Source: Leucoraja ocellata
Taxonomy: Eukaryota
Assembly (NCBI GenBank): GCA_036785375.1
Contig: JAWMAR010000872.1
Coordinates: 124,001-188,000, forward strand
Direction of reading: 5' to 3'
Length of the DNA stretch: 64,000 bases
In this document: piece after piece, positions 1 through 64,000 of the stretch
How the letters are laid out: the number at the start of each line of letters is the position of its first letter
Numbering within the stretch: the first letter of the stretch is position 1
Notes under the pieces: model-generated
Told to the model about the DNA's origin: nothing
What the model saw: only the letters and a program-made list of their open reading frames with translations
Databases searched by the model: none
Position numbers and translations under genes: made by a program

Positions 1-392
1 TAGAGGTTTATAAGATTATGAGGGGCACAGATGGAGCAGAAAATCACATTCTTCTTCCCAGGTTAGGGGAGTCTGAAACTAGAGATTTAAGGTGAGAAGG
101 AATAGATATAAATGGGATCTGAGGGGTATCTTTGTCATACAGAGTATGGGGTATATGGAACGAGCTGCCAGAGGAGGCGATAGCGGCAGGTCAAATGTTA
201 AAAAGACATTTGGACAGGTTCATGGATAGGAAAGGAATTGAGATGTGGGCTGAGGGGCCTGTTCTTGTGCTGTACTTCTCTACATTGAATGTGGGGCCCA
301 AGGCAGGAAAATGCCTGGCATGTGATAGGCATCTTTGTCAGCATGGTTGAGTTGTGCTGAAAGGTCTGTTTCTGTACTGTATTATTCTATGT
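1..392 (+). mobile_element. CR1-clade LINE 3' fragment
   Basis: Degenerate ORF2 C-terminal motif (RV.G.WN.LPEE in ORF 132-350) followed by a typical CR1 3' UTR (gggctgaggggcctgtt..., ctgtttctgtactgtat). Confidence 0.75.
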
Positions 393-1071
393 GCTAAAGC
401 AAATATAGGTTAACATGTTTTATGCACAGCTTAGCTAAGGACAAGAGATATTTTTATGCAGTTCTGTTTGGTCAACAGTGAGTGGGGAGTGCCATGTACT
501 TACCTACATCATATCTGTACATGTTGTCAATTTCCCCAGTGAGAAATCCCTTCCTGAAATTGTCGTAACATTACTGTCTCACCATGGGGAAAGGAAGTGT
601 TTAAGGGAATTTTAAGGAAAAAAGTATTTAAGCTGCTCTCTTTAATGATTTGGATCAAAGTATCAGGTCATTGTCATTAACAAGGTGTCCCAAATCCTAA
701 AGATGCAAAAATCTCATAAGTGCAATCGTCCTTGGAATATTGCGTGCAGTTTCTGTATCAAGGCTTCAAAAAGATGGCAATTTGCAGGAGTGAGATTTTG
801 GGTGTAAAGATGGCTTTATGAATTAACATAGTTAATTATTTGTGCAAGCCTCATTGAATTAGCTTCACACTTACTCGGAACTGGAAGATAATCAAGATCT
901 TCACACTGACAAGATGCATAATTAATCTTGAATTAAATAGTTTATTTACCTTAGGACCGTGATTGGAAAGCCAGAAAGTTGATATGGATATATCTTCCCC
1001 TACTGTGAAACAAGGGTTGACCCACTTATGGAATCCTGCCTTGTAATTCTGATAACCTGGACTATGAAATG

Positions 1072-1116
1072 AAACATAGAAACATAGAAACATAGAAAAT
1101 AGGTGCAGGAGTAGGC
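1072..1116 (-). mobile_element. CR1 3' tail only
   Basis: (GAAACATA)n followed by aaataggtgcaggagtaggcc; reverse complement of the tails at 21898-21932 and 51238-51282. Confidence 0.75.
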
Positions 1117-1339
1117 CACCCATCGGCGCTATCACCAACTGCCACTTGTGTGATTCATATATTATTTTTCTCAAGTTGTTATCATGGTCTAGTTGTGCAA
1201 TACTTGCTGGGAACCACTATGGCCAGTTTCACCACTTCAGGAAGTGCAGCTTGAATACTGAGGAAAGTTCACTGACCAGCTCCACTTTAAGAGTAGGCTT
1301 TGAATTACTTGGTGTGTAATCATTGTTTTGCAAAACTGT

Positions 1340-1630
1340 GTTGGTTTTGTGTCATGTGTACTGAGGTACAGTGAAAAGCCTTGATTTGCATGCTATCCAA
1401 TAAGATCAGATAATACAATAATAAATGCAATCAACCCAACTTCAAGTACAAGTATAATATAAAGGGCACAGGGGAAACCACACAGTGCAGAATATGGTTC
1501 TCAGCATTATAGTGCACCAGTTCCATAGACAAGAGCAGCGTCTGCAATGGAGTAGAGGTGAATCAGACAGTACCCCGGCTTATGGAGGGAGCATTTAGAA
1601 ACCTAATAACAGAGGAGTAAGTTGCTTCTG
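1340..1630 (-). mobile_element. Degraded Rex1/Babar-like LINE 3' end
   Basis: gtcatgtgtactgaggtacagtgaaaagc is the reverse complement of the 3' end seen at about 27920-27960; degraded. Confidence 0.45.
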
Positions 1631-2893
1631 TAGGCAAATGCATCATCTTTTAACTTCCATAATAAGTTGCAACTGTATTGATAGTGCCAATGATAATATC
1701 TGAGCCATCCAATTTGCCTTTGCTGCAAAGTTTAATTATTCCAGGATTTCTTCCATGTAGAATTACTACACAGTCTATCTACCACAGCCTATTGCCTATT
1801 GACAAATACAAGTGATTAGTTAGCAATGTATTTAAATATTCTAGATTTTGAGAACATTTTTCAAGCAAAAACATGACTGGTTATAAAATGGGTGTGTATA
1901 AAATATAACGAAACATGGCATTAAGAACCTGTGGGCGCTCTTTCAGTTACTAACAATTGAAGCTGAAAGTTCAAACCCTATGTCTGATAAAGGAAAGATA
2001 TTTGTATGAAACAGGCAGTGATGTTCTTGAATTCTAATGACCAACGTTTCTTTAAATTAGATGTAATTCCAAACCCTGTTGATAAATCCCACCAGTTATT
2101 TTGCTGTTCCTTGGTAGCATCTTGGCCATGGAACCTTTGCTATGAAAGATAGTTGCTTCCATTGCTTTACAACTCAATTTTGCACCAGGACTAAGATTAT
2201 ATTGGAATGTGAAACTTCAATATTCTGATAGAAACAAAATTGAATATCAGTGGTTTGCAAGTAGATTCTGCTTGGTGAGACCATTAATAACCTCTTGCAT
2301 CCCCTATCAATTGTGTAGGAAGAGTTATAGCTGTCAATTGGCCAAGTCAACTTTATCTGTTATTTAAAAGATGGATTATATCAGAGGACTTTGGTGTATT
2401 GTTGGACAGATGGCAGTCACTGTTGTACTAACACATCTTCATAAAAGCAGTTGCTCGTTCTTGCACAGTTATACCATGTTATTGGGGTTAACATGTTTTA
2501 CTGAGCCGAGTCCACTCAGGTGTCTGGTAGAATAACATTGAAGTGTTTTCACACTGAATTGGTAGATACTGGTATCCATAACAATGAGGACCGTGGTAAA
2601 AAAGACATCAGATGGCAGTTTTGATAATAATCTGCTTTGTCCCTTATGTTCTCCTTTGTAGAGAGGAAACAGAAAGCCAATTGGATGTTTACTTAATATT
2701 GTTATTAGGAGAGTTCCAAGCCTTGTGCAGCTATTAAAATTCAAAGCTTGCAGAGCTGTTATTCAGGTAAACGATGAATGAGTCTGGAATAGTTGTCTAT
2801 GTTGCTCTTGGTTGATTGAATCAGTGGAACATGTCTTTCAGATTGGTCACTATTCTCAGATGCTATGATGACAATTTACCTGATAAGTGACAT

Positions 2894-3037
2894 GGGCCTG
2901 TCCCACTTAGGCGACTTTTTAGGCGACTGCATGGTCGCCATATGTTCACGGGTGTTTGCCGGGGAGTCGCCTTCATGGTCGCGAGGAGTTCCCGTATTCT
3001 GGAAACTATTTGCGACCTCATTATGGATGTTTCAACA
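2894..3037. mobile_element. Truncated MITE (PIF/Harbinger-like), left half
   Basis: Starts GGGCCTGTCCCACT, the same terminal inverted repeat (TIR) as 13354-13737. CpG-rich. Ends at tttcaaca, matching half of the central palindrome of the 13.4 kb copy. Confidence 0.6.
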
Positions 3038-3119
3038 ATAGTTTTCAGAACCAAGGATAACCGTCTCCACTCCTTCTCCCCCCTTCTCTCCCCTCTAAAG
3101 TAAGGTAATTGTGACAGTG

Positions 3120-4385
3120 GAGGACAAATGGGAATACTTATTGTATTCATCCTTAATGCCTGAAATCGTGGACCAATTTATGTCTGCACACAGTATGGCC
3201 AAGATGTGGCTTTGGGCTGTTTATTGCCAAGTATTAGTCAATACACAAATGCAAGGCAATGGCTACTTACTCCTGCCAATCTGTAGCATTACCTCCCTCA
3301 GGTCTAAAAACAAAGTTGCAGTTGTCCATTAAATGCAACTGGACCAGCTCCAAGTTCTATAGCTGTAAAAGCAGACCGGAGACAGGATAGCCTGCAATAA
3401 CTGGGAAAAATATACATCTTCTAGATGCGCTGGGACGCATCCTCAGTGATGTGATCTGGGGTCATCGGGTGTTTCGGGTCTCACAACATCAGACACCCTC
3501 GCCCAGGCGACCCAGCCGGGGTTGATCAGGCCCCGACTTGCGTCCCAGCAGCAAACGCCCATGGATCAGCCCTCTTAATAACTACTCTGCAGGGGTTGGG
3601 AGACTCTAGTTCATGGAGGGACTGGGCTCTGTGAGGTGAGTCCCGGCCGGGCTCCTCCTGCGTCTCACCAGGTTCAAGGCCCGTGCGCTGCACCTTTCTC
3701 CTCCGAGCATTTCATTCTGGCCTAATGGATTTTTAGGCCATGGTGGTTCATTAGGCCTTTCTGTAGCTTTATTGGGTGACTTTCTCACGAAAGACACAGA
3801 CTGAGGTACTAACCCAGCCTGTTCCGGGTGCCGTCTTTCCGTGCCGTCAACTGTCTCTCACCTCACGGCCAATACAATTATTTTTCCATCCACTAAGTAT
3901 AAAGTCTGGGGTATGATGAAAACCTCTCTTCCTTCTGGATAATTGCTGTTTCAACAATGTTGAAGAGATTGACGAGAAAAATAGCTCACACGATCAGAAT
4001 GTCCGACACTATTAAGATAAACATGCACTTCTTTCATTATCTGTGCACTGACATTGCAGCATTTGCCATCTACAAGATGCAGTATAGCAGTTTGTTAAAG
4101 CCTGTTTTTCTTAAAAAAAAACTTTACACACCACAATACTTCCATTATCCAAAAGCAGTGGGCAAATGGGAACGCCACCATCTCCAAGTTGCTCTCCGTG
4201 ATATAATATGCAAACCATTCCTCCATCATCAATATTGAAAACTTTGAGTTACTTGTTTAACAGCACTGAGGAAAGACATTCACCAGAGACGACAGTGCAT
4301 TTGAACATATGCTCTGCCATTAGTTTCTGAAGGGTATTAGTACTGGCTCTGCTAATGACACCCACTTCTAGTAATCTATTATAAA
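3120..4385 (+). mobile_element. Old CR1-like LINE 3' portion, interrupted by the HERO derivative
   Basis: Motifs ccatctacaagatgca, atgggaacgccaccatct and ctggctctgctaatgacacccac; homologous pieces at 6785-7520 (-), 27095-27870 (-) and 36105-36370 (+). Confidence 0.55.
3412..3870 (-). mobile_element. Internally deleted HERO-like (R2-group, RLE) non-LTR retrotransposon
   Basis: Minus strand reads NHHGLKIH*ARMKCS (3748-3704, zinc-finger remnant). PGETQEEPGRDSPHRAQSL..CRVV (3672-3580) is fused in frame to IKRADPWAFAAGTQVGA* (3579-3526). A HERO-type 3' UTR follows (gacccgaaacacccgatgaccccag..catcactga). Confidence 0.75.
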
Positions 4386-6784
4386 AAATAATCATTCAGT
4401 AATGCTAAAGTTTCTATTTGGTTGAGAATATAAATAATTTAAGATGGGATAAGTATATGTGCGCTCTGTGACGCATTTGAAATTACTCTACCATTTCGCT
4501 ACTTTGATTTTTAATCCTTTTTTAGACTAGTAGAAGTTGGGTTTGGAGATATTTTTATAGTAACCAAAGTAAACTGAGTAACATATGTATTTAATTGAAG
4601 AGGAAATTAAATTTAATGGTACATTTATCATTTCCTGAGAGTAAATTAACAATAAATCAATTTAAATAACATGCAAGCCTAGCGCTGTGCCATGATATAT
4701 ATTACACTGTGACCATGGAGACAGAATTATTAATGTTATTGAATGCCTATTTATTGTTTAGCATTAAAATTAGTTACCACGGTCGGATGTTTTTCATGCA
4801 AAATGAGCAATAAGGTTTCCAGAAGTAATTTATTACCAGCTTAGCTACAAGCCATGTCAAGATCAAGATTTTCTTTTAAATGACTTTACATGTTGACAGG
4901 AAATTTAAATGCCAAATTCAGAGCCTGAGAATAGTCTGTGTTATAATTTTCTGCATAAAGCAGACAACTTTTCCTCCACATGCTAATGAGTTATAAGTAT
5001 AATGCACCACATTAATATTTCACTTTTATTTTAAAGCTGAAATAAAGCAAATGTAATTGAGATAACTATATCTGTCAAGCCAAAGGCAAAGAAATTGAAT
5101 CTTGCATATTCACTGCAGAAAATAAATCCAATTATTGTACTAAATCTTTTTGGGAGATTACTAACAGTCAAGGATGTTGATAATAAATTGAATAATACCC
5201 ATTCTTGGATTGAGTATTTTGAAGGCCACAGGCAACTTAAATTTTCAGATTTTCAGAACTAATTAAATTAAAGGTATCACTAAATCTTCAAAAGAGATTG
5301 TTAACATTAAAAGACATGATTAATCAATTGCCATACGTCCTTAATTTTAATGTATTTGAAAATGATTTTAATTGCTCATTACAAAACCTCAAAAAATGTT
5401 TCTGCACATCTTTGCATTAGATATATTGACAAGAAATCATGACCCACTGTACCTCAACCAATGCGTGATGGCTGGATGTGGCATATTTTGATTTTTATAC
5501 AGAATATTTCCCACTGGAAATATTCAAATGGAAATTAAAAGTTAGCAAAGTCTCTATACAGTCGTGGTTTTGTTGGGCTGCATTCAATGTCTGCTGTATT
5601 GCTAAAATAATGGGAGACTCAGCAGCGTTGCATTGTTTTTCCAAATTGAATTCATATGACTTTACCCTTCAGTTTCCCAGGCAAAGCCAAATATGTTTAA
5701 AATAGTTTAAAATCACAGTATGTACTCTAACTGGTGCTTATCTGGTTGTAACAATGTGAAAGGAATTTAAATAGTTTTAATATAGTGTGTGTGCATGTGT
5801 GCATCAAGAGTGTGGTTTGGGAATCTGTTCGTGCTTGTGGACCTCTTTTTCCAGTGTATCCCACTCTGATTCACCAGGTATATAATATACCTTCACTCGT
5901 CCAATCTGCATTACTAATATTCAGGCATAAAAATGCACATGAAAGAAAAATTATTTCAGTAGCTCCTTTGATATATTTATGTCCTTTGTTGTGTTCTGTT
6001 TTGGTTGGATTTGGATACATGCAGAAACATAAGAATGCAAGGAAACTTGAGCAGGAGGAGGCCACCTGGTCTTCGACTATTCTGCTTTTCATTGTGATTA
6101 TGGTCTATCATAAGCCTCATCTGCACCAGATGCCAATTTGCCTGCTCTTTTAGAAATGCTGCTTCCTCCACTCTAAATCTCTAAAATGAACTAGCTTCTA
6201 CAACTCTCTGGGGCAGAGAATTCCACAGATAGATTGGGGGCAAAGTTAGAAATAGATACATTTTAAGATGCAGAGATGGAAGTAGAGAAGGCAAGAGATT
6301 GCCGATGATATTTGGCATCAAGCTTAAGAATTTAACCGTTATACACAGAGGCAAGATGCAGCCTTCCAGTCTAATCATTGTTCAACATTTTCAAAAATGT
6401 TGTACAGGTATTTCCAACATTTTTATGTCACTCTTTGAGCATTCAGAGGACCTTCCATAAATCATTCCAGATAATAATTTATCTTCCCACATATATTCAC
6501 TAATTTTCAACCAAAGTTCTGTTCTCTCATTTGTTCCATCAGATACCTATTGTCATTAAACCTTTACTGTTGAACACCTTATCAAATGTTTCTATTTATT
6601 TCCCCCCGACATCTTCTCTTTTCTCTGGATCTCAAATGTTGTTCATCCATCCCAGCTTTGCTAATGCTCATTGACCTGAAACATATTGACAATATCTTGC
6701 TTTTGCATGAATAGAGTTAACATTTTCTAAACATTGTAGTTTTCAATTTGTATTGGAATTTTATGTTTATTTTTTATTTTTTAA

Positions 6785-7520
6785 TTCAATATCAAGATGT
6801 GAGCATCACTTGCAAGGATAATATTACTTGTCCCCCTCACATTGATTTTGAGAAGGTATTTTGCTGAAGATATTCCTACAGTGCAATTTGTAAGAAGTTC
6901 CAAGGTTCAAGTCCAGTGACAAGTCATGATAGTATGCAGAGTGGATAAAAAACTGAAGGTGGTGGTATTCCGTGTGGCTGGAAGATGGCATAGCTTTGGG
7001 AAGTGCTGTTGGAGTAGCATGGGTTTGCAATGATTGTTCCTTTTGTAAAGGGTACACACAGTAGCTGCTACACACTAGCGATGAAGGGATTGAACTTTTA
7101 GTGTGGCTATGGGCAGCAATCAAGCAGAGTACTTTCATCTGGTGTGAAGATTCTTGAGATTTATTAATGCTACACTCATGCAGTGGAAATCATTTCACCC
7201 TGCTCTTGACATGTGCCTTTAAATCCCATGGTGTTTGAAGGTGTGTCACTTGCCACAGGATATTCAGTCTCTCACCTGTTCTTGGAGCAACAGTTTTTAT
7301 GTGACTGGTTTAGTTTATGTTCCAGTAATAATGGCCCTCAAGTACATTGATGATAGGGATTTGGTGATGGCAATACCATTGAATAATATGATTAAGTGAT
7401 GACATTCTTGTGTTGGACATGGGCATTTCTTGGCATATGGTCATTATCAACCTATGCCTGAATATAGTCTTGACCTTGCTGCCTGCAGGCATATGCTTTT
7501 TAATTTGGTGAGGAGATGTA
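6785..7520 (-). mobile_element. Old CR1-like LINE 3' portion
   Basis: Reverse-complement similarity to 3900-4385 and direct similarity to 27095-27870. Confidence 0.5.
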
Positions 7521-7789
7521 CTTGTGGTAACAATGTTCAGAATGAGCCGCTGCAGGATTTACTTCTCTGCTGCTAGGTATGGCAGAAAATAGCATTCAAA
7601 GCAATTACCTAAATTTAATTATTCTGCAAAATTAAAATGATTAGCTTCAGACACACATAACTTTTAATGTTTTAGAATGTGATATTTATTTTCACTATGA
7701 ATTTGGCGCACTGAGTACTTAAAATATAACCCTCTGAGACTTTAACAAGAATAAGGGACTGGTGACTATTTTCCTGTGCCTCTCCTCTA

Positions 7790-7998
7790 AGGACAACGGC
7801 CTGTTTCCTTTATCATTGTTGCTTTTTTGCATCTTTCATTCATTATTCTTTATCCCTCCACATCACCGTCTATATCTCTTGTTTCCCTTATCCCTAACCA
7901 GTCTGAAGAAGGGTCTCAACCCGAAACGTCACCCATTCCTTCTCTCTAGAGATGTTGCCTGTCCCGCTGAGTTACTCCAGGTTTTTGTGTCTATCTCC
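7790..7998 (+). mobile_element. Penelope-like element (PLE) terminal-repeat fragment with hammerhead motif
   Basis: Near-identical to 31485-31645; contains CTGAAGA-A-GGGT-ctca-ACCC-GAAAC-GTC. Confidence 0.8.
7901..7932 (+). ncRNA. Minimal type I hammerhead ribozyme motif (PLE-associated)
   Basis: CUGANGA at 7903-7909, stem II GGGT/ACCC, GAAAC at 7923-7927, GUC triplet at 7928-7930. Helix III is reduced to the palindrome ACGT. Confidence 0.6.
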
Positions 7999-8549
7999 TT
8001 CAAGTGAGGCAGGTATGTGAAAAAATATATTATCATACAGGCAGATGACATTTTGGATGAAATAGTTGGGCAGGGTACCCTGTCAATTGTTTCTTGGTAT
8101 TTTCAGCATAAACCCACTCTCTCCCACACTCCACCATACTGTCCTTGAGACTCTGGCCTCCTTTTATTCTAGCCCTGATTTTAATCTAATTGGCATATTT
8201 TTTCCAGAGTATCTCACATTGAATATTAACCAATTTTATTAACTTTTATTTTGAAAGCCTTTAAAAAAAAAAAAAAATCTTGTGCCACTGGAAGTGCAAA
8301 ATATTAGTTCTGGGAAATTTATATTTTCCCACCTTATGTGCACACAATGCTGGCACAATCTATTTTCAGATCAGCATTTAAAAAAATGAAATGATTTATA
8401 TAGTACCTTCTCTGCTCAGAATATGCAAAGAATCTCTTTCCTCTGTGATCTTCCATCCTGGTTCATCTTCAGAATCCACAATTATTCCATTCTCCACCAA
8501 AAAGCCTTTAAGTAATCTCAGAGGAAGATGTTGACATTTCTATAAAAGT

Positions 8550-8900
8550 CAAGTCAAATTGTCTTGTTTATTGGCATATGCAGGAGTAGGGTGAGGTACT
8601 GGTAAGTCTAAATTATACATAATTAAACAAATTCCACAAGATGGAGGCGCAAAATAGAATTATAAGACAAGTCCAAGGTAGAACAAGAGGTGGTTTGTCG
8701 TGTTCCATTGTCAAGGTAAGATTAGAGTAGTGCAGGTTGGTTTAAAAACCTGATGGTTGTAGGAAAGTAGCTGTTCCTGTACATGGTGGTATTGGACTTC
8801 ATGCTTCTGTAACTCCTGACTGATGATAACAGCAAGAAGAGGGCATGAGCTGGATCCTTGATGATAGATGTGGCCTTCTTCTGACAATGCCTTATGTAGG
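8550..8900 (-). mobile_element. Degraded Rex1/Babar-like LINE 3' end
   Basis: aagtcaagtca tail, then gtttattggcat and cctgatggttgtaggaaagtagctgttcctg. Confidence 0.45.
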
Positions 8901-11439
8901 TGTCACAAGAAGCAGGATTAAGAATATCCTGCTATCTGCATGGTGAAAGTTGAATCAGGAGCTTGCCATTACAGGTTTACGATGGGATGTACATAAAAAC
9001 ATAAGATGGACAGATATATTTTAGGGGAAACGGTACATAATGATGAAAGGAATTAGAAAGTGAGATGATGCAATGAGATGGAGTAAGAACAGATCAGGTC
9101 ATTATGAAACATTTAACACTGTGGTTGCCCCGAGTGATGTTTTTATAGTAAAATACAATGCAGACCTTGAGATTTGATCTCAGAAATGAAAGATGAACAG
9201 TTAAATAATTCTGCCTTCAAACTAATTATCTACTGTATTAACCCAATCCTTTATCTCCAATATCAGTTTTAAATATTTCATGCTTCTGTTTATTTTGCTC
9301 ACCTTTTATCTTTTCATTGCATTCCATTTATTATTTGTTTTTAAATAGTGAAATATCTGCGAATTCTCCAATTTTCAAGTTGATTATTATCCCTTATTAT
9401 TATCTTCATGTCAATGACATTTATGTAAGAATAAGTATCATTTATTTTAATTAACACAACTTTTGAGTTGATAACTTCAGATTGTGGTCTATAAATGCAT
9501 GTTCAATGTCACACATCAAGTTAAAGATGATCAGTATTATCTAGGCCACATCAAATGCACATTCATTTTCTATTTTTTGAGCTCTGTTGTCTGACCTACC
9601 CCGATCTGCCATAATAAGTCGCCTCTATACATATTCCTGAAGGTCAGGCACGGAACATTTTCTGCCAAATATCCCATCCTCATCTCCAATTCACCAGAAA
9701 GTCGAGTGATAGGTCACTCAGACAATGTAAACTGAGTTAAATCTGCTAACTTCGATTGGATCCTCTTTACCCTGATGTTCAGGAACCTTTGTTCCTCCAT
9801 GTAACATTTTTGATTCATATCCTAGACTCAACCCGAGAGGGTGTTTCACTAACTCGGGATTTGGACCAGCCAGAGCAGTAAATTGCAACAGTAAATTGCG
9901 ATACCTCAATAAGCAGGGTTTCTATTCGGATTTAATGTGGTGTGAAAAAATCATCAGATTTCATGTCTTCTTGCAAAGCAAAATGAAATGAGTTTTTTTT
10001 ACATTTGTACATGGAATATGGGTGCCAATGACCAGACAAGCATTTATTTCTAATCATGGATGGTCCTTGAATGCTAAGATGTTTCAGAGATCTGTTAAAA
10101 CTTCTCGGGTCTGGAGATACATTTAGACGTTCAGTAAAGGATGGTAGATTTCTTCCCAGATGGATATTTGATCCTCTCATTCCTCAAAGGCTGATGTGGT
10201 TTTGTGCTTTAGCAATCAGACAGTAAGGTTGATAGGTACTGCTACAAAATCAGTAAACATAATTTAATATTTATGCCTACATTTATATGTAGTTTTCTTG
10301 AAGGCAGAATCTATAGATACAGAGTTTATGCAAGGAAGGTATGGCCTTGACCGGCTAACAGAAACCAACACTTTTGGCCGATAATTTAAGCTAGTCTGCA
10401 AAGGCAAAAATGATTACCTGAAAATTTGACTGAATTATTTTTCCTGACTGTGCAAAATCCCAATGATCTGTCAAGGAATATGTTTGTGGAAGAGTTATGT
10501 GGAGTACGTTACATTGCAACAATCTGCGGTATAATTTAATGGAATCCTTGTTAAAATTGAGTTTCAGTAGCAGAGTTTTAAACCATTGGTGCTTAGTTGA
10601 GTGCATGTTATACACCTAGTGTGATTGGGCAGGGTTCAAAACTCTGTCTACTGCATTTAACTTCCCTCCTCAAGTCTGATGTTCTGAAAATAATGGCCAC
10701 ACTCAAAAATACTCAAACCATGAGAACTACCAAAAATGAAGCATTTATCTATTTTACACATTCCTGGTTATGAGCAAATTACTGTGTAGTGATGAAAAAG
10801 ATCAAGGGGGCAATTATAGTGTGAGAGAGTACGTTTCAGGGGTAGAGGGTCGTAGGAAGATAGGCAGTGGGAATGACTGGATTATTCTGCTGGGAATCGA
10901 CATTGATGTGCCGAATGGCCTCCTCCCTGTGTTGTGATACATAAAACAAAATATTGTTAGCAGTTTAAATGATTAAATCCATAATTATCACGAGGAGTTG
11001 CATGAAATGTTGTCCTTTAGGATTTGAGCTGGTACAGAGAATGGAAAAGTATTAAAAACAAAGGCGTTCTTGCTTCTGATTTGGAAGGTTGTTGTTTCAA
11101 TTTGAGCAAAAATGTTCTGACAAACCAGGGTGGTATTTAAATATCACTATTTGTCAAAGGCATTGCCGTTTGGTTGAAGTCATGAAAGGAATTCTGCAAA
11201 TGTAACTTCATTTAATAACATAAATTACTAAATAATATATGATTAGTACTAAGAGCACTAATAATTTAATATCCATAGTACTAACATAGTAATTGACTCG
11301 TACAGCATGGAAATAGACCTTCCGAGCCAACCTGTCCATGCTGACCATGATGTCACATCAACATCAGGAAACTTCTCCTGGGATAAACTTGATCCCATAC
11401 TTCCTTGTCCTTCCAGACCAGTACTAACATTTCTCTCAT

Positions 11440-11690
11440 CATCCAAGCTTCCTTCGACCCACCTGCTTTGTCCACTCTAACATGAACATTCATGCCTTGA
11501 ACTCTCATCGTCACACATTAAATTGCATCCCACAGTATGGATGACCCTTTGCCCGCAAACAACCAGGTCCCATCAACTTTAGCAAGTTCCTGACTGATAT
11601 CATCAAAGTTAGACTTGTTCAAGTTCAGAATTTTAACTCGCACCCCGTCCAGTCTTTATCTATAACTATTTCAAAGTTAATAGAACTCTT
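11440..11690 (-). mobile_element. CR1 ORF2 internal fragment (endonuclease-RT linker)
   Basis: Minus strand resembles NSI.F.IV.DKD..G..VKILN..K.NF; degraded. Confidence 0.45.
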
Positions 11691-12012
11691 GAAATGTTCA
11701 ATATAATTAATGACCTTAATAAACTTGTTTTCAGGGGTGCCATTTCATTTAGCTGGTACTTTAATAGATTGGAAGCAATAATATTGATCCAAAGGAAAAG
11801 CAATGTACAACCCTAGTGCATGAGGATCTACTAAAATTGGGCCATGCACATTAACTCATTAAATTGTGTAGAAAATATAAGATATTAAATTAATCTTTAT
11901 GGGTTGAGGAAATCTTGGCAAGATGAGCATTTATTAGCTATCCCTAAATATCCTCGAGGTGGTAGTAGTAAGAACCGCATCAGCCAGGGATATGAAGGTA
12001 TTACCACAGTAC

Positions 12013-12162
12013 AAAACACAAAGTGGAGGAACTCAGTGGGTCTGGCAGCATCTATGGAGGGAATGGACAGACACCATTTTGGGTTAATCCCAGCCAGCTG
12101 AGTTCCTCCAGCCCTTTGTGTTTTGCTCAAGATTACAGCATCTGCAATATTTTTTGTGACTC
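12013..12162. mobile_element. Old fold-back PLE-derived mini-element
   Basis: Inverted arms (caaaacacaaag..ggaggaactcag / ctgagttcctcc..ctttgtgttttg). Perfect 9-bp direct repeat ccacagtac at 12004-12012 and 12163-12171. Confidence 0.65.
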
Positions 12163-12283
12163 CCACAGTACTGATAAGTGGGGAATTCTCGGTTTTTGGT
12201 TCAGCAACAGTGGAGGTTGCTGGTACTGGATGAGGCAGAGATTGCTGCCATTCCCCATCACAATTGGGCAAACTCAACACAAG

Positions 12284-12495
12284 TATGTATGAAGGAACTA
12301 CAGAAGCTGGTTTAAATGAAAATGGACACGAAAAGCTGGAGTAACTCAGCAGGACAGCCAGCTTTTCTGGAGAGAAGGAATGGGTGATGTTTCGGGTCAA
12401 GAAGAAGAAGGGTCTCGACCCGCAATGTCACCCATTCCTTCTCTCCAGAGATGCTGCCTTTCCCACTGAGTTACTCCAGCTTTTTGTATCCATCT
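12284..12495. mobile_element. Fold-back (palindromic) PLE-derived mini-element
   Basis: Inverted arms of about 75 bp. 13-bp TSD with 2 mismatches: aactcaacacaag (12271-12283) / aactcagtacaag (12496-12508). Confidence 0.75.
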
Positions 12496-12899
12496 AACTC
12501 AGTACAAGAGCAGGCCAACTAGTCCCACTCCCTAGTCCCTAGTCTCTCTAACTCTGTTGCTCTGCAAATTTGTTTTCCTTTTCAAAATGTATTTAAAAAA
12601 GTATCGTGTACAGTTCCCTATTGAATGCAACAAATTAATTGCCTCCACCTTTCTTCAGCCACCAACCATGCAATATATTTTATATCTTAATATTTCACTG
12701 CCTTTAAAAAAAATCTCTTTTGGCTCGGCTCTGTAGCTACTCACCTTCATTCAACATTCTTCGGTTCTTGAGACCACCTCTTTTCTAAGTAAAAACATCA
12801 GCTTCTTCAATCTCTGTACATAATGAAAGGCCCACTTCACAATGGTGCTGATGGATGAACAGCCAGCCCACAGTGCCCATGCTCGGGCGCTCTCCGTAT

Positions 12900-13120
12900 A
12901 GGGTTGCTCAGTTTCTTCACACTTCTCAAAGATGTGTGGGTTGGAAGGTTAATTGGTCACTCTAGATTGTCCCTCGTGTCAGTGAGTGGTAGAATCTGTG
13001 GGGAGAACTTGGCGAGAATAAAATGTGGTATAAATGTAGGAGTAATGTGAAGGGATGTTTGGTCTGTGTGGACTCGCTGGGCTACAGAGCCTGTGTCAGT
13101 GCTGCATCACACTGTAACTC
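12900..13120 (+). mobile_element. V-SINE fragment (central V domain and 3' tail)
   Basis: Similar to 24150-24320 (caaagatgtg..ggttaattgg..ttgtccctcgtgt). Confidence 0.55.
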
Positions 13121-13353
13121 TACTGCATGCTCGCATCTATCCTATAATGTGGTGGACATGCATTGCAGTTGTGACAGAATCAGTATTTTATAAATATAAC
13201 AGCGGGCATGTTCTAGATGGTTTGGAAATGGGCGATTTATTCCATTATCCATGTTCCATGAACAGCCAATAAAGAATTGTCGTTAGTAGGAAAGTGAAGA
13301 AGAGAAAGATCTGGAGGGATCTTGGAATTCAAGAGCTGTTAATATTCGGACAT

Positions 13354-13737
13354 GGGCCTGTCCCTCTGTTCGAGTTCACCCAAGAGCTCTCCCGAGTTAA
13401 AAAAAAATTAAACTCGTGGGAAGCAAGTAGAATGTACGTAGCAGGTACGTCGGAGCTCTGGACGTCTCTTAGTGGCTCGTAACGCTAACGGCAGGTCCCC
13501 GGGAAACGTGGTAAGCTCGGGAAGACTCGTGAAGATTTTTCAACATGTTGAAAAAAAATTAAACTCGTGGGAAACACGTAGAATGTACGTAGCGGGTACG
13601 TCGGAGCTCTGGACGTGTTGAAAAATGTCCACGAGAGCCCCGAGTACCTACGAGCGGCCATTATCGTAATTCTCCGAGTTCGAATCAGAGGAAACATGGG
13701 AGAACTCTTGAATTAACTCGTGCAGTGGGACAGCCCC
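13354..13737. mobile_element. MITE with ~23-bp TIRs (PIF/Harbinger-like non-autonomous DNA transposon)
   Basis: Left end GGGCCTGTCCCTCTGTTCGAGTT vs reverse complement of right end GGGGCTGTCCCACTGCACGAGTT (19/23). Perfect 20-bp central palindrome tttttcaacatgttgaaaaa at 13536-13555. CpG-rich. Confidence 0.75.
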
Positions 13738-14129
13738 GTAAGGGTCTTTGACTTTGCACAGATAATGCCTGACCTGCTGAGTGCTTCTAGTATTTTCTGT
13801 CTCTATTTCAGACTTCCAGCATTTGCAACTTTGTGAATTTCTTTTATAAAAGTCGACTTGACTGACTCGATGCCTCTACTAATAAAAGAAATGTTCCCTT
13901 GAGAATCTTTGAACAGCGTTCTCAACCTGACCTGTTATATCCAATGATTTATGCATATGTACCTCCACATCTCCTTCGGCCCCTGGATCCCTTTTTATGA
14001 TCGTGGCCTCTCGTTTACATCGCTTCTCTTCATTCTTCCAAAACATGACACCTTGCTTTAAATTTCATCAAATGCCATCCAGTCTATATCCTCTTCAAGT
14101 CTACAACCTTCTCCTTCGCAGCTCACTAC

Positions 14130-14400
14130 ACTTCCATATTTTGTGTTTCTACAGATGCACTACTGAAAGTATCCTGCATCTCAGTTTGTACAGAAGCTCT
14201 GCTCTTGAACATCTGAACCTACAGGGAGTGCTGAACACAGCTCAGTCGATTCCAATCAGTCCATCTTCACAATGTGTTCCTTGATGATACTTCCACAAAG
14301 CTGGAAGTATCATCAAGGATACTTGCCACCCAGGCCATCCTCTTTTCTCTCTTCTACCTTCTGGGAGAAGGTACAGGAGATTGAAAACTTGCCTCTTCCC
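14130..14400 (+). mobile_element. Degraded Rex1/Babar LINE 3' fragment
   Basis: FYRCTTESIL motif in ORF 13997-14284 and an HPGH.LFS.LPSGRR-like stretch near 14325-14375. Confidence 0.6.
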
Positions 14401-14442
14401 CACTACTATACAACTCCTGAACTAATCACCTCTTTTATACTT

Positions 14443-14542
14443 TTATACACGTCTAAAGAAGGGTTTTGGCCCGAAACGTTGCCTATTTCCTTCGCTCCAT
14501 AGATGCTGCCCCACCCACTGAGTTCCTCCAGCTTTTTTGTGT
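14443..14542 (+). mobile_element. 100-bp PLE terminal fragment with mutated hammerhead
   Basis: Perfect 15-bp TSD acctcttttatactt (14428-14442 / 14543-14557). Core reads CTAAAGA (G5 to A)..GGGTT-tt-GGCCC-GAAAC-GTT. Confidence 0.8.
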
Positions 14543-14590
14543 ACCTCTTTTATACTTCCTTGCCTGAGGTGTTGCCATGTGCTCCTACTC

Positions 14591-14592
<2 letters not shown>

Positions 14593-14624
<32 letters not shown>

Positions 14625-15379
14625 ATTTTATTTATGGGCGCCTTTCAAGAGTCTCAAGGACACCTTACAAAAATTTAGCAGGTAGAGGAAAAACATGTAA
14701 GGGGAATTAAATAAATAGTAGAGACATGACTACTACACAAAGTAAAGACAGAATTCAATTCAAAACACAATATGAGGCAATTAATGCACAGATGAAAAGG
14801 GAGGGGGACGTGGGGCTAAGGATAGGCAGAAGTGAAGAGATGGGTCTTGAGGCGGGACTGGAAGATGGTGAGGGACACGGAATTGCGGATCAGTTGGGGG
14901 AGGGAGTTCCAGAGCCTGGGAGCTGCCCTGGAGAAGTCTCTGTCCCCAAAACTGCGGAGGTTGGATTTGTGGATGGAGAGGAGACCGGCTGATGTGGATC
15001 TGAGGGACCGTGAGGGTTGGTAGGGGGAGAGGAGATCAGTGAGATATGGGGGGGGACAGATGGTGGAGGGCTTTGTAGGTGAGAATAAGGATTTTGTAGG
15101 TGATCCGGTGGGAGATGGGAAGCCAGTGAAGTTGTTTGAGGACTGGAGTGATGTGATGCCAGGATTTGGTGTGGGTGATGAGTCGGGTGGTTGCGTTCTG
15201 GACAAGTTGGAGTCGGTTGATGTAGGTGGAGCTGATGCCAAGGAGAAGTGAGTTGCAATAGTCCAGTCAGGAGGAGATGAAGGCATGGATGAGCCTTTCA
15301 GCAGCGGGAGGTGTGAGAGAGGGTCTGAGTTTGGCGATGTTGCGGAGATGAAAGAAGGAGGTTTTAATGACATTTAATG
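14593..15379 (-). mobile_element. L2-clade LINE, 5'-truncated, young
   Basis: ORF2 C-terminus ...RLDYCNSLL...HITPVLKQLHWLPI (frameshift in a poly-C run) ...RSLRS...AAPRLWNSLP...RLKTHLF. (ATT)n tail at 14593-14622. 8-bp TSD actcttaa (14587-14594 / 15380-15387). Confidence 0.9.
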
Positions 15380-15548
15380 ACTCTTAACTCTACCTCAATG
15401 TTTATTCCAATATTGTACTGCTTTATTCTTTTGTACTGCTTGGGGTTTGCATGACAATCTTACACACGTCTGCCATTTTGCAGTAATCATTGTATTTATT
15501 ATTGTATTTATCATCATTTTATATATACTGTTTATAATGTAAACTTTG

Positions 15549-15838
15549 TGGAACATAGAACAGCACAGCTCAGACACAGGCCCTTCGGCCCACAATGTCT
15601 ATACTCAACATGATGCCAAATTAAAGTAATCTCCTCTGCCTGCATGTGATCCACATCCCCCCATTCCCTGCTTATTCAGGTGCCAGTCTATTGGTCTCTT
15701 AAATGTCACCAACATATTTGCTTTCACTACTTCCCGTGGCAGTGTGTTCCACACACCCATTTCTCTCTGTGTAAAAATAACATCCCACACATCTCCTTTA
15801 AATTTTCCTCTCTGATATTAAAGTTTTGCCTCTGAGCC
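15549..15838 (-). mobile_element. CR1 3' fragment
   Basis: ORF 15605-15790 reads FTQREMGVWNTLPREVV; CR1 3' UTR follows. Confidence 0.75.
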
Positions 15839-16626
15839 TTGGTTGGCATGGATGATTTGGTTTGGAGGATCTGTTTCCATGCTGTATAGGTCTATGATTG
15901 AGTATGTGACTCCACTGATATCTGGGGAACATCACTGCACAGGTCCCTGGGTTCTCGTCATTATTTCTCATCATTTAAGTCTTTTTCTATCCATACTGCT
16001 CCAATTCTCTTTCATCAGTCTTGATGATGAACTTTTTACGTGGCACTTTTTATAGTGCCTTTTGAAAGTCCTTACACAATATATCAATGCTCTTCCTCAT
16101 TAACTTTACCTCATCACAATTGATCAATCAAGTTAATCAAACACAATTTCCCTTTAAGAAATCCTTGCTTGCTTTCACTCATCAATTCACACTAGTCCAA
16201 ATGATAGTTAGTAATGTCCCTACTGATAATTTCTAACATTTTCTGTAGCGCTGACTGGATTGTAGGTGTTTGGGTGAGAACTTGGATATGGTTACGTTCC
16301 TAAACACCTAAACTCTCTAGATGTTAGAACTTGTGGATTTGGGAATTGTCACAGATACTAAAATAGATCACAAATGGGTTATCCACATTAAGTGACATCT
16401 CTTTTCTCTCCCGAGACTTCACCATCAACACTTGGATGCAACATAGGGGGGGGCAATAGATAATTTTCATTGACTTCAATTTTCCTCTGGGTCCTTACTG
16501 AGACTCTTTGAGAAATAATGCATAAATGTGAAGGACAATTGCTGTCATTTCACCTCTGGTAATGAGCTTATTCACCATGTTTGGATCAAGGGTACAATGA
16601 AGTCTGGAAATGAATTGTCGAGCATT

Positions 16627-16800
16627 GACCATAGCCATATAACAATTACAGCATGGAAAACAGGCCATCTCGGCCCTTCTAGTCCGTGCCGAACACTTAC
16701 TCTCACCTAGTCCCATCTACCTGCACTCAGACCATAACCCTCCATTCCTTTCCCGTCCATATACCTATCCAATTTATTTTTAAATGATAAAATCGAACCT
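16627..16800 (-). mobile_element. CR1 3' fragment
   Basis: Reverse complement closely matches 49870-50030. Confidence 0.8.
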
Positions 16801-18475
16801 ACATAGCGCTACATTTTGAAAACATCTGTATTGTAGCTGGCTTTGATATTGTATGGAGTGAATTTTCTAAAGACCTCTAAAGAACAGTATATATCCCTTC
16901 AGAAAGGGATTGTAATAGATTGCAAATTAAAATTTATGTCAACAAATGGGTTCAAATATTTTATTTGTCATCTTTCATTTATTCTTTCTTTGCTCTGCCA
17001 TCACTGAACATAAGACAGTCAGCAGAGCTTTCTCTTCTTACTATTGTTGAATTATCCATTCCCATGCATAACATATATAGCAGGTCCTTGGAGCTTTGAT
17101 CTGATTTGTTGGCTGTGCCATTGATCACCTGACATCAGTACGCTGCTTGGATTTTTCTGTGTTATATCTTCACCAGATTTCCAACTCTTTCTATATAAGA
17201 ACTTTAGTCAGCTTGGTCAGTGATGATGTTGGTGAAGGCCTTCTATGTCTGTTGCTAAAGGTAGTTTGGTAATAGCACTACTGGCTGAGATGGTGGATTG
17301 GAGAATGGGGATATGGTCACAAGCCATCCATGAATCTTCCTCCTCCTCGCCACCTCCACATACATCTCAGTTCAAAACATGGGTGTTCCACAAATATTAT
17401 CGAAGAGTTCTGAAACAGTTACACTTCCCTTCTGTCAGTTGGATTCTCATATCCAAATTACTGCTTTCAGACAAGGATGTTTCAAAACAGTAGCTTTCAA
17501 TGCGGAGCAGAAAATAATACATTCATTGTGACTGCTTTGTGTCTCAACAAATAGTGAATGCATACCGTTTCGCCCGGAGTACATTTTTGTAAAGAACTAG
17601 CTACATTTATAGAATATTAGTCAAACAATTATTAAAGATATTGAGGTGCAGGAAGTGAAATAAGAATTATTCATAAATTCAGCAAGGGGAGTTTGCATGA
17701 TTTAGAACAGTTAGAGCACAGTTTTCCTTTGAATATATTTTAGGTTCATGATATCTGTTAAAGGAGGCGAAAGGTTAGTTAAGCTTCAGTTACTATTTTT
17801 GGACAATTTGTGGTTGTCAGGTAGTACTGTGGTCTGACCTCAACAGTGATGTTTGATGAGTTTGCAAAATGCATTATAGAAAAGTGAACACATCAGGTTT
17901 ACCGCAGCATAGGTTATAATAATTTAACATATAAACAATCTGGCTTGAAGCTCTAAGATAAAATAAGAAAAACTATGTTGTAGATTTTACCGAGGCACCT
18001 TATGTCTGTCAATGTGTATATCTGAACCTTTTTTCTAACAGAAATTTCTAACCAATTATGCTTATTTTTTTAGAATTGCTTAGGATTTTTACATTATCAG
18101 GCAATTAAAACTTGCCTGATAATTTTTAAGAATAAATAAAGAATAAATGAATTAGGAATTTATGTGGTTTATGAAGATTCATTTTCATGAGGATTCTCCT
18201 TGAAATAACATTCAAACTCACTTGGGGCACCTCAGATTTTAGCCAAATTTCTTTGGATGGAATTTATTGCATGTATTCAGGAGAGTTTCCTCAGGTAATA
18301 TATAAAAGGCTCTACCAGGGTGATGACAAAACTTGAACTAATATTGGGAAACAGGGCAAAGCAAGTACTGAGGGGGAGTGACGGAGTACTTCAAGACTAA
18401 TAGGTCTATTTAGTTACAGAATAGAACATAACTGCTCCACAGGTTTTATTACATTGGGGCAAGGTGAATTTTAAT

Positions 18476-18780
18476 GACTTAGAGATATAGTGTGAAAACA
18501 GCCCCTTTGGCCCACTGAGTTCTCGCCAATAATTCATTACCCACTCACACTAGTTGTTTGTTATCTCACTCTCTAGTCGTTCCCTACACGTTAGGGGCAT
18601 TTTTTGCAGAGGTCATTTAATCTACAAACCAGTATGTCTTTGGGATGTGGGAGGAAACTGGAACACCCAAAGGAAACTGATTTGGTCACAGGGAGAACGT
18701 GCTAACTCCACACAGACAGCAGCCGGTCAGGATGGAACCCAGGTGTCTGGCACTGTGAGGCAGCAGCTCTAACAACTGTT
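18476..18780 (-). mobile_element. tRNA-derived V-SINE (HE1-like)
   Basis: Reverse-complement similarity to 24031-24331; degenerate B box near 18730-18739; V domain; CR1-derived tail. Confidence 0.75.
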
Positions 18781-18789
18781 CCAATATGC

Positions 18790-20318
18790 AGCTTAGTATT
18801 TGACAGGCGGTTGTAAAAGTTGATTGGAGTAGGTTGTGTGTGGGTAAATGGGTATTGAACAAGTGGGAGGCTTTTAAAAGTGACATTGTGAGAGTTCAAG
18901 GTCTCCATCTTCCTATTAGAGTGAAGGGCAAGGCTGGCAGTAGGGAACCCTGGTTTGAGGCTCTGGACTGAAACAAGATGCAAGCATGGGTTAGACACAG
19001 GCAACTGGGATCAAGTGGATCTCCAGAAGAGAATAGGAAATGCTGGAGTATACTTCAGCAGGTAATTGGGAGGGCATGAGAAAGCTTTGGCAGACAAGAG
19101 TAAGGAGAATCCAAAGAGATTTTATGTGTACTAAGGTTAAAAGAGTAACTAGGTAGAGAGGATATCCCCACAAAAGCCAAAGTGGACATCTATGTGCAGA
19201 GCTCCAGGGTGTGGGTGATGTCCTCAATGAACATTTCACCTCTGTATTTGGCCACAGAGAAAGACATAAAGATGAGGAAACTCAGGAAAGTTAGTGGGGT
19301 GACCTTGGGGCTAGTATGCATTACAGTAGAGAAAGTGCTGGATGCCTTAAAATGTATGAAGGTGAATGAATCTCCAGAGCCTAAACAGGTATATCCTAAA
19401 CTAAACTAAACAGTGGGACCTGAGAGTACAACCTCGTAGTTCCCTGGGTGTGGAGCCATAGGTAGGCAGAGTGATGAAGTAAGCTTTTGGCTAGGTAGCC
19501 ACAAACTGCTGGAGTAACTCAGCGGGACAGGCAGCATCTCTGTAGAGAAGGCATGGGTGACGTTCCAGGTCGAGACCCTTCTTCATTAGTCTGAAGAAGG
19601 GTCTTGACCCGAAACATCACCCATTTCTTCTCTCCAGAGATGCTGCCTGTCCCGCTGAGTTACTCCAGCGGTTTGTATCTACCTTCGATTTAAACCAGCA
19701 TCTGCAGTTCTTTCCTACACATACTAAAGCTTTTGGCTAGCTGGCCTTCATCAGTAAGGACATTAAGTGGAGAAGTTGGGGCACTATACTTTGACTCGTG
19801 ACTTTGATGAGGTGACATTTGGTACATTAATGCTATGATTTAGTCCCCCTACTATAAGAAGAAAGCCATGAAGTTGGAAACAATGCTGAAAATGTTTTAC
19901 AGTGATGTTGCCAGTACTTGAGGGAGTGAGGTTTTTAAGGAGAGGTTGGGCAAGCTAAGACTTCTTTCCTTGGAGGATAGGAGTGAGGGGTGATCCCCTA
20001 CGGGTGTAAAAAAACATGAGGGAAATGGTGAATGCTCAGGGTTGGCTAATCAGGAACTAGAGGGTACAGATTTATGGCAAGGGGAAAGATTTAATAGGAA
20101 CCTGAGGGGCAACCTTGTCATACAGAGGATGGTACATATATGGCAGATGAAGTGGTTGAGGCAGGTACTACAGCAACAAAAAGACATTTGAATAAATCCA
20201 CAGATAACAAAGGTTTGTTGGGAAATGGGTCAAATGTGAGGAAATGGAACTAGCTCAGATGGGCATCCTGGTCAACATGGATAAATTGGGGTAAGGGGTC
20301 TGTGCTCTATGATTCCAA
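18790..20318 (+). mobile_element. Degraded CR1 LINE (ORF2 pieces and 3' end), hosting a PLE palindrome
   Basis: LADK.KENPKRF (about 19085-19125) and EKVLDALKCMKVNESPEP motifs, followed by 3' ORF2/UTR motifs. Confidence 0.7.
19495..19726. mobile_element. Fold-back PLE-derived mini-element with two opposed hammerhead motifs
   Basis: Inverted arms of about 90 bp (19494-19585 / 19592-19683). Perfect 14-bp TSD aagcttttggctag (19481-19494 / 19727-19740). CTGAAGA at 19591-19597, GAAAC at 19611-19615. Confidence 0.88.
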
Positions 20319-21424
20319 ATGCATGTATCATTTTAATGTTTCACCTGCATTATGTTGCAGAGATGAATGGGTTAACAGAATGCAATACTTTAAAATTTAG
20401 AATAAAAATAGTTTCACTTTGTCATCTATTAAGAACACTGTCAGGGGTTTGGACCAGAGACTTGTATCTGCATGCTATTGTCTGATTCCAAGATTTTTCC
20501 TTCAAGGCTCTTCCTACTTCCTCAGATACACATTTGTTATTTGCCAGTCTCCCGTTTTCTCATTTACTCCGTTTGCTTCCTCTTTTAGATGGGAAAGTAC
20601 AAGAGGTGAAACTTGTTGGATGAACTTTTTGCTCCATTGGCACTTTTTTCCTCTTCACGTGGAATGAGTCCAGTATTTGGGATCATTGCATCCAACAGAC
20701 CCAAGGCAAACCCTGGGGAATTCTCCATGAATGATAGTTAAAGTTGTCAACTGAGATTGCTTATTAGCATGGGACTTTGGTAATGTGTGCTAATACCCAG
20801 CATACTGAAATAGGATGGCCAATTTTAACTTGGCCTGCTTGTTAGAACTGTAGGAGAAGCTGAGTTAAAATTGCTGTGCACCATTTACTGTCCAGCTAAT
20901 GCTCAAATGCAGTTTTTCCTGGCTTTCTGCTGAAATATATAAGTGCCTGTCTGAGTCAGTTCAGAGCCTCAAACCTTGATATAGATTACAGTCCAATGTT
21001 GTGCAGCAGACTTGGATGGGATATGCAGGATCTGGGCAGTTAGGAAAAAAGCCTCACAAATATAAGCCACATTTAATTTTGTGTGATGGAGGTGAGCTGT
21101 TGGAGCTTCCAAAAGTATAACGTACTGATTGGTGTGTCAGCTTCCACCTCCCTCACCGTTCCCAGTTCGATTAATTTCAATTCATCCTCATGTCAACCTA
21201 CCTACTTCCCATCTTGCTAGATTGGTTCTGGGCTACCTAATGTTAATTGGGCTGATGTTCATTTGGTAGTCATTGTTGACAAGGTAAAGGTTTAGGAGTA
21301 AACGGAGTATATTGCCAGCAGGAACAGGTGATCCCTTTTGCCTACCTGTTCCATCCTGGAGTTAAAATACTCACCAGTGATTTTGTATATCGGTGAGTAT
21401 TAGGAAAGTTAAATTTCTATGGAA

Positions 21425-22290
21425 CGTTCAATGGTTCTTTGTTTATTGTCATCTGTACACTGCAAGGTGAAATTATTTTTGCATAGATCACACATGCACG
21501 AGTCGCCACACTTTGGCACCATTTAGAAAAGTCCAAGTAGATGGAGTTTAGAAGGATGAGGGGGTTCTTATAGAAACATATAAAATTATAAAAGGACTGG
21601 ACAAGCTTGATGCAGGAAAAATGTTCCCAATGTTGGGCGAGTCTTAGAATAAAGGGGAGGTCATTTAAGACTGAGGCGAGAAAAAACATTTTCACCCAGA
21701 GAGTTGTGAATTTGTGGAATTCCCTGCCACAGAGGGCAATAGAGGCCAAGTCACTGGATGGATTTAAGAGAGAGTTAGATAGAGCTCTAGGGGCTAGTGG
21801 AGTCAAGGGATATGGGGAGAAGGCAGGCATGGGTTATTGATAGGGGACGGTCAGCCATGATCACAATGAATGGCAGTGCTGGCTCGAAGGGCCGAATGGC
21901 CTCCTCCTGCACCTATTTTCTATGTTTCTATGATGCTCGATGTGCTGGAGCAGCTTCTGATCCAGGTAAACTCCAGGCCGCTGCAGGGCCTCCTCCGTTG
22001 CCCCCGACTAGGTCGGCCCGCGAACTGACGTCCCAATCCTGTGTCCTCGGGGCGCCCCCTGCAGCTGACCTTGAAGGTGTTGGAGGCAATACCCCAGTTC
22101 CTCTCCTACCGGCCCACTCCTCATGTCCATCGTCACCAGCGGCTCCCTCCTCCTTGATTCTCTGGTCTTCGGGGCCGAGCTCGGCAGCTTCTGAGCTCCC
22201 CCCTGCAGGCTGGATCGGGAGTCTTATGCTGCCGCATGGACATCCCGGGATCAAAGGGCGGCTGATTAAACTGCATTGAACTCGGCTGTT
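21425..22290 (-). repeat. Unclassified GC-rich interspersed repeat (probable LINE 3' UTR), split by a CR1 insertion
   Basis: Tail-like gtttattgtcat at about 21441; GC- and CpG-rich 21935-22290 with no recognisable protein. Confidence 0.35.
21543..21932 (+). mobile_element. CR1 3' fragment, young
   Basis: LRIKGRSFKTEARKNIFTQRVVNLWNSLPQRAIEAKSLDGFKRELD in ORF 21607-21840; (TATGTTTC)n tail. Confidence 0.9.
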
Positions 22291-22369
22291 GGCTTCTTGA
22301 GAAAATCAGTTTGCTCCTGATGTTGTTAATATCACGTTCAGATATAGAAATAAGGCATAGGTAGCTGTC

Positions 22370-22502
22370 TGTGTAGAAAGGAACTGCAGGTGCTGGTTTA
22401 TACCGAATAGAGGCACAAAGTACTGGAGTAACTCAGGGGGTCAGGCAACATTTCTGGAGAAAATGTATGGGTGACGTTGCGGGCAAGGACTCTTCTTGAG
22501 AC
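22370..22502 (-). mobile_element. PLE terminal fragment (degenerate hammerhead)
   Basis: gaaaggaactgcaggtgctgg...ctggagtaactcag...gggtgacgttgcggg. Confidence 0.7.
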
Positions 22503-22809
22503 ATTCCACAACCTGATGCCATTTGTTTTTTTTCTCTGAGCTTATATGATTGAGCTTTTATAATATTAGGTCGAAGGAAAAAAAATCATACTGCCATAGT
22601 TGAAGAAATCCAGGTTACAAAGCCCATTGGATCACATACTGGATAGTTCAGGTGCACAAATTAATTCTTCCTCCCAAAATATGCCAGAATGGATAACAGT
22701 TTCAATGTTGTTGGGCACAACAGATTAGTTTGGAACATGGTGACAGTAGTGAGATGATGATTATCTATTTGCTGTTTTTCGTTGTGATTTACTGCCTTGT
22801 TGAAATAAA

Positions 22810-23156
22810 GAACAAAATACATTATGCGGTGTCTTTCATGAGCTCATAATGTCCCAAAGGGCTTTACATACTATTAAATAGTTTTGTATGCAGAAAATAT
22901 TGCAGCTAATTCAGGTACTGCATGGTCCTACAAACAACATTGAGGTAAATGAGTAGGTAACCAGTTTTAGTGATGTTAGCAAAGGGACAGGGCATTGGGA
23001 GAAATCTCCTGTCTATCTGTGAAATGTTGCCTTGGAATCATATTTGTCCAAAATTTAGAGATGGTTTTTTAAATTTCTTCTGAAAGGTGACTCCTCTGAC
23101 AGTGCCGGCCTGGGTTTGCCAGCCATGATTTTGTGCTCAAACATCTCAAATGAGAC
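22810..23156 (-). mobile_element. Deu-domain SINE (SacSINE1/AmnSINE-related), degraded
   Basis: Motifs gtcccaaagggctttaca, cctacaaacaacattgag, gttttagtgatgtt and tgaaaggtgactcctctgacagtgc; reverse complement of 35664-35850. Confidence 0.6.
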
Positions 23157-23525
23157 GTCATTATAATACAAGTAAATAAAAGGAAAATGGATATGATCAT
23201 GACAGGAATAGATGAATATTTTAAATTATATAGAAAATCAATGAATTAAGTAACTTTTTTACTTTTATTCATTTTTATTAAATATTTTATGAATCTTTTA
23301 TATATTCCTGCAATCCTGAGGTCTAAACCACAACTGTGTGCAAATGATTTTGATATATTAAGTGAATATTTACAGGTTATAATTCCAACCTTCGGAAAAC
23401 CTAGATATGGGAATTGTCCCGTTCACATTATATATAAACAATTATTAACCGCATGCAAATATGTATTTAAATGTATAAAATAAGCAGAAACATCTGGGAC
23501 ATTGAGGAAGCAGTTAACAAAGGGA

Positions 23526-23755
23526 AATGTGGAAACAAAGAACTGCCAATTTATACCTTTGCTTATTTATACCAAAGAAAAACATAAAATGCTGGAGTAA
23601 CATCATCATCTCTGGAGAAAAGGGATGGGTGATGTTTCGGGTCAGGACTCTTCTTCACAGTCTGAAGAAGGATCCCGACACAAAATGGCATCCATCCTTT
23701 TTCTCCAGAGGTACTGCCTGACCCACAGAGTTATCCAGCATTTTGTATCGATCTA
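23526..23755. mobile_element. Fold-back PLE-derived mini-element
   Basis: Inverted arms around cttcttca-cagt-ctgaagaag. Imperfect TSD cagttaacaaaggga (23511-23525) / cagttagcaaggga (23756-23769). Confidence 0.7.
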
Positions 23756-24030
23756 CAGTTAGCAAGGGAGCTGGGTTTGATCCTGACCTCAAGCGGTATT
23801 TGTGCAGAGCTAGCACATTCCTCTCATGACAGAGGAGACTGCAGTTGCTGGATCCTGACATCTGACCATAAATGTCATCTGTCCATTTCACTCCACAGAT
23901 ACTGTCTGATCTACTGGAGATGAGCTGCGAGATTAATTGACATCTGAAGGACAAAACAAGTAAAGGGAGTGGTTGGGAGCAAATTGATGGGCAATAGGAA
24001 AATAAGAGGCAGGTAAAGAGACTGGTAGAC

Positions 24031-24331
24031 GGGGCAGCATAGTGGCGTAACAGTAGAATTTCTGCCTTACAGCGCCAGAACCCGGGGTTCGATCCTGACT
24101 ATGGGTGTTGTTTTACCGAGTTTGCATATTCTCCCTGTGACCAGGTGGGATTTTTCCGGATGCTCCAGTTGCCTCCCACATACCAAAGATGTGCATGTTT
24201 TTAGGTTAATTGGCTTCTGTAAATTGTTCCTAGTGTGTGGGATAGAGTGAGTATACAGGTGATTGTTGATTGGCGCAGACCCAGAGGGCTGAAAGGCACG
24301 TTCCCACGCTGTCTCACTAAACTAAACTAAA
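24031..24331 (+). mobile_element. Full-length tRNA-derived V-SINE (HE1-like)
   Basis: A-box-like tagtggcgtaacagtag, B box ggttcgatcc at 24086-24095, V domain, CR1-like 3' end and (CTAAA)n tail. Confidence 0.85.
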
Positions 24332-24611
24332 TGGATTGATCATGAAATAAAAATGCTGGACAGTGTCAACAGGTCATGCTGCACATGTGGAGGATGACTT
24401 TTCCCTATCTCTTCGTTACTTCACATTATACACTCGCTGATCAGCATTGGAAGAAATTGAAGAGAAAATGTATCCAACCTATACCTGGAATGGGTGGCTG
24501 GTCTTATAAGGAAATGTTGGGCAGAATCTAGGTCATGGCTTATTCCTACCTTTCATTTATATGTTTGCATGCTGGAATAAATGTCTATGACGCATTCATT
24601 AGAAGGTTAAC

Positions 24612-24788
24612 AACTTGCTTTCAAGAGAGAGCTAGATAGGGCTCTTAAAAATAGCGTAGTCAGGGGATATGGGGAGAAGGCAGTAACAGGGTACCGATTG
24701 GGGATGATCAGCCATGATCACATTGAATGGTGGTGCTGGCTAGAAGGGCCAAATGGCCTACTCCTGCACCTATTGTCTATTGTCTATT
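24612..24788 (+). mobile_element. CR1 3' fragment
   Basis: ttcaagagagagctagatagggctc...ctcctgcacc with (TATTGTC)n tail. Confidence 0.85.
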
Positions 24789-25279
24789 GAACCATTAACC
24801 CTTCACTCCCTGCAAGGTGCTGCCTGACCTGAGTATTTTCTGAAAAATTTACTGTGTCCGCAGTTTGTTTTGCTTTTTGAAAATGAGATGCCTGGATAGA
24901 AAAGGTGGTATCAAGAAAGAATACATTAGCACTGTAAGATCATATTCGACACTCGCTGTTGAAGAAAATGGGAACAGAAGATATGTTCTGATATTACTGA
25001 ATTGCATGCACAGTCCAAAAGGTTATGAAGTCCTAAATTGAAATAGGAGCCTATATTGAGCTTCTTTGGAACAGGGAAGGAAATGGGTCACATTGGAATT
25101 AGAGTGGTGAATTTTAGCGATAGGTGCCCAGAACATTTTATAGTCAACACCGTCTCTCTGACTCCATTAACTCTGCAGATCAAAGGTGTCACGAGAGTAA
25201 TCCTTGTCGGTCCAAGCCATGTGTGCCATGCTGTGAGATTTGTGATGAATATTTTGGTTAAACCCTGCACTTTTTCTCT

Positions 25280-26450
25280 CCCTCGCCTGTTTTTCTGATA
25301 TGGTGATCACTGTATTAGGAGCTATTTACTGTTCTTTCCATCTTTGCATCCAATTTCAATTCTCCCTTCACTGTCATATAATCCAATCTGAACTCTTCCC
25401 ACCCCTTCCTCCATTTCTTAGACCACCATGTATGGAAACTGCTCTTGAGAGTATCTGTTCCATTTCTCACACTTTTTTTCTCACCTATTTCCAACTCTTC
25501 CAGAATTGATTGCCCTCATCTAACCAGTTTGTCACCATATACAACTGATCATTGTATCTCCATCCACTCCCCTCTCCTCCCACAACAATCAGTTTGAACA
25601 ATCAGTTACCTATCCATGTCCTCCAGAGATGCTGCCTGACCTGCTGATGCTAATCCAGCACTCTGTGCTTGTTTTTGATCATTGTATCTTCAGTATCATG
25701 CCACCATCAAAACCATCTTCTGGCCCCTCAGCTTTCTGCATTTTTAAGAAATGAGTGCACTTTATTGATAATCTAACAAACTTCCTATGAAAACACAAGT
25801 TACGCTACAATGTATATCTTTCCACTATTTCTCAGTGAAACAGCAATTTACTTGTATGTCTCTCATTTTAATGAGCTCAAAATGTGGTTACCTCAATATT
25901 AAGCAGCAAAATACAGATTAGATGCTGAATTTGCAGAACAGCTCCATTAATTCCCCCTGAGAAAGCTCAGACTTCAAATGGCCTTTCGCTAATTCTTCAC
26001 CTTGCCTCTCTGTCATCTGAAGAACTTCACCTTAAGCTTGAATGATTTTGATGGGCTGTCATTCAGAATGAACATTACATTCAAACAATTTGAGATTAAA
26101 ACCACTGCTCTCACGTTTTATTGTTTTGGGCTGCATTGTTAGGTCGTGATTCTGCTATGCCCATTCAAACCATCTCCTTTACCATTTTTCCCCACTTTTA
26201 CCATTTGGATTTGCAGCATTTGCAGTTTAATCTTTCCTCACTTCCAAACAGACTGCCCATTTTCCCTCCCTCGTATCCTCACACCTACCTTTCTGCCATT
26301 AACATTTTTCAGTTCCGATAAAAGATTATCAATCAAAATATTAGCTCTTATTCTCTAGCCACAGATATTCCTTGAACCGCTCAGTATTTCACACTGTTTT
26401 CTTTTTCTTTTTCAAGATTCTATCAACCAGTGTATTTTGCTTACACATTC
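25280..26450 (+). mobile_element. Old, degraded Penelope-like element 3' region
   Basis: Remnants resembling GIY-YIG domain sequence (VKQ.FTC..., CG.L.I..., FAE.L) at about 25835-25945, then PLE-type terminal sequence. A younger PLE end is inserted at about 25560-25680. Confidence 0.4.
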
Positions 26451-26929
26451 AAAGTTGTTTGGAAGAGTTCTGCATGTGCATTTTCCCCGTGTTGTACAAA
26501 AGTATGCCATCTGGAGTGGCAACAACAACTTCATAAATGGAGTAAGAGTCTAAATGGTTCTGTCTCAGAATGAAAAGAGAAAATATTCTTTAGGTCACGC
26601 AAAGATAAAGGTGGAAAATGATTGACATGGCATAAACATGTATTTATGTATGTCGTGCATTTTGCCCTTTTAAGTATGTTTACAGGCATAATGGAGGCTG
26701 CTTGCGTAGGCTTGGTACATTCTAATTATGTTCTAAAACATAGATGGGTGGCGTGGAACCTTCACTGGGAGGAGGGTATACATGCAGGTATTATGTGTTT
26801 AGGTGGGTTGCTTCTATCATAACTGTGGATATAGAAACATTTACATTATGTGCACAGCAATGTATGTGTTTAAAAAATATGCAATATAGATAGGGTGAGG
26901 ATGGAAACCATATCCAAAGGTCCCCTAGA

Positions 26930-27050
26930 TTATGTAGAAACAAGAAACTGCAGATGCTGGTTTACACAAAAGGATACAAATTGCTGGAGGAATTCAGCAG
27001 CAGCATCTCCGGAGGACATGGATAAGTGAGGTTTTGGTTTGGGACCCATT
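26930..27050 (-). mobile_element. PLE terminal fragment
   Basis: tgtagaaacaagaaactgcagatgctgg...gcagcatctccggaggacatgga. Confidence 0.65.
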
Positions 27051-27094
27051 TTTATGCATGGAATACTTGAAAACAGGAACTTTTATACAATAAT

Positions 27095-27870
27095 CAGTCA
27101 CAGGACTTGAGATATCCCATCCTCATAACATCACTATCTTTCAAAGTAAGGATGGTGAGTGACTTGGAGGGGAAGTGCAGTTGTTGATGTTGCTATGTGT
27201 CTGCTGTCCTTGGTGGTGTCGTTTCAAGTGCGGTCAGAGATGTTGGGGTGAGTATTTGCTGTGAATGTTGTAGTCACAGTGCACCAGTGGTGGAGAGAAT
27301 GAGTCGTTAGGGTGGTGCATGGTATGTCTTTCAAGTGGGCCGCTTTGTCCTGGATGGTGATGTGCGGCTTAGAGCTGCAGTCATTCAAACAAGTGGAGAG
27401 TATTCCACCATGTACATGGGTGGAAGGCATTAGGACATCAAGTGCGTTGCTCAGCAGGGGATTCCAGCCTCTGATCGGCTCATGTGTCTGGTTGTTATGT
27501 GGCTGAGAAGGAAAGGACTGTAAAAGCTGAGAATCTGAAAAGAAAGCAGAAAATGCCAGTGATACTCAGCAGATTAGGCACATCTGTGGAGAAAGATAGA
27601 GAGTTAATCTGTCAGATCTTCAAACAGATGGCATCTTTGGCAACATGCCGTTTTTATTCCTGTGACTTATCCAGTTAAGTTTCTGGTTTGGTAGTGACTC
27701 CCCAAAATGTTGATGGTGCTGGGTGTGGGAGGATTCACAGTGATGGTCATGCCATTGAATATCATGGGTAGATGGTTACATTATATCTTGTCAGAAATGC
27801 CCGTTGTCTGGAAATGTTGTAGTGTGGATGTTATTTGCCACAGCAACCTGAATGTTGATTCTGACGGAAA
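27095..27870 (-). mobile_element. Old CR1-like LINE 3' portion
   Basis: IQDKAAHL..HSLHHWCTV in ORF 27224-27430; same family as 3120-4385. Confidence 0.6.
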
Positions 27871-29146
27871 TGTACTCTACCCAAGTCTGATTAAAGTCTT
27901 TCCGCTGACTGGTTAGCATGCAACAAAAACTTTTCACTCTACCTTGGTACATGTGACAATACACTAAGCTCACTAAAACTAACCAACTAAAGGGCAAAGG
28001 CAGTAGATTAAAATTGACCTTTTGAAGAGGTGCACACCTCTGCATCATAATGTTTTGGGAGTATGATTCATAAATTCATATCATGCTCATATAATTAAAT
28101 GGTTATTCTGGATCGCTTGTCCTACCTTTTACATTATCATCCTTGGTCATACTTCTGATATTGAAACCTAAATATTAGCAGCAAATAATATACAGCACCA
28201 AAGTGCCACATCGATGGGTAATTGATGTAATTTTTCAAAATAACTTAACATGCTGAGCATGTGAAAAAAAAATTCTGATTGCAGTGAAAATTTTAAGTGC
28301 GTAAAATGTCTCTGTGTTATGATTTGGGAATGGGTATAAACCCTTCTGGACTATTCAAAATGCTGTGTGTTTCGTACAGATCCTCAAATATGCAAGGTTT
28401 TTGGATGAACAGCTGTATCCTCTACATCATGGTGAGTTTATTGTAATTCAGCAGGGCACAACGTGATGGGATTCTGCAGCCGCTTTGTGTCACCAGGTGA
28501 CAGCAAGATGACTCAGTGCATTAAGATGAGGTGAAAGCAGTACTGCGAATGGCAATCAAAGTGCAGGCAGAATGGACTGACACTGGACAAGGCCATGGAT
28601 AAGGATAATTTAAGGCAGAGAGTATGTTGGATTTAATGAAGACCCTGTGGCAGCTTAGGAACCCATACTTTATGATTTGTGATCGTTGCTCTCTTGCTTG
28701 ACTCAGAGCATTATTCAGTTTTTCTTTCACTAACAATTTTTCAGGCAGAGTCATAGCATCCTTTTCCTATACATTTATAAAATTCAGATGATGAATACTG
28801 CAATAAAATGTACAAGCTGCGATTGAAATGGAATTTCTATTGCAATGTACTATGGAGATGTATAGCTTTAACTCAGCCATGAGCAGGGATTTTCAATGCT
28901 AGTTTATGACTGGAGTGAAAGCAATGGGAGTACAGAGTCTGTCCAAAGTCAACATCTGGACTTCAGAGCCAACATCAGCATCAGGATTCACTTGATGGAG
29001 CAGACAGGTGCAGAAATTGAATCGATTGCTGATTCAATTGGACCATTTTTGGGTGATTTGACATAACATTACTTATAGTTCATAATCGCAGTTATATGAG
29101 GTACACCAGAGTTGGTCGCTCATTTGCACAAATGAACAATCTTTTG

Positions 29147-29347
29147 TTGAAGAAGGAACTGCAGATGCTGGAAAATCGAAGGTACACAAAAATGCTGGAG
29201 AAACTCGTTGGGTGCAGCAGCATCTATGAAGCTAAGGAAATGGGCAAAGTTTCGGGCCAAAACCCTTCCTCAGACTGATGGGGGGTTGGGGGGGGGGGGG
29301 GGGGGGGGGAGAAGAAAGGAAAAGGAGGAGGAGGAGCCCAAGGGCTA
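29147..29347 (-). mobile_element. PLE terminal fragment with hammerhead motif and G tract
   Basis: Minus strand CTGAGGA-A-GGGTT-tt-GGCCC-GAAAC; 9-bp TSD aatcttttg (29138-29146 / 29348-29356); same subfamily as 14443-14542. Confidence 0.8.
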
Positions 29348-29437
29348 AATCTTTTGCTTGCTTTGGTTTGAAGTTTAATTTGCTTTTGTACAGGGTTGTC
29401 TGAAAGTTGATTTAGGTTCTTGAACAGGTTCTTGAGA

Positions 29438-29840
29438 AGGTTGTTGGCTGCAACCTTCCCTCCATTGACGAACTGTACACTGCAAGGGCCATGAAGCGAT
29501 CGGGTAAAATCATCTCTCACCCCTCTCACTCTGCCACAAACTCTTTGAATCACTTCCCCCTGGAAGGCAACTCCGGACTGTCAAAGCTGCCACAACCAGA
29601 CATAAAAACAGCCTTTTTTCCACGAGTAGTAGCTCTACTCAATAACCAAACATCTGTAGCCTCCTTTTACTCTGGTATTTTATTTAATTCACATGTTTAA
29701 TCAGTAATGTTTTATTATCAATGTTTAATGTTTTATGTGTCATTTTTAACTGTCACTGTATGTCGTTGTCACTTGAGTGCGGAGCACCAAGGCAAATTCC
29801 TTGTATGTGAATACTTGGCCAATAAACTTATTCATTCATT
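29438..29840 (+). mobile_element. Rex1/Babar LINE 3' end
   Basis: GCNLPSIDELYTARAMKRSGKIIS.PSH...LFESLP.GR.LR...FFPRVVALLN; aataaa followed by (ATTC)n tail. Confidence 0.8.
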
Positions 29841-31044
29841 CTAATTGTATCCAATGACAAAACACTGTGGTCCACATCTGGCACTACCATGTACTTTAAT
29901 TTTTTTTAAATATATTTGTGCCAATATGTTGTTTTTTGCACATTTATTCTTTTAGAAATGATGCCTATAATGTGCAATTTGTGCATAATTTGCTGTTGCA
30001 TGTTTGTTGGAGTCTATGTTGCTGTGATGCTGTTGTAAGTAAGGTTTTTCACTGTTTTCACATCATACTTACACTACTGACAATAAACACCACTTGACTT
30101 GATGTATTTTAAGTTTGTAAATTTGGAACTGGAAAGGAATTGAACATCTTTTGAAAAAATAATTTATTAAAAAATTAACTTGTTTACTTTCTGTTGAGAT
30201 CTAAAATGTCAGTTTATGGTTTTTATTAGGCTAATATAAGATAAGAACGATATTGTGGATTTCCCATTCAGTAATGGTTCTTGGAACCAGAACTGCTAGC
30301 TTGTCATAAAAGTCACACTGGGCTTCATCTTGATATGCTGGTGACTCAGCATACAATTGTTGCCTGACGATCACCTCTACAGTACTTCCCTAGTTTGAAT
30401 TCAGGGTGCCACTGAAGCCTCCTGAAGCCCACTGGCATGGTCTTAGTGGTGATAAGACTGGCGGTATAATGAAGAAATCCTGTTTCCCCCCTCCCACACA
30501 AAAAACCCTCTGACAATCAGTGTAGCCAGACTGTGTTGTTCACTGTAAATGATGTATGAGATTTTTAACAAATATTATTTGGCGAAAATCATAGACATTT
30601 ACTAAGTAGTAAACAAGGAGTAGAAAAAACAATATTTTATGACCTAAAACATCACAAATCACAATATAATTCTTGAAAGATATTAAAATAATCCAAAATA
30701 GTTGATGAAAAATGGTTATTTACCCGTTCCTTTAGCCTCCACATTCCAGGCTCTATAAACACATTAAGATCAACGGAATCTAGGATTGTACTGTTGTTCT
30801 GACCATATAGTAATGGAGCAGCTTTATCCTTCCCATCGGGACTCCTGTAATGGTTCGAACGGACAGAATTGGCCTTTCAAACCTGTTAGTATGTCTGAGA
30901 TTTATATTTGACAGGACGCGTACAGACATCAAGATCAAGGCCAGTGTGTTTTCAAGGCAAGATAACATAGTTTTGGTTCCATGCATCTATTTTTTTTAAC
31001 TTGTTAATCTAAATAAAGCTGATTAATCCATTACAAAAAAAAAT

Positions 31045-31740
31045 TCTCCCGGTTGCTAAACACTTGAATTCTCCTTCCCATTCCCACATAGACACTCCTC
31101 CATTGTCAGAGTGAGGCTAAACGCAAATTGGAGAAACAGCATCTCATATTTCGCTTGGGCAGCTTACAGCCCAGAGGTATGAATCTTGATTTCTCTCACT
31201 TCGGGTAGCCCCGTCTATTCCTCTTCCACCCAAGTCAATCAACAATAGACAATAAGTGCAGGAGTAGGCCATTCGGCCCTTCGAGCCAGCACCGCCATTC
31301 AATGTGATCACGGCTGATCATCCCCAATCAGTGCCCCGTTCCTGCCTTCTCCCCATAACCCCTGACTCAGCTATTTTTAAGATCCCTGTCTAGCTCTCTC
31401 TTGAAAGCATCCAGAGAACCTGCCTCCACTGCCCTCTGAGGCAGAAGTTGCACTAACTTCTCGTTTTCACTCAACAAACAGCAATCAATGGCCTGTTTCC
31501 TTTATCATCGTTACCTTTTCACATATCTTTTATTCATTATTCTTTATCTCTCTACATCATCGTCTATATCTCTCATTTCCCTTATCCCTAACCAGTCTGA
31601 AGAAGGGTCTCGAACCGAAACATCACCCATTCACTTCTCTCCAGAGTTTTACTTCCTAAATATCTCCACATTTCTACCTGAAGAAGCCTTCCAACACTTT
31701 GTGTCTTATTTGATAAATCAACATTTGCAGTTTCTTGTAT
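31045..31740 (+). mobile_element. Penelope-like element 3' end (GIY-YIG C-terminus plus terminal repeat with hammerhead)
   Basis: LPVAKHLNSPSHSH..LLHCQSEAKRKLEKQHLIFRLGSLQPRGMNLDFSHFG*; CTGAAGA at 31597-31603, GAAAC at 31617-31621. Interrupted by a CR1. Confidence 0.8.
31241..31449 (-). mobile_element. CR1 3' fragment nested in a PLE
   Basis: Reverse complement of 24612-24788-type sequence with (GACAATA)n tail. Confidence 0.85.
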
Positions 31741-32484
31741 CCTCATTCTTACCTTCTTGATCTTCCTCTGGGATGTTTCGTATCAGCTAATTTAAACAAG
31801 CTTTTGAATGTATGAATAACTACTTGTGGCTTATTTTTGAATTCTCTTGCGTTGCGATGTTTGATTCTATAAACATTCAAAGGAAATGTTGGAATACATT
31901 GCTGTTATTACAACTGTATCTAAAAGGCATCAATCTGAAATATTAAGGCAGCAATGATCAACTCCTTAATATCCACTGTTTTTTTTCCATGATTGCCAAA
32001 ATGAAGACTGATTGTTGCATGAATTTACCATATTGAGAAAGTGGGTTGGTTGCTTGCGCACAAGCAAACATTTGCTCTTTTCCATCCCATGAATGGCGCT
32101 CTTTGCTGCATCTTTTTTGTCATCGTACTCTAATACATTAGAGAAATATGTAGAGTTGGCTGAATGTAACATTAAATCTTGCACCATAAGGGTATGACAC
32201 CAGCAGTAACAAATCTGACCTATATAATGTAGCAATTGCATGTTTTAAGCATGCATCAATTAACAGCAAGTAGGATCCTTACCCATGCTATGAAAGGAGA
32301 ATATGCAGCTCCTCGCTTCATTCTGAAGGAAGGTTTGGACCTGAAACACTATCTGGCTATGTCCATGCATTTATGTTGAGTACCTCCAGCAGTTTGATTT
32401 TAGTTCAGAATTTGAGCATCTCCTTTACTTTTTCCGGACCTCATGCAAGTTATTGAAGTGGAAAAGAAAGATTGGAGGGTATGG

Positions 32485-32606
32485 CTGGAACAGGTTTAGT
32501 GGGATATGGGCCAAACATGGGTAAATGGGACTAGCCTAGATGGGGCATTAGGTTGGTATGGGCAAGTTGGGTCAAAAGGCTGTTTCTGTGCGGTATGACT
32601 CTGTAA
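32485..32606 (+). mobile_element. CR1 3' UTR fragment
   Basis: ggtttagtgggatatgggccaaa...ctgtttctgtgcggtatgactct. Confidence 0.7.
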
Positions 32607-33499
32607 CCAAGTCAAAATTGATTGGAGTTTGCAGATGGAATTACTGTTTTGACTTCATTATGGATGTAGATGATTTGTTGACTAACATCCAAGGAGGTCA
32701 GGATATTTATGAGAATGAAAAGAGGATACAAGAACATATGAAACTACCAGAAGAGTGTGGGGGGAACAATATATGTGAAGGGGGAAGAAGGGGCGGAAGA
32801 TTCTTGTAGGGAGCCCATCTCTGGCAAGGAAGACATTAGCAGACAGTTCTTTCACTGACTGTAGTCCAAATCACCATCCCACTATGATTCCCAGATCACC
32901 ATGACAGTCATCACATTATCTGCATAGTTACAATCTCAACATTGAAGTTAACCACAAATTCACATTCCAAACCACATTCAGCACTTCATTTCCATCCCAT
33001 CAGCGGATCTCTTTGCTGCACCTTTTTTGTCGTGATGTTCCACTACATTACTCCTTACGTGTTTGCAGAATGGCTTTTGAAACATGCGTGTCACGTGCAC
33101 GATGGAATGTGTGACAGAGCGTAAGGATTGAGATGTCGTCATCTTCTGAGTCTCAGCCCTAGTGCTGGCAATGTTCTTTGTAACGTTTGACAGAATTATG
33201 ACCAGTCATTGTATGAATTACAACATTTAGAATCTGTATATAGTTGTGTAAATGGGTCATGTACAGTAGGTACTTCACATATAAATGATGAAAGCACCAT
33301 GTATATGGAGCTTCTTGTTGACAGAGTTATGGAAAACAGTTCTCTTTGATGCCTCTATATTCTGCAACGGTTATGGTACAGAAAGCAGAGCAGCATTCCA
33401 GCAGTACCCAAGGACCAATTTCAGATTAGTTACAATTGGCAAAGAGGATCGGATGTTTAAAATAAAAAAATAAAAAGAATCAGCAAATCAAAATCAGCC

Positions 33500-35650
33500 T
33501 TGTGCCTTTCAGAGTGGTATTCTTTTACTCTGAAGAACAAAGTGTGACAGAAAATCCACCCTGAATGTTGAATTGCCCAACGGCAGGCTGAAGAACTATA
33601 TTCCGAGTTGAACCCGCTTGTCAAATCAAATGGAGCCAAGGAGAGCTTGCAGGCTTGCTGCAGTGTTCGCTTTACTAGACAGCAGCACTTGTTCTTGAAG
33701 CTCACTGACGGATATTTCAAGCAAAATTAAAACAAGGTAGATAGTGTAAATCTGCTGTAGTAGACCAAATTGTGAGTCAAAGTGCAAATGCACAGGGGAA
33801 TTGAGTACTATGAATTGTATTTGGTCGGTACAGAAAGAAAATGGTGGGTCAAGGACAAGGAGTCTTCACAGCAAGCCGGTGGGTATGTAAAAATGTGTGT
33901 GAATCATGCACTTCCATCATCACATGCAGAGGATGCACTGGGGATTTTCCATGGGGAATAGTATTCTTGAACTGAAAGATGATGTTGAAAGTGTGCAAAT
34001 ATTGAATGCAGCAGGGAAGGGGAATCACAGAGCAGTCTTCCTCATGGAAATAAGTTTCAAAGTGTGCATCAAGATGGTGCAGTAAATAATACAGGTATAT
34101 CTCTCGGCCGGAGGAACACTGCAATCTACCATTAACTGAGTAGTGTTACACCGTAAGTTCAGCATCCAGTCACAAACTGCAAGAAACCACAGGTGATTAT
34201 ATTGTAGTATTCTATAGCACTCCTGGCTGCATCACTCCGACTCTTCCCTCCAGTCCTGCTGCAGATCATCTCACTTCTGCCCCCCCATCCCGACCCCTAC
34301 ACACCTGGCTGAAGCCCTACCTTGTTACAGGAGGCTTCAGTAGGCCACAAAACTCGATGAAGAGGAATTTTGGTGATAAATGTATGATCTCACTTCTCTC
34401 ATATTGGAACAGTTCATGCCAGGACTTCACGATCCCTCTCTGTAGGCAGAGTGGGATTGAGAAGCATCCTGCTCAAGTTTGTCTGACTGCAGAAATTTCC
34501 ATCCGTTTCATGATGGTATCCAACCCAGACCCCTAATCAACAGTAGGCCCAATTTCAGTGCAGAGTGGTGTGAAGCACACGCATTTCTCTGTCTTTATTA
34601 CCAAATTGTTGTACCTCGTTCCAACACTTTTCCCACTGGAATAATGGAAAATGGAATAGATCAAATGTTAAAAATTGATCACCACTCTAGGATCAAGGTT
34701 ACTCCAACCTATGTAATCAAGCTTTAGTATGCAGATCATGCTAGCATATGTGCACGTTTAAAGAGTCTTTATTGACTTCTTCACTGAAGCAGAGGAGAGA
34801 AGATGCCGTACAATTAACTGAAGTCCTCCATCAAGTCCACCGGCAAAACTGAAGTCCTCCATCAAACTGACCTTGCTGTGCAATACTGTCCTTGGACAAT
34901 AAAGCTGCTCAATGACACCCTTAAAACATGCCCAGCTCTCCCGTATCCCTCTCTATCAGGGATGATTGTGATGACCAAATTCACCATTTCCTTCAATGTA
35001 CTAGCATAACCATTTGCTATGTTTAGTCATCTTAGACCCAGCGCAAAAATCATGGTCAATATGCACCAGTTACTCTTGCACTCCGATATGTCTCTGAGAC
35101 ATGGACTACCTGCAGCAGTGACCTGAAAGTGGTAGAGATATCATCATGTCTGTCTCTGCAAAAGGCATTCAAATTTAGTGGGAGAATATGAACCAATGTC
35201 AGTGACCTGTTTGTGGTTCGAGTGACAAAATAATCTAATCGAAGCAGTAAGGCAAAGAAAAATCTTACTTGATTTAATGTGTGGGATTGAAACGGAGATG
35301 GTGGCCAAGAAAACCAGAGTGTTCCATCCTGTGTCAGCCACGGATCCATTATTCCCAAAGCCTTCCTTCAGTAACAAGGACAACATCATGTGACTGTAAC
35401 CAGTGGATTTAGATGTACCGGGAGTCGTAACCAGTTTTTGAAGAGCCCGGATGCTACCCAATTCAGAAGAAAGGAAACAAAAAAAAGTTTGTAAAATTAA
35501 ATATAAGACAACTGATGGTACAGAGAGAACAAGTTTCTCTTTGGAAATCACAGAAAGCATATCTCCATCATATTGTAACAGCTGCAATGATGCTGAAATT
35601 ACAATATATAGAATCTCTGCTACAAGGCACTGCAGTGTAAGAAAAAGGGG
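33500..35650 (+). mobile_element. Possible highly decayed Gypsy-like LTR retrotransposon internal region
   Basis: Faint integrase-like order: INSRPNFSAEW..H (cf. SDNGPQF) at about 34535, QPRS-like at about 35335, and purine tract aagaaaaaggggg at 35639-35651. No intact ORF or LTR seen. Confidence 0.3.
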
Positions 35651-35663
35651 CTCTGATCAAGGT

Positions 35664-35850
35664 TAATATCTATCCCTTAATCAATATCACTTAAAATAAC
35701 AAATTATCTGGTTGTTATCACATCGGTGATCGTGGGACTCGGATGTGTGGAGTTTGACCGTACATTTCTACATTACAGCAGTTGCAATTGTGAACTCACC
35801 ATCAAAAAGTATTTCACCGGCTGTAAAGTGCTTTGTAATGTCTTGAGTTT
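35664..35850 (+). mobile_element. Deu-domain SINE 3' part
   Basis: aattatctggttgttatcacat...ctacattacagcag...aaaaagtatttcaccggctgtaaagtgcttt. Confidence 0.65.
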
Positions 35851-37189
35851 GTATGTCTTGTGCCTGGCATTTTTTAATTCCACATTATTAACCCACAGGT
35901 GCCAGGCTGTGCTTTGAATTTGCATCTATGGATTGTTTTTCTTGTGTTTAAGTTATCTCTTTGCTTACACTGCCTTTGCCTACATTGTGCCAAAGCCATT
36001 ATGATATTGCACCATGAGGTGCATTGGTATTCCAAAGAGCAAGTGATACAGACTGAGATTATATCAGTCTGTTTTTTGTTAGCAATTTAAAGCAATGCAT
36101 TCTTCAGTTACTAGCATACATCTCAATGATGGTAAGGCCATAAAAGACTGAAGCATTCTTAAAAATATTCCTCCAGAAGTCATCAAAATGCATGGCAGCT
36201 CCATGCTTGGGCGAGTCTGACACCATGACCTCTACCGCCAAGAAGGGCAAGGGCAATGGACAAATGGACCATCTCCACGTGTTGGTTTCCTCCAAGTTGC
36301 GCAGTGTCCTGACTTGAAAACCTTTTGTCATCGTGCATTGCTGGATCCACATCTTATTTAACAACATTATGCATCAAGCATCTGTTTCCACCTGAGATCA
36401 GCACTGTCACAGAAATCAGGCTTCAATCAATTTGATTCAAAAACAGTCTGGAGCTCTGGAGACTATAAACACGGTGGGCAAGGCAATGTCTTGCCATCTT
36501 GATTATAGAACTAAAGACTTGCATTCCAGAACTTGCTGCACCGCTACTCAGCACTGGCATCTATAAGACAAAATGAAAAATTGCCCAGATATGTCGGAAT
36601 AAATGACTACTCAAGATATCTGATGTGAGACTTCAGCAGAGTCCCAGGTATCATTGATAATACTCTCAAATGACACGTACAAGAACCTGCAACTAATGCC
36701 CCAATAATAATGTCCTTGTGAATACCATAGCAAACCATGTTGCCCCCTATTGGCCCTTGGCCACTCGTTGACCTGCGGTTCATTCCCTTTCTCTATTGAT
36801 GCTCAACCTGAAATGCTGAGTATTTCTGGAATATTCTGTGTTATTCCAATTTCCAACGTCTGTAGTATTCTGTTTTTGGATGCGTTAACCTATATGCTGA
36901 GGAGTGTTCCAAACTTCTGTGTTTAAAGTTGTAGTGAACAAACATCTAGAAGTATTTCCTAATGCCAAGTTATAGTCTCTGCCACCAGTTTTAGATTCTC
37001 CAACTGGCATTAATTACTTATGCCTAATTGCTCTATCATTTTTCTATGACATTTGGAAATTTGATTTGATTAACCAGTTGTTATCTGTATTTTGGGAATA
37101 AAAACCCAGTGTGTAATTTAACCATGAGCATCCAAGTATCATTCAAATAAATCTACACTTTAAAGGTGTATTATCCATCTTTTCTCACA

Positions 37190-38200
37190 GTCGTAGAGGT
37201 ATACAGTGTAGAAGCAGGCCCTTTGGCCCAACTTGCCCACACCAACCAACCAACATGCCCCATTTACACTGGTCCCATCTGCCTGCATTTGGCCCATATC
37301 CCTCTAAACCTATCCTAATCATGTACGGGTCTAAATGTTTCTTAAACATTGTGATAGTACCTGCCTCAACTACCTCCTCCGATGCCTTGTTCTATACACC
37401 TCCCACCCTTTGTGTATAAAAATGTTACTCCTAAGGCTTCTAATAAATCTTCCCCTCCCTTCACCTTAAACCTATGTCCTCTGGTTCACAATTCCCATAC
37501 TTTGGGCAAGAGACTCTGTGTATTTACCCAATCTATTCCTCTCATGATTTTGAATACATCTATACTCATCCCCTTGCGATCCTAGCCTACTCAACCTATC
37601 CCAAAAGCTCAGATGCTCAAGTCCAGGCAACATCCTCGTAAATCTTCTCTGCATCCTTTCCAACTTGCCAACATTTCCTTTATCATGGTTCCCAAAACTG
37701 AACACAGTACTTCAGCACTTCAGCTCAGCACTTCAACTCCCCCTCCCATTCCGAATCCGACCTTTCTGCCCTGGGCCTCATCCATTGCCAGAGTGAGGCC
37801 CAGCGCAAGCTGGAGGAACAGCACCTCATATTTCGCTTGGGCAGTTTACACCCCAGCAGCATGACCATTGACTTCTCTAATTTCAGATAGTCCTTGCTTT
37901 CCCCCCCACCCCCCCAATTCCCAGCTCTCCCACAAGCCTACTGTCTCCGCCTCTTCCTTTCTTTTTCCCGCCCCCCACCCCCCGGACATCAGTCTGGAGA
38001 AGGGTCTTGACCCGAATTGTTGCCTATTCCTTCTCTCCATTGATGCTGCCTCATCCGCTGAATTCCTCCAGCATTTTTGTCCACCTTCGATGTTTCCAGC
38101 ATCTGCAGATCTTTCTTAAACAGTGCTCTAAATGTGGCCTCACCAATGTCTTTTATATGTACAACGTGGCCTCCCAACTTCTATACTCAATACTAATTCC
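37190..38200 (-). mobile_element. CR1 3' fragment, interrupted by a PLE
   Basis: KLERMQRRFTRMLPGLEHLSF.DRL.RLG in ORF 37472-37705. Confidence 0.85.
37712..38116 (+). mobile_element. Penelope-like element 3' end nested in a CR1
   Basis: HFNS..SHSESDLSALGLIHCQSEAQRKLEEQHLIFRLGSLHPSSMTIDFSNFR*; degenerate hammerhead ctggaga..gggtc/gaccc..gaatt at about 37994-38020. Confidence 0.85.
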
Positions 38201-39259
38201 CATGTCAGAACGGCTTGCAGTTCTTCATGTGTGATTTAGCTAAGGCTTTGTGCAGTGTCTCCCCTTCTATTCCAAACACCCAGGCTAGCATCTCATAATC
38301 CTCGATTATTTTCTGCACTTTGTTCATGATCTATCATCATTAGATGTTGGGCTCCCAATCACTTTGTATTTCCATTGTTTCTAACTTTTCATCATTTGGA
38401 AAATATTCCATGGTTTATTTGTGATCTGAAGCAGACGATAATATATTTTCCATGGTGAAAATCTGTTTTTCCATTTGCTTATTGTATCAAAGTTACTTTA
38501 TTTTCTAATGCTTCCATCTGCATGCTTTCTTTGCCATCTCTCTCTGTGTTATCAGGAAAATTGGATTTGTGGGTTTCTAAACCATTATCAAAGTAATTTA
38601 TGAATATGGTTAGCATTTGCATGCCAAAATAAATCCATTGCAGACACTACCAGCAATGTCCTGCCAATTTGAGTCCATTATACGCTATTCCCAGTCTCCT
38701 GGCATTCAGCCTGCGTCCTAATCAAGTAAACCATTTGTTTTCAGATCCTAGATCTTCAACCAGCAAACGGATCTCAAATTTCTTCTAAAAGTCAATATAA
38801 ATAACAATCGTGGACATTTCCTAGTCCGTTACTTTCCCAACCTCTCCAAAAATCTAATCAACTTTGTCACGTATGAGCCATCCTATTCAAAGCAATGCAG
38901 GTTCTCTCTGAATAAGTTCTAAATGTTCATCTTAACCAGAGCTAGATCTTAACCATAGCTTTCAGTCATTTTCCGACAATAAATGATGGTCGCATTGGTC
39001 TATGTTTGCTTGGATAAATAGCAAAGCAACATAAACAATAATTCAATTTAATGCAATAGTTGTCAAATCCAAAAAACTTTGAAGGATTATAGTTCCCACT
39101 CTTACATTACTTTAATTCACTTCTCTTAATACTTGAGATAGAAACAGTCTGGTTCTGATCATTTGTTTTATTTAATAGCCGTATTTTTCTCTTCATTGTT
39201 GGTGATTGCAACGTTCTATGAAAATTGGCTGAATTTCCCAAAATGTTCTGCTACCAATC

Positions 39260-40040
39260 TGCATGATGCACCATACTACCCACCAACAATAAATGCTCGC
39301 AACTGGTCTCTGGGAAATGTGGATAACTTTCCATATCTCAGGATTCGTCTCTTGGCAAAGGTCACCACCACCTTCTAAGCGTTTTTTGATTGAAGGTCAA
39401 GACCTTCGGAATTGGCATAAAACTTATGATCTATTAGGCAGCAATTAAGCCCGCCCTCCTGAATGCTACTGAGACTTGTGCTATATAACATAGGCTAAGC
39501 TCCCGAAAAATTCCAGAATGCTATCTTGGTAAAATATTCCAATTCACTGCAAGGTTAAGTGAAGCAAAGTCATTGTTCATTCCCAGGCCAACATTCCCAG
39601 CCCTGAAACCTTAGTAACCCACAGTTGGCTACCTTGGACATGTTGTGCCATTTGCATGCTGACACTTGCCTCCTGAAACAACACTCTGTCATTCAAGGTG
39701 GTTACCAGGTGGTCAGATAAAATCAATGAAACAACGTGTACAAGCTTCCTTGAGGAAGTGCAACTCCTCTGCTAACTCCTGGGAACTTCTGATTCCAAGT
39801 GGAGAACAAGCATGTAGGAAGGAATTGAGACCTCAAGGTCCTGTATCAGGAGCCTACAGAGCTTCTGCATCAGAGGCCGCAGGAGACACTACCACGCAAA
39901 CTAATAGCCCACCTGCACCTACTGGCCCATCTATTGAAGCATCCGCAGTTCCATGTTTTTTTCATTTGTCATCTACGGAAGTACCAAACCAAAACAGAAT
40001 TAATTCATCTCAACCCTTTGGGACTGCCAAAGAGGAAGAT
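39260..40040 (+). mobile_element. Degraded RTE (BovB-like) LINE 3' portion
   Basis: LGNVDNFPYL (ORF 39163-39378), then KLMIY.AA..PALL...ET motifs. Confidence 0.6.
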
Positions 40041-43000
40041 AGTACAAATAGATATGTTAGTCTTTGCAAGACATTGAAAAGACTCCCAGAAGGGTGGAAA
40101 CCTGGCATTAATGGCAGTTTTCCTGATGTTCATGGGTTCTCCTGTGACTTTCTGCTGGGAGACATCTGAAAGCCCTGTGGAAAACTGGAGCCTATTTATT
40201 TACCTAATTAGATTGTAATTTAGTGCCTTTAATGTGCAAATTCTTGTGGCAGTGTCATTATTGTAGTGCAGGCAGTTAAAGCATTGTGATTAAATGGCAT
40301 TAAGCCTGGATTAACATTGTATTATTTTATATCTGCTTTTATCTGAATTTTGCAATTAAAAAAATGCTCGATTTGAAATTAACAAAGTAGCTAACTGGAT
40401 CATGGTTTAAGTCGAAAAAAATAGACACAGGGCTTGGAAATAGTTATTTTAATGCACAATTTACCATAAATTTGACAGATGCTCAATTTAGGAAGAAAGT
40501 AGGTGAGTGCAGAGGTGTGTAATTTGTGCGGTGTTGCTGATGAAGGTTGACGGTCTGTCCTTGAAGGTTTCTCCCTATTCTGATTAAGTGGCATGTTCCT
40601 GGTAGCGTGCCATCTTCCATATTTGTCATTGCCCTACAGGGATAAACTGAAATTTGCTAAATGATGCTGTGCTGTTTAAAATGAAAACCTTTCCAGTGCA
40701 TCCTTGCCTGGTGCAGCATCCTATGTCTCCTGATTTAGTCTTGTTCAGAAGGCTGCAGCATTAAGAGCTTAAGTGGTTTCTTCACTCGTGGTTTATTAAT
40801 AACATATTATCCGAGAAATTCAGGTTCCCCTGCTCCTCTGTTGAGATGGTGCAGTCTGCAGTAGGACTCCTGTAATGTAGTCCTACTTATCAACCCCATA
40901 CAGATGCTGAACTGTGATTAGTCTGCTGTATAATTGAAATCATTTTGGATTTGTGATTATAACATAACCAAGTAAGTAAGCAGAGCGGATGAATAAAAAT
41001 CTGAGGCTTTTTAGCTGGCATATAATGTTTGACTTGTTAGGATTTTTGCTTTTCTCAGAGGCTGTGGAGAAAATGGTGTGGACACTATTGGTGGGAGAGA
41101 GTGATGCATTATGTTTCTGACTGTATGTGTTGCTAGAAGGTAATTTAATTACAGAAATATTAATTTGGGGCTATCAAAAAGCACATCATATTTTATGAGC
41201 TGTTTCTTGCATGCTGCGTATTGGCTGGGAAAGTGAAAGATTTTCTATTAATTTCAGTGTGTTTCTGGTGCAATATTATCATGAATGATTTTGCCATCGT
41301 TTAATTATGTTTAACTCATTCAAAAAGCAATTGCCTTTTAAATAACCTCTGAAAGCGAACGCAAAAAGAGGAACCGTTATAATTGTAGATTCCTTATATT
41401 TCCTAGATTTAGTTATTCAGCCTGAAATATCCAGTGTTCACTTCTGTTACAAGTGACCCTGTCTGTTTATAGACAGAAAAACTGGAAGTGATGTATCTAT
41501 TTATATTTTTTAGATGGAATGATTTGATTCCTGGTTTAGCATCTTCAGCGAGTGAATTCTATGGGCAGTGGGAATTCTCCAGGCATTCAGGGAGGGTGGC
41601 AGGAAAGCTGTCAATTTGTAGTCTGCAGTAGTTCAGTTCATCGTCTGTCCTTGGACTCCTGCTTCAGTGGCAGCTAAGTGGTTCTGCACAAGTCTAACCA
41701 GTGGCTTCGTAGTGCTCTAGATTATTAGATGCTCTAATGTCTTCTGGAAACATGGAGTTATCAGACAGATATGTCTAATGTATTGCTTTTATCTAAAAGG
41801 TAAGCACCAAAGCGAATAAGGCATGTTTTATTGATGTTTCTATTATCAGTAGGCATTTGTTCCTGTATACGTTACTGTCACATTATGGGGGTGGGGGAGG
41901 GGAGGGAGACTGAAAACAAACACTGTGAGGCAAGACTTTGCATTCCTTTTTCCTATACCTGCTTTTAATCTTTAAGTATTATTCCATGGCTTATGCCTCT
42001 TAACATTCAAATGTTGTTTTTTTTGGCATCCTCTCATGTTTGTAACTGCAGTATATGAATTGCCACCTGCAGGGATGAACTGTACGCTTGCCCTGCAGTA
42101 TAAGCAGTAGCATATTTCTGCATGATGGTATAGAGACAGCTAGTCCAGAACTGTATCATGCATCTGATTTTATGTTTTGCACCATGTATCAAATTTTACT
42201 TTGCATTAAATGAAAACTTGATTTAAAAGTGATTTAAAAAAAAAACCTGTCCTCTACTATTTCTAACAGGCTAATATTTTATTAATGACATGTATCCTGT
42301 GCACTTTTACTCATGTGAAAAAACAATTGTTTTAATTCCATTGTGGGGAAGTTTGAGTGCTTTTCCTTGTTTCATGTGATATTTTCCTCTGCTGAGCCCT
42401 CTTATGCAGCATGCATTTATTTGGTGTATGTCGACCATGGGAGATTCTGGGCAGCATTCCATGTAACTAACCTTGTCAACTTTAATGTTGATTATTAAAT
42501 GCCATACTTTACGGTAGTGCATCGAGCATAAACAGATCCATAATGGCTCGATAAGAGGAATCTTCTTTTCTTGCGGCTGAGTTTACAGTGACAGGCACCT
42601 GCTATTTCGACAATTTATTTTTCTGTCGGGTATTATCATCAATTGATAAAATTGTATTATTATTTTAGTATTTTGATTAACCTTTTGGTAAGACCATAAT
42701 CATGTTTTTAAATTTTACCCCGTGGAATTTTGTGTTTCGAAAACCATTCTATATTCTTGTTCCCTAAATTTTTCGTCAATATGCACAGACTTTTGCCAAT
42801 AGTATATACCATCTTCTGTCAGAGGATGAGCAGGTAACCTGGCTCTATAACTCTGTCAGTGCCATTCATGAATAGGCCACTAGGAGATGCACAAGAGTGG
42901 CATGGCTTGTCTCACTTTCCATTTTCCCCCCAACCTCCTGTGGGAAAAGGTTTCACAGCATCTTCCAAATGGTGTTCCATTTTAAACCAAATTTACTGAG

Positions 43001-45844
43001 GCCAGTATTAACTCATTGAGCACCAGATATCCCGTGTAATTATTCCATCAAATACAATGGAGGATTGTATGCAACACCAAATACTGGGTGTTCTAAAAGC
43101 ATTTCCTGGGTGAACATTAATGTTTATGTTTATTTTCTAAATGTCCATTTATTGATCAATGAACATTTCATGCCTAAGAACTTCACACTGTGAATATGAA
43201 CACAATCAATAGGGAATGATCAAGAATTAATCTCCATGTCATTCGAATATTCCTCTTGGCCTCAAGTCCTGTCAGATCTGCGATAGATATTTGATGTTGG
43301 TCAGACATTGTGGCGCATTGTGATTTATAACATGTCAGATCTTAAGTACATATTCTGCATTTAGTTTCTTTCCTTTTTTTTATCATGCATGCCTGAAAAG
43401 CCTCATCAGTGCTTGATGATCCTCATGGCTTAGCTGAGATTGCAAGCTTGGCGATAGAGACTCACTGACCCATAACCATATCCTAATGCTGTGTGGCCCG
43501 CAGCTGATCAATATCATCACTTCCCACCTTCTATTGAAAGTTATTTCGAAAGAAAATGCATTTGCCCATTGAAAAAATGCACATGGAGAGGCATTGCCAA
43601 CCTCACACAGTCCTTAGCATTGGAAAATTAAATATACTTCTTAAAAATGCAGCATTGCAGAAGTTGAAAAGAATCATAATTTCAAATATTTGTACCGTTT
43701 TGATGCTAAATGTACCATCGGAAAACTGTGATGGGAATCACAACGGCCAGGATAGAGCTCCAAATACAGTGTCTTATTTGAAAGGAGTTATTACCATTCT
43801 GTGGATGAAGGCTATTAAGACGAGTAATGTTCCAGTTTGTCGTTTTGGACATGTGAAATCAAGTGGATGATAATAAATCTAAATAGCCTTTGAGCCTCTA
43901 ATCGATGGTGCCCAGAAATATGCTAATCCTGACCAAAGTTCAGGTGATATTTGAAAGGAAGAGAAGGCAAACATGACATATAACTTGAATGTATATTTTT
44001 CCATAAATGAAGATGTTTAAAAGATTCAATTTTCGAACTTCCACAATTATTTTGATGTTCTTTCTCATTGTCAGCTAATTTGTTCTTTCCTGAATGTTAT
44101 AGTTTGAGTTGATAAAGAACATCGATGATACAGTCCTCTGTTAATCTGATCAGGAGCAGTGATACATGGTAAAGTACTGGAGAGCTATTTTATCATGACC
44201 TGGAATTTAATCTGGGCGGGTTAAAGGAGCTGTTTCTGAGCCGGTTCCTATTTCTGTATCCCAATGAAATTGTGGCAATTTCTGTGAAAAGATTTTGTCA
44301 TGGTTGGTTCAGATCTTACAATCTACTGCATGATGATGCAATCAGGCTGCATGTTATGACTCTCGAAAGGACGCTGGGGGTGAAAATATAGCGTAATAAC
44401 AGTTTATTGAGATGTGGATCTGCCTAAAAATTTTATTCAAATGATACGCTTATTTCAGCATTCATGTATGTTGATTAAAAAAGTATATGTTTTATGACAT
44501 CGATATATATTGTGCTCTGGACACAGTGTTGATGCAAACAACTGAGAGAGGTGCTTTTGTAGATGCCATATTATAGTACTAAACCAACTTTATTTTACGA
44601 TCCATTATGAGAATACCTACACAAAAGACAATCAGGTGTATTTTCCAACATGTATCATTTATGAAATAATCTGCATGATTTAGCAGGAATGCAGACTCTA
44701 ATTCCATTTGAACAGGTCTAAATTTGGAAAACCGAGTGGTTTTGCATGCAGCCGTGGCCTTTTTGCAAGCCCATTGACAGTCTGCAATTAAATGAAAACC
44801 GTTCGTAGCTTCTCCATTAGTACAGAACACAGAATATAACGAATCTATTTATAACGCAATGCTTTATAGCACCTAACGGCAAAATTACAAAGAGAACTAA
44901 TGTATTTTAATTCTGATTTCAAATATCAGACTTCTAGAAATGCCCATTACATCAAATGCTTGATTGGAAAGTGCAACCAGGCATACAATGTGCATTTAGG
45001 CATTCCACGTGACAGGCATCACTGACAAATCTGCAGGCAAACATACCTGCGCTTAACATTTTGAACCTTATGTGAGCAGATTTTTATTATTTAAAAAACA
45101 AACCAATTGAAACTTAAACAAAAGAAGTCTTGACGATGTGTAACGATAAACAGAGATCAGGGTTGGGATGCCAAAAGAGAGGTATAGTGTGAGTGTGGTC
45201 AGATGAGCTGAGCTACTCAATGTAACCAATGTGAGCAACTAACTTAATCCCAAATATAGCTGCCAAAATAACATTGAGTTTATTGTGCACATTTTTATTT
45301 GGTTATGCTTCAACGTGTGACAAGGAAGAGATACTTGTGGATTCCAAATTTGCACATCTTGTGGGTTGATTTACACATTTGTTGTTAACTTTGTGAAAAT
45401 GGCAGCCTGCCCTCTATCAAGTTCCTGAATTGGTGCTTTACTTGCCAATTAAGCTCTCTGCAGGCAGTTGGGGCTGCGACTTAACAACATAATAACCACT
45501 TTGATGATAGATTCATATTCCTCCGATATAGCCTAGTCTCGAAAGTGAATAGCAGAAACCATGTCATCTAATTTTGACGTGTAAATTCTTGCAGATTTGT
45601 AAAGTTTATTTATTTTTCTTATTTTATAGTCTTCTTTGCTTAATCTGATCTTTCTTGCTCTGTCTGGTTCTTCTTTTGCACCTGATTGGACCTTCTTTTC
45701 ACTCTTTTTGTGATCCTGAGTTTTTTGTCCTGGTCCTTCAATATCATTAAAAAAATATATATATATACGACTGATTCTGTCTTTCAACCACGTTCCAGAT
45801 GCCTGTTTCTTTTGCTATGGTAAAATCAGGTTGCAACTGCAGCA

Positions 45845-46850
45845 GCAACAACTTGAACTTGTATAGCATCTGTCACATACCGAAACTTCCCAGGGCACTT
45901 CACAGATGAGTAATCAAACAAAAATTGATAGCAAGCAATGTGAGGAGATGCCAGAATAGATGACAGAAAAATGTAAGAATGAAACAAAACACATGAAACG
46001 CTGGAATAACCTCTTTAGTCAGAGGGTAGTAAATCTTTGGAATTCATTGCCACAGAAGGCCAAGTCAATGGATATTTTTAAGGCGGAGATTGACAGATTC
46101 TTGATTAGTATGGGTGACAGGGGTTATGGGGAGAAGGCAGGAGAATGGAGATGAGAGGGAAAGGTAGATCAGCCCTGATTGAATGGCAGAGTAGCCATGA
46201 TGGGCTGAATGGCCTAATTCCTCTCCTATAACTTATTAGCTTATGAACGGGTCAGGCTATATCTCTGAAAGATGTGGATCAGCAATGTTTCAGGTTGGGA
46301 CCCTTATTCAGCAGGGTCCCGAACCATGGCATTAACTATCCATGTCTTCCAGAGGTGTCGCCCAACCCGCTGAGTTATTTTTGGGGGGAAAACTAACATC
46401 AGCAGGTCCTCATGTCTCCTGAAAATTTAAGAAGCTGCTTCAAGCCCAATGGCAGAAAGCTTTGGGGAGAGAATTCCAGAATTTCTTGCAGAAGCTGAAG
46501 GCACAACTGCGAAGGATTGGGTGAATGGACTGTTGGATTCTGCAGTGTTCAGAATTGGAGATCCACAGGGAAGCTAGGAGGATAGGAGAACTGAAGTGGT
46601 TTAGGGTGAAAGAAGAGGTGATTCTGAGATGTGCTTTGGAAAGAACCGTTTTAATCAAGGCAATGCTTAAGTTAGAAAGCAGAGGAATAATAGGTAAATG
46701 GAACAGCGCACGTAATGGTAAGGATGTGGGAGTTTGGAATTGGCACAAGTTTATAGATCACAGCGAACTGGAGCACGTTGGGATGGTCATCTGGACGTGT
46801 AAATAGGATGGGTGCAGGTTTCAGCAGCAGTTGGACTGAGGCAAAGCTGA
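45845..46850 (-). mobile_element. Old L2-like 3' end carrying nested CR1 (46005-46246, +) and a degenerate PLE fold-back (46247-46420)
   Basis: caacaacttgaacttgtatagc tail; FWNSLPK in ORF 46440-46748; NLFSQRVVNLWNSLPQKA in the nested CR1. Confidence 0.55.
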
Positions 46851-47025
46851 AATCAGGTGAGGTGAAAACAATCTTCCTATGAGTTCACAGGATGCATGGT
46901 CAGATAATGTCAAATAAGCTACAGACAGTCCTTTATGGCCTCAGACATTTGCTAGGATGTGGGGGAGAGGTAGGGAGTGGAGTTCGCAGCATATCGAGCT
47001 GATAAAAGCGTTAGTCTTAACAATA

Positions 47026-47139
47026 AGAAAGTAGACACAAAATGCAGGAGTAACTCAGCGGGACAGGCAGCATCTCTGGAGAGAAGGAATTGGTAACGTT
47101 TCGGGTCGAGACCCTTCTTCAGACTGACAACATTTTGCC
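47026..47139 (-). mobile_element. 114-bp PLE-derived insertion with intact hammerhead core
   Basis: Perfect 13-bp TSD agtcttaacaata (47013-47025 / 47140-47152). Confidence 0.85.
47093..47126 (-). ncRNA. Minimal type I hammerhead ribozyme motif
   Basis: Minus strand cagt-CTGAAGA-A-GGGTC-tc-GACCC-GAAAC-GTT-ac; palindromic AACGTT helix III. Confidence 0.65.
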
Positions 47140-49573
47140 AGTCTTAACAATATTTAGTTGAAGGAAATTTCTTCTCCAATATTAGATGTCAGAAGCACAG
47201 AGAGTTTAGACTCATGCACGGCAATGTTCGTTCCAATGGAAGCTGAAAGAAAAAAGAGTAATTTGAGTAATTAGTGTGCAATAATGTGAGATTTCAGCAA
47301 AATCTAGGACAGTATTTGGAAACAAGCTGCAATATCTCTTTGCTGGCTTCCTCTATGACAATTGAAACAACAAAAATAGATGATTCTGCTACTGTCCTAC
47401 ATAGGTTTTCCATTTTAAAATTGTGACTATACAGAAAGCTTAAGGCACCCATTTCCTCGTATCTTTAGCTTGGCCTCATTTCTCCTGCAATGCATGGTTC
47501 ATTTTCAATCTCACAGACCTTATTACCATGTCAGTCCCTCTTCTCAAAATGGTTGACTGCTAAGGTTAGTGGATCACCTAGATAAAGGTGTTCTGTGCTA
47601 AATATATCGATGCATTTATTTTAAGTGTCAAATGCTCTGCAGGGAATGAGAACACCAAGTAGAGAGACTGCAAGTGTGCCTGAATATAACAGAGTTATGG
47701 GCCTGCCATGTATATTCTTTTAACAGCTCATTAAGTAGAATTGTTTCCATGGAATGAGGAATCTTTTTCTTTAGAACCTATATATTGTTAATATTTTGTT
47801 ATTTACCAATTATTAACCAAATTTCTGGGAATAGGTCCTAAATTACAATAAAAATGAAGCCCGTCAACAGAATGGAAAGTAATATACGAATTAAATAGTA
47901 GAAATAATTTTCCTCAGAAATATCATCCCATAGAATAAAGGAATTGCTCACTGGATGCAAGTCTGCTGAGCGATATTTAGCTTTAAAAAATGAAGTGAAT
48001 TGCTCATCTGCGGGATTCACGAACCAAATTATTTTGGAGGATTTCATGAACTAACCTGCGTAATTCATTAATTGGAAGTATCAATTTGCAGTGGTTTTGT
48101 GGAGTAGCGTTTGAGGGAAAAAAAACCTTCAACGTGTTTTGGTAATAAGGTTGAAATATAGTCGAGTTCAAGCCCACAGTAAATATAAATGCAAGGGTCA
48201 CAGCAGTATGGCAGCTAACAAGTTGTTTTGCAATGCAAGTGAGATTTGCAGAAGGTGTCACTACAAAAATTTATTGTCAACAGCTTGTCTGTGCAAAAGC
48301 TGGGCCGGTAATAGAATGCAGCGTGGGTGGTTGGTTGGTGAGCTATTGCTTGAACAGTTATATCAACAGCAGTTTTCATTACTGTAAAAGGCTTTTATAA
48401 TCAGACACTTTACAATATCCTAAATTCCATATTCCATTGGATATAATTGAAGTGCTTAAAATGTGACGTAAAAGCATTAGAAAAAGGAATATTTCGCTTA
48501 AACTATTTATGATTCAGGAATTGGCAGCGTGCAAAAAGCAATCAGCTCGTTCAAAATTTCATTTTGACTTGCCAGAAAAAAATAATTGCGATAAAATCAT
48601 ATGCAAATCCAGTCTAACATTCATGGAATTAAATAAGCAGTGGCCAAAGTCAGCAAAAATCTGTTTGGTATTTAGTTTTGCATTTCATTTATTTTACATA
48701 GGCTTTCTGATGGAAATGTGTTTCTTTCTGTCACAGTAATTGTGTAAGTAGAATTAATTAATGTTTCTTTTTACTGACAGATGGACAAATTAAGAATTGA
48801 TCAATCTAGGAATGTTTACCATTTATTGATTTGTCCTTGTTATGAATGCATTGTCCAAAATATTGTTGACTGCCTTGAGCAGTGAGAAGAAATCTAGCTT
48901 GTATGTAGGCCAGATAATTATATTTTCCTGAGTAATATTAATTAAATGCTCTTCAATTAATCAATGTGGATCATACACTGCGTTCCCTCAGCATTCAAGT
49001 TTGCCTCTTTGCTTACTTCTCTGCCTACTTCACCAAGTATTATAATACGGGCATTAAAATTTGCAGTATGCCAAGTATACTGCCAAGAATGATAATTCTA
49101 TATAATTAGTTAGAGGCATAGCATTCCTTGACTTTTCTGCCATTCAGGGATTCAGAATACAGATTGACTGCATGCAAGTAAGCTATGATGCAATGTGAAA
49201 GTTTAAGATGGAGTTTTACTGTGATGGGGACACCAAGGACTTTGTGTGGATTTACAAATGACCCAAAGTGACCATTGGGTTTCATATTCATGGAATCACG
49301 AGATGAAACTGTTCTGCGTTTCAGGAGTTTAAAAAAATGTTCTCCAATTAGTCCCATTTCCTTCATCCTTTTCTCATTGTTTGTATTTATTTTTTGCCTC
49401 AAAGTATTTATCTGATTCCTTTTCCAAAGCTTCGATTGAATTTGAATCTGTTTCTGACATCCTCCTGCATAAAACCTTGCTGTGGTCAATAATTGAAGAA
49501 ATAACCAACAGACAACTTTGCAGCTCAAAATTGTCAGAGTCAAGCAGCAAATGCAGGACCTTTCACAAAGTCT

Positions 49574-49605
49574 GAATGAATGAATGATTGAATGAATGAA
49601 TGAAT
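49574..49605 (+). repeat. (TGAA)n microsatellite
   Basis: Direct reading. Confidence 0.85.
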
Positions 49606-49609
49606 CGAA

Positions 49610-50040
49610 GTTAGGTCTTTATTCTCTGGAACGCAGAAGGTTAAGGGGAGACTTGATAGAGGTCTTTAAAATGATGAGAGGGATAGACAGAGTTGATGTG
49701 GACAAGCTTTTCCCTTTGAGAATAGGGAAGATTCAAACAAGAGGACATGACTTCTGAATTAAGGGACAGAAGTTTAGGGGTAATATGAGGGGGAACTTCT
49801 TTACTCAGAGAGTGGTAGCGGTGTGGAATGAGCTTCCAGTGGAAGTGGTGGAGGCAGGTTCATTGGTATCATTTAAAAATAAATTGGATAGGCATATGGA
49901 TGAGAAGGGAATGGAGGGTTATGGTACGAGTGCAGGGAGGTGGGACTAAGGGGAAAAAAAGTTGTTCGGCACGGACTTGTAGGGCCGAGATGGCCTGTTT
50001 CCGTGCTGTAATTGTTATATGGTTATATTGTTATATTGTT
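49610..50040 (+). mobile_element. CR1 3' fragment, young
   Basis: LGLYSLERRRLRGDLIEVFKMMRGIDRVD...FFTQRVVAVWNELP; (GTTATATT)n tail. Confidence 0.9.
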
Positions 50041-50764
50041 AATGATGAATGATGAAGAAATTGTCAAAATTTATTTATATTGACAAGAGAGAGCTAGATA
50101 GGGCTCTTAAAAATGATCACATTGAAATGCCAAATGGCCTACTCCTGCACCTATTGTCTATTGTCTATTACAAATAGAATGCTGTTATTTCAGAAATGGA
50201 AATCTGGAATAATAATTTATCTGTTCCGTGATGTATCTAAAGACGTTACTGGATATTGGTGACCTACTTAGAACTTCATTAATTCTGATTATATCACCAA
50301 GGACATTCAGTAGAATTAGAAGATAATCAGTCTTTTTGGATTTAATTATAACAACCTTCAACCTCTCATTCTCCATTCATTGAAGTAATTCTCCAAAACT
50401 ATACTAAATTAGACATTAAGATTACATTTAGTAAAGTGCATGAATCCATAAATTTACTCTGAACATGGATATTTCAAGGGAGAAAAAGGCACCAGAACTC
50501 CAAAAATAGATTATTTCATTTTGGTTAAAAAGGATTAAAGGTTGTGCAAAGAAGCACAAAATGTAATTGCACAGCAGTAGTTAGACAATATCAGATACAA
50601 GTTTGATTAGGGTCATTACACATTCTTATAAAATGTAGTTTTGTGAGGACTTATTTTTTTATTATTGCTTACTCTAATTAAAAGGTTCTAATGACTATTT
50701 TCACAGCAGAGATTATTCCATTGGGCAGTGCAAAAAAACAGTACATTCTTGATCTTTGAATCTT

Positions 50765-51282
50765 ACCATAGAGGGAGTACAGAGAAGGTTCACCAGACTG
50801 ATTCCTGGGATGTCAGGACTTTAATATGAAGAAAGACTGGATAGACTCGGCTTGTACTCGCTAGAATTTAGAAGATTGAGTGGGGATCTTATAGAAATGT
50901 ACAAAATTCTTAAGGGGTTGGACAGGCTAGATGCAGGAAGATTGTTCCCGATGTTGGGGAAGTCCAGAACAAGGGGTCACACTTTAAAGATAAGGGGGAA
51001 ATCTTTTAGGACCGAGATGAGAAAATCATTTTTCACACAGAAAGTGGTGAATCTCTGGAATTCTCTGCCACAGAAGGTAGTTGAGGCCAGTTCATTGGCT
51101 ATATTTAAGAGGGAGTTAGATGTGGCCCTTGTGGCTAAAGGGATCAGGGGGTATGGAGAGAAGGCAGGTACAGGATACTGAGTTGGATGATCAGCCATGA
51201 TCATATTGAATGGCGGTGCAGGCTCGAAGGGCCGAATGGCCTACTCCTGCACCTATTTTCTATGTTTCTATGTTTCTATGTT
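50765..51282 (+). mobile_element. CR1 3' fragment, young, ORF2 C-terminus open
   Basis: ORF 50852-51181 reads YSLEFRRLSGDLIEMYKILKGLDRLDAGRLFP..TRGH.LKI..FFTQKVVNLWNSLPQ; (TATGTTTC)n tail. Confidence 0.92.
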
Positions 51283-51977
51283 TAAAGAAGCAGCCAGCAC
51301 TAGAGAGCCAATTAATTTTACTGATATTCATGATATATCTTCCTACTGTTCATGCATGTAGACTAAAGTTATATAACACCAAACTTTACTGCATGGCATC
51401 TTTGCATTGCATTCCTGTATATTTGGAAAGGATCGTAGAGTTGTATCTGTCAATTAGTAAATTAGTGTAATCTAATTTAAAAATATTTCCAGGCCTATGA
51501 TGTTCTCAGCTCAGCCTCCAAAAAATGTAAAAGTTTAGTTTGAAATCAATTTTTACTGGCAGTCATTAAATATTTATTTTAAATAATTCAAAATCCCATT
51601 CCTTCCTTTGCTTCATTGATGTAGTGGTAAAGCTTGGACTGCATGGCATTGACATTCATTACGGAAGGCAATGACTTCTCCCCAACCCTTCTGTCCAAAT
51701 CTGGAAATGTCACCTTTAGGAATCAGTGGCTCGTAAACTGAGTAAAACATAAATCATCTTAGCATCTACCCCGTGGGATTTTCCATTTACTGCCAAACTT
51801 TTTTTTATTCTTGGTTTTATCCTTTGTCGTCTCCTTCCTTCACCCTTTATATGGCCAAACATTTTACTGCAGCCAAGGAGCATTCTCCAAGAAGGAAGAT
51901 CTGCAGGGTTTTATCAGACAATACATCTCTCTAAATTAATAGTATTGCAGGTAATTGGTGGAACATGAATACAAACG

Positions 51978-52138
51978 ATGACACAAGGTGCTGAATTAAC
52001 TTGTCCGGTCAGGCAGCTTCGCTGGAGAAAATGGATGAGCGTCAGTTCCCTACCTATCCATGTTCTCCTGAAATGCTGCGTGACCCACTGTGTGATTTTT
52101 TTTTTGGTAAACCAGCATCTGCAGTTCTTTGTTTCTAA
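51978..52138. mobile_element. Degenerate fold-back PLE-derived mini-element
   Basis: ggtcaggcagc..ggagaaaatggat / atccatgttctcc..gctgcgtgacc, followed by aaaccagcatctgcagttc. Confidence 0.55.
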
Positions 52139-54041
52139 GTGGACACGATAGAGCCAGAGCAGCTGCCTGCACTCATCCCCAGAGGTAGCACTCTGATTTG
52201 GGCAATCAATGCTTTCTCAGCTGGAATGTGATGAAATCTGAATGTACACTCACAAAGTCCAATTACTGTTTTCAGAGATGCATTGATTAGTCAAGAAAGG
52301 CAGGCATGGATTTGGTAGGGGAAGTTTGTAGGAGAATAACTTCAGTTGAATCTTTTGAGATCAATAAGAGGATTTATAAAAGAAGCACAGAAGAAGCAAA
52401 CGACATAGATTTTGGCCAAAGTCCCAGATGACACTTTGTTCAGAAAGTAAAAGTCTATAGGAATTGTAAATGACAAATTGGATCAAAATCAGGAAGCACA
52501 CAAAGTCCAGTTGTTGTGTGTTTTCATGTTGTTTGCCTTGGGAATTCTACAGAACACCTTTCCATGTCCCCTGATTATATCATTATCCAATTTATTGATG
52601 TCCATTCTTAACTGCCCCTAAATTGTGGAGGTAGATGGCAATTAACTCAATGGAACATGGACACCAGGTCAGAACACTGAGTTCTGGTTACGTTAGTGAA
52701 CCAAAGATGGTTTTAATAATAATCCATTTGGGGTCAAGTCAAATTGAGCTTATTGTCAAATGCACAATTGTGGTAAGGTACGGGTACAATGTAAACCTTG
52801 TTTGCTGCAGCATCATTGCAACATAGGTTTACATGAAATCACAAATTATACAGAAATCCATTGACTGAGATCCATTGCTTTTGTTGAGATTTAATCATTT
52901 GAATTGAATTGAAATGAGACAGTTGCCATGGATGGTTTCAAACTTGTATTTCAGGATCAATGATCTAAACTAATATCTTCACTGCAATGCTACATTTCTC
53001 ACAATGCTTAAGAATAAATAATTCAGATTTAAATGTGGTTTGAGAATTTTTTGAGAAAATACCCAAATTGGCAAGGTGGATGATCATGAAGGTAAGCTGT
53101 ACATTATTGGCAAAAAATCTATGGACTGGTCTTGTAGATGGAGAGTACTTAATTGATTTTGATCCATCGAATACGCATGGTACGTTTGATGAAAATAAGG
53201 GATAAAATGCATATTTATGGTAGGATGCTGAGAGGAGTGTGTGCACAAGCTCCCGAAAGGAAATAATTTAGGCAGCTAAGACTGAATACTTTATTCAAAC
53301 AGTTTTAGAATGCATAAGTGAAAAGGTTGTGCTGGATAGAACAGTAGTAGGCTCACAGTTCCAATCTCCACCATTCTGATTGCAATAGAAAGGGAACTGA
53401 AGAGGTTTGAGGATGTCGCTCATCTTGTAGGAAGTTAGCCATGAGTAAATACTGCATAGAATGTCTGTTGTCTTTGGTCTAGAGAATGCTAAGGGGAAAT
53501 GTAATGATGCTGCATAAAATAAGGACAAATCTATTTAGAATATAATGGAAGGACTGATATCCCTTAGATGGGAGTGAGAAAAGTGAACTTATGCAGTCGT
53601 CATGAGATAGTAATCGTGCACTATCTTAAAACAAGTTATTTAATTATGCATTTCAAATGTTGTACTGTACAAGGCATTGACCATGAATTGGAAAGGAGAA
53701 ATTGGTATTTAATTATGTGGTCTTGCCCAAAATCATCTATTGCACTAATGCACTAATTCAACAATGGTACATATAAATCCAAACTCTCACACCTCAGTGG
53801 TTTCTGTTCCATGGTTCTCCATCATGGTTTACTGTGGTTATCAAAACTTGGGAAATAAATCAGGATAATATAACATTTATTTGAATTCAAAGAACGTGTG
53901 CAATATTTGTTATATACCAGATGACTAGCCCATCAAAATTTCAACATGTAGGATACATGTGAAAGCTTTTCTGCTGGCAGGACATCTTGAAAATGTAAGC
54001 TTGGGAAATGCCAACGAAGGGCAAAATTACCCCAAGAGACA

Positions 54042-54216
54042 CAAAAAGCTGGAGTAACTCAGCGGCTCAGGCATCATCTCTGGAGAGAAGGAAGGGACTC
54101 GACCCGAAATGTCACCCATTCCTTCTCTCCAGAGATGCTGCCTCTCCCGCTGAGTCACTCCAGCTTTGTGTGTCTATCTTCGGTTTAAATGGGCATCTGC
54201 AGTTCCTTCCTACACT
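54042..54216. mobile_element. Fold-back PLE-derived mini-element
   Basis: Inverted arms of about 55 bp; 9-bp direct repeat caagagaca (54033-54041 / 54217-54225). Confidence 0.75.
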
Positions 54217-54527
54217 CAAGAGACAAGGATGTTCTGTGAAAATGAAATGACTTTTCCTTGAGAGAGACATTTCCAATTTCAAACCATGAATAGGTAAAGC
54301 ATTGAGAAAAAGGAGATCCATCTGTGCAATCTAGAGAAACCACTCTTATTATCTCATTCCTCTGCCGATGCTATGAATAGAACCTTTGACATGTCATAGT
54401 AGAATGAAAAGTCAGTAAAAATAAATAACTAATGAAGGAGATGGAAGTAGATGAACAGCTGCCTCTTTCACCTTTCCGTTGCAGTTTTTAAAAAGTATTT
54501 TCTAAATTGCCACAATACCATCCCAAG

Positions 54528-54565
54528 CCCCCCCTCCTCCCCCCTCCCCCCCCCCCCCCCCCCCC
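54528..54565 (+). repeat. Poly-C tract (G-quadruplex-capable on the minus strand)
   Basis: Direct reading. Confidence 0.8.
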
Positions 54566-57039
54566 ATATATTCAGTGAGAGCTTTGGCAATATCCATGAG
54601 CCAGGCAGTATCTGCATTTGAACCCATTGTTTTATCTGCATTATAAGAAATAATTGAGATGTGCCTTCTCCAAAGGTTTCTTGAACTGAGAATTTGTGAC
54701 TATTAAAAGCCAATAGTTTCTCATCCTCCCTCCTGCCTACCCTTGCCACTCTTTAGGCTCATTCATGATGAGTAAGAGATATGTTGGTTTAGACTGTGTG
54801 CAAAATGTGATTCCTGTTGGCATTGCTTGCCTGAAATTACTTCCGTGAAATCTGGGAAAGCGTTCCATTTTCTCCTTGGGTGCAGTTACAAAGCTCTGAA
54901 TGGGAGCAGTTCCTAATCCACACAATGAAGTGGTGTAGGTTAGTTACAACAAACGTTACTCACAAAATACCATTTAAAGGGACGTCTATTTTCAACTGGC
55001 AATGACCTATCTCCAGATTAAAAAATCATTAAACATGGGAAATAATTAAAAACATTTTTTCAACAAGTAAAAAACTAAAACTGCTCAAAAACTCTTCAAA
55101 TAACATAAAATAAATGAACCTCAACTAATTGAAAACCTTACTTTTTTTTTCTCATAGACTTGCAGTCTCTATGTGTAAGTCGATGGAGGATTTTAGAGCC
55201 AGTTTTCTCAATGTAAATATTAGAGAATTCCAGCACTGGGAAATGACTAGTGGAGTTCTAAGTTGAAATACTATGGCAGTGTCTGGAAACATACCAGGAT
55301 ATGCTTACAGGAGAAATTACTGCAGTTCCATGAGGAGACACTGACATTTACCAGCAAAATCTGGGCAATACTTTGGTTCAACACATTTCTGAAAATCTGA
55401 TTGCAGAAGCTTAAACCTACAATGAGTAAAGGGGTCGGGTACTCTTATTTCATCATTTGTGTGCAGTTCTGCAAAAACCTGATCAGTCATTTTTTGATGG
55501 ATCCTGATCATGGGTAAAAGTTGTACACCAGGAAAAGTGTATGTTACAATATGTTGTAGCTTACGTTGCGTGGAGTTATACATCATGGAAAACAGACTCT
55601 TCAGCCCTACACATCTATGATAACCCAGGGGGTTACTGGAGCTAATCCCATCTGTGTCCGTTTGACCATGTCCCCCCTTTTTTTATTCATGTACATTTGT
55701 AAATGTCTTTTTAATGTTGTATCTATTTGGGCACTCTCACAGCTGGGGTGGTGACAAAGTTCTCATGAAGGGGAAGTAGGGTTGCATGCATTGGTGGAGT
55801 ACGGATTTCATGCCCATTTCACTTGTGTCTTTTGGTGAATGATGTTGCAACAGCTCCATCATTATTCAAAATTCAATCACCTTAAAAAAAACATCTGGGA
55901 GATATGAAGGTCGGGAGGATTTAAGAAAATCCAGTCTGGCCATATCTGCAGTGAGGGCTTCACAAGAGACTGCAGATGTTGGAATCCGAAGCCAAAAAAT
56001 AAAAGATACTGGAGCATTTAGTGGGACAGCCCATGTCTTGGGTCGTGACTCAACGATTACAGGCGGTCACCAGCATAAAGCGGAGCGGTGGGGGAGAGGA
56101 TGTTAGCAAGTAATTTGCAGATACAGATGAAGAGGCAGATCAGGTTAGGTGAGGAAGGGAGGAACATGACTGAGAAATGATAAATGGAGAACAAAAGGCT
56201 GTCAGATTCTGGAATTTGATCGGAAAGGAAAGGAAAGGAAGAATGTAATTGAATAAGTGAATGGTGGGAGATAGGAACAGGTGAGCCGTGGGGGTGGGGT
56301 GAATCCTGTAGGACGAGTGTTTGGGTAAGGGTCTTTTGAAGTGGGGGGAGGGGTGCAGGGGAGGGAAGAACGGGGTTTGGCCTTAGTCATACACAAATGT
56401 ATCAAATTAAAGACTGTGGTGAGGACATTGAAAATGCTGAAGAAAGGCAAATTGCACCCCCTGTGTCCTGCTGACGAGGGGAAAAACTGCAACAGGGTGA
56501 ATTTTGTTTTTCTTCAAAAAAAACTGAAGTGTTGCTGCAGATCTCAAACAGAACGATGGAGGTCGTTTTTCACAAAGCTGTTAAAGTGGAGGAAGTTAGC
56601 ACACAATTCCAGCAAAAAAGCAACATAACCGAACAATAGCTAAAGACTGATGAAACAATGGTCTGACTCTGACCAGAAGATGTGGGCAATTGTGTACAGG
56701 TCAGGTGAAATGCATCCAGAATCTTCTATATGGAGATTGTGAATTGGTGAAAAGTGAAAGCATTTGAATTTCATGCTCAACCAACTGGTGAAGATAATGA
56801 AACCTGCTTAATAACCTACAAAACTGGATCCAAATCAGTGGTAGTCATCTGAAACCTACTGAAGGAATTAATTTAAGATTCCATAGTTAAAGGATGGTTT
56901 ACTTTGTACCATTGTACGTTTTTAATGATAGGTATTTATACAATTCTGGCTCAGACAAACATTAGAATTGGAAACAGGAACTGATCACCTGGTTTCTTCA
57001 GTCTGTTCCAGTATTCAATCAGTTTGATTGAAAGATCGA

Positions 57040-57160
57040 AAGATACAGCATGGAAACAGGCCCACTAATCCACACCAGCTTTTGTTCACCCGCTCACACT
57101 AGGTCTATGTTATCTCACTTTTGCATCCACTCCATGCACACCCTGCGCAATTTACAGAGA
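57040..57160 (-). mobile_element. V-SINE 3' fragment
   Basis: Similar to 18480-18620. Confidence 0.55.
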
Positions 57161-57638
57161 CCTGGTTGTTGAACTGACTCAGTGAGCAAGTTGAATGAGT
57201 GCAGGTATGTTAGAGGATTTAAGGCTGGAGGAGACTGGAAGGTCATGGAAGAATTTGGAGTTGTACAGATACCTCGGGGGATTTTACATTAAAAGAATCT
57301 GCAGAGATATATTTAGGCTGTGGAAGAATTTGAAATCATGTTGAAAATGTCAAAATCAAGGTGTTGATTAAGCAGGTCAGTGGCCAGCAAGCACAGCCAC
57401 AATTAGAAACACTTGACATGAATGCAGACGAAGGCCATAGAATAGCACAACTTGCAAGAACGTTGACATCAATAATATACCTGGTATATTAAATATTGTT
57501 GTTCACTCGCTTTGATGAGAAAGAATAACATTATAGCACGCCTGTATTAGTTTTATTGTTACTCTTCTTCTTATCAAGTCGAAGATTAGAAGCTGAACAC
57601 ACCTCTCGGCATCTGCACACAATGGTGTGGGTCTTGTG

Positions 57639-57708
57639 CTTCTTGTGTGTGGTGGTGGATAGATTGGTGGAGACAGGCCCGCGACGTGAACGCTCTTTCC
57701 TTCACCCC
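57639..57708 (-). mobile_element. 70-bp ribozyme-capped mini-retroposon (Ingi/Vingi-type tail)
   Basis: HDV-like fold followed directly by accaccacacacaagaag, resembling the gccacacgaaagaagaag tail of 60053-60188. No clear TSD. Confidence 0.65.
57657..57708 (-). ncRNA. HDV-like (CPEB3-type) ribozyme fold, P1 degenerate
   Basis: GGGGTG-AA-GGAAAGA(P2)-GCG(P3)-TTCACGT(L3)-CGC(P3')-GGGCCT(P1')-GTCTCCA-CCAA(J4/2)-TCTATCC(P2'). P3 3/3, P2 6/7 and P1 4/6 paired. Confidence 0.75.
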
Positions 57709-58310
57709 GTTTTATTGTTAAAGTCAGTGTTGAAAATATAAATGCGATTTGAGATCTTGTCTCTAATTAGAACCCTGATCATGGCTCCAGGCCACAATAT
57801 AGACTATTGGATAATTTTTGGTCTTCAGAAGCACTTAGTGCCAAAATGTTGAAGCCACTACACCCTAGTTTATTTCCCTTGCCTCCACTTTGCTGTTCGT
57901 GTTCTTTATCAACCTTTTAAGTGTCGGTACAGTTGCTGAGTTGTATACAGGTCACCTTTTAGATTAAGCGCATTGTGTGTATTTGCTTCATCTGACTGAC
58001 CTTTTCCACAAACACTGAGAGTGGATGAGGCAACACTTCAAGCAAGGAATGAGTAATAGTTTTTGAGTGGATGTCTTTGTTGATTATGATTTATATAACA
58101 TAACTGATAATAAAACTGATGTACAAATGGCTGAAAAACAGAAAGTGGCTGCTCAGAAATGTTTTTGTACTGAAGGCTGTGCATTAAACTTAGTATTATA
58201 AAATATAGTTTATTGTGCATCTGAAAATGTTATCCATAATGAACATTAAACCTGGTGTTTCTTCAAGAAGGGTGTAGGTGATTTTAGTAAGTGTGTGGCA
58301 CATTGGTCAT

Positions 58311-58765
58311 ACGAGGATGTTGCCAGGACTAGGAGGTCTGAGCTATAGGGAGAGGTTGAGTAGGCTGGGACTCTATTCCTTGGAGCGCAGGAGTATGAGG
58401 GTGATCTCATAGAGGTGTATAAAATCATGAGAGGAATAGATCGGGTGGATGCACAGAGTCTCTTGCCTCGAGGACTAGAGGACATAGGTTTACGGTGAAG
58501 GGGAAATAATTTAATAGGAATTTGAGGGATAACATTTTCACACAAAGGGTGGTGGATGTACGGAATGAGCTGCCAGAGGAGGTAGTTGAAGCAGGGAGTA
58601 TCCCAACATTGAAGAAACAGTTAACAGGTACATGGATAGGACAGGTTTAGAGGGATATGGACCAAAAGCGGGCAGGTGGGACTAGCGTAACTGGGACATG
58701 TTGGCCGGTGTGGGCAAGTTGTGCCGAAAGGCCTGTTTCTACATTGTATCACTCCACAACTCTAT
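58311..58765 (+). mobile_element. CR1 3' fragment
   Basis: RMLPGLGGLSYRERLSRLGLYSLERR...FTQRVV.V.NELPEEVV. Confidence 0.85.
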
Positions 58766-59374
58766 AATAGATTTCCTGTTTTAATCATAAAATTACTAAC
58801 ATTTTTGTGCACATGCAAACAATGACCTTCTAAACAAATGACAATTTGCTTGTTCTAATACTGACTGAGATCTGTGCAGTTTGCCTATAATAATGCATCC
58901 ATTTGGTACATTTCCAAAATGCAGTCATGTTTAGAAATTGATGACAGAGGCTGAACGGAAATAAATTAAACATTGAGTTTAAGAAGCCAAAAGAAACCCA
59001 AAACTTCATTTTTCAACATGAGCTGTGAAAGAAAAATTGCTTCATTGAAGTATTTGACCCAAGTATAAAGAATGTAAAAGTGATTTCACGGAGGAAACAA
59101 ATTCATTGTTTGGAGTAATAATTTCACTGTTGGTTCAATTGATAACACTGTGAAGTCAAAGCTTAAAAATTCAGCAACAATTTATTTGCCACTGACAGGT
59201 AATCTTTCAACAGTATTAAATGACTTTAATCCAAAATATTTATTCATTGATCTGCCATGGTGTTACTCACAGACATAAATTGTTTGCTTTTCATCCTATA
59301 ATTATGTCTTGGTCAGATCCTATGCCTCTACCTTTTTTGTTTATTTTCCACTCTCTTCGTTAACATCTGCTTAG

Positions 59375-59755
59375 ATAGAGTCATAGATTAATACAGTGTG
59401 GAAATAGGCCCTTTGGCCCAACAATGTCCCAGCTACCCTAGTCCCACTTGCTTGTGCTCCAAACCTGTCCCATCCATGTACCTGTCCAACTGTTTCTTAA
59501 ACGATGGGATAGTCCCAGCCTCAACTACTTTCTCTGGCAGCTTGTTCCATACACCCACTGAGTGAAAAAGTTGCCTCTCGGATTCCTATTAAATCTTTTC
59601 CCCTTCACCTTGAACCTATGTCCTCTGGTCCTCGATTCCCCTACTCTAGATAAAAGAATGTGCATCTACCCGATCTATTCCTCCCATGATTTTGTGTACC
59701 TCTAAGATCTCCTCTCATCCTCCTACGCTCCATGGAATAGAGACCCAATCTACTC
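59375..59755 (-). mobile_element. CR1 3' fragment
   Basis: Reverse complement of 58355-58765-type sequence. Confidence 0.8.
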
Positions 59756-60052
59756 GCTGGATTTGTTCATTTTTGTTCTGTATTTCATGTAACTGAAGCA
59801 AAAAATTAATAACAGTTTTCATATTTTGATTTGATTTACCAACAGAAAGCAGGATTTCTGGGAAGCTGTGTCTTGTGGGGTACGGTGGCATTTGCACTGG
59901 GCCATGACTGTTCATAATCAATATTGATGAGTAGTATTAAGGTATCATGTGTAATAAATCCAAATTTGCTTATGATACCATGTTAGGTGGCATTGTAGAG
60001 GCAAAGGAAATGGGGTTAATGCAGGAATCTTGCACCAGGGTGGAAGGCCACT

Positions 60053-60188
60053 CTTCTTCTTTCGTGTGGCGTGCACAGCCTAAAGTTGTAGGACAACTTG
60101 TTCTATTTGATCTTCCATTTGTGCACGTCGAGTTGATTGCATTAGTCGAAACAGGGCGGACCACGTGAAGGTTGCAATCTTCCACCCC
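60053..60188 (-). mobile_element. 136-bp ribozyme-capped non-autonomous retroposon (Ingi/Vingi-like)
   Basis: Perfect 10-bp TSD gaaggccact (60043-60052 / 60189-60198). The 5' end is ribozyme G1; the 3' end is ccacacgaaagaagaag. No pol III A/B boxes. Confidence 0.88.
60135..60188 (-). ncRNA. HDV-like self-cleaving ribozyme fold (54 nt, minimal P4)
   Basis: GGGGTGG(P1)-AA-GATTGCA(P2)-ACC(P3)-TTCACGT(L3)-GGT(P3')-CCGCCCT(P1')-GTTTCGA-CTAA(J4/2)-TGCAATC(P2'). P1 has 7 bp with the G1-U wobble, P2 7/7, P3 3/3; catalytic C present in a CNAA context. Confidence 0.9.
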
Positions 60189-61794
60189 GAAGGCCACTTG
60201 ATCTCACTCAATTTGGACGTCAAAATACTGTACACATTTTGAGGAGCTTTCTTAAAACCATGCAACCATTCTAAATGTAATCAATCTTTTTGAAAAGTTA
60301 ATTAAAGAGTAAAAACAACACATGCTGAGATAGGCAGAAATAATAAATTCAGGTAAAATCTAATAGCTCAGTCAGCATTATGGAGATGAAGGTAGAGTTG
60401 ATGTTTTAAAGACGTTTTATCATTATTGGGAAAAGATAGATAGGAGAGATAATGGAGAAGAGTGAATAAAACGGGGTGCTTGTGATTGTGTGAAGAGGCT
60501 GGGTGACAAGTAGTTTTGCTGCTGACTAAGGAGGGGTAACGCATTACAACATTTAGGACTCGATACTGAATTCAGCTGCTGCAGATAATCTGTCACTGAC
60601 TTTAATCTCACATTTCCAGCACTCGTTAAATGTTCTGGTACAGGTAATTCTTGGCTTCCATGGTAGAGGTGGGGATGGGGGCTGATGGAGGTAGTGGGGT
60701 GGGGGCTGGTAGGTTGTGGTCCTAGAAAATGGTCCGCATTGTAATTTACCGTGACGCAAACCACAATTCATCGACGAATGTGAGTTGAAGAATATAATTG
60801 ATGTTGATTGATTTATTATTTGTAAATTTTATACTGCATTATAAGATTTTTGGGTGTTGATTTGTGAATTCTGATAGGGTAAATTTCCATTAGCCAAACA
60901 GCCGTACATTTTGGGTTGTCTGGATTTAAGATCTCTTTCATTTGCTACGTGTGCCTGCTGCAACTTTTCTGTTTTATACTAGTTGTGCATATCCTTACGG
61001 TCGGTCCCACTGCATGCCTTACTATACTGCTCCTTATCTACCACAGGCATTTCCGTTTTGTTCTTCCTGCTCCATCCCCACAACATCAATACTCCACCCC
61101 CCCCCCCCCCTCCCATCTGAGATTTTTCTGGAATTTTTAACATATTGAATATCTAATTTCCAATTCCAAGGGCATCGATCTGAAACATTCTCTTTGCTTT
61201 CTTTGTCGATGGTTTCCATGCTTTCTTCTATGCTATTCCCTTCTATGCTATTTCTATGCTTTTTTTTATTTCTAACATTATTTGTTTCCATTAAAGATGT
61301 TTCAGAATTTTCAATATTTTTGTTGCAAATTATTTGTTCTACAGAGCAAAGAGATAAAAGAATCAAATCAGATTATGTGCACAAAGAAGGGATATAAATA
61401 AGCCCCTCATTTGAGTCGCCCTGGCTTATTTTTCTTAAATCATCTTGGCCTGGCAACTTGAGTTAGGACTGCATGGTTCTTTCCCATTTCCCCAATAGTA
61501 TAGGTAGGAATAAAAGATGCACGGGTTCACTGTGAGGCAACACCCATGGTTCGATGTTTTCCAAATGCTGTCTTTACTGAAGATGATTTGTTGTTCTGCA
61601 GAAAATTTAAATTTTATTTTACTGTTTGCATTGTTAGTGGAGTTGTTTTGGGATCTAAATTTGGCGTACTTGTTTAATAATCAAAGTCTTCAGTCAATAA
61701 GCCGACTGCATCTGATGTTCCCAAATGGTTTTCCCTCCACTCTCGCAGTTGCGTTAACTGGGTCATTGAAATGAGTGCATTGATCTTTGTAACA

Positions 61795-62022
61795 AGGTTG
61801 ACACAGATGAATGCTGCAAAAATGTGCTTGTAGGTTAATTGTTACTGTAAAATTATCCATTAATGTAGGTAAGTGGTAAAAATAATCAAGAGGGTGAGGA
61901 GATTGGTGGTTGTTTGACGTACGGGAGAGAATAAATTGCGGGAATAATAAGGGGAGCAATGGAACTGGTGGGATTGCTCTGCTGGGGACTGGCAAGGACC
62001 CATAGGATTTTATGACTTCCAT
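61795..62022 (+). mobile_element. Degraded SINE 3' part
   Basis: gtaggttaatttgttactgtaaaattatcc...gaactggtgggattgctctgctgg; related to 10800-10940. Confidence 0.45.
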
Positions 62023-62732
62023 GTCTAAATAAGTAATTATATAACGATTTGTGCTCCAGGGGAAAAATTAAAGAGGGTTGCTGAACCAACATCAAACAAT
62101 TAATTCTCTCATCTCACAATGAAATTAGTGATTTATCTAAAGTTTACATTTTAAGTTCAGGCTATTAGCATGCAAGGTACAACTTCCAAAAGGGCACACA
62201 TGAAGATTACATCCTTCAGAAGATGCTATGCTAAGAAATAAAATTTGATTTTGAGAGGTTAAGAAATATTAAAGTTTCAAAGAAAACCTGAAAAGTTGTG
62301 TCAGAGTACCTTCCTTCCAAACATTAATGCCAATGACATCAATCCACTTTGATGCCTGTTTTATAAGGCTTAATCACAGTAATTCAATATCTATTTAAGA
62401 TTACTGCATGTATCAAATAAACATGTAAAGTTAACCTCATGCGTGTTCAAATCCCCATGCAATTACAAATTATACTTCTGGTTCCTCAGCATCTGTAACT
62501 TGTCAAGGTGACTCCTGCAACAATGTTCCATAGACTCTCATTCCTTATTCGTCAGTTTTAGATTAGTTGCCCACATGATCTCGTGAAGTTTTGATAACAT
62601 TAAAAAAAACTTAAGTATCATAAATTGACAGATTGCATGGTTTACAGTTGACCTTATTTATATAAAATTATCTTTTTGTTTAACATTGGTCAGGATATGG
62701 GCTGTTAATGCCAACCCAGCTTTCCCAGGTCA

Positions 62733-62981
62733 GTCAAGTCAAGTCACATTTATTTATATAGCACATTTAAAAAACAACTCTCGTTGACCAAAGTGCTTTA
62801 CATTTGTTATAAGAATAGTATACACAAGCAAACCACATACATATATACAAATAGCCCTCGCTCAGAGGACGTCAGGAAAGACTTGGGAGAACAGATAGGT
62901 TTTTAGTCTAGACTTAAAGGAGTCGATGGAGGGGACAGTTCTGATTGGGAGGGGGATGCTGTTCCACAGTCTAGGAGCTGC
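62733..62981 (-). mobile_element. L2 LINE 3' end
   Basis: (GTCAA)n tail; minus strand reads AAPRLWNSIPLPIRTVPSIDSFKSRLKTYLFSQVF. 13-bp TSD ctttcccaggtca (62720-62732 / 63065-63077). Confidence 0.85.
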
Positions 62982-62990
62982 ACTGTAATA

Positions 62991-63648
62991 GTTATTTTCT
63001 TAGTACTGTAGTATTAAAGAGAAGATAGGTACTTAAAATAAAGACCTATGCCATTTCCAGGGCCCTTTCCCAGGTCAAGATGAGCACTGCTCGGTTGCAG
63101 GGAAAATCTGCTGCTACTCTGTACCATTCTACCCTAGCTCAATATATTTTTCATTTCTCATTTAAATTTTTATTTTAACTGGCAATGCTGACAATGGATA
63201 TGGCATTAGTGAGGATGTTGAAATAACTGTCCCTGGGAAAGATGCTAGGTGGTCACCCTGCATTCCTAGCGCACGCCCTTTGCTACTACTAACACCCTCA
63301 AGCCGAGGTCTACATTACAGAGGTCACAACTGCAACAATTATCACTGCTGTGGCACAATCTTAAAATCAATATGCTTGCACAGGACTAACCCCTACAAAA
63401 GTTATACCAGAGGCCGGAGGATTCCTATGTACTCAAAGGAGCCAGTACTTCATGTCATCGGATAATCCTTGGACATATGCAGTCTGTGCTATGCTACATA
63501 CTTCTACCAGTCTAGCACAAAGTGTACTGCCCATTATGTGTTTGAGGCTATGCACTAGTTTTGTGTGTGTGTGTGTGTGCGTTATTTTCTTAGTAGTATT
63601 AAAGAGAAGATAGGTAAAATAAAGACCTATGCCATTTCCAGGGCCCTT
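62991..63648 (+). repeat. Local ~70-bp direct repeat (62991-63067 / 63581-63648)
   Basis: gttattttcttagta..gtattaaagagaagataggta..aaataaagacctatgccatttccagggccctt occurs twice; the copies differ by 5-nt and 4-nt indels. Confidence 0.9.
63562..63579 (+). repeat. (TG)n microsatellite
   Basis: Direct reading. Confidence 0.85.
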
Positions 63649-63854
63649 GTACAATGTTTTACTGCTCCCCACTACAATGTGAGTACCATGTAAGAATGAG
63701 CTCGCAGGGATTGCAATATGGAGGTGATGAATCCCAGACTTGCATAGGAACTTTCACATCACTTTACTGTGTGCTGGCTCTGACAGTTCATGGTTATTTG
63801 TGGAACTATCCCCTGCCTCATGAAAACTGTGAGCACTTAGTCACAGTGGCATAG

Positions 63855-64000
63855 CCTTACAGCATGGAAACAGGCCCTTCGGCCCAACTTGCCCACACCA
63901 GCCAACATATCCCATCTACACTAGTCCCACCTGCCTGCATTTGGCCCCCCTACCATGTAAACCGATCCTATCCATGCACCTTTCTAAATGTTTCAATAGT
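63855..64000 (-). mobile_element. CR1 3' fragment (runs off the window)
   Basis: tacagcatggaaacaggcccttcggcccaacttgccc...; similar to 37200-37340. Confidence 0.8.

Follow-up and report, generated by a model that had tools for sequence, protein, structure and literature searches.

What are two short elements that begin with the same predicted ribozyme fold doing on one stretch of animal DNA, and which enzyme could have put them there? The question is raised by elements A and B, which lie on the minus strand of the 64-kb stretch analysed here (the window, in its full length). In our assessment both are quite probably short non-coding retroposons which start at a predicted HDV-like ribozyme lacking P4, excise themselves from host transcripts through it and are copied by a Vingi-type enzyme.

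A descriptor of the HDV-like fold, with a loop pattern known from the literature, was run over the window with 30 Markov shuffles as control. Exactly two sites were returned (A and B) against 0.07 per shuffled window; Rfam at the gathering cut-off gave nothing in the whole window. The two heads measure 52-54 nucleotides and satisfy the nested double pseudoknot of P1, P2, P3 and P1.1, with a G1 wobble closing P1. P4 is absent from both and a 5-nucleotide linker takes its place; counted with GU, this is the 7-nucleotide P4 replacement reported in the preliminary description. P1.1 consists of a single C-G pair that does not vary, which is also the state of the Rfam consensus of the CPEB3 ribozyme, and the linker of B could allow the J1/4 G to pair with the catalytic C.

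The two window copies differ in their state of preservation. In B, P1 pairs at 7/7 positions including the G1-U wobble, P2 at 7/7 and P3 at 3/3, and the J4/2 cytosine is present. In A, only 4/6 pairs remain in P1 and 6/7 in P2, so that the predicted ribozyme of this copy is likely inactive. A weak score of 14.6 bits for A on the CPEB3 ribozyme model RF00622, under the cut-off of 35, gave the lead for the comparisons below; B gave no match to this model.

Most motifs that the preliminary description had listed as common are indeed found on the minus strand of both elements: GGGGUG at the 5′ end, UUCACGU in L3 and the CCU-GU junction, as well as the differing P3 pairs ACC/GGU and GCG/CGC. Its statement that P2 differs in sequence and yet stays paired applies fully to B, while the A helix, with the letters quoted, contains an A-A mismatch. 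The J4/2 consensus CYAA describes the window copies (CCAA and CUAA) but is too narrow for the family, since the second base varies and CGAA occurs in 33 of 85 B heads. GGGGUG itself is a minor variant in A, the usual P1 of this family being GGGGUC/GGCCCU (19/28 heads). The common CCACAC..AAGAAG tail had to be abandoned: in A that segment (57639-57656) is internal, and the element continues to its real (AAG)n tail and a duplication at 57561, so that the left boundary first drawn cuts A. The revised features are collected in Table 1.

Table 1. Elements A and B in the window: position, strand and basis of each feature.
Feature	Positions	Strand	Basis or remark
Element A, internally deleted copy, 147 nt	57562-57708	minus	bounded by perfect target-site duplications
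HDV-like fold of A without P4, its G1 at 57708	57657-57708	minus	fold descriptor
Actual 3′ terminus of A, with its end motif and (AAG)n tail	57562-57580	minus	
12-bp target-site duplication of A, 3′ copy	57550-57561	none	100% identical to 5′ copy
12-bp target-site duplication of A, 5′ copy, adjoining G1	57709-57720	none	
Element B, young full-length copy of the larger family, 136 nt	60053-60188	minus	target-site duplications
HDV-like fold of B without P4, its G1 at 60188	60135-60188	minus	fold descriptor
Body of B: predicted long stem with a small hairpin inside, followed by ACACGA and (AAG)n	60053-60134	minus	
Perfect 10-bp target-site duplication of B, 3′ copy	60043-60052	none	
10-bp target-site duplication of B, 5′ copy, adjoining G1	60189-60198	none	

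Covariation between families, which had been claimed from the two window copies, was examined in an alignment of 12 hand-chosen heads (11 distinct): the two copies of the window and a single representative of each family or subfamily. Twelve of the 18 pairs change on both sides, and 95.9% of the cells pair compared with 40-51% when the partners are slid; as the heads are relatives of one another and their choice was guided by the fold, these figures are support for the fold and not a probability. The G1 wobble, C22-G, the C of J4/2 and the AA directly after it are invariant. In samples biased toward intact heads, the fold is fully intact in 57/85 heads of B and 17/28 of A. In inserted copies of A, decay has gone about as far in the core (4.0% at non-CpG positions) as in the body (5.1%), and the non-CpG variants shared within A fall nearly all in the body and the linker. 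Selection on the fold, as first proposed, therefore acted on the source elements and not on the two window copies, given this even decay and the broken P1 of the window A.

The site of B is empty in the related organism G, where one contig (run X23) joins position 60053 to 60199, and filled in the relatives E and F; B is therefore an insertion. Within the families, the best duplication ends at G1 in 22 of 29 B copies of the core-pattern sample, the other seven having no tail call; for A copies selected through their body, it ends within one base of G1 in 17 of 25. Both families are multi-copy, devoid of an ORF, flanked by duplications and terminated by a microsatellite. Two features of the surroundings may be mentioned. 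The flank past the tail of B (60038-60046) contains a 9-nucleotide complement of its first bases (60179-60187), which could be a competitor of P1 if this copy is transcribed by read-through. Between A and B lie two LINE 3′ fragments in opposite orientations (58290-58760, plus; 59370-59760, minus), which we take by eye to be CR1-like; the reading frame of the plus-strand fragment resembles a reverse transcriptase tail.

The large genome-wide population anticipated from the window exists. In the source genome of 3.44 Gb, exact matches to the core motif number 10,733, compared with 7 for its reversed control, and the hairpin motif of the A body has 1,908; these counts leave out copies that have decayed, and they contain passive tandem arrays as well as duplicated contigs. 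B-type copies make up 96 and A-type copies 4 of the first 100 core-motif matches listed. All A- and B-type loci read are short elements of ~136 nucleotides for B and ~165-170 for the non-coding A, of which the window copy is a version shortened by internal deletion. B contains old and young subfamilies: 20 unbiased copies lie 5.2% from their majority and the top matches (n=27) 0.9%, while the top matches of A (n=26) lie 3.1% from theirs.

Classical SINEs carry a tRNA, 5S or 7SL head, unlike A and B, whose head has the HDV-like fold from its first base on; the window search returned no Rfam tRNA, 5S or 7SL match in either element. At two loci on C1 (L345 and L346, at 19.26 and 19.42 Mb), tandem units of 1.95 kb each hold an intact B head in one orientation, and these copies have no duplication of their own. 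A source locus beside a small-RNA gene was considered there and rejected, no tRNA or Rfam match being present. With no small-RNA gene found and a unit that also contains fragments of other repeats and a CA tract, the arrays are read as passive amplification.

Beyond the head, the bodies of A and B have no common sequence; what they share is the architecture and the last ~16 nucleotides. From unrelated sequences, each body can fold into a long stem with a small hairpin inside. The folding z-scores of these stems are -4.1 and -3.7 in the best copies and -1 to -2 in others; for B, the value of -4.1 belongs to the old-subfamily copy L071, and the window copy reaches only -1.0.

Candidate partners emerged from a covariance-model search of the genome with RF00622, which scored 59 places, 56 of them over the cut-off of 35 bits. 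Of the 30 loci read, most turned out to be LINE 5′ ends. The LINE V1 is represented by six full-length copies of 3,123-3,146 nucleotides, 1.7% from their majority. They open at base 1 with a head that contains P4, hold a single long ORF, which is interrupted, and end in an (AAG)n tail, with a duplication as well. Pfam recognises an endonuclease and a reverse transcriptase in the ORF, and no RNase H. Loci L121, L123, L124, L126, L128 and L129 represent the young 3.1-kb Vingi-type family, in which many of the copies found are full length; all Vingi-type copies read carry stops or frameshifts. In databases, the relatives are proteins of ~1,000 amino acids without RNase H, those bearing RNase H being found at 32-35%. 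A reverse transcriptase tree of 53 rows places the RNase H-less rows in one group (100/100) apart from the nine RNase H-bearing rows and unites V1, V2 and the metagenomic L207 and L208 in one sub-clade (98/82). Vingi elements are defined by a compact single ORF with endonuclease and reverse transcriptase and without RNase H (excerpt of PMC13708176). The 3.1-kb LINEs fit this type, an assignment based on domain content and tree shape, no row of the tree being named Vingi or Ingi.

Both ends of A recur in these LINEs. An intact head of the A family matches the V1 head at 32 of 37 positions (E 1e-6) and its end matches the V1 end at 16 of 18; the terminal 17 nucleotides of B (L002) are identical to the end of the Vingi-type L205 (17/17). 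All five long elements compared (V1, V2, L205, L207 and L208) terminate in GACACGA followed by a microsatellite, and A and B resemble them there, with ACACGA or a close variant before the microsatellite. Since the genome thus contains LINEs whose head is homologous and whose 3′ terminus is the same, A and B likely use a Vingi-type enzyme. By sequence, the descent of the A head from a Vingi 5′ end through loss of P4 appears clear. For B the same descent is less clear; its head gives no sequence alignment to any LINE head. The P4-containing pattern occurs at only 49 places in the genome, ~200-fold fewer than the P4-less heads. As to the 3′ end, the young B subfamily (L001-L030) terminates in ACACGAAAG, as the young LINE V1 does, and older B copies (L061-L090) terminate in ATACGCAAG; the V1-like end of young B may possibly be an adaptation to its current partner.

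The bodies of the short elements are less easily traced. They align with V1, V2, L207 and L205 over no more than the last 15-18 nucleotides. A Vingi ORF was found upstream of the A body in none of 30 loci read out of 1,908 matches, and upstream of the B body in none of 30 loci read among 101 matches with shifted head. A direct parent of B was sought among 17 B-type heads with altered linker, none of which has P4 or an ORF. Two further proposals were rejected: as a Vingi C-terminal peptide, the A body scores at best 4.8 bits where shuffles reach 8.6, and a 3′ stem common to A, B, V1 and V2 is not seen, the ends of V1 and V2 folding no better than shuffles (z +0.7). Short derivatives of other Vingi-type families do occur in the genome. 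L096, L101 and L332 are internal-deletion products with P4-containing heads and (AAG)n tails; L332 is a plain deletion that joins the head to the last ~70 nucleotides of V2, and L137 and L150 likewise join a head to a scrap of C-terminal coding sequence.

No LINE with an A or B body having been found, mobilisation by another clade (RTE, CR1 or L2) has to be weighed, the Vingi-like terminus then being due to chance or tail exchange. This terminus is short and half of it is microsatellite, and RTE elements also bear HDV-like heads (extract of PMC5786205). We consider this explanation very unlikely, as the head of A is Vingi-type by sequence, the terminus recurs in five Vingi-type elements, which come from this genome and from metagenomes, and the age of V1 (1.7%) overlaps that of young B (0.9%).

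With a Vingi-type partner, the cycle of A and B would comprise four steps. First, a host transcript would read through a sense copy. The fold would then form and the J4/2 cytosine would cleave 5′ of G1, which would give a uniform 5′ end and make a promoter unnecessary. Subsequently, the Vingi protein would recognise the terminal ACACGA-(AAG)n, perhaps together with the body stem. Finally, it would nick the target and reverse transcribe from the AAG repeat, leaving a duplication of 10-13 bp. Target-primed reverse transcription is established biology of non-LTR elements.

RNA reads come from ~6% of a poly(A) run of the related organism F, and 761 of them fall on B. No pile of read starts is seen at G1 among these reads, and 238 cross G1 into many unrelated flanks, the strand of the reads not being resolved. 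They neither show nor exclude cleavage, because copies lie inside host transcripts in either orientation and are often decayed. The first mate covers B with 194-296 reads per bin on the minus strand and 94-172 on the plus strand, the direction of the library being uncalibrated; under the usual convention this would mean antisense copies at about 2:1 over sense copies, and no use is made of it here.

A different role for the head would also be compatible with reads that run uncut across G1 and with the missing pile of starts. The head could be an internal promoter, or a protective or protein-binding fold, with transcription starting at G1 and P4-less heads that no longer cleave. Such a promoter would likewise produce starts at G1; the Pr77 head of trypanosomes is promoter and ribozyme at once (extract of PMC3383444), and P1.1 consists of one pair only. 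Nonetheless, the C at the catalytic position, the AA, C22-G and the G1 wobble are fixed while all three helices covary, and a DNA promoter needs none of these. Furthermore, P4-less HDV-like ribozymes are active in vitro (extract of PMC10879173), and the reads across G1 may stem from antisense or decayed copies. We therefore hold a head without cleavage to be rather improbable and retain the predicted ribozyme.

The match to RF00622 leads from the elements to the mammalian CPEB3 ribozyme. This ribozyme has in common with A and B the L3 loop, the CCU-GU junction and the single P1.1 pair, and with A also P3. In contrast to the multi-copy heads of A and B, whose window copies score below the cut-off, it is present as a single copy in a CPEB3 intron. 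On its model, Vingi-type LINE heads reach 64.7 bits against a cut-off of 35 and a typical A head reaches 28.2. Two P4-less A variants, L145 and L149, pass the cut-off with 36.4 and 38.7 bits, and their 7-bp P1 is identical to that of the CPEB3 consensus. An older low-copy family of heads (L130, L131 at 328-406 on the plus strand, L136, L140, L147 and L150) is near-identical to the CPEB3 ribozyme including P4. L130 (4286-4356, minus) agrees with the Rfam consensus at 55 of 62 positions with both P4 arms included, as counted from the printed alignment. It is a head-only insert between short duplications and, by analogy, could serve as a model for how the mammalian copy arose.

Metagenome contigs provide related heads from other sources. 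Among the 80 loci related to the LINE that were kept, the descriptor found five folds, two of which (L207 and L218) lie just upstream of an ORF start. L207 (2082-2154, plus) is a complete Vingi-type copy with a duplication and a (TCA)n tail. Its head, one of 12 loci given to the model, scores 55.6 bits on RF00622. Across P1-P2-P3-P1 it agrees with 35 of 37 positions of the CPEB3 consensus, and at the 3′ end with 10 of 11; a change in its L3 is matched by one in J1/4, which creates a second P1.1 pair. The heads of L218, L222 and L281 use other stems, so that the CPEB3-like letters are not forced by the fold.

The likeness could in principle reflect convergence on an optimal HDV-like sequence rather than descent. 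The fold leaves L3, P3 and J4/2 little freedom, and the genome yielded no copy tied to a CPEB gene: four or more CPEB loci were located, a number that fits a jawed vertebrate, and none of the 59 Rfam or 49 pattern matches is sense-oriented near those found, their introns being scanned in part. The letters of P1, P2 and P4 are free, however, as family B, L218, L222 and L281 illustrate with their different stems; yet L207 and L130 match the consensus through these helices at the values given above, and the CPEB3-like heads sit in the one supported sub-clade of the reverse transcriptase tree. Convergence thus seems unlikely to us, and a Vingi sub-lineage with CPEB3-like heads is the likely donor of the mammalian ribozyme. 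We lean, if only slightly, towards the full combination in which the CPEB3 ribozyme is a domesticated Vingi head and its P4-less version drives more than 10,000 of the smallest known ribozyme-capped retroposons. That vertebrate intronic ribozymes were domesticated from mobile elements is a published idea, put forward in the available text of PMC7761336 with no donor named. The literature searched contained no report of a link between Vingi and CPEB3; earlier lists of ribozyme-bearing elements may include Vingi-type heads, maybe under Ingi.

Ribozyme-headed short retroposons are already known, for instance NARTc and R2 SIDE, and comparison with them defines what is particular to A and B. NARTc, RIME and SIDER of trypanosomatids, whose partners are L1Tc/ingi, are equally short, non-coding and begin at an HDV-like cleavage site (Pr77); several heads of this kind are active in vitro (extract of PMC4035085). 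NARTc and RIME have a 77-nucleotide head with P4 and are described as truncated LINE versions, whereas A and B have their smaller head without P4, a total length of 136-170 nucleotides, more than 10,000 copies and bodies that correspond to none of the LINEs found. Bipartite non-autonomous LINEs (Vingi-1_EE derivatives, Bov-A, R2 SIDE) consist of a LINE 5′ end and a LINE 3′ terminus, a make-up that A and B would share, and resemble A and B in their missing ORF, microsatellite tail and duplications; only RTE, Ingi, Vingi and R2 are listed as clades making them (Kojima 2018, extract of PMC5786205). In A and B, the putatively LINE-derived 3′ part is limited to ~16 nucleotides; a LINE-derived 5′ part is seen in A through its 32/37 match to V1, and the B head has no sequence match.

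The closest likeness in fold is to the minimal or theta HDV-like ribozymes, which also lack P4 and carry the catalytic C in J4/2 (extracts of PMC10879173 and PMC6326823). As given in the available text of PMC10879173, ~99% of P4-less HDV-like ribozymes come from gut phages, often beside tRNAs, and none from the eukaryotic genomes searched there. Theta ribozymes are phage-encoded beside a tRNA, whereas A and B head retroposons in an animal genome and their flanks are insertion sites. P4-less ribozyme retroposons from a vertebrate-type genome appeared in no report of the literature searched, although priority is uncertain.

If this reading is correct, minimal HDV-like ribozymes, reported almost only from phages, have a job in an animal genome, where the predicted fold is present in more than 10,000 copies, many of them apparently intact. 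Where sense copies lie in genes, they could cleave host transcripts. The 136-nucleotide element may define the minimal cis signal of Vingi, namely a self-made 5′ end and a short 3′ terminus; Vingi is a clade under development for gene insertion, and the excerpt of PMC13708176 mentions no Vingi ribozyme. Finally, the CPEB3 ribozyme has so far been without an outgroup or a named source. Vingi-type heads would supply both, and a memory-linked human ribozyme would then be a domesticated Vingi head.

Follow-up and report, generated by a model that had tools for sequence, protein, structure and literature searches.

The question raised by this locus is whether a 136-nt element on the minus strand of the window (the whole stretch of 64,000 nucleotides that was analysed) is a mobile element headed by a self-cleaving ribozyme and, if so, which proteins move it. 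The initial annotation had read it as a promoterless SINE-like element that is capped by an intact minimal HDV-like ribozyme and borrows an Ingi/Vingi-type RT. From the sequence comparisons below, we estimate a probability of about 0.8 for the following reading: the element is a retroposon that is non-coding and present in thousands of copies, starts at the first base of a predicted P4-less HDV-like fold, and would be mobilised in trans by Vingi proteins. Its features are collected in Table 1.

Table 1. Features of the element and of its predicted ribozyme fold (positions in the window).
Feature	Position	Strand	Basis
Non-autonomous retroposon, 136 nt, young-subfamily copy	60053–60188	−	genome copies, TSD, alignment
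TSD copy adjoining G1	60189–60198	.	direct repeat
TSD copy beyond the tail	60043–60052	.	direct repeat
P4-less HDV-like ribozyme fold, 54 nt; predicted cleavage between 60189 and 60188	60135–60188	−	descriptor, Rfam, alignment
P1 5′ strand (G1–G7), pairs with 60153–60159	60182–60188	−	
P2 5′ strand, pairs with 60135–60141	60173–60179	−	
P3, L3 (UUCACGU) and P3′; contains U20, C22, G25	60160–60172	−	
G37 (P1.1 partner of C22), U38, and UUCGA linker where P4 would be	60146–60152	−	
J4/2 CUAA; predicted catalytic C44 at 60145, equivalent to C57 of CPEB3	60142–60145	−	
Body, no match in Vingi families A–C; 8-bp stem 60120–60127 with 60070–60077 around an inner hairpin	60069–60134	−	
3′ terminal CACACG motif and (GAA)n tail	60053–60068	−	resembles Vingi-like LINE ends

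The Predicted Ribozyme Fold

The helices claimed for the head were confirmed: P1 GGGGUGG/CCGCCCU (positions 1–7 and 30–36, with wobbles G1-U36 and U5-G32), P2 GAUUGCA/UGCAAUC (positions 10–16 and 48–54), P3 ACC/GGU (positions 17–19 and 27–29) with L3 UUCACGU, a single P1.1 pair, C22-G37, and J4/2 CUAA. J1/2 reads AA, and P4 is indeed shrunk to a 7-nt linker, GUUUCGA, between P1′ and J4/2. This nested double pseudoknot of P1, P2, P3 and P1.1 without a P4 helix is that of the minimal HDV-like ribozymes, and the G1-U wobble on a 7-bp P1, U20 and G25 in L3 and the catalytic-C position in J4/2 are those of HDV-like ribozymes in general. The J4/2 consensus of HDV-like ribozymes is C-N-R-A; older copies have CGAA or CAAA in place of the CUAA of the window copy. 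The head is not a theta ribozyme, a type found in phage genomes that cleaves next to the 3′ end of a tRNA: the genome is that of an animal, and the window contains no tRNA.

An HDV-like descriptor, whose L3 was written with the window sequence in view, found one site in the 64-kb window and none in 300 dinucleotide shuffles on both strands. The Rfam check proposed initially succeeded in part: the HDV-F-prausnitzii model (RF02682) was placed exactly on the 54 nt of the head, but with only 16 bits (E 4.4), below the gathering score of 44, and the CPEB3 and HDV models in Rfam gave no match to the head at E ≤ 10. It should be noted that an Rfam score gauges likeness to the members of a model and not the fold itself, and that minimum-energy folding (z 0.62) cannot reveal a pseudoknot and was not used as evidence. 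With the native flank, the P1 pair probability was 0.83–0.86.

Nine heads, three from the short family and two each from the Vingi-like LINE families A, B and C described below, aligned unaided in the same register; the nine were picked for being well formed, and they amount to four lineages instead of nine separate events. In this alignment, 98.8% of cells were paired and 13 of 18 pairs had changed on both sides, P3 and P1.1 included, with none of 500 shuffles as high and only 38–46% of cells paired in the slid controls; C44 and A47 were invariant. The HDV-like fold is supported, at the level of sequence, by this covariation across related LINE heads. The covariation that had been expected among copies of the element itself is absent: the helices of the short copies show no compensatory changes, and recurrent changes occur at position 8, at the N of C-N-R-A and at CpG sites.

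Copies, Ends and Ages of the Short Family

The genome searched (G000, 3.44 Gb in 5,847 contigs) contains 7,522 exact matches to the 22-nt core, against 0 for the reversed control, and 1,233 to the young 3′ 26-mer, duplicates included in both counts; a whole-element search gave 1,137 candidates, and the 40 that were scored were 95–100% identical. The flanking repeats resemble those known from cartilaginous fishes. The multicopy nature of the element, for which a genome-wide search had been proposed, is thus established at thousands of copies, a count that includes haplotype and tandem duplicates: two samples of 30 loci leave 23 and 25 distinct sites once duplicates are merged. At G000:C1:19.26–19.43 Mb and C70:7.08–7.51 Mb, the short element or its 3′ half recurs every 2–5 kb in clusters, and since these sit inside larger tandem duplications, copy counts are inflated. 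The window locus has a 97.5% identical duplicate (L312, G000:C168:2056900-2058700), in whose copy of the element G3C breaks one P1 pair and the tail is longer.

The 5′ ends were compared in two position-ordered samples of 60 loci, from which 2 without the core and 13 duplicates were dropped. G stands at +1 in 40 of the 45 independent sites, as the initial annotation had anticipated, and positions −1 to −6 have mixed bases. Copies running on upstream of G1 had been named initially as grounds for rejecting the ribozyme; in the samples, the upstream sequence is unrelated between copies. Loose ends pile up at 60188 in the contigs of three other runs (277, 241 and 206). The base preceding G1 is a pyrimidine in 33 of the 45 sites, which may reflect a preference of the endonuclease or of the cleavage site.

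The perfect 10-bp direct repeat that had been claimed brackets the window copy, although the first two minus-strand bases of the TSD (AG) can be read as tail instead. Among 30 copies, 13 were left unscored for TSDs where the script did not locate the tail; all 17 others had a score of at least 6, compared with 9% of 272 mismatched flank pairs. Thirteen of these 17 TSDs abut G1 exactly and four overlap it by one G, and the TSDs of family copies are ~7–13 bp long. The (GAA)n-type tail is present at the end of the element, as described, and reads AAAGAAGAAG in the window copy; the body stem has 8 bp in this copy and 11 bp in older ones. In being non-coding and dispersed, with variable TSDs and a simple-repeat tail, the element corresponds to a bipartite non-autonomous LINE.

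Two subfamilies can be distinguished. In the old one, J4/2 is mostly CGAA, the end reads CATACGCAAGAAG, and the median distance from the column majority is 5.9% (13 copies); in the young one, which includes the window copy, the distance is 2.0% (16 copies). The family expanded in two or more waves, at ~6% and ~2% divergence, which overlap in age with the decaying Vingi families A and B (~3%). All of these divergences are biased low, the sampled copies having been chosen by exact motifs or best scores.

Vingi-Like LINE Families in the Same Genome

A relaxed tail search led to the 3′ end of a LINE, family A, and APE protein searches gave families B and C. All three families have APE and RT domains. 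Family A has 6,743 candidates for its C-terminus at ~92% pairwise identity; among the 13 loci examined, full-length copies measure 3.09–3.40 kb, and TSDs are visible in 3 of 4. Family B is 3.0–3.3 kb long where both ends were found, lengths being those of families A and B only. All 11 LINE copies checked for intactness are broken, with a longest open frame of 500 aa, and intact relatives elsewhere have ~1,000 aa with APE and RT and no RNase H domain listed. Vingi elements are described in the cited parts of PMC13708176 and PMC5786205 as having a single ORF with APE and RT, no RNase H and a length of ~3.1 kb. Families A–C and their relatives fit Vingi by domain layout and length; none of 77 protein matches bore the Vingi name.

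Each of the three families begins with an HDV-like fold and ends in a CA-N-N-CG motif followed by GAA repeats. The short head and the family A head are identical at 16 of 17 nt of the core, with the same fold and position, so that the element has, through family A, the LINE-homologous 5′ end of bipartite elements. When 12 sources were scanned, the HDV-F-prausnitzii model matched two family C heads (E 7e-4 and 1e-3) and one family B head (0.08), and no family A head matched it. Family C is tandem-amplified (L225, L230–L237 and many small contigs), with APE fragments ~1.8 kb apart, and one of its paired heads keeps a 67-nt HDV-like fold. A 454-nt, internally deleted copy of family A with both ends and a TSD (L306, G000:C83:6467600-6472400, oriented 364–818) is a plain SIDE-type derivative.

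Among Vingi-like elements on metagenome contigs, the fold was found 190–230 nt before the ORF in 6 of 20 and on the reverse strand in none; the 20 are those of 80 loci whose match starts within the first 12 residues, 3 of them had <120 nt upstream, and the background was 3 matches in 395 kb. The six loci are L328, L333, L344, L348, L374 and L383, and decayed versions of the head occur at L336, L337, L367, L394, L397 and L398. The exact 21-nt core had no match in the metagenome contigs, and viral contigs yielded no Vingi relative.

The search proposed for an autonomous LINE that closely shares both termini gave none among the matches inspected, which were 100 of 238, 100 of 131 and 100 of 255 listed in searches with negation patterns and the best 150 of 1,223 and best 150 of 1,317 candidates in APE searches, whose lists were flooded by family C. 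No element with the head or tail of the window copy appeared among them, and families A, B and C were found instead. The old subfamily shares 13–14 terminal nucleotides with family A; the young tail differs from it at two positions, and in a few family A copies the end reads CATACG(A/C)AAGAAG. The 70-nt body has no match in families A, B or C. As to the borrowed Ingi/Vingi-type RT, Vingi-type LINEs with matching kinds of head and tail do exist in the same genome, but a close parent was not found among these matches. The CACACG and (GAA)n end, which resembles the ends of the Vingi-like LINEs, is a likely RT recognition and priming site.

RNA Reads and the Insertion Locus

One polyA run, labelled organism D (not the window's own) and read to ~6%, gave 761 reads that match the family in both orientations; 94% continue into unlike sequence and 238 pass G1. 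No pile-up of 5′ ends was seen at G1 in this run, and nowhere did read starts or ends accumulate to a fifth of the depth. The read strand ratio over the head was ~165:270, in a library whose strand convention is not given, and no reads lay on the flanks of the window locus. The run shows family copies embedded uncut in host transcripts and lends no support to cleavage in that tissue. It is compatible with cleavage, because mutations or an antisense orientation affect many of the copies and the products of cutting may go unrecovered.

In contigs of the runs labelled organisms B, C and D, both flanks are joined to the insertion; among the rows listed from these three runs, none skips the element as an empty site would. 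There is thus no sign of polymorphism, and an insertion common to B, C and D is old enough to be shared; the short family is probably quiescent now. The 26 long frames established no host gene or orientation at the locus (short exons would escape them). One of these frames had a HEAT match in Pfam, at 20.6 bits against a cut-off of 27 bits, which was read as noise. At 59767–59808 of the window (minus strand), a weak Rfam match to IRE_I (18 bits, E 0.81, threshold 34) is probably due to chance.

Proposed Mechanism and Alternative Explanations

The element is best read as a non-autonomous LINE derivative of the SIDE/NARTc type. A copy would be transcribed by pol II, with the promoter supplied by the host or by the head itself, a step suggested by the occurrence of the family sequence inside polyA RNA in both orientations. 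The 54-nt fold is predicted, from homology and covariation, to cleave 5′ of G1 with C44 and Mg2+ and so to remove the flank. The shared tails and the TSDs suggest that the Vingi APE/RT protein would then bind the CA(C/T)ACG-(GAA)n end, nick the target and reverse-transcribe the RNA, and the new copy would gain a TSD abutting G1, of the length seen in the family.

An unlikely alternative for the head is that it serves mainly as an internal pol II promoter starting at G1, like Pr77, the inherited Vingi fold cutting weakly or not at all after the loss of P4. Pr77 of L1Tc/NARTc is a promoter as well as a ribozyme (PMC4035085), bipartite LINEs are expected to be transcribed by pol II (Kojima 2018, PMC5786205), and a promoter would agree with polyA reads that do not pile up at G1 and with helices that do not covary within the short family. 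A fold freed from cleavage is harder to reconcile with recurrent head changes that lie mainly at tolerant positions, A8/G8 in J1/2 and the N of C-N-R-A (CUAA, CGAA, CAAA). All ribozyme features are kept in 26 of the 45 sampled copies, a motif-anchored sample that is biased high, though G25C occurs in 2 of 23 sites of one sample, and in vitro activity is known for HDV-like ribozymes that lack P4 (PMC10879173, PMC6326823). The two roles of the head are not exclusive.

It is also conceivable, though rather unlikely, that the head derives from Vingi and the mover is another element, either a Vingi/Ingi family that has been lost or has escaped detection, or a LINE of RTE type whose tail is GAA, by analogy with the hybrid R2/R1 SIDEs (PMC3414825). 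The missing direct parent among the matches inspected, the flooding of the APE lists by family C, the unmatched body and the two differences in the young tail would all be in keeping with this, but the tail motif is found in each of the three Vingi-like families, the ages overlap, and a few family A copies have the CATACG(A/C)AAGAAG end. We consider an ordinary pol III SINE whose 5′ end resembles a ribozyme by chance to be very improbable. The claimed lack of a pol III promoter holds in so far as there is no A-box within 1 mismatch and no tRNA; it is weakened by two B-box look-alikes with 1 mismatch, a count that came without a shuffle control, and the low Rfam score of the head would also suit a chance resemblance. 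Rfam, tRNA and box scans revealed no tRNA-, 5S- or 7SL-type SINE head with pol III boxes, and chance accords poorly with the empty descriptor shuffles, the core in common with the family A head and the covariation across families.

Relation to Known Ribozyme-Headed Elements

The design is already known from R2 SIDEs and from NARTc/RIME/SIDER elements: the heads of R2 SIDEs and R2/R1 hybrid SIDEs self-cleave in vitro (Eickbush and Eickbush 2012, PMC3414825), as do those of NARTco/SIDER2 (PMC4035085). Like the Drosophila R2 SIDEs, which spread in trans by TPRT, the short element is non-coding and has a 5′ HDV-like head and a LINE-type 3′ end; R2 SIDEs are rare, confined to rDNA and dependent on R2/R1 (PMC3414825), whereas the short family is of Vingi type and dispersed in thousands of copies, its head lacks P4, and the matches inspected included no close parent. 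The trypanosomatid NARTc, RIME and SIDER are likewise short derivatives, of the L1Tc/ingi clade, with a 5′ HDV-like head and TSDs of 7–11 nt (PMC4035085). The NARTc type belongs to protists and has a 77-nt Pr77 head with P4, a proven promoter, a poly-A tail and a length of ~0.6 kb in that screen (PMC4035085), in contrast to the 136 nt, 54-nt head and (GAA)n tail found here.

RTE, Ingi, Vingi and R2 are sources of bipartite non-autonomous LINEs (Kojima 2018, PMC5786205). With bipartite Vingi derivatives, such as those of Vingi-1_EE, the element would share dependence on Vingi, a non-coding sequence and LINE-type ends (PMC5786205), but it is no plain internal deletion of families A–C. The nested double pseudoknot without P4 is that of minimal HDV-like and theta ribozymes, nearly 99% of which (the minimal forms) are in tailed phages, with theta forms beside tRNAs (PMC10879173); here it heads an animal retroposon.

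As far as we have searched, two predictions are new: that Vingi elements bear ribozyme heads, and that an animal genome contains a P4-less HDV-like ribozyme in thousands of copies. The cited part of PMC5786205 lists six ribozyme-bearing LINE clades, Vingi not among them, and the literature searched gave no report of Vingi ribozyme heads or of the short family; Repbase and Dfam, outside the scope of this search, may have them. Cleavage by these heads would add Vingi to the LINE clades that bear ribozymes, and the 136-nt element would then illustrate how short an RNA suffices for a Vingi protein; UTRs of Vingi already serve in gene-writing templates (PMC13708176). P4-less HDV-like ribozymes would also move from phages into thousands of sites of an animal genome, where sense-oriented copies in introns or UTRs could cut host RNA.

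Relation to the CPEB3 Ribozyme

The short head has the register of the CPEB3 ribozyme (G1, 7-bp P1, 2-nt J1/2 and 7-bp P2; PMC4836649, PMC8233481), with U20, C22, G25, U36, G37 and U38 in place, an identical L3 UUCACGU, a single C-G P1.1 and, in older copies, CGAA (PMC4836649). It differs in the sequences of P1, P2 and P3 and in having no P4 (54 nt versus 67 nt), and the CPEB3 ribozyme is single-copy and conserved, while the short element is multicopy and mobile. Since L3 UUCACGU recurs in other Vingi-like heads, it marks a clade or a fold, not close descent.

A closer match is seen in the gharial, where, by eye and with distal P4 left aside, 52 of 54 positions at the 5′ end of Vingi-2_Gav are the same as in the mammalian CPEB3 ribozyme. 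The sequences compared were positions 2–74 of Vingi-2_Gav (supplement of PMC5786205) and the elephant CPEB3 ribozyme (supplement of PMC8233481): by eye and in register from G1, 38 of the 40 bases at positions 2–41 are shared, the final 14, which include the catalytic C, are identical, and otherwise the two part only in distal P4. The CPEB3 ribozyme is said not to occur outside mammals, and its deeper ancestry could not be reconstructed according to the cited part of PMC8233481; in the literature searched, we found no paper joining it with Vingi. The near-match makes an origin from a Vingi-type element likely, and at the sequence level suggests that the CPEB3 ribozyme is an exapted Vingi head, which would give this conserved mammalian ribozyme an outgroup and an origin that can be tested. 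We lean, somewhat beyond even odds, towards the combined proposal that Vingi elements are generally ribozyme-headed, that the 54-nt P4-less form of the short family has sown thousands of still-competent sites, and that the CPEB3 ribozyme is a domesticated Vingi head. In the alligator, the body of SINE2-1_AMi carries, by eye, a close copy of the CPEB3 ribozyme, its P4 stem included.
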